From NCBI GenBank assembly GCA_031835245.2, contig JAVKOQ020000068.1:186001-211493 (forward strand): 25,493 nt of DNA. Reading direction: 5' to 3'. The position numbers and the translations under genes are program-made. A model generated the notes under the pieces. That model was not told where the DNA came from and did no database searches. It was given only the letters and a program-made list of their open reading frames with translations. This stretch comes from Balamuthia mandrillaris (Eukaryota). Shown here piece by piece: positions 1 to 25,493 of the stretch (position 1 is its first letter; every line of letters starts with the position of its first letter).

Positions 1-238
1 AGGCGCAGAGGACCGTTTTGTGAGCTTTCAGCTGTTCCACGGTTTGTTGTTGTGCCGGGCCGAGCAGCAGCAGCAGGGTGATGTCGCCGCACCGCTCCAC
101 GTTGCTGTACAGTTGGGCGAAGCTGCGGCGAACCATTTCGCCAAAGAAAGAGGCGTCCAGGCCGGAATGCTTGGTTTTGGCCAGGGAGGCAACATCTACG
201 CCTCTAAACAGGCCAACGGGCCGCTCTTCCAGTTCCAT
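1..238 (-). CDS. BTB/POZ domain protein, N-terminal part (runs off the window's left edge)
   Basis: Minus-strand ATG at 238 opens MELEERPVGLFRGVDVASLAKTKHSGLDASFFGEMVRRSFAQLYSNVERCGDITLLLLLGPAQQQTVEQLKAHKTVLCA. The 'GDITLL...LKAHKTVLCA' segment matches the start of a BTB/POZ domain (D-V-T-L...F-x-AHK-x-VL-x-A). Absent from the ORF track because the window ends before a stop codon. Confidence 0.8.
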   Translation of the reverse strand, partial: MELEERPVGLFRGVDVASLAKTKHSGLDASFFGEMVRRSFAQLYSNVERCGDITLLLLLGPAQQQTVEQLKAHKTVLCA

Positions 239-543
239 CACTACGTGCAAAAACCTTTATTGTTCTTTTTCTTCTCCAATTTTTTTTTTGCTCCCGCCAA
301 AATTTTTCGAAGCATTACGATATTTGGTCGACATAAATATCAAATTAGAAAATTTAATTAAAGGATTATCAATTAAATTGTCGACAGTAATGCTTTTTGT
401 CTTCTTTATTGTTCCCCGAACAAAAGAAGCGAAGGGGCAACAAAAAAAAAATTGGAAGAGACAAGAGGGGGGGATTCTCTCTGGTTTGTTAACAACCCAC
501 ACACCATAACAAGCAAAAAGAGAATTTTGCAAACGACTCCAGT
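239..543. promoter_or_regulatory. Putative bidirectional promoter between the BTB and Rac genes
   Basis: 305-bp AT-rich gap between head-to-head ATGs. Promoter function is inferred from geometry only. Confidence 0.55.
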
Positions 544-1809
544 ATGAAGGCTATAAAGTGCGTTGTGGTGGGGGATGGCGCAATTGGAAAAACCTGCATG
601 TTGATGTCTTTCTCCAAGAACACGTTCCCGGAGTCCTACGTGCCCACCGTCTTTGACAATTTCAACACCGCCATCATGGTGGACGATGTGCCTTACAATC
701 TTACGTGAGAGTCATCCTTGCTATGTCTTTTTGTTTTCTTTCGTTTTCTTAACGTTTCCTTTTCCCCCTCAAAAAAAAAAAAAAAAAAAAAAAAACCAGA
801 CTCTGGGATACTGCTGGTACTTTGTTTGCCCCTTTTTGTTTCATCTTTCCTTTTATTTTTCTTTCTTATGTGAACTATTTTTTTTTTCTTTGATCTGCTA
901 AACAGGCCAAGAAGAATTTGATCGGCTAAGAGCGCTTTGTTATCCACAAACGGACGTCTTTCTGGTTTGCTTCTCTTTGGAGAACCCCAACAGCTTTGAA
1001 AACATTTCTCTTCGTGTAATGCCTCCCACTCCTCCTTTCTTCTCTGTCTTCTCCACTTTCCCCTCTCGTTCTCTATTTTATTCCCTCCAGTTCTCTCTTC
1101 TCTCCATGCTGTGTCGTTCTCTTTCGCTTTTCTCTCAAACTGAAGTGTTACTTTATCTTCGCGTTTATGCATTTGTATACATAGTGGCACCCAGAGCTGA
1201 AAGCTCATTGTCCAGGAGTACCGTATGTGTTAGTTGGCACCAAACTAGATCTAAGAAAAGACCCTAAAACATTGGAGAACCTGGAGAAGTTGAAACTCTC
1301 ACCCATTACCACAGAACAGGTTCGTTATTTCTTCTTTGTCCTTCCATTCGTTTTTTCTTTGCCACCCAGACAAACAACAGAGAAAGAATAAAGAAAAAAC
1401 AACATAAAAGAACTAGACAAGAAGAAGAAGAAGAAGAAGAAGAAGAAACAAGAAACAAGAAAGAAGAACAAGAACAAGAACAAGAACAAGAATGAGAACA
1501 AATAGAGAAACGAAAAGAGAAAAACGAAACTCGAAAAACAAGACAACGCAAAGCAGCAAGCAAACTCTTCGCTTATTATTTTAAAAAATCTAATAGGGCA
1601 TAAAACTGGCCGAGTCCATCGGAGCTTTTGCTTATTGCGAATGTTCCGCGATGACACAAGAAGGCCTAAAGAACGTGTTCGACGAGGCAGCGCGCTGCTT
1701 TGTGGCGTACGAGAATGAGGGAATGGAGGGCAGCGACGAGGAGGACGGCGCCGCTGGTCCTCCAGCGAGCAACAACGGGGCCAAAGGCAAATGTTGTGTG
1801 CTGTCTTGA
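544..1809 (+). CDS. Rho-family (Rac-like) small GTPase, 5 exons, 211 aa
   Basis: Exons 544-704, 800-816, 906-1015, 1185-1319, 1597-1809; all GT-AG, 636 nt. Motifs: G1 GDGAIGKT, effector [10 protein letters not shown]3 LWDTAGQEEF, G4 GTKLD, Rho insert [14 protein letters not shown]5 ECSA, C-terminal KGKCCVLS*. Confidence 0.96.
1418..1492 (+). repeat. (GAA)n/(GAACAA)n purine-rich simple repeat in Rac intron 4
   Basis: Read directly: gaagaagaa... followed by gaacaagaacaagaacaa. Confidence 0.9.
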
Positions 1810-2115
1810 AAGGCAAAGGAGGCATGCCTCTCTCGACTTCTATCTCTCTTATATTTTTTTAAAACGAGAAACTTTTGTTGTAAAAATAATAATAATCGTT
1901 TTTTTTGTTAGGCGAAAGACACAATCGATAACTATTCAAAATAGTTTGACGATATTATAGTCAGGTTAAGAAATAACGTTGATAATTCACTAAACTATCG
2001 ATATAATCCGCCTTAAAAGTTTCTCAGAAAAGTTTACAGTGACCCCTGAAAACAAAAAGAAAAAAGCAGAAGAGAGAACCAAAAGTAAAGTAGAGAGAAG
2101 AGAAAAAAAATAGGA

Positions 2116-2738
2116 ATGCAAGTAGCGGGGGACCAGTGGTCCTGCTCGGTGTGCACCTTTCTCAATGACAACCACAAAACCAAATGCGAGATGTGCAACG
2201 GCCCTTCTCCTTCCGCCCTTTTGAGCACTCTCTTTTCCCCTGCCTCTTCGGTTTCGCCCTCTTCTTCCTTGTCCTCGTCGACGCCTTCTTCCACTTTTTA
2301 TTCTCCTTCGTCCGCTCCTGCCTTTACCCCTTCTTCTACCGCCCTTTCTTCTTCTCCTTTTCCACCTCCTCTTCCCCCTGCTGCTTCTGTTCCCTACTTT
2401 CCTTCTTCTTTTCCTGTGCCCTCTTCCAGGCGAACAGACAGGTCAGAGATCAGAGCGCCCCCTTCCAGCGAATGCCTTAGAAGATTGGTCCTCGACCTTA
2501 AAGAGGTGCAGAAGAGCAAAGACCCCACCATTCATGTCTGTCCCGATGAGAACGACGTAACGCGAGTACAAGCCCTCATCATTGGCGTGGAGGGGACTCC
2601 CTATCATGGAGGCTTCTTTCTCTTTGGTTTGTTGATCTTTCTTTCGACCCTTTTTTTTCTCTCCATATCTCTAATTTTTTATTTGTTTTTTGTCATTTTG
2701 AGTTTGAGGCACACTTTTTTAACCATGTTGTTGCTCTG

Positions 2739-2780
<42 letters not shown>

Positions 2781-4621
2781 CTCCTCTCCTCCTTTCCTTG
2801 TGAACAGACATGCAGTTTCCGTCAGACTATCCATGGAAGCCTCCTAGGGTAACTTTGTGCGTTTTTCCCTTTGCCCTTCTACAACTCTGGGAGCAAACCA
2901 ACAGAATGAGTAACATCATCGTCTTAACAGGTTGACGACAGATAACAACACGGTCCGGTTTAACCCCAACCTCTACGCCTGCGGCAAAGTGTGTCTCAGT
3001 ATCCTTGGAACATGGGCTGGTTAGTTTATCGACTTTTCTTCATCTTCTTCGTTTTTTCTTTCTTTTTTTTTTTACAAAAATAATTAGGGCCAAGTTGGAC
3101 ATCCATACAAACAATGCTATCGACCTTGATGTCAATCCAATCGTTGATGAACGAGAAGCCATACCACAACGAGCCAGGCCATGAAGTTGAAACGAGGGCT
3201 GGCGACGTTCAGAATTATAACGATTGTATCGCCCACGAAACGTTGCGAGTGGCTGTCATCGGAATGTTGGAAGATCCGTCGATCCATAAAAGTATGTTAT
3301 CTTAACTCTACATACCGTATTTGTGGTTCTCTAATTTCTGTGCTTTGTTCCTTTGTTCTGTTTTGTTTCAAATAGAGTTCAAAGGAATAATGGGAAGAAA
3401 GTTCTTGGCAGAGTTCGATTCGTACTTGGCCAAAGCGGAGCAAGGCAGAGCTATCGATGGAAAACAAATGCAGGATCCATTTGGAGAGGAAAGAGGATAC
3501 TTCCGTTATGGCTCTTTGATTCCTCGTTTGCACGCTCTGAAGAAGAGAATCGAAGATCAAACGAACAACGAGAAAGAAGAAGAAGCCTCATCAGAATCTT
3601 CATCAGAGGAGGAATTCTCAGATGATGAAGACGACGATGAAGCTGACCCAAAAGGCAAAGAAAAAGATGATGAGCAAAAAGATGGAAAGAAAAACGAGTC
3701 AACAAATGACCTGTCTTCAATACAACAACCCGAAACAACCATAGAAACGAAGGTAACAGCAGGAGATGAAACCAAAAACAAAGACCAGAAAAACAAGGAA
3801 GATACCACTGAACCGTCGTCATCACCTTCCTTGCCTCCTCTTATTGAATCTGAACGCCTGAACAACGCCACCGACGATGCTTCCGAAAAAGAACCGACAT
3901 CGCCCTCCATGCCCGCCCTCGTTGAACCAGAACACCTTCCAACTTTTGCCTTTGAGTTCAAAGAAGCAAAAGAAAGTAGGGAAAAGAAGGGAGAGGAAGA
4001 GGAGATGGATCCAGACCTCCTTCTTGCACTGAAGCTCTCTGCAGAGCTCAACAACACATCACCAACACCTCAACTATCAACTCCTTTTGAGCTGGACGCT
4101 GCCCTCGCCATGAGCTTACAAGCTGAATGGAACGCCGCACCACAACATTATTCTACTTCTTCTACTTTTGGCGGGGGTAACAAATGGAGCGCGCATCATC
4201 ATCATTCTTCTTTATCATCACAACCTAGAAGTGGTGCTTCTTCAACAACAACAGCGACAACTCCTTCCACCAAATCGTTGAAAGAGCTGAAGAAGGAAGC
4301 GAGACAACATAAAAAATCGAAAGACTATGATCCTTCCGTCGTTTGTCTGATCTGCAAGCAATCCCCAAAGGAATACATCATCCCACCGGGTTGCGAGCAG
4401 CCCCACATCTATTGCTTTGCCTGTGCAGAACGCATCAAAACTCAGGCAAGTTCAACCAGAGGTCGTTTTGGGAACCGAGGTTTTGGTGACCGGTCCTCTT
4501 CCGCACCTGTGTTGCGATGTGTTCTCTGCAAATCGGTCTCTCATCTGGACTCGAATGGGGGTGTTGAAGCTCTCAAACGAAGAAGAAAGAGAAAGAGGAC
4601 TAGCCCAGGTTTATAACACCT

Positions 4622-4659
<38 letters not shown>

Positions 4660-5599
4660 CTCTCTTCTCACCTTCGCCATTTTTGTTTTAATCAAATTAA
4701 TAGGCGTATGCCCAGAACACAACGAACCATTCAACTTCTTTTGCATGGATGAAGCTGTTCTCATCTGCCACTTGTGCGTTGGAGGAGAGCACAGTCGTCA
4801 TCGTTGCGAAGCTTTGGAAGAGGCCTATAACACATTGACAGACAAGGTCGAGGATAGTTTGAAAGTGTTAGAGGGCAAGTGGACGAGCATGGAAGGCTTT
4901 GTTCAACAAATGGAGGAGAAACAGAACAAACTCGAGGAGGCAGTCGCGGAGCGAAAGAAAGAGGTCAAAGATCTGTTTGATCAGCTGCGAGCGATGTTGG
5001 ATGAGAAAGAGAAGGAAGTGGAGGCAGCTATGAACAGAGTCGAAGAGCAGAAGAGACGGCAGATACAAGGTGCTAAAGAAAAGGCACAACAACAGATGGA
5101 AAGCATCCCTGCCTCTATCTCAGCTCTTAGCGCTGCGTTAGAAAAACGGAAAAAGTACCATCACAGTTCTAAAATGTCGTCATCGTCATCAACAACAACG
5201 ACAACGACAACGAGCACTGAAAAACCGCCATCAAAAACAGAAGCAGAAGATGAAAACGAATCACCAGCTCTCTCTTTCTTACGCCAGTACGAGGATAAAG
5301 AGGAGACCGTTCGGCATCTCTGCAACATGGTCATGCCAAAGCTTAACGACAGCGTTTCGCAAATGCCAAACCCCGTTTACCTGCGTGGCATTTCTCACGT
5401 CATCAAACGAGCTCAGTACATCGACTCCCCTGAGGGATACATTCCAACTCCACAACAAGGCGGCGTTGGTGGTGGGTACCCTGCGTTATACGGAGGCATG
5501 GCGGGTGCTTATTTTGAAGGCGATGAGGACGATGACGAGGGCTCAGACGGGTATGAAGATGAGTATGGTGGCGGATGGGGGAATACCGCTCCTTACTGA
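2116..5599 (+). CDS. UBE2Z: NZF - UBE2Z/USE1-like E2 - UIM/MIU - RING - B-box - coiled-coil multidomain protein (E2/TRIM-like E3 fusion), 6 exons, 993 aa
   Basis: Exons 2116-2626, 2808-2856, 2931-3019, 3088-3291, 3376-4608, 4704-5599 (2982 nt). [20 protein letters not shown] core: [58 protein letters not shown], catalytic Cys codon 2992-2994. UBE2Z-type extension: [35 protein letters not shown]3HC4 RING at 4344-4529. B-box: [32 protein letters not shown] helical coiled-coil segment follows. The gene symbol refers to the E2 domain only. Confidence 0.93.
2741..2777 (+). repeat. (CT)n microsatellite in intron 1 of the E2-TRIM gene
   Basis: Read directly. Confidence 0.95.
4626..4656 (+). repeat. 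(CT)n microsatellite in intron 5 of the E2-TRIM gene
   Basis: Read directly. Confidence 0.95.
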
Positions 5600-5699
5600 G
5601 GCTTTGGGCCACCTCCTTCTTTGAAACAACCCTGCGCACAAAGATAACTCTTTTATAACACATTTGTATCAAAGCAAATCCTTGGGTTTGAAGTTTGGG

Positions 5700-8600
5700 T
5701 TACTTTTGTTTTGGGGTGGGTTGTTGTGGCGATGTGTTGGAGAATAACGTTCTTGAGAAGAGCACCGACAATCGTTTGGTGGGGCTGCTGCTCATTGTTT
5801 TTGTTTTCGTTGTTGGGTTGCTTGGTGAGACAGGAGCAGGCAAAGTCTTAGTTGGCGACGGAGGAGCAGGAGTGGGAATGGTATCAGTCGACGAGGGAAC
5901 ACTGGGTTCGGAGAGAGGCGTAGTAGAAGGAGCAGTAGAACCGTTGGCTGTGGAAGTGGGCAAAGGAACGGAAGAACACTGTTCGGCATGGGGTTCTTTT
6001 GGAAGAGAGGGCAGAAGGTGGGGTGTTGTTGGTGGAGGTAGAGGAACGTGAGGTATCACAGAGGATGAAGACGCTTGGTCATCCTCTCGGGTGCTGATTG
6101 TTGACACAGAGGCAGCCGCAGAGGGAGGAGGGAGGTCAGATGTTTCGAAAGCAAGCTGGTATATGTCGGTAAGACTCTCCACCAAGTCTTTCATGGCTTT
6201 CTTGCTGTGCTGCAACCGGTCAGCAGCGGTGTTGGCCACTAGCTTTTGTTGCTGGTACTGAACCACGCCAAGAACTTTTGGCATCAACAACGAAAGCAGG
6301 GGTACATTTTTCGCGGTCATAAGCGCGGGGGGTAGATAGATCATCAGTTCGTTCTGGAGATAGTCCTCTTCGTTTGCTTGTTCTTCTTCCATCTCCTCAT
6401 CTTCTGCTTTGTGTTCGTCTTCTTCTTTCATCTTTCTTGACATGCGAGTCTGGACAGAATCAGAAGAATCGGTGAGAGGGAGAGATGGTTGGGACTGCAC
6501 TTTGTCATCTCCTTTGCCTCGACGAACTTTGGCTCCAATAGTGTTCCACAGTTGCAGTCCCCCTTTTTTGGGACTGTCTTTCATTCTCTGTTCCTCTTCC
6601 ATTACAATCCGATGTTCTTCTTCTCGTTTGCGTTTTTCTTCCTTTCGTTTATCTCGCTGCCTTTGTCTCTGCAGTCGCAGCTTCTTGATGTCAGTTGCCG
6701 TTTTCTTTATGTTCTGCAATTTCTTGCTAACCAAATACTCAATCCTCTTATCATATGGGAGCATCAACATAAACTCCCAATCTTCCTTGTCGCCCTCTTC
6801 CTCCTTTTCTTGTCGCTTTTCATCCTGTTGTTCCTCTTTATGTTCTTTTTCAAGTTCTTCGTGTGGTTCTGTTGCCTCTTTAATGACCATTGAGTCATTG
6901 TGCGTTTGGTGAGGTTCAACTTCTTCCCCCTCTTCCTCTTCCCCTCGTTTTTCTGTTCTTTCCGTAACCAATTTACGACACTGAGCAAAGTGAATGCGTA
7001 ACCTCTCTTCATCATCTTCCTTCGCGTCGCTGCACTCATAGACCATGCAAAGGTCCATTTTCATTTTGGTTTGGGCTTCTTCTAACATGTTTCGGATTAG
7101 CGCTGGCGAAGAAGAATCCGAAGATGAGGAAGGAAAGCTAGATACAGATATGGAAGCTCGACAGGGCGAAGGAGAAACACAAGGAGCAGAAGAAGAAAGA
7201 GTCAAGGATCGAGGACGTCGACGTCTTAACGTGTGAGGGGATGAAGAAGACGCAATAGAAGAAGAGGATTCAAGGTGAGGGAAGAAAGCATCGAACTCCG
7301 CGTTTAACCGCGTGATAGCTTCGTAGATGTCAGTTAAGATCTCGAGTTCAACTCTCAGTAATCTTTTTCGCATAAACTCGAAGTGATGTAACTGTGCCTC
7401 TAGTCTTTGTCTTAAAGCGGACTCAACGTTGCGAAGAACGAGAGAATCTTTGCGTTGAGTAGGAACGTTGGATGAAGTATTAATGAATGAGGCTGTCATC
7501 TCTCGTAAGCGAGATTGTTGAGCTTCAAATTGCTGTTGTAATGCTTGCTCAATCTTCACCGCTTCCTGTACATTTTTAGTTTTTAAGTCCACAGAACAAG
7601 AAGAAGATATAATGGGAGGTAAAGGATAGGTAAGGTACCGCAAAATCAGTGGTTAAGGGGGACACATTTGACTTGCTGGTAAGAAAAGAAGTTGTGGAGA
7701 AAGAAGGCAGTGGAGAAGGGTTGAGAGAAGGAGATTTTGCTTCAGGAGTGAAAGATGAGGACTGTTGTGCTTGCAAAGTAGAGAAAGTATTTTGCAGCTC
7801 ATAATTGGTAGGCATTGTTTGGCCGCCTGGTTCTTTGAAGAAGCAGAACGAAGTAGATGCAATAACTGAAGGTGGGGGAGAAGCACGCTTTTCAAGAGAA
7901 GGGTGTCGAAGCGAGGCAGAGGCGGATGATGAAGCTAAGGAAGATGAACCAGAAGATGAGCGAACCAGAGAAGATGAGCGAGGACGAGAGGGATCTAAGG
8001 ATGGAAGCACCCAAGAATTCTCCTCTTGGAGAGAGTACGCAGTGTCTACTGCGAGAACGTTTTCTTCGTACTTTAAAAGCAGTTGGCTGAGATACGACTC
8101 CTTTTGTAGGATAAGTTGATAGCATCTAGTAAGTTGTTCTGTTGATGAGAAGGAATTGAAGTTTTCCTTCTTTTGAGTTGTTGGTTGTGCTTCTGTTGGG
8201 TTTAAGAAGAAAATGGAAGACGAAGAAGAGGAGGAGGAACGTGCTTGCTCTTGGCAACTGTACAAAACGTGTTTGTATTCAGTGGCACGTTTCCACCGCT
8301 CTACAGCAACTCCACATTCTCTGCAAGCTGTTAACATAGGGGGCGGTGAAGGATTGTTGGTATGAGCCTTTGTTTTTGTTGGTGTTTGTGTTTTGCTTGT
8401 TTTGGTTGTTCTTCCGTTGTTGTTACTGTTGTGTTTCAGCTGATTGTTTTGGGTTGACGAGAGTGAGGTTTGTCCGGGAATTGGAGACGTTTCTGCGGCT
8501 TCTGCAGAGGTTAGATAATTGGCTGAAAGAAGAGCGTATATCTGATCCTCTTCCAATGGTATCACGTTTAAATTTAATTCTTTTTCTTCTTTTTCTTCTC

Positions 8601-9746
8601 GTTTTACATCGCTTTCATCCACGCTGTTGTTGCTTTTGTCGTCAAGTGCACTTTTTGAGATTGAGGAAGAAGAAGAAGTAACCGCAACAGGGTTACTGTT
8701 GCTGTTAACGTTGCGAGATTCGGAGAGAGAAGAAGAGGAAGAAACTGATGGTGGGGATAGGATGTGAAGAGATACGGATGGCGTCGCACAGTTTTGGCAA
8801 AAGTGTCGTTTGCAGAACTCGCATTCCACCCTACGGAGCTCAAAAAGACCAAAAGATGCACTGGTGACAAAAAAAGCGGTGAAGGTTATAAGAAAGACGG
8901 GAGGAGAAGAAGAACAATTACTAAGAAAAAACACAACATCAATAACAGAGAACTAGAACAAAAAAATAACACAACGAACTTGCAGAGAGCGCAGCGTTTG
9001 GAGGAGATGGGGCTTGGAGGCGGCACATTGTTACGGTGTTGCTGCCTCTGTTCGGCTGACTTCGTGTTATTAGAGCGTTTGAAGAAAGAAAGGAAGGTGC
9101 GTTTCTCTTCTTTCTTCAACGTCTCTTTCAAGTGTTGCAATGATAACTACAAAAAGCAAACATTTAAATTAGAACAGACAGAAAAGGATGGGAAAGAAAG
9201 AAACGACAAGAAAGAGGCAACAAAGGACAAGAAAAACACGAACTTCTGCAAGCCTTTGAATGATGGCAGCAACCCGCTCCTCTCGAGCAAGAGCGCGAGC
9301 TTTACGCTGTTTCAGGAAGAGAGGCGTCTTATTTCTGGTAACCAACATCCCTCCTCTGTTTCTGCTGTCCTCCCACAACCCGCTTTCTCTTTGTTGTTGA
9401 GTCGTGAAGCTGAGTAGCAGCGCAGAAGGAGAGGCAGAGGAGGAAGAAGGAGAAGGAGGAGAAGAAGGAGAAGGGAAAGCAGCGTTATTGTTCAGGTTGT
9501 CTGCTCTCTCTTCAGGTGGTTGAGGTTGGCGCAAGAGTGCAGGAAGGGTCATGGGGGTGACAGCTTCTGCTTCTTCTTCCAAGGTTTCTGTAGATGAAAA
9601 AGAAAAGAGAAGAGAAGAGAAAGGACAAGTAGAGATAAATACTACATGGAAGAAACGAAGAGAACATAGGACAAGTATTCGAGCATACCCCATAATAATT
9701 GCTGAAAAATGGCAGAGTGAGGAAAACCTCCTCCTCCCTCCTCCAT
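5700..9746 (-). CDS. Rabenosyn-5/Vac1-like protein with a degenerate, split FYVE-type zinc finger and long coiled coils, about 1218 aa
   Basis: Exons (minus) 9746-9689, 9587-9244, 9146-8980, 8860-7639, 7565-5700 (3657 nt, in frame). Zinc ligands CALC..CEFC..FCQNC...ACREC. The upstream 'RNKTPLFLKQRKAR...IIQRLAEL' resembles the Rabenosyn pre-FYVE helix. The first exon is the least certain; ATG 9552 is an alternative start. Confidence 0.72.
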
Positions 9747-10688
9747 TTATCGTGGTTCTGCTGAACACACAAACCAAACTCCAGCAGCTGTTTGTTCCTT
9801 CTGCCCTTTTCTCCCTTTGCCTTGTGGTTATTGTTGCTACTTTTATTTATTTTTTTTTATTTTTTGTTTTAGCGATCGCATGATCGACAATTCAAAGCAT
9901 TACCTGATCTCCCACCGCACCAATGAAAAATCAAATACTGGCCGTGATCGGAAGATTGGGCGCTCAAACGGGAACAGGAGGTGATAGTAGAAAGTGCCCT
10001 GGGGACTTCCAAGGTGGCATTTTCATGCGAACGCCAAGCGCACTACGGCAAGGATGCAGCAGAAGAGCTATGAATAGTGGAGACTGATTCACAATCAAGC
10101 AAACGGAATTATCAGCGGAGCCTTGCAAGATGCTTGCTTCCCTGCGATCGTGCCGTCTCCACCACTTGGTGTCATTGGTTGGGAGGGGTTGCTCTCTTGA
10201 ACCGTAGTAATAAGCAAACAGAGACGCATGCGGCCAGAAGAAGTAGAAAAAGCGTAACAGATGAAGGGTGAGCATTGGCAAAGTCGTTACATCCACCACA
10301 CCCTATGGAAACCTAAAAAAGGGAAGGGGCACCTTTTGGTGTGTTGCCCCTCCTTGACAACTCCCTGTGGTTCGGATTGCAGGCGGCTGCTCTGCTTCTT
10401 TTCCTTAGAGCTGTTGTCCTGTGATATATTAGTCCAACGCGTTCCCATATATGGCAACAGACACTTACAAGGAAGCTCTTAGATGAGTGTGTGTGACTCT
10501 TCAAAACAGTGCAGCAGTGGCCATTGGAGATAGTGACAGTGTTGTTCCTTTCCTGTTTTTTCTGTGCTCTTACGTGCAGCAAGAAAGTTGTTGCAAACGC
10601 GTCAACAAAAAAGCACAACAAGAGACCAGTAGGTGCCTGAGAGGCAGACAGCGTGTCCGTCAGTCTGCACTTGACGGGGACGCGTGGG

Positions 10689-13600
10689 ATGGCGTTCATC
10701 AAGAAACGGTTGAGCGAGAAGCGTAAGCTGAGTTTGAGCAAAGGTGAGTTAACTTTATGCGCTTTCAATGGTTCAACTGCTCACCGTTCTCATAGATGCT
10801 TTCACCACGTCTCGAGGTAGAGAGAAACAAATCGGAAACTACGTGCTTGGTCAAACTATCGGAGAAGGGCGGTATGGCAAGGTAACATGTTTGCTTCCTG
10901 CTCCAACAGTTCTTTCTATAATTTTCTGATCTCTCTGTTCTTCTTTCCTTCTTGCTCCTGGTTACTCTTGCTTCTATACTTCTCTTTTGCCATGCGACAG
11001 GTCAAACTGGCCAAAATGAAAGAGACAGGCCAAGTGGTAGCCGTTAAAATAATGAAGAAAGCGAACCTAGAGAAGGCGGACTTGATACGGATCAAACGAG
11101 AGCTGCGGATAATGACTCTTCTTGACCACCCTAACATCGTTCAGCTCTATCAAGTCATCGACACTCCCGACACAACGTCTATCGTCATGGAATACTGTGA
11201 AGGCGGGGATCTCTACGACTTCATATCCACGTATAGACGGCTATCCTTGCCAGAGGCGCTCAGGATCTTTAGGCAGATAGTCGCTGGCCTTCTCTACTGT
11301 CACCAGCACTATGTCATACATCGTGATGTACGTCGATGTTAGAAATTCCTTACGTTTTCACTCTCTCTGTTCCTAACATTGAACCAACTTTCTCTCCCCC
11401 CTCTCTCTCTCTCTCTCTCAAACAGATAAAACCTGAAAACCTGCTGTTAACACCTGATCGGCAAGTTAAGATAGGGGACTTTGGGTTTAGTAGGAGTTTC
11501 AATCCTCATGACGCCATGGAGACAGCTTGTGGATCCCTGACTTACGCCGCACCTGAAGTGATCGCTGGCAAGGTTGCTCGTTTTTGCCTTGTCCTTTCTT
11601 CCTTCTTGCCCCTTCCATCACTTCTAGTTGGATTCCTCTGCTCATTGCTATTTTTAACGTCAGGGTTATCTTGGACCAAAAGCAGACGTATGGTCTCTGG
11701 GTTGTGTGTTATATGTTCTGTTGACCGGGTCTCTGCCTTTTGACGGGGCGAACGACTTCGAGGTCATTCCAAAGATCCGCAAAGGGAAGTTTCAGGATAG
11801 CGAATACTTGGATGAAGGAAATATGCGAGAGCTTATCACTTGTATGCTCAACCCCGATCCACAGAAGAGAGCCAACCTGGAAGACATCCAAAAGCACCCC
11901 TGGACTTGGTCAGACAAAAGTATGTTGGCCATGCTGGTTCGTCCCTTCGCTAATGCCATCACTGAAAGGCGTATACGGGCGTGGCAAGTGTACAAAGGAA
12001 GCGCCAACTTTGGCAACATGAAGGACAGAGAGTTATCTTCGAGGTCTTTGACCTCGGACCAAAGCATAACTGAGGAAGCCGCAACAGATATTGAACCATC
12101 TTCTTTCCTAGATGCCTCGCGCTCCTTCACTGCCGCAAGCGCCTCTTTGATGACGGAATACGGCAGCGATGACTCCATGATTGCTCCTGCTCCCTCCTCC
12201 ACCAGAACTGCCAGTGGTGAAGACAGCAAGAAAGGTAGCCTCTCCAAACGGCGGAGAAGAGAAACTTCTCGGCGCAGCACAGCACTCGTTTCGATCTCTG
12301 ACTCGGAGCTCAATGCGCAATCTTCGGAGACGTTGACAGCCAAGTCACGACAACCATCCACCAGGCGAAGAGGATCCAGTCAGAGCGGTCGCGCAGGACA
12401 GGCTGTCAAAGGCAAGGGAACGCTTGAGAACGGAGAAACTGCGCCCCAGGAAAGGTCCAATTCAAGCAAAGACGAACTTGGATTGCGAGACAAAGGTAAA
12501 GATAAAGTGTCATTGCAGGCCTTTGTTGACGAAGATGAGAAAGTAGGAATCGTAAAGAGAGGAGTGGATAACAAAGAAAGCGAAGGGTATGATAACGAAG
12601 AAGCAGAAAGACACAACAAACCAAGAATAGACTCGCGAGACCTGACAAGGACGGAGGAAAAGCGGAGAAAAGAAAAAGAGGTGGATGCAAGGGGAAGAGA
12701 GAAAGGAGGGCAGGGAAGAGATGGTACCACAGCAGACAGCCCCAGAGACAGATCCAAAGAGCAGTCACGAGAGCGGGCCAGGGAAGCCCCAAAGAAGCAT
12801 CACACGAGATCCATACCACACCCTGGGCTGGCCGCACGTCCCGCCTCTCGGCAGCAACGCTCACACTCAGCCACGGACCGACCTGCTAAGCTACTGCTTG
12901 ACCAGATCAAGTTGGATGACACAAGGATTCGAAGCGGTACTGTTGACCATGACATGAGTGATAGCGTGGGCGGTGGTGCAATAACAACGGCAACAGGAGA
13001 TGGTGAACACATAGGAGGATCTGGAGTCACAGGAGGAATGGGAATGGCGGACGCTGCCAGAAGCCGGAGAGGGACCATCGTGGCAGCAGAAGTGGTGGAG
13101 ACGGCGGAGGGGGGAGTGGTCATTGAGAGAATCGAGGAGGAGGATGGTACCATCATAACGCGGGTTCGTTCGAGGAGTTATTCTCTGCCAGAGGCGGACA
13201 TCGTGAAGGAAAATCAGCTGCAAGATGATGACACCATGCCAGCAGAGGAGCTAGACAGCAATGGCAACAGCAGCAGCAACAGCGGCAGCAGCAAGAGCGG
13301 TAAGAAAGAACGGCGCAGCAGAACGAGTAGTAGCAAGAGGAGTGGCCTTAGCACCAGCGGAGGCAGCAGTAAGAAGAGCTCTCCTTCCAGCAGCAACAAG
13401 GTATCTCCTGCCAGGTCACCACGCGGCATCAAAACGTCTCCCACTAGACGTCGAAGGATGCCTGACCCTTACAGATACGGAAGGCCCAACAGATCAGGCA
13501 GTGTCGACTACGCTAGCCTGCGAGAACCTTCTGGAGAGGAGGCCGAAAGCGTAGTCACACGACTGCGAAGCAGCAGCACCGCCCATCGGACTCCACCTGC

Positions 13601-14039
13601 GGCCTCTGCTGCGGCCAAGTACCAAAGAGACAAGCTCTCGCGCTCGTCGGGAGGCCACAAGACCAAACCTGCTGCAAAAGAGAAAAGCGGCGACGCCCTC
13701 CGACAGGACAACAGAGAGCTATCCGTTGGAGGTGTCAAGATGAGAGTACGAAGCAGCAGCAAAGAAGTAAAGACAAGGATCCTTACGCCAAGGGGCTCTG
13801 CTGCGCTGCCTCCATCTTCTCCTCTCCCCCCTCACACTGACGCCACTCGCTCCCGTTCATACTCTCAGGACGATGGCATTGAACGAACGAGATTCATTGT
13901 TCTTGCCTCGAGAGAGATCGTGGAGCGGCAAGGGTCTGGCATGTTGGCCTCCCCTTCCTCCAAACTCTCTACCTCCTCTATCCTGGCTGAGAGTGGTTTA
14001 CACAATGTACAGACGAACAACAAACGAGACCACAGATAA
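10689..14039 (+). CDS. CAMK-group, AMPK/SNF1/MARK-like Ser/Thr kinase with a long disordered tail, 5 exons, 996 aa
   Basis: Exons 10689-10743, 10796-10881, 11001-11327, 11426-11572, 11664-14039 (2991 nt). Motifs: IGEGRYGKVK, VAVK, HRDIKPEN, DFG, ETACGSLTYAAPE, YLGPKADVWSLG, GSLPFD. An in-frame TGA at 10638 precedes the ATG. Confidence 0.93.
11401..11419 (+). repeat. (CT)n microsatellite in kinase intron 3
   Basis: Read directly. Confidence 0.9.
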
Positions 14040-14493
14040 AGCTTGAGCTCCACTCCCCTCATAGCAAATAAAATAAAAAAAAAGAAGAATAGAAAGGGAA
14101 GCAACCATCTCTAGGAGTAGGAAAGACACTACAGCAGCTCTTGTTGCTTTGCTTTGCTTTGTTTTTTCTCCTCCATACGTCTTGCCGTTTGGAGGCGGTT
14201 GGCTTCGTTAATTAGCAACCTTTGTTGACCACAAGCAAGGAGCATGTTCGGGGGGCGGGGGGTGGCGAGCCATAATTGCAAAAATAGGGGCAAGCCGCTG
14301 GCTGCCCACAAAGTGGTCGAAAAACAAACGAAACTAACTTGGGGGTTAAAAAAAAGGAAGCTAAAGAAGCTCGACCGTTGGTCGGTTGGTGTGGTGTGGT
14401 GCGGTGGCAGTGGAGGAAAAACAGCTGTTTGTTGGTAGTTGATATTTCACAGTTATCGTAAGTACCGATACCAAACATTCAAAAAAAAAAAAG

Positions 14494-14997
14494 ATGGGGA
14501 GGCGTGAAGAAGAACAGCAGGGAAGCAACCCCTGGCTGTACGTTTACATGGTGTTCATGCTGGCTTCCTACTTGTGCCACCTGGGGAACTTTTATCCTTC
14601 TGCCGACGCTTTAGCACGGTCAGACAAACAAGTTCCTCCACAGCTGGCCCCCCTGTTCCCTGCAGAACAGCAACAGCTCAGGGCAGAGGAGGCGTTCTGC
14701 CAACGTAAAGCTGAAGGAGAGACAGAACAGACGCTACTGCACACCCTGCGACGAGTGCAGCAACAAGCAGCAGAGCTGGAGGGCAAGCTTCAACGGCTGT
14801 CCGTGGAGCTGGACAGAAAGGCTGACCTAGTGCGAGAGCTCTCTTTTCGGTTGGCGACCTCCACCAAGTTGCAGCATTTGGAGGAGGAGCAAGTGCGCCT
14901 CATGGAAGAGCTGGTGAGGAACAAAACGGAAGTAGAAAGCGATGAAGCCACGACGAAGGAGAACACTGGTGGTGCCACACGATTGAGCTGCTTATAA
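14494..14997 (+). CDS. Hypothetical protein with an N-terminal hydrophobic (signal/TM) segment and a coiled coil, 167 aa
   Basis: Single GC-rich ORF with an A-rich context before the ATG. Hydrophobic PWLYVYMVFMLASYLCHL, then a heptad-like E/Q/L/R-rich helix. No family recognised. Confidence 0.7.
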   Translation: MGRREEEQQGSNPWLYVYMVFMLASYLCHLGNFYPSADALARSDKQVPPQLAPLFPAEQQQLRAEEAFCQRKAEGETEQTLLHTLRRVQQQAAELEGKLQRLSVELDRKADLVRELSFRLATSTKLQHLEEEQVRLMEELVRNKTEVESDEATTKENTGGATRLSCL

Positions 14998-15172
14998 TTG
15001 CCGATGGCTTTCTTCTGTCTTGGTGTATAAACGATCAAGATCTAATGTAAGAATGATCTGAAATCAACGAATAGAAAATCATAAATGAAAGTAAGGGACG
15101 CCTTAAACTTCCACCTTTTGCCCAAAAGAGAGAGAGAGAGAGCAAAAAAAAAACATTTTCACTTGAGGGTGG

Positions 15173-16308
15173 ATGGGAGTAACCACTGCCGGAGCCTCTA
15201 CCTATGAGAAAGCAGCTATTGGGCTGTCCGTCGGACTGGTATTTGTGTACCATGCGTGGTTCTTTTGGCTTGTGGTGTTCCGAGAGCAAAGGTCCGTTAT
15301 CGGCCTGAACTTGTACTTCCGGAGAGAATGGGCCAGACGCATTCTACTGAAAAAGAAGCTGCCCCCAATTATTGGCGTTCAAACCTTGCGAAACACCATC
15401 GTCTCCTCCAGCTTCTTTGCCACCACCAGCATCGCTATTGCTGCCGGAATATTGAGCATTGGTCGGTAGGGAGAGTACCTTAGCTCCTTTATGTTTTGAA
15501 ACAAAACCACTTGACTCACTTGAACCCTTTTGGGTCCCTTCCTGTCACAGTTGTAAACCCAGATCATAACAAAGATGGCTTCCTGGTGCTGAAGCTCATT
15601 ATCTTGGCCATGCTCTTCGTCTTCGCCTTTTTCTGTTTCGCCCTCTCCATACGCAACTACAACCACGCCAGCTTTATCGTTGCCGTCCGCCCTCCAAAGG
15701 AAGGCTGGCACCCTCCCCCTCACAGGCTCTCCAACCTTTATCGTAAGCTACGGCACAAAACCGGCAAAAAGAAAACAAAGAAGAGCAAAGCCAGCAATAA
15801 CAAGCAAGCCAGCTTAACAACTTTTGAGAAGAAAGAAAAAGACGTGGATAAGGAGCAGGAGGAGAAGGATACAGGAACAGAAACGGACATGGGGGCAGAA
15901 ACAGAAACTGAGACAACTAATGCCGGAGGAAACACTTTGGCAGAGGAGTTCGTGGACGGCGTTGGTGTTCGGAAAGAGCGACAGGCAGAAGAACCAACAA
16001 CTGAAACCTCAACAGAGAGCAGGAACACAACAAATAACGATACGGAAGAAGATGGCGGTAGTTCTTCAGAGAATGATTCTTCAGATGGGCATGGCGCAGA
16101 TCATGGCGTGCTCGAAGTGGAAGTGGAGCTGCAGCATTACATGACACTGAAGAAGATGTTGGTGTGGGGCAGTATCTATTGGACGATGGGCATTCGTTGT
16201 GTGTACTTAGCAGTGCCAACAGCACTGTGGTTGTTTGGTCCAACATGGTTGTTGGTTGGTATTTTTTTCACCATTGGTTTCACCTTCTTTCAAGACTTTG
16301 TTCTCTAA
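15173..16308 (+). CDS. DUF599-family multi-pass membrane protein, 2 exons, 348 aa
   Basis: Exons 15173-15461 and 15551-16308 (1047 nt). Family-like motifs YHAW..IGLN..RREW..VQTLRNTI..SFFAT, RNYNHASF and GIRCVYLAVP.ALWLFGP; four hydrophobic segments. Confidence 0.85.
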
Positions 16309-16365
16309 GAAAGAACTGTTGGCTGTAGAAAAAACTGTCAAGGATAACTGCCGTGCATATTTTTA

Positions 16366-16875
16366 TTATCCCTCTTTTTCTTCGCTTTCTTCCGTGTTAC
16401 TCTCTTCTTTGTCCTTTTCCTTTTCTTTCTCTTTGTCATCCTTCTTTTCTTTTCCCTTCTCCTCTTCAACGTCCTGTTCTTTCCATTGCTTCTTGTTCTT
16501 TTTCTTTGTCTTTGTCGGACTTTTTTGTTCGGTCTCCACTACATCATCACCTTTGTTGCTCTTATCCTTTTTCTTCTTAGCCTTCTTCTTGTTCTGTGCT
16601 GTGGATAGCTGCTGATAGTCATAAATTTGAAGGTCAGGATGCCTCATAAACACGCAAGGAGAAAACCGATTGTGATGACGAGGGCTGCGCAAAGTTCTCT
16701 TAGTGACAAAGTCAAAGAGAAGTGGATTGTAGGCGTAGATCTCGTTGAGCAATTTGCGTTCTTTCTTCGTGATGTAACCTCGTTTTCGCAAGGCGCGCGT
16801 GTGTACCACCAGGTTTATCGCTGGCAAAGGATAGTCGCTTCCATGCACTGCTTATGCACAAAAAAAAATGACTGT

Positions 16876-16923
<48 letters not shown>

Positions 16924-17240
16924 AACTAAACGAAGGCGAGGATGTAGGTCAGTGCGATCAATGATAGTGGCCAAAGGGCTGCCTATTCGCTTAAAGGCAA
17001 GACAAGCTGATATGTCGCCAAACAAAAGTCCGTCGTACTTTTCTTCGTCCATCATTCTGAGAAACAGTTTAAATGCGGAGACGACTGGCTTCTTCGGATC
17101 GTCAAGATCCTCGGCTTTGCCTTCGCTTGCGCAGTGTGCAGCTACTACTTGCACCCCTCTATCCAATGGCCTGCAAAATAAGAAGCAAAGAAACATAATG
17201 GGTAAGACGAGTGGATAGGATGAGATGATGTGAGACGTGA

Positions 17241-17278
<38 letters not shown>

Positions 17279-17450
17279 ATGAGGTATGCATACCTTCGCA
17301 GGCGTAAAGGATTACCAAGGTTTTGCTTCATGTAGGCATCAACGGTATGTTCAGCTCCAGTATGGGATAGCAAAACCATCCCATACTTTTTCATTTTGTC
17401 ATAGAAGGGATCGCATCGTTCTGTTGTTCATTCAACCAAAAAAGTTAAAT

Positions 17451-17493
<43 letters not shown>

Positions 17494-18291
17494 GAAGAAG
17501 AAAAAATAACCATCTGCTGGATCCATTCCCATGGAGTTGGGAAGCCATTTAATTAAACGTGCGCCCTTCTTGTAGCATCTTCTGAGTTCCTGAAGGGCAT
17601 CAGGGCGGTAGGGGTGGATGGAGGGCACCGGCTCAAAGTATTGGGGATGGCGGTCGCTAAGCGAAAAGATGTAGTCGTTGGGCACGTGGATTCCTGTCCT
17701 ATCTTCTCGCTTCCTAACCGACAGAACGTTAAAAAAAATGTAAAACAAACAGACAAACACAATAAAAGCAAACAGACAAACAAGTGAAAAGCTACTCACG
17801 TGCCGTCAGGGTTATACCAATGCTCCATGGCAAAGATGAAGATCTTTAACGGTCGGGGTGTATGTTCCAGTAGGCTAATCAACCGACGGATGTAACTGCC
17901 ATCAATGTCTTGAAGGTCATCCACGGCAGCTCCCTTCATGAACACATGAAACTTCACGCGACGCAAAGGATGCCTTATCGGCTTGCTCAGATCTTCGTGG
18001 AGGGAGCAACCGCTATCCCCGTGGCCGCTTCCTCCCACGTGTGTGTGATGGTCATAGACTGTATCATCTAAAACATACAGACGAAGAGAGCCAAAAAAAA
18101 TGGCACAAATATTGTGCGGCTCGTCAGATCTTTCAACGGTCAGGTTCGAGAAGGAGTGAAACTGGGCAAAGGTTACCGATATCCTCCCATGCTTGTTCTA
18201 CCAGCTTTTTTGCCTCCTCGCTGAGCCCTGAGAGCAAGTCTGCCGGATCCTCTTTCCAGTTGCCGCCAAGCTTCTTGGCCAACAGCTGCAT
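16366..18291 (-). CDS. Amidohydrolase-superfamily (amidohydro_2-like) metal-dependent hydrolase, 6 exons, about 477 aa
   Basis: Exons (minus) 18291-18177, 18067-17800, 17713-17511, 17420-17294, 17170-16932, 16847-16366 (1434 nt). Metal-site motifs DHHTH, IKWLP, SHTG, AHCAS, GSDYP. K/E-rich tail. Confidence 0.9.
16879..16919 (-). repeat. (GA)n on + strand = (CT)n on the sense strand, amidohydrolase intron 5
   Basis: Read directly. Confidence 0.95.
17245..17276 (-). repeat. (GA)n on + strand = (CT)n on the sense strand, amidohydrolase intron 4
   Basis: Read directly. Confidence 0.95.
17453..17490 (-). repeat. (GA)n on + strand = (CT)n on the sense strand, amidohydrolase intron 3
   Basis: Read directly. 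Confidence 0.95.
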
Positions 18292-18739
18292 CCCCCCCTT
18301 TTCTTTTTTGTTTGTCGCGAAAAAAATACCTGAGAATTACAAAGGTCTTCCTCTGATTATTGATTGGCTAAGTGACATCATAGATCACAACGGATCGGGC
18401 CTAGCACTTCGCAGAAAGGAAACCCTGAGCAGCTTGTCCTCATCGGCAGCTTGCTTTGGGCAGCCTTGTTCAGCTTTTTGGAAGCACGAAAAAAATAGAA
18501 AAAAAAAGAAGTGTTTGGAACCAAAGAGGCCGGAAGCGATATAAGGACGAGCGTAAGGTGAGTGTTGAACAGAAAGAAAACGTGTTCTGTTGTTGGTGTG
18601 GCTTTTTTTTTATCTGTTGTATTTTTGTATCGGTAAGCAAAAAGTTTTGCTGTTTTACGGTGTAACAATTATAATAGTGGTAACATTTTCAAACAATTTT
18701 GTTAAAAAAAACAATAAAACAAAAAAGAAAGGAGACACC
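18292..18739. promoter_or_regulatory. Putative bidirectional promoter between the amidohydrolase and HAD-like genes
   Basis: 448-bp gap between head-to-head ATGs; contains ATTGG (reverse CCAAT) near 18363. Inferred. Confidence 0.5.
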
Positions 18740-19585
18740 ATGGAAGAAGTGGATGCTATCATCAAGAAAAGGGCGAGGTCAGACAGCGGGCTTGGCGCCA
18801 TTGACTCCATCATGAGGCGTAGCTCCAGCAACGGCTTGCTGCCTCCTTCTGCCTCCTCCTCACCGGAGCCTGGCGGCTCTGCCACTGCCTCTGCTAGTTC
18901 TTCTTTCTCGGACGTGAACTCCGCTCTTCCTCCGCCCACTCTCGTCCTCCATTTCGACATCAACAAGACCATCGTTATAGCTGATCCTGTTGCTGGTATG
19001 TTTCTTTGTTTTTTTTTTTTTCAAGTTTGAAGTCGTGCGACCGTCGTCTTTTTTTTTTTTGGTTGTGTTTGTTTAACTTTGTTTTTTTTTTTTTTGTTTT
19101 GTGGTAGGGAGGACCACGGAAGACATGTTGAACTCGATCATTGCGGAGGTGGCTTGGGGAAAGGTCGACCCAGAGACTGGTGTGTGGCGGCCGGTCTCAG
19201 AGACACTTAACCTGGAAAAACCTGCCGAGGCAGATGTGGGCAGCTACCACGACTATGTTGAACAAGTACACCCTTCTTGCTATCATATTCATTTTCTCTC
19301 TGTTGGCTATTCCCCTATATTCTCTTTCTTCCTCTGTCCGCGTTCGCTGTTCTCTTGTCTCTTCAACTTTATTCTGTACTAAGGGTCAATTGCAGTTGCA
19401 TCCCTTTCCAGAAGAGGTTGAAGGAGAGAGTGCGGAAGAACGGGCGGCCCGCGTACGTGAACTCAAGCGAAAGAGACATGATCTTACTCGCAAATTTACT
19501 TTGGAGGGTTCTCCTGGCCAAGCCTTTCGCAAGTATTACGACAACCTATTTCAGAGTTTGGCAGCAGAGGAAGGCAAACAGGTCT

Positions 19586-19623
<38 letters not shown>

Positions 19624-20881
19624 AATAATGGAGAAAGTTATTGACACCATGAGTATAGCATTATATCATACCAGCTTTCTTTGAACTAATTTTACATTTG
19701 GTGATGCTGAAGCAACCGTTCCTCATAGTATTCCGTAGTTTTGGTACCGACCTTGAAAAGGTATGTTGTCCTTGTTTTCTTTTCGTGCCTCATTTCTTTT
19801 TGTTTTATACTAACTCAATTACAATTGTGCGAAGGTTGTGGAAGAGTTCAACAAGTTTTGCGAGGGCCAGCATCCCTTTTATCCTGATGTGTGTTTGGAT
19901 GGAAGTCAAATGGGTGGTCCTGATATTAGAGTGTGTATTCGAATCTATTATTTTGTTTTTGTTTTTTCTTTCTTTTTTTCTTCTTTAAACTCCTCTCTCT
20001 CTCTCTCTCTCTCTCTCCTTCGTTCTCTCTCCTTCTTTCAATCTTCTCTGTTCCTAACAAAAACCCCCACACAGTTGAAGGATGAGAAAGGATTTGGATG
20101 TTTTTATAGAGGGGAGCAAGGCACAGCGCTAGTGATGGGAACTACCGATACAGTACACCCTCACGAGAAAGGCCTTGCATTCTACGAGGATGACAAGTAC
20201 AAGGACAAATGCGACATCTACGAAGGGTTTACTGCTATTCATGACTACCTGAACAGCAAGGCATACAGTGTAGGTCTCAGCGGAGCTACTATCGCCATCC
20301 GGGACTATTATCCCTGGTTTGTTTCCTGATCTCCATTTCCTACTGCGTTCTCCAGTCTCACCACTGAAATTTTATTTTATTTTTATTTTTCTCTCAATGG
20401 TAAAGGTGGGGCAACAATAATGAGAGCATAACGACGGGCAAGTTACTCCTGGTACAGCCAGAAGACAAGACGGTCCATCACATCTTCTTTGATGACAACA
20501 TCATGACCGGTTCCACTGCTTCTTCCTCCAATATTATCGACATCCGTAATGTCGGTTAGTATCTTTGATTCCCTCATTCGCTTCTTCTCTTCTTCCTCTT
20601 CTTCCTCTTGTTCTTGTTCTTGTTCTTCTCCTTCTTGTTCTTCTTGTTCTTTGTTCTTGTTCTTCTTCTTCTTCTTGCTATCAAGTTCTACGATGATTTG
20701 ATACTTACTTTGCTGTCTTGTGGTGAGAGCAGAATCTTCAGAAAGCGTTGGGTTGAAGGAAGCGTTGGATCTTTACATGGTAAAAGTGCAGCCAACAAAA
20801 GCCATTACCAACAAGCGGTATTTTATTGACTGCCTTCATCGCTGTGAGGAAGCTTTTCGTAGCTCTGTTCTGGAAGGATGA
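18740..20881 (+). CDS. Uncharacterised HAD-superfamily-like protein, 8 exons, about 445 aa
   Basis: Exons 18740-18995, 19108-19265, 19396-19581, 19659-19760, 19835-19930, 20075-20316, 20406-20554, 20733-20881 (1338 nt). HAD-like motifs: I LVLHFDINKT, II IVFRSFG, III GKLL, IV HIFFDDNI. Exon 3 could alternatively start at 19384 (also in frame). Confidence 0.8.
19590..19620 (+). repeat. (CT)n microsatellite in HAD-like gene intron 3
   Basis: Read directly. Confidence 0.95.
19993..20017 (+). repeat. (CT)n microsatellite in HAD-like gene intron 5
   Basis: Read directly. Confidence 0.95.
20581..20677 (+). repeat. (CTT)n/(TTCTTG)n low-complexity repeat in HAD-like gene intron 7
   Basis: Read directly; it is the reverse complement of the repeat type in Rac intron 4. 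Confidence 0.85.
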
Positions 20882-21265
20882 GGTGATATCCATCCATGCA
20901 ATTCTTCGTCATCCCTTGTCTGCTTCTTTCCTCTGCCTTCTGATATAAATACAGCGTTTTACTGTGGCTGCTGCTAGTGGGGCATTGTACCTTCAATCAT
21001 TTGTTCTATCAATAATCAACACACGTGTGAGCAGGAGGAGGGTGGCCACAGCAAAAGTTTGGCAAGTGATATTTATGTGCATCAAGATATTAAAAAATCG
21101 TTTTAAAAAGAGATCAGTTCCTTAGCAGCACCTCTGCACTTTTAAGAGAGAAAGGAGAGGTTGAAAAAAAAAAAAAGAGAGGTGTGAAGGAGGGCAAAGC
21201 AAAAAGAGGCGCTATCATCCTTTGCTTGTTTGCTTTTTTGGTTGGTTGAATAGGAGTGGCAGCGG

Positions 21266-22503
21266 TTAGGAGGTACTTGTTGGAATGATACCTCCCAATA
21301 TGCCGGCTACTGCTATTACGACCACAATCAACACTATGCACAGTACTAGTATGCAGATTTGTCTCTGTCGTGTTTAGAACAGAATGTAAGATAGAGAAAG
21401 AGAGCAAACAAGTTAAAAAAGAATTACAGCAAGAGAAGCGTTACCCTTCTAGCCATGCACTGCCGCTTTTCAGAAATAGCCAAGTCTTTAACAGCTGTCT
21501 CGGTGTACGCCTTGGTCTGAGATACGCTGTGCTCGATCTGGTCGATAAGGTCGCCCTGCGTTTCAACAAGGATGGACATGTCCATGAAAAGTTGCTGCAG
21601 CTCCACAATGCTTTTTTCCAGGTTTTTGATGTCGTTCTGTTTCTCCTTTAGGAAGTCTAATGCGTGGACGGCATCCTCATGCTTTCGGTCCTCCATGATC
21701 TGCCTTTGAAAGATGGCTTCAGCAGCATCTGGGCTTTGCTCTAGAATCTCATCCAGTTCCTCTTGAGTTGCGTCTGGCTTCACTGTGGTCATACGCAAGT
21801 CAGTACAACAAAACAAATGACCAAGAAGCATGAAACAAAAAAAAAAACAACAGAGAGAGAGAATGAAGAGATAGAGAGACAAAGAGAACAAACCCAGCTT
21901 GACTTGCCGCAAAATGGCTTTCCTGGACTGAGAGTCAGCTTCGGTGAGGGCGAGCTGGTACTCGCTCATGAGGTCCATAAACTTCCGCACGACAGAGCCG
22001 TGCATGTTCACTCGAATGCGGCACAAGGAGGGGTCGTTGTTGTGTTCCTTGGTGAACTGGTCGTTCTCCTTGCGGATTCTTTTCAGCGCCACTCTCATCT
22101 CTTGCGCGGTGTTGTCCATTTCTTCTCTGATCTTGCTTGCGTCCCTTTTCAATTCTTTTTTTAAATAAGCGAGTTAGGGACGGCCGAAAACCGAGGCAGC
22201 CAACAAAAAACTTGAGGCTAAAGCAAACAGAGAGGATGGCTTACTCTTTATTTGTTCAGTGCTTGTCGTGGTGAGAATGTCGGCAAAGAGGCGTTTCAAG
22301 GTGACGAGGTTCTTGGTGAGAAACTGCATGTCTTCTTTCATCTCTTCGATGTCCTTCAAGAAATCCTTGAGCTCGTCCATCTTCTCCAGCTCTTCTTCAG
22401 GGAGCTCGCGGTCGCTGCCCCTTGGCGTCATTTCAATGTCTGACTCAGACACACTGCCGCTCGAGGCAGTGGCCTCCAAGAACTCCTTCATCCTGTCGTT
22501 CAT
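21266..22503 (-). CDS. Syntaxin (Qa-SNARE, syntaxin-1/SYP1-like plasma-membrane type), 4 exons, about 318 aa
   Basis: Exons (minus) 22503-22245, 22154-21894, 21782-21445, 21364-21266 (957 nt). N-peptide MNDRMKEF, Habc helices, SNARE motif LEKSIVELQQLFMDMSILVETQGDLIDQIE with zero-layer Q, C-terminal TM ICILVLCIVLIVVVIAVAGILGG. The last few codons are less certain. Confidence 0.93.
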
Positions 22504-22997
22504 TTTTTGTGTGTGGATTCTTTCTGTTTCTGCCCTTCTTTCTCAACGATCTTCTGCACTACCAATTTTTTTTTCAAGAAAAAAAAAAGTAGCGCTAGCT
22601 CTTCTTCGTCCTACTAACGATACCGTAACTGGGTCCCTGCCAAACTGACTTGTGTGTGCAAAACAAAACAAAAAAAAAAAGCGCCACCTCAAAAGGCAGG
22701 TAAGCTCCTGAAGGTGAGTGCGTGCGTACAACCGTTCCTTTTTGCCGCCGCCGCTGCAATGATTTCTTTTTCTTTCTTTTTTTGTTGGCGGTTTTTCTCT
22801 CTGATCTACATCGATCTTCCGCTAAACAGTTCTTTTATTCCATTGGTCCAATCTTCCGAGCACACGTGTGCAGCGCATCCGTGACGACGCGATAACAAAT
22901 GAATGAAAAAAAAATCCAGCCAAAAAAAACAAGCGCAAAAAAGCAAGAAGAAGAAACGCTGCCAACAACCCACCCCAAGTTGTTGCCATCTGTGAGG
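22504..22997. promoter_or_regulatory. Putative bidirectional promoter between the syntaxin and helicase genes
   Basis: 494-bp gap between head-to-head ATGs. Inferred. Confidence 0.5.
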
Positions 22998-23362
22998 ATG
23001 GCAGCTCGCGGGGGTGGTGCTTCTACCGGTGGCAGTGATGGGGGTGGTGTTTTTCGAGGCAGAGGACGAGGGAGAACGCGTGGTAGTGGTGGCGAGGGTG
23101 GCGAGGGAAGAGGCGGAGGTGGGGGCAGAGGGCGACGGGCCATGGCTCCTCCTTCCTATTCGGACCGCAAAAGTTTCATACGCGGACAAGGCACCTCGCG
23201 AGAACTCTCCGTATGTTGTCACTGTTACTTCAGTATTTTTGGGGTATCGAGTGTAACTCACTGTAAATGATTGACAGGGTAACTCCGCCTCAGCAGAGCC
23301 GCCACGCGTCCTCAGCAGCTCTCTTGTCAAGAAACAAAAGGTAAGTCTCCTCCTTCCCTTTG

Positions 23363-23407
<45 letters not shown>

Positions 23408-24477
23408 TCCTTCTCTTATCTTCGGAGATAAAAGGAATACTACGACCGGTTTGCTACGTTGTTGACGTACGAGTTGGAAGAGGACATGGCACAGATGCAC
23501 GAACGGCTGCGTAAATGGGGCACGCAGCGGCTGCAAAGAGAGGGAATTACACTGTTCTCGCTTGTTGCCAAACACAAGGGTTCGCTTTTTAATGAGCGCA
23601 TCGTGCGGTTGACTCCGCAGCGCGCCACAGAGCTTCCCTATCACCGCTTTTCGCAAGGCGACATGGTCTGCTGCGCTCTTTTGCTCCTTCTTTTGTTTGT
23701 TTTCGCCGCTCTTTTGCTTTCCTCACTGATGGCGGAGGAAACGGGACTAATCGCGCTAACTGCTGACTTACTCAGGTGGTACTGAGCAGAGATGATCCAT
23801 TGTCAGAACGAACGGTGGACGGTACTGTGTTGGAAAAGAAGACCACTTACATCAACATTGTGGTGCGGGACCTACCACGAGAGCTAACATTCGGTACATG
23901 GGTTCGTTGCAGACTTCTTCTTGACTTTTTGCTCTGGTTGTGGAAATCCGTATTAAAGACCTGTACAACCATCATGCGATGACTGTAATGCCAAGAGAAT
24001 GGACAAAGGAGCCAATAGAGTTACGCACGACCGTATGATGGAAGCCTTGGCCATCTTTACCTCCAACGAAGTGATACCCGAGAACTCAGTGTCTACTAAC
24101 AGTGGAGAAAGTTGCCGTGGTGGAAGCAGCAGCAGCAGCCAAAGTAAAAGCGGTTCTTCCTCCACTTCAAGTGCATCTAGCAGCAGCAACAGTCGTGCCG
24201 CTTCTTCTTCTAGTGCTAGTTCTTCCAAGAAAGAAGTGATGATGGGAGGAACGCTTCTTAGAAACATCATACTCGGAAACGTTTGGGGCAACGACTACAA
24301 GGCAGCAGCTGCAAAACCCCCTGAAGGTCTCTCTGAATATTACAAGAAAAGCAACTTTCCGCCCGACTTTGACACGTGGCGGTTGAACGATAGCCAACGC
24401 CAAGTTATCAGAAGCGTGCTCACGCGGCGGCTTACCCTCATCCAAGGCCCACCCGGCACTGGTTCGTTCTTCTCCCG

Positions 24478-24522
<45 letters not shown>

Positions 24523-25422
24523 AACACAACTCTATCATTCCTGTCCCAGATTATGTCCTAATGTTCAATTCCCATCTCATCTTATCCCTTTATCGCTCTG
24601 CATTGCAATGCAGGAAAAACCTTCACGGCGATCCATTTGATGCGGCTGTTGGTCCATTTATGCAAGAGCAGAGTACCGGTACTCTGTACCGCTGATACCA
24701 ATGTCGCAGTGGATAACCTTTTGCAAGGACTCTCCGATTTTGGCATACGTGCCCTTCGCGTTGGCAGACCTGTTAAAGTAAGAGAAGAGCTGCGTGGGCT
24801 GAGCTTGGATGCTCAAATCCTAGCACATCCTCGTACTGCGGAGCTGACTAAACTACGCGATCGCACCGTAGAACTTTCAAACCAAATTCCTGAGTTAAAA
24901 GACAGCGCCAAGTACGATGCTTTGGTTTCACAATTGAAGAGTAAAGCTACCGTTAAGAGCTCTAACCTTTTCACTTCAAAAAGGAATATTGCACATATGG
25001 ATTTACAGAGTACTTGGGCCAAATTGAAGGAATTAGAGAGCAGAATAGCAAAGGAGATTCTAGATGGCGCTCAAGTTATCTGCGCCACTTGTATTGGCGC
25101 AGGGCACGAGTTGCTCCGGAATCGCCAATTTCCTATTGTTATCCTTGACGGTAAACCCACAAGTCATCCTTGTGAAAGCCATTCTGTGTATATTAACAGA
25201 CACATTCGTACTTCCTACCCTAGAGTCTACACAAGCAACAGAACCAGCCAGCTTATGTCCTCTGGTGCATGGTTCAAAGCACGTAGTCCTGATGGGTGAC
25301 CACTTCCAACTGCCGCCAACCGTGATATCACCAAAAGGACAGGAAGGCGGCCTTGGAGAAAGTCTTTTTTCTCGCCTCATTAAACTGGGTATCACCACTC
25401 ACATGCTTGAGATTCAATATCG
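22998..25422 (+). CDS. UPF1/IGHMBP2-like SF1 (DNA2/NAM7-type) helicase, 5' part (continues beyond the window)
   Basis: Exons 22998-23210, 23278-23340, 23435-23665, 23776-23901, 23996-24461, 24614-24911, 24984-25150, 25224-25422. Motifs: Q LNDSQ, Walker A QGPPGTGKT, Ia TNVAVDNL, Ib VICATC, Walker B ILDESTQATEP, III GDHFQLPP, SLFSRL, LEIQYR. Confidence 0.92.
23366..23404 (+). repeat. (CT)n microsatellite in helicase intron 2
   Basis: Read directly. Confidence 0.95.
24480..24520 (+). repeat. (CT)n microsatellite in helicase intron 5
   Basis: Read directly. Confidence 0.95.
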
Positions 25423-25441
25423 GTTTGTGGATGCTTTCCCC

Positions 25442-25444
<3 letters not shown>

Positions 25445-25493
<49 letters not shown>
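25445..25493 (+). repeat. (CT)n microsatellite in helicase intron 8, reaching the window/contig end
   Basis: Read directly. Confidence 0.95.

Follow-up and report, generated by a model that had tools for sequence, protein, structure and literature searches.

A Balamuthia mandrillaris gene encoding a UBE2Z-type E2 continuous with a TRIM-like RING, B-box, and coiled coil

Gene structure and transcription

The window analysed here (25,493 nucleotides of Balamuthia mandrillaris contig JAVKOQ020000068.1) carries on its forward strand, at positions 2116 to 5599, a gene of six exons (2116-2626, 2808-2856, 2931-3019, 3088-3291, 3376-4608, and 4704-5599) which, when joined, give 993 codons and a stop at 5597-5599; all five introns are bounded by GT-AG. 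The predicted protein is colinear with a transcript ORF from Echinamoeba (32% identity over 896 columns, E 2e-131), and its domains run from N- to C-terminus as an NZF finger, a UBE2Z-type E2, a disordered linker with two MIU-like helices, a RING, a basic run, a type 2 B-box, and a coiled coil. Three of the five exon joints are visible in RNA data from runs bearing the same species label as the source: reads join 2856 to 2931 and 3291 to 3376, and a joint from 4606 to 4702 comes from one contig of a run presumed to be RNA. Introns 1 and 3, located at repeats that were skipped in mapping, are supported by gap-free alignment to the Echinamoeba transcript ORF, and the position of intron 1 is also common to another locus (L003) which has three intron positions in common with the window gene.

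The gene is transcribed. RNA depth at the locus is low, but two RNA read runs show depth in every bin of exon 3376-4608, and the indels listed in the RNA data preserve the reading frame. Among 35 classified coding variants, 13 of 15 in the folded domains are silent, compared with 10 of 20 in the linkers and tail. The spliced 993-codon frame proposed in a preliminary description of this DNA thus holds, as does its observation that a single uninterrupted exon (3376-4608), open throughout, holds both the RING and the final part of the UBE2Z extension; its argument that the E2-RING fusion does not arise from joining exons is further strengthened by the same fusion in transcript ORFs of three named species.

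Domains of the encoded protein

At least nine full-length proteins have the order UBC-extension-RING-B-box-coiled coil: the window protein, the L003 model, P0001, P0002, P0003, P0152, P0153, P0158, and P0159. Three members are transcript ORFs, from Echinamoeba (Tubulinea) and from Nematostelium and Soliformovum (both Evosea).

The UBC core (residues 116-247; 2461-3179, exons 1-4) is of UBE2Z type by sequence and structure comparison, with LA/LB/LC features, and is followed by the UBE2Z-specific C-terminal extension (residues 248-345; 3180-3557), which spans intron 4; Pfam UQ_con matches in pieces on three exons. A full UBC domain with an intact catalytic cysteine had been read from the sequence at the outset, and the catalytic residue is now assigned to the last Cys of the motif, C208 (2992-2994; the equivalent of human UBE2Z C188), which is kept in 9/9 members, while C204 is N or D in relatives. 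Assignment to the UBE2Z type also stands: human UBE2Z/USE1 (PDB 5a4p) is the best PDB sequence match (E 1e-66, versus 7e-33 for BIRC6), and a predicted model of the P0003 E2 overlays it with a target TM-score of 0.96 and an rmsd of 0.9 Å over 225 columns. The NPN active-site motif, the LA/LB/LC loops, and the extension are common to both (the loops and extension were compared in P0001 and P0003; the window protein aligns with P0001 there with a single 1-residue gap). Human UBE2Z is a stand-alone E2 of 354 residues, whereas the amoebal E2 continues into RING, B-box, and coiled coil. UBE2Z is charged only by UBA6, and carries ubiquitin or FAT10; human K105/R106 in helix A are kept in none of the nine family members, and the UBA6-contacting loop-LA residues (human N172 and T174) are kept in the window protein, but vary in the Variosea members.

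Two features of the E2 bear on its possible contact with a RING. The SPA-motif proline is missing from all nine fused E2s, and is present in 54 of 98 scorable other E2 matches, these being related rather than independent sequences. The loop-4 position equivalent to UbcH5 Phe62, a RING contact (PMC9954413), is Trp in all nine members, but the same Trp occurs in members of the E2 clade in which no RING was detected (P0016), and therefore marks the clade, not the fusion. No RING complex of a UBE2Z-type E2 was found among the PDB search matches.

The NZF finger of the preliminary description (residues 5-33; 2128-2214) matches Pfam PF00641 above cutoff (28.4 bits, cutoff 27). Such fingers bind ubiquitin through a TF motif and a distal hydrophobic residue (PMC12805371); the window protein carries this signature as T14-F15 and M26, and is predicted to bind ubiquitin. 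The NZF is found in the window protein and in none of its eight full-length relatives, seven of which have helical MIU-like motifs at the N-terminus in its place. The linker between E2 and RING (3558-4322) is predicted to be disordered (low pLDDT in the P0003 model) and is poorly conserved; it is about 260 residues long in the window protein and about 100-260 across the family. Within it lie two candidate MIU-like helices, the first (residues 496-510; 4008-4052) predicted to bind ubiquitin and the second (residues 523-537; 4089-4133) aligned with the pre-RING helix of most relatives. This helical pattern, defined post hoc and tuned on the same sequences, occurs in 8/9 members and is missing from P0152; the helices have no Pfam match, and MIU has no InterPro entry. 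The two ubiquitin-binding-like helices first described look more like MIU than UIM helices; motifs of this kind are expected to begin with acidic residues and to have Ala and Leu at the centre.

The C3HC4 RING (C608-C669; 4344-4532) has a long, variable, Arg-rich insert between ligands 6 and 7. All eight zinc ligands are present in 9/9 members, and the ligand spacings first read for RING and B-box both hold. In all members scanned, the RING scores under the Pfam cutoff (zf-C3HC4_3 at E 0.0074 in the window protein), and matches to its predicted model (pLDDT 74.7) are modest: the best are the TRIM2 RING (probability 1.00, E 0.015) and the TRIM23 RING (Z 7.2, rmsd 3.4 Å over 67 residues), and Foldseek returned no match at E <= 0.001. 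The linchpin position after the last Cys (K670) is Lys in five members and Ser in four, and the RING carries C-V-L-C where consensus RINGs have a Pro-containing motif. Active RINGs without a linchpin exist; in Arkadia, changing the linchpin Arg to Lys is already enough to impair function. The Lys or Ser linchpins and the missing prolines of the E2/RING interface count against activation of the fused E2 by the RING.

A basic run (residues 685-692; 4575-4598) with 6-8 Lys or Arg per eight residues in 9/9 members, a possible nuclear localisation signal or contact for nucleic acid or an acidic patch, flanks the last zinc ligands together with the RING insert. The type 2 B-box (C698-H728; 4709-4801) scores above the Pfam PF00643 cutoff (35.7 bits, cutoff 24.1), with its pattern present in 9/9 members, and the family profile and models indicate a long coiled-coil helix (residues 731-845; 4808-5152), about 170 Å if continuous. 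Alignment and a model suggest that a short helix, linker, and helix follow (5267-5425), which presumably correspond to the H2-L2-H3 fold-back region of TRIM proteins. That B-box and coiled coil are of TRIM type, as originally suggested, is borne out by matches of the family profile to the same regions of TRIM5, TRIM28, and TRIM3 (E 1e-10 to 4e-9) and of Atlas features to TRIM54/55 (0.94); an Atlas query with full-length P0001 gave no usable match, and Pfam TRIM_CC was matched by one member, below cutoff (E 4e-6). An acidic/Gly/Tyr tail ends the chain, with no C-terminal substrate domain.

Distribution and relation to known proteins

Relatives were sought by word-indexed searches which scored about 8,000 candidates each, and by a representative search from which the best 150 of 11,264 matches were taken. 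Identity to the window protein is 42-72% in the RING core, 61-77% in the UBC, 43-60% in the extension, and 6-19% in the linker. The members' E2s form one clade (85/92), and the E2-RBCC fusion therefore looks old in Amoebozoa. In two proteins, P0045 and P0053, an RBCC is present but no E2; these are perhaps incomplete gene models, perhaps genuine stand-alone proteins. A Flabellula orthologue has lost B-box and coiled coil while keeping a RING-like finger on the E2, and separate UBE2Z-RING fusions occur in other lineages, so that joining of RING to UBE2Z is not unique to the amoebozoan family; the retained finger and the separate fusions count in favour of RING-E2 pairing. Viral contigs yielded no relative of the RING among 45 candidate stretches, or of P0016 among 7. 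The preliminary description had found the architecture unfamiliar from any characterised protein, and no description of it was found in the literature searched, mostly outside subscription journals; it is shared with at least eight other full-length proteins, including the transcript ORFs from amoebae of two phyla.

Comparison with known systems places the amoebal protein among several partial likenesses. FANCL and the RWD-RING ligases also have both a RING and a UBC-like fold within a single polypeptide, but their UBC-like domains are catalytically dead, whereas the catalytic Cys is kept in 9/9 amoebal members. TRIM/RBCC proteins (TRIM2, 3, 5, 23, 25, and 28; MuRF/TRIM54; the eukaryote-wide TRIM37 subfamily) have the same order of RING, type 2 B-box, and coiled coil; their RBCC, however, is N-terminal and followed by a variable substrate-binding domain, while the amoebal RBCC is C-terminal, behind an E2 with an intact active site. 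In the part of Marin (2012) drawn on here, non-animal TRIMs are TRIM37-like RING-B-box-MATH proteins. BIRC6 and UBE2O are likewise large proteins that include a class IV UBC and use this intrinsic E2, with no RING named (PMC13015453), and UBE2O also recognises substrate-bound ubiquitin (PMC13015453); the amoebal family differs in the added RING, B-box, and coiled coil, and is not orthologous to either, as its UBC is of UBE2Z type and Pfam scans of the family found no BIR or similar domain. RNF168, a RING protein with MIU-type helices, amplifies ubiquitin (PMC2699339), but has no E2 in its chain and neither a B-box nor a TRIM coiled coil, and we claim no homology for the likeness.

A proposed mechanism and its alternatives

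We consider it probable, at roughly 60%, that the protein is a dimeric, self-contained reader and writer of ubiquitin in which the RING would activate the tethered UBE2Z-type E2; it likely needs no other carrier enzyme to recognise ubiquitin and attach more of it. Specifically, i) an E1, probably UBA6-like, would charge C208; ii) the coiled coil, by its likeness to that of other TRIMs, would form an antiparallel dimer; iii) because E2s use overlapping sites for E1 and for RING, the flexible linker of 100-260 residues would let the E2 leave the RING for recharging and then rejoin the RING of its own chain or of the partner chain; iv) lacking a C-terminal substrate domain, the protein is proposed to recognise targets through ubiquitin already attached, read by the NZF or the MIU-like helices, and would then extend or spread this ubiquitin, like RNF168, and like UBE2O in E4 mode; and v) the basic run may direct the protein to the nucleus. 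Conservation of RING core, catalytic Cys, and zinc ligands across Tubulinea and Evosea supports this reading, as do the 11 RING domains with which human UBE2Z interacted in a two-hybrid screen (PMC2736652). TRIM RINGs, on the other hand, often need RING dimers, and an antiparallel dimer keeps the RINGs apart (PMC4864278); and the class IV relatives BIRC6 and UBE2O need no E3. A complex prediction for the P0003 E2 with its own RING and two zinc ions, run without alignments (score 0.17, mark 0.34), weighs on neither side. The altered interface residues could mean that E2 and RING have adapted to each other through a private interface, or that the two do not pair.

Alternatively, the RING might recruit an E2 of UbcH5 or Ubc13 type in trans, with the fused UBE2Z priming or monoubiquitinating alone, as BIRC6 and UBE2O do. 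The missing SPA proline and the E3-independence of class IV relatives fit this arrangement, as does resemblance of the RING model to TRIM RINGs whose structures were determined together with UbcH5 and Ubc13; yet the canonical E2-contact residues of the RING are altered too, free E2s should compete poorly with a tethered one, and the fact that RINGs have been joined several times to E2s of just the UBE2Z type is consistent with direct pairing, so that we think this arrangement unlikely, if worth keeping in mind. Doubt is greater for a RING that is catalytically weak or structural (serving oligomerisation, or docking to chromatin or nucleic acid with the basic run), in which case the RBCC would be a scaffold that localises an E2 able to act with no E3: the Ser linchpin of four members, the basic character around the last zinc ligands, and the sub-cutoff Pfam scores would suit it, but the RING core is conserved about as well as the E2 extension, five members keep Lys, and linchpin-less RINGs can be active. 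It is improbable that the mechanism is as proposed but with another ubiquitin-like modifier, as human UBE2Z carries FAT10 via UBA6; the window protein keeps the loop-LA contacts for UBA6, but these vary in Variosea, K105/R106 are absent throughout, and the NZF has a ubiquitin-binding signature. Misassembly, or two neighbouring genes taken as one, we regard as very improbable: no single read covers E2 through RING, RNA depth is low, and introns 1 and 3 are without RNA joints, but the open exon with RNA depth throughout, frame-preserving indels, independent transcript ORFs, and intron positions common to L003 all argue otherwise.

More tentatively, and at somewhat less than even odds, an ancestral amoebozoan UBE2Z may have become a complete E2-TRIM ligase in a single chain, whose E2 and RING co-evolved a private interface dispensing with linchpin and SPA contacts and which finds its targets only by reading ubiquitin; this would be one of several independent UBE2Z-RING fusions, making natural E2-RING ligases a recurring, undescribed class. 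Conserved between amoebozoan phyla, such a natural chain of E2, RING, B-box, and coiled coil would offer a cognate RING for a UBE2Z-type E2, and would make activation by the RING in cis or in trans in TRIM dimers testable within a single polypeptide. It also adds a non-animal RBCC family which Pfam-based surveys would overlook because its RING scores below cutoff.

The family is a possible template for compact engineered ligases. Existing RING-E2 chimeras (gp78RING-Ube2g2, and UbcH5B-MIB1 RING3, PDB 8v0d) also place E2 and RING on one chain, but are artificial and have neither ubiquitin readers nor a dimerising coiled coil; given E1 and no further enzyme, the gp78RING-Ube2g2 chimera is active and highly processive (PMC10630674), in line with the mechanism proposed above.

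Gene structure, transcription and neighbourhood

The fusion gene is real, transcribed, and conserved. The window is eukaryotic in character, with introns and ~46% GC, and ORF joining on the forward strand yields six exons (2116-2626, 2808-2856, 2931-3019, 3088-3291, 3376-4608, and 4704-5599) separated by five introns of 68-181 nt, all GT-AG, for a spliced ORF of 993 codons plus stop. RNA support derives from three raw RNA runs labelled as the same species and from a fourth run, presumed to be RNA, in the form of contigs; mapping to 1700-5900, with 3-5% of each raw run sampled, placed 148, 118, and 57 reads, plus 21 contigs. Joint 2856>2931 is present in all four runs, joint 3291>3376 in three, and one contig of the run guessed to be RNA joins 4606 to 4702 across the last intron; introns 1 and 3 sit at repeats skipped in mapping, and their joints are absent from the listing there. 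The single spliced ORF of the preliminary description is upheld, as is its placement of the E2 extension and RING in one uninterrupted exon; exon 5 (3376-4608) has RNA depth in every bin in two read runs, with no single molecule spanning E2 to RING among the reads and contigs mapped on 1700-5900.

All seven indel rows listed are multiples of three (an adjacent +2 and +1 being counted as one). Among 40 substitution rows listed (46 further rows lie beyond these), 35 are coding, and of these 13/15 are silent in folded domains versus 10/20 in linkers and tail. The RNA runs also display many intermediate-frequency variants on 1700-5900 and a divergent 3′ haplotype, a pattern that suggests heterozygosity, polyploidy, or strain mixture.

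Directly upstream lies a spliced Rho/Rac-like small GTPase gene (545-1810, +; Pfam Ras match on one exon) whose tail is Cys-containing and CAAX-like. Long convergent ORFs with a Cys-rich finger-like motif (5700-8952, -) end ~100 nt from the fusion gene stop and have no Pfam match at E 0.001. Pfam further identifies a Ser/Thr kinase with a long tail (10821-14039, +), a DUF599 protein (15167-16308, +), a syntaxin (21424-22542, -), and pieces of an AAA_11 (UPF1-like) helicase (23957-25299, +), all unremarkable eukaryotic genes that show no obvious connection to the fusion gene.

Relatives and descent

A search with exon 5 led to P0001, a transcript ORF of 896 aa from Echinamoeba exundans; it aligns colinearly with the window model at 32% identity (896 columns, E 2e-131). 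A phmmer search of 1.84 billion representatives with P0001 as query produced 11,264 matches, of which the best 150 were taken; 7 of the 151 collected proteins have the family RING, and 5 of these 7 also have UBC or extension. Further members came from cluster look-ups and a profile search. Among 47 candidate stretches, a metagenome scan found 6 loci; at the DNA level five of these are 89-100% alike. The L003 locus encodes an 884-aa model with 16 GT-AG introns, and shares the positions and phases of 3 of the window gene's 5 introns. In total there are nine full-length members, near-duplicates (P0004, P0049, and L001/2/5/6) excluded; the named sources are Echinamoeba (Tubulinea), and Nematostelium gracile and Soliformovum irregulare (Evosea, Variosea).

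An E2-region tree of 60 rows (16 chosen and the 44 best-scoring others covering at least 200 profile columns; LG+G4; bootstrap unsettled, root unfixed) places all nine within one 14-row clade (85/92, unstarred), together with two fragments (P0006 and P0007), Flabellula baltica P0014, its sister P0032, and P0016. A Variosea group (99/88) and an Echinamoeba-Flabellula group (96/83) both agree with the named phyla, and the window and L003 pair outside them (100/98). Judged from sequence comparison, the simplest reading would be vertical inheritance since an early amoebozoan and subsequent losses.

Several proteins depart from the full architecture. Within the clade, P0014/P0157 (F. baltica) combine the E2 with a divergent Cys-rich RING-like finger without B-box or coiled coil; P0032 has such a finger without coiled coil, and terminates in a hydrophobic helix that possibly spans a membrane; and the UBE2Z-like P0016 (344 aa) has MIU-like helices and a short repeat but no RING, no relatives of it being found in viral contigs. 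P0045 and P0053 have the family RING-B-box-coiled coil without E2, and are either shortened gene calls or a genuine stand-alone form; in P0045 the linchpin position (after the last RING Cys) is occupied by Arg, and the basic run is weaker. L004 (1-1042), a 60% GC metagenome fragment from another organism, has the end of the extension, MIU-like helices, and the beginning of the RING in family order.

Domain identity and predicted activity

The domain order claimed in the preliminary description is supported: on the window protein NZF and B-box pass the Pfam cutoff and UQ_con is found piecewise on three exons. The RING scores under cutoff, and its model (pLDDT 74.7) has modest matches to TRIM RINGs, namely TRIM2 at the top in Foldseek (probability 1.00, E 0.015; no match at E <= 0.001) and TRIM23 at the top in VIA-align (Z 7.2, rmsd 3.4 A, 67 aligned). 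RING/U-box domains form the majority of rows listed for this model. A profile of the C-terminal half matches the B-box/coiled coil of TRIM5, TRIM28, TRIM3, TRIM25, and TRIM72 (E 1.4e-10 at best), while Atlas features give a 0.94 match to TRIM54/55 clusters. The UBE2Z-type E2 was supported, with relatives P0001 and P0003 standing in for the window protein: the P0001 match to human UBE2Z runs through the extension and has E 1e-66, versus 7e-33 for BIRC6 and 2.5e-25 for UBE2O, and the P0003 AlphaFold model (pLDDT 73.6, pTM 0.43, 44-row alignment) superposes on PDB 5a4p (target TM 0.96, rmsd 0.9 A).

The protein is composed of known parts and belongs among E2/E3 hybrids, but is neither a standard TRIM nor an orthologue of BIRC6/UBE2O. 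An E2-RBCC fusion is described nowhere in the literature searched, including the accessible text of PMC11354881, PMC12999496, PMC13065764, PMC9954413, PMC4864278, PMC2736652, PMC13015453, PMC10630674, PMC12805371, PMC2699339, PMC3503706, and PMC12818219. Sections of two further papers record a single, TRIM37-like TRIM in Dictyostelium (PMC5758549), and UQ_con-UBA proteins, E1-E2 fusions in ciliates, and architectures resembling TRIM in both Entamoeba and ciliates (PMC4327156); no E2-RING appears in the text covered of the latter, and its architecture figure may yet show such a row. The E2-RBCC fusion is apparently undescribed so far, and databases may already display such architectures without discussing them.

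Identity of the window protein to the eight other members is 61-77% in the UBC, 43-60% in the extension, 42-72% in the RING core, 34-54% in the B-box, 17-40% in the coiled coil, and 6-19% in the linker. All nine retain the catalytic Cys, the RING ligands, and a basic run after the RING (6-8 K/R per 8 residues). Only the window protein has an N-terminal NZF; 7/8 relatives (P0002 is possibly incomplete) instead have N-terminal helical MIU-like motifs, and most have a similar helix ahead of the RING, by an MIU-like pattern tuned post hoc on the members themselves. Since one likely ubiquitin reader is replaced by another at the same place, these motifs suggest that ubiquitin reading belongs to the protein's function.

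The protein is best read as a predicted dimeric ubiquitin reader-writer. With an E2-RING linker of ~100-260 aa, which is long compared with the coiled coil of 170 A, cis and trans E2-RING contacts are both geometrically possible, and the long linker could let the RING move aside to admit E1. Counting against this reading are the linchpin residue (Lys in 5, Ser in 4 of nine members), a last RING loop without Pro, the lack of the SPA Pro in the E2 (0/9 members versus 54/98 scorable among 133 other matches), and the presence of the loop-4 Trp (9/9 members versus 5/124 others) also in clade members without a detected RING. UBA6 determinants in the fusion E2s are mixed.

Other UBE2Z-type fusions

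A Pfam scan of 24 longer matches gave P0037 (also P0154), with UBC-extension-C3HC4 RING; P0055, with UBC-RING-PUB, PUB being a p97-binding domain; and P0044 from the diplonemid Namystynia, with UBC-RINGv-UBC. Because the E2s of P0037, P0055, and P0044 fall outside the amoebozoan clade and the family RING profile has no match in these three, it appears that UBE2Z-type E2s acquired RINGs on more than one occasion. The tick protein P0090 has a weak RING ahead of its UBC, which may be a gene-model artefact. Two or three tandem UBC domains occur in the UBE2Z-like matches P0005, P0011, P0013, P0040, P0064, P0073, P0084, P0087, and P0150, some of which may be assembly or annotation duplicates, and P0017/P0156 (Didymodactylos carnosus) join a PP2C phosphatase piece to UBE2Z, possibly through gene-model fusion.
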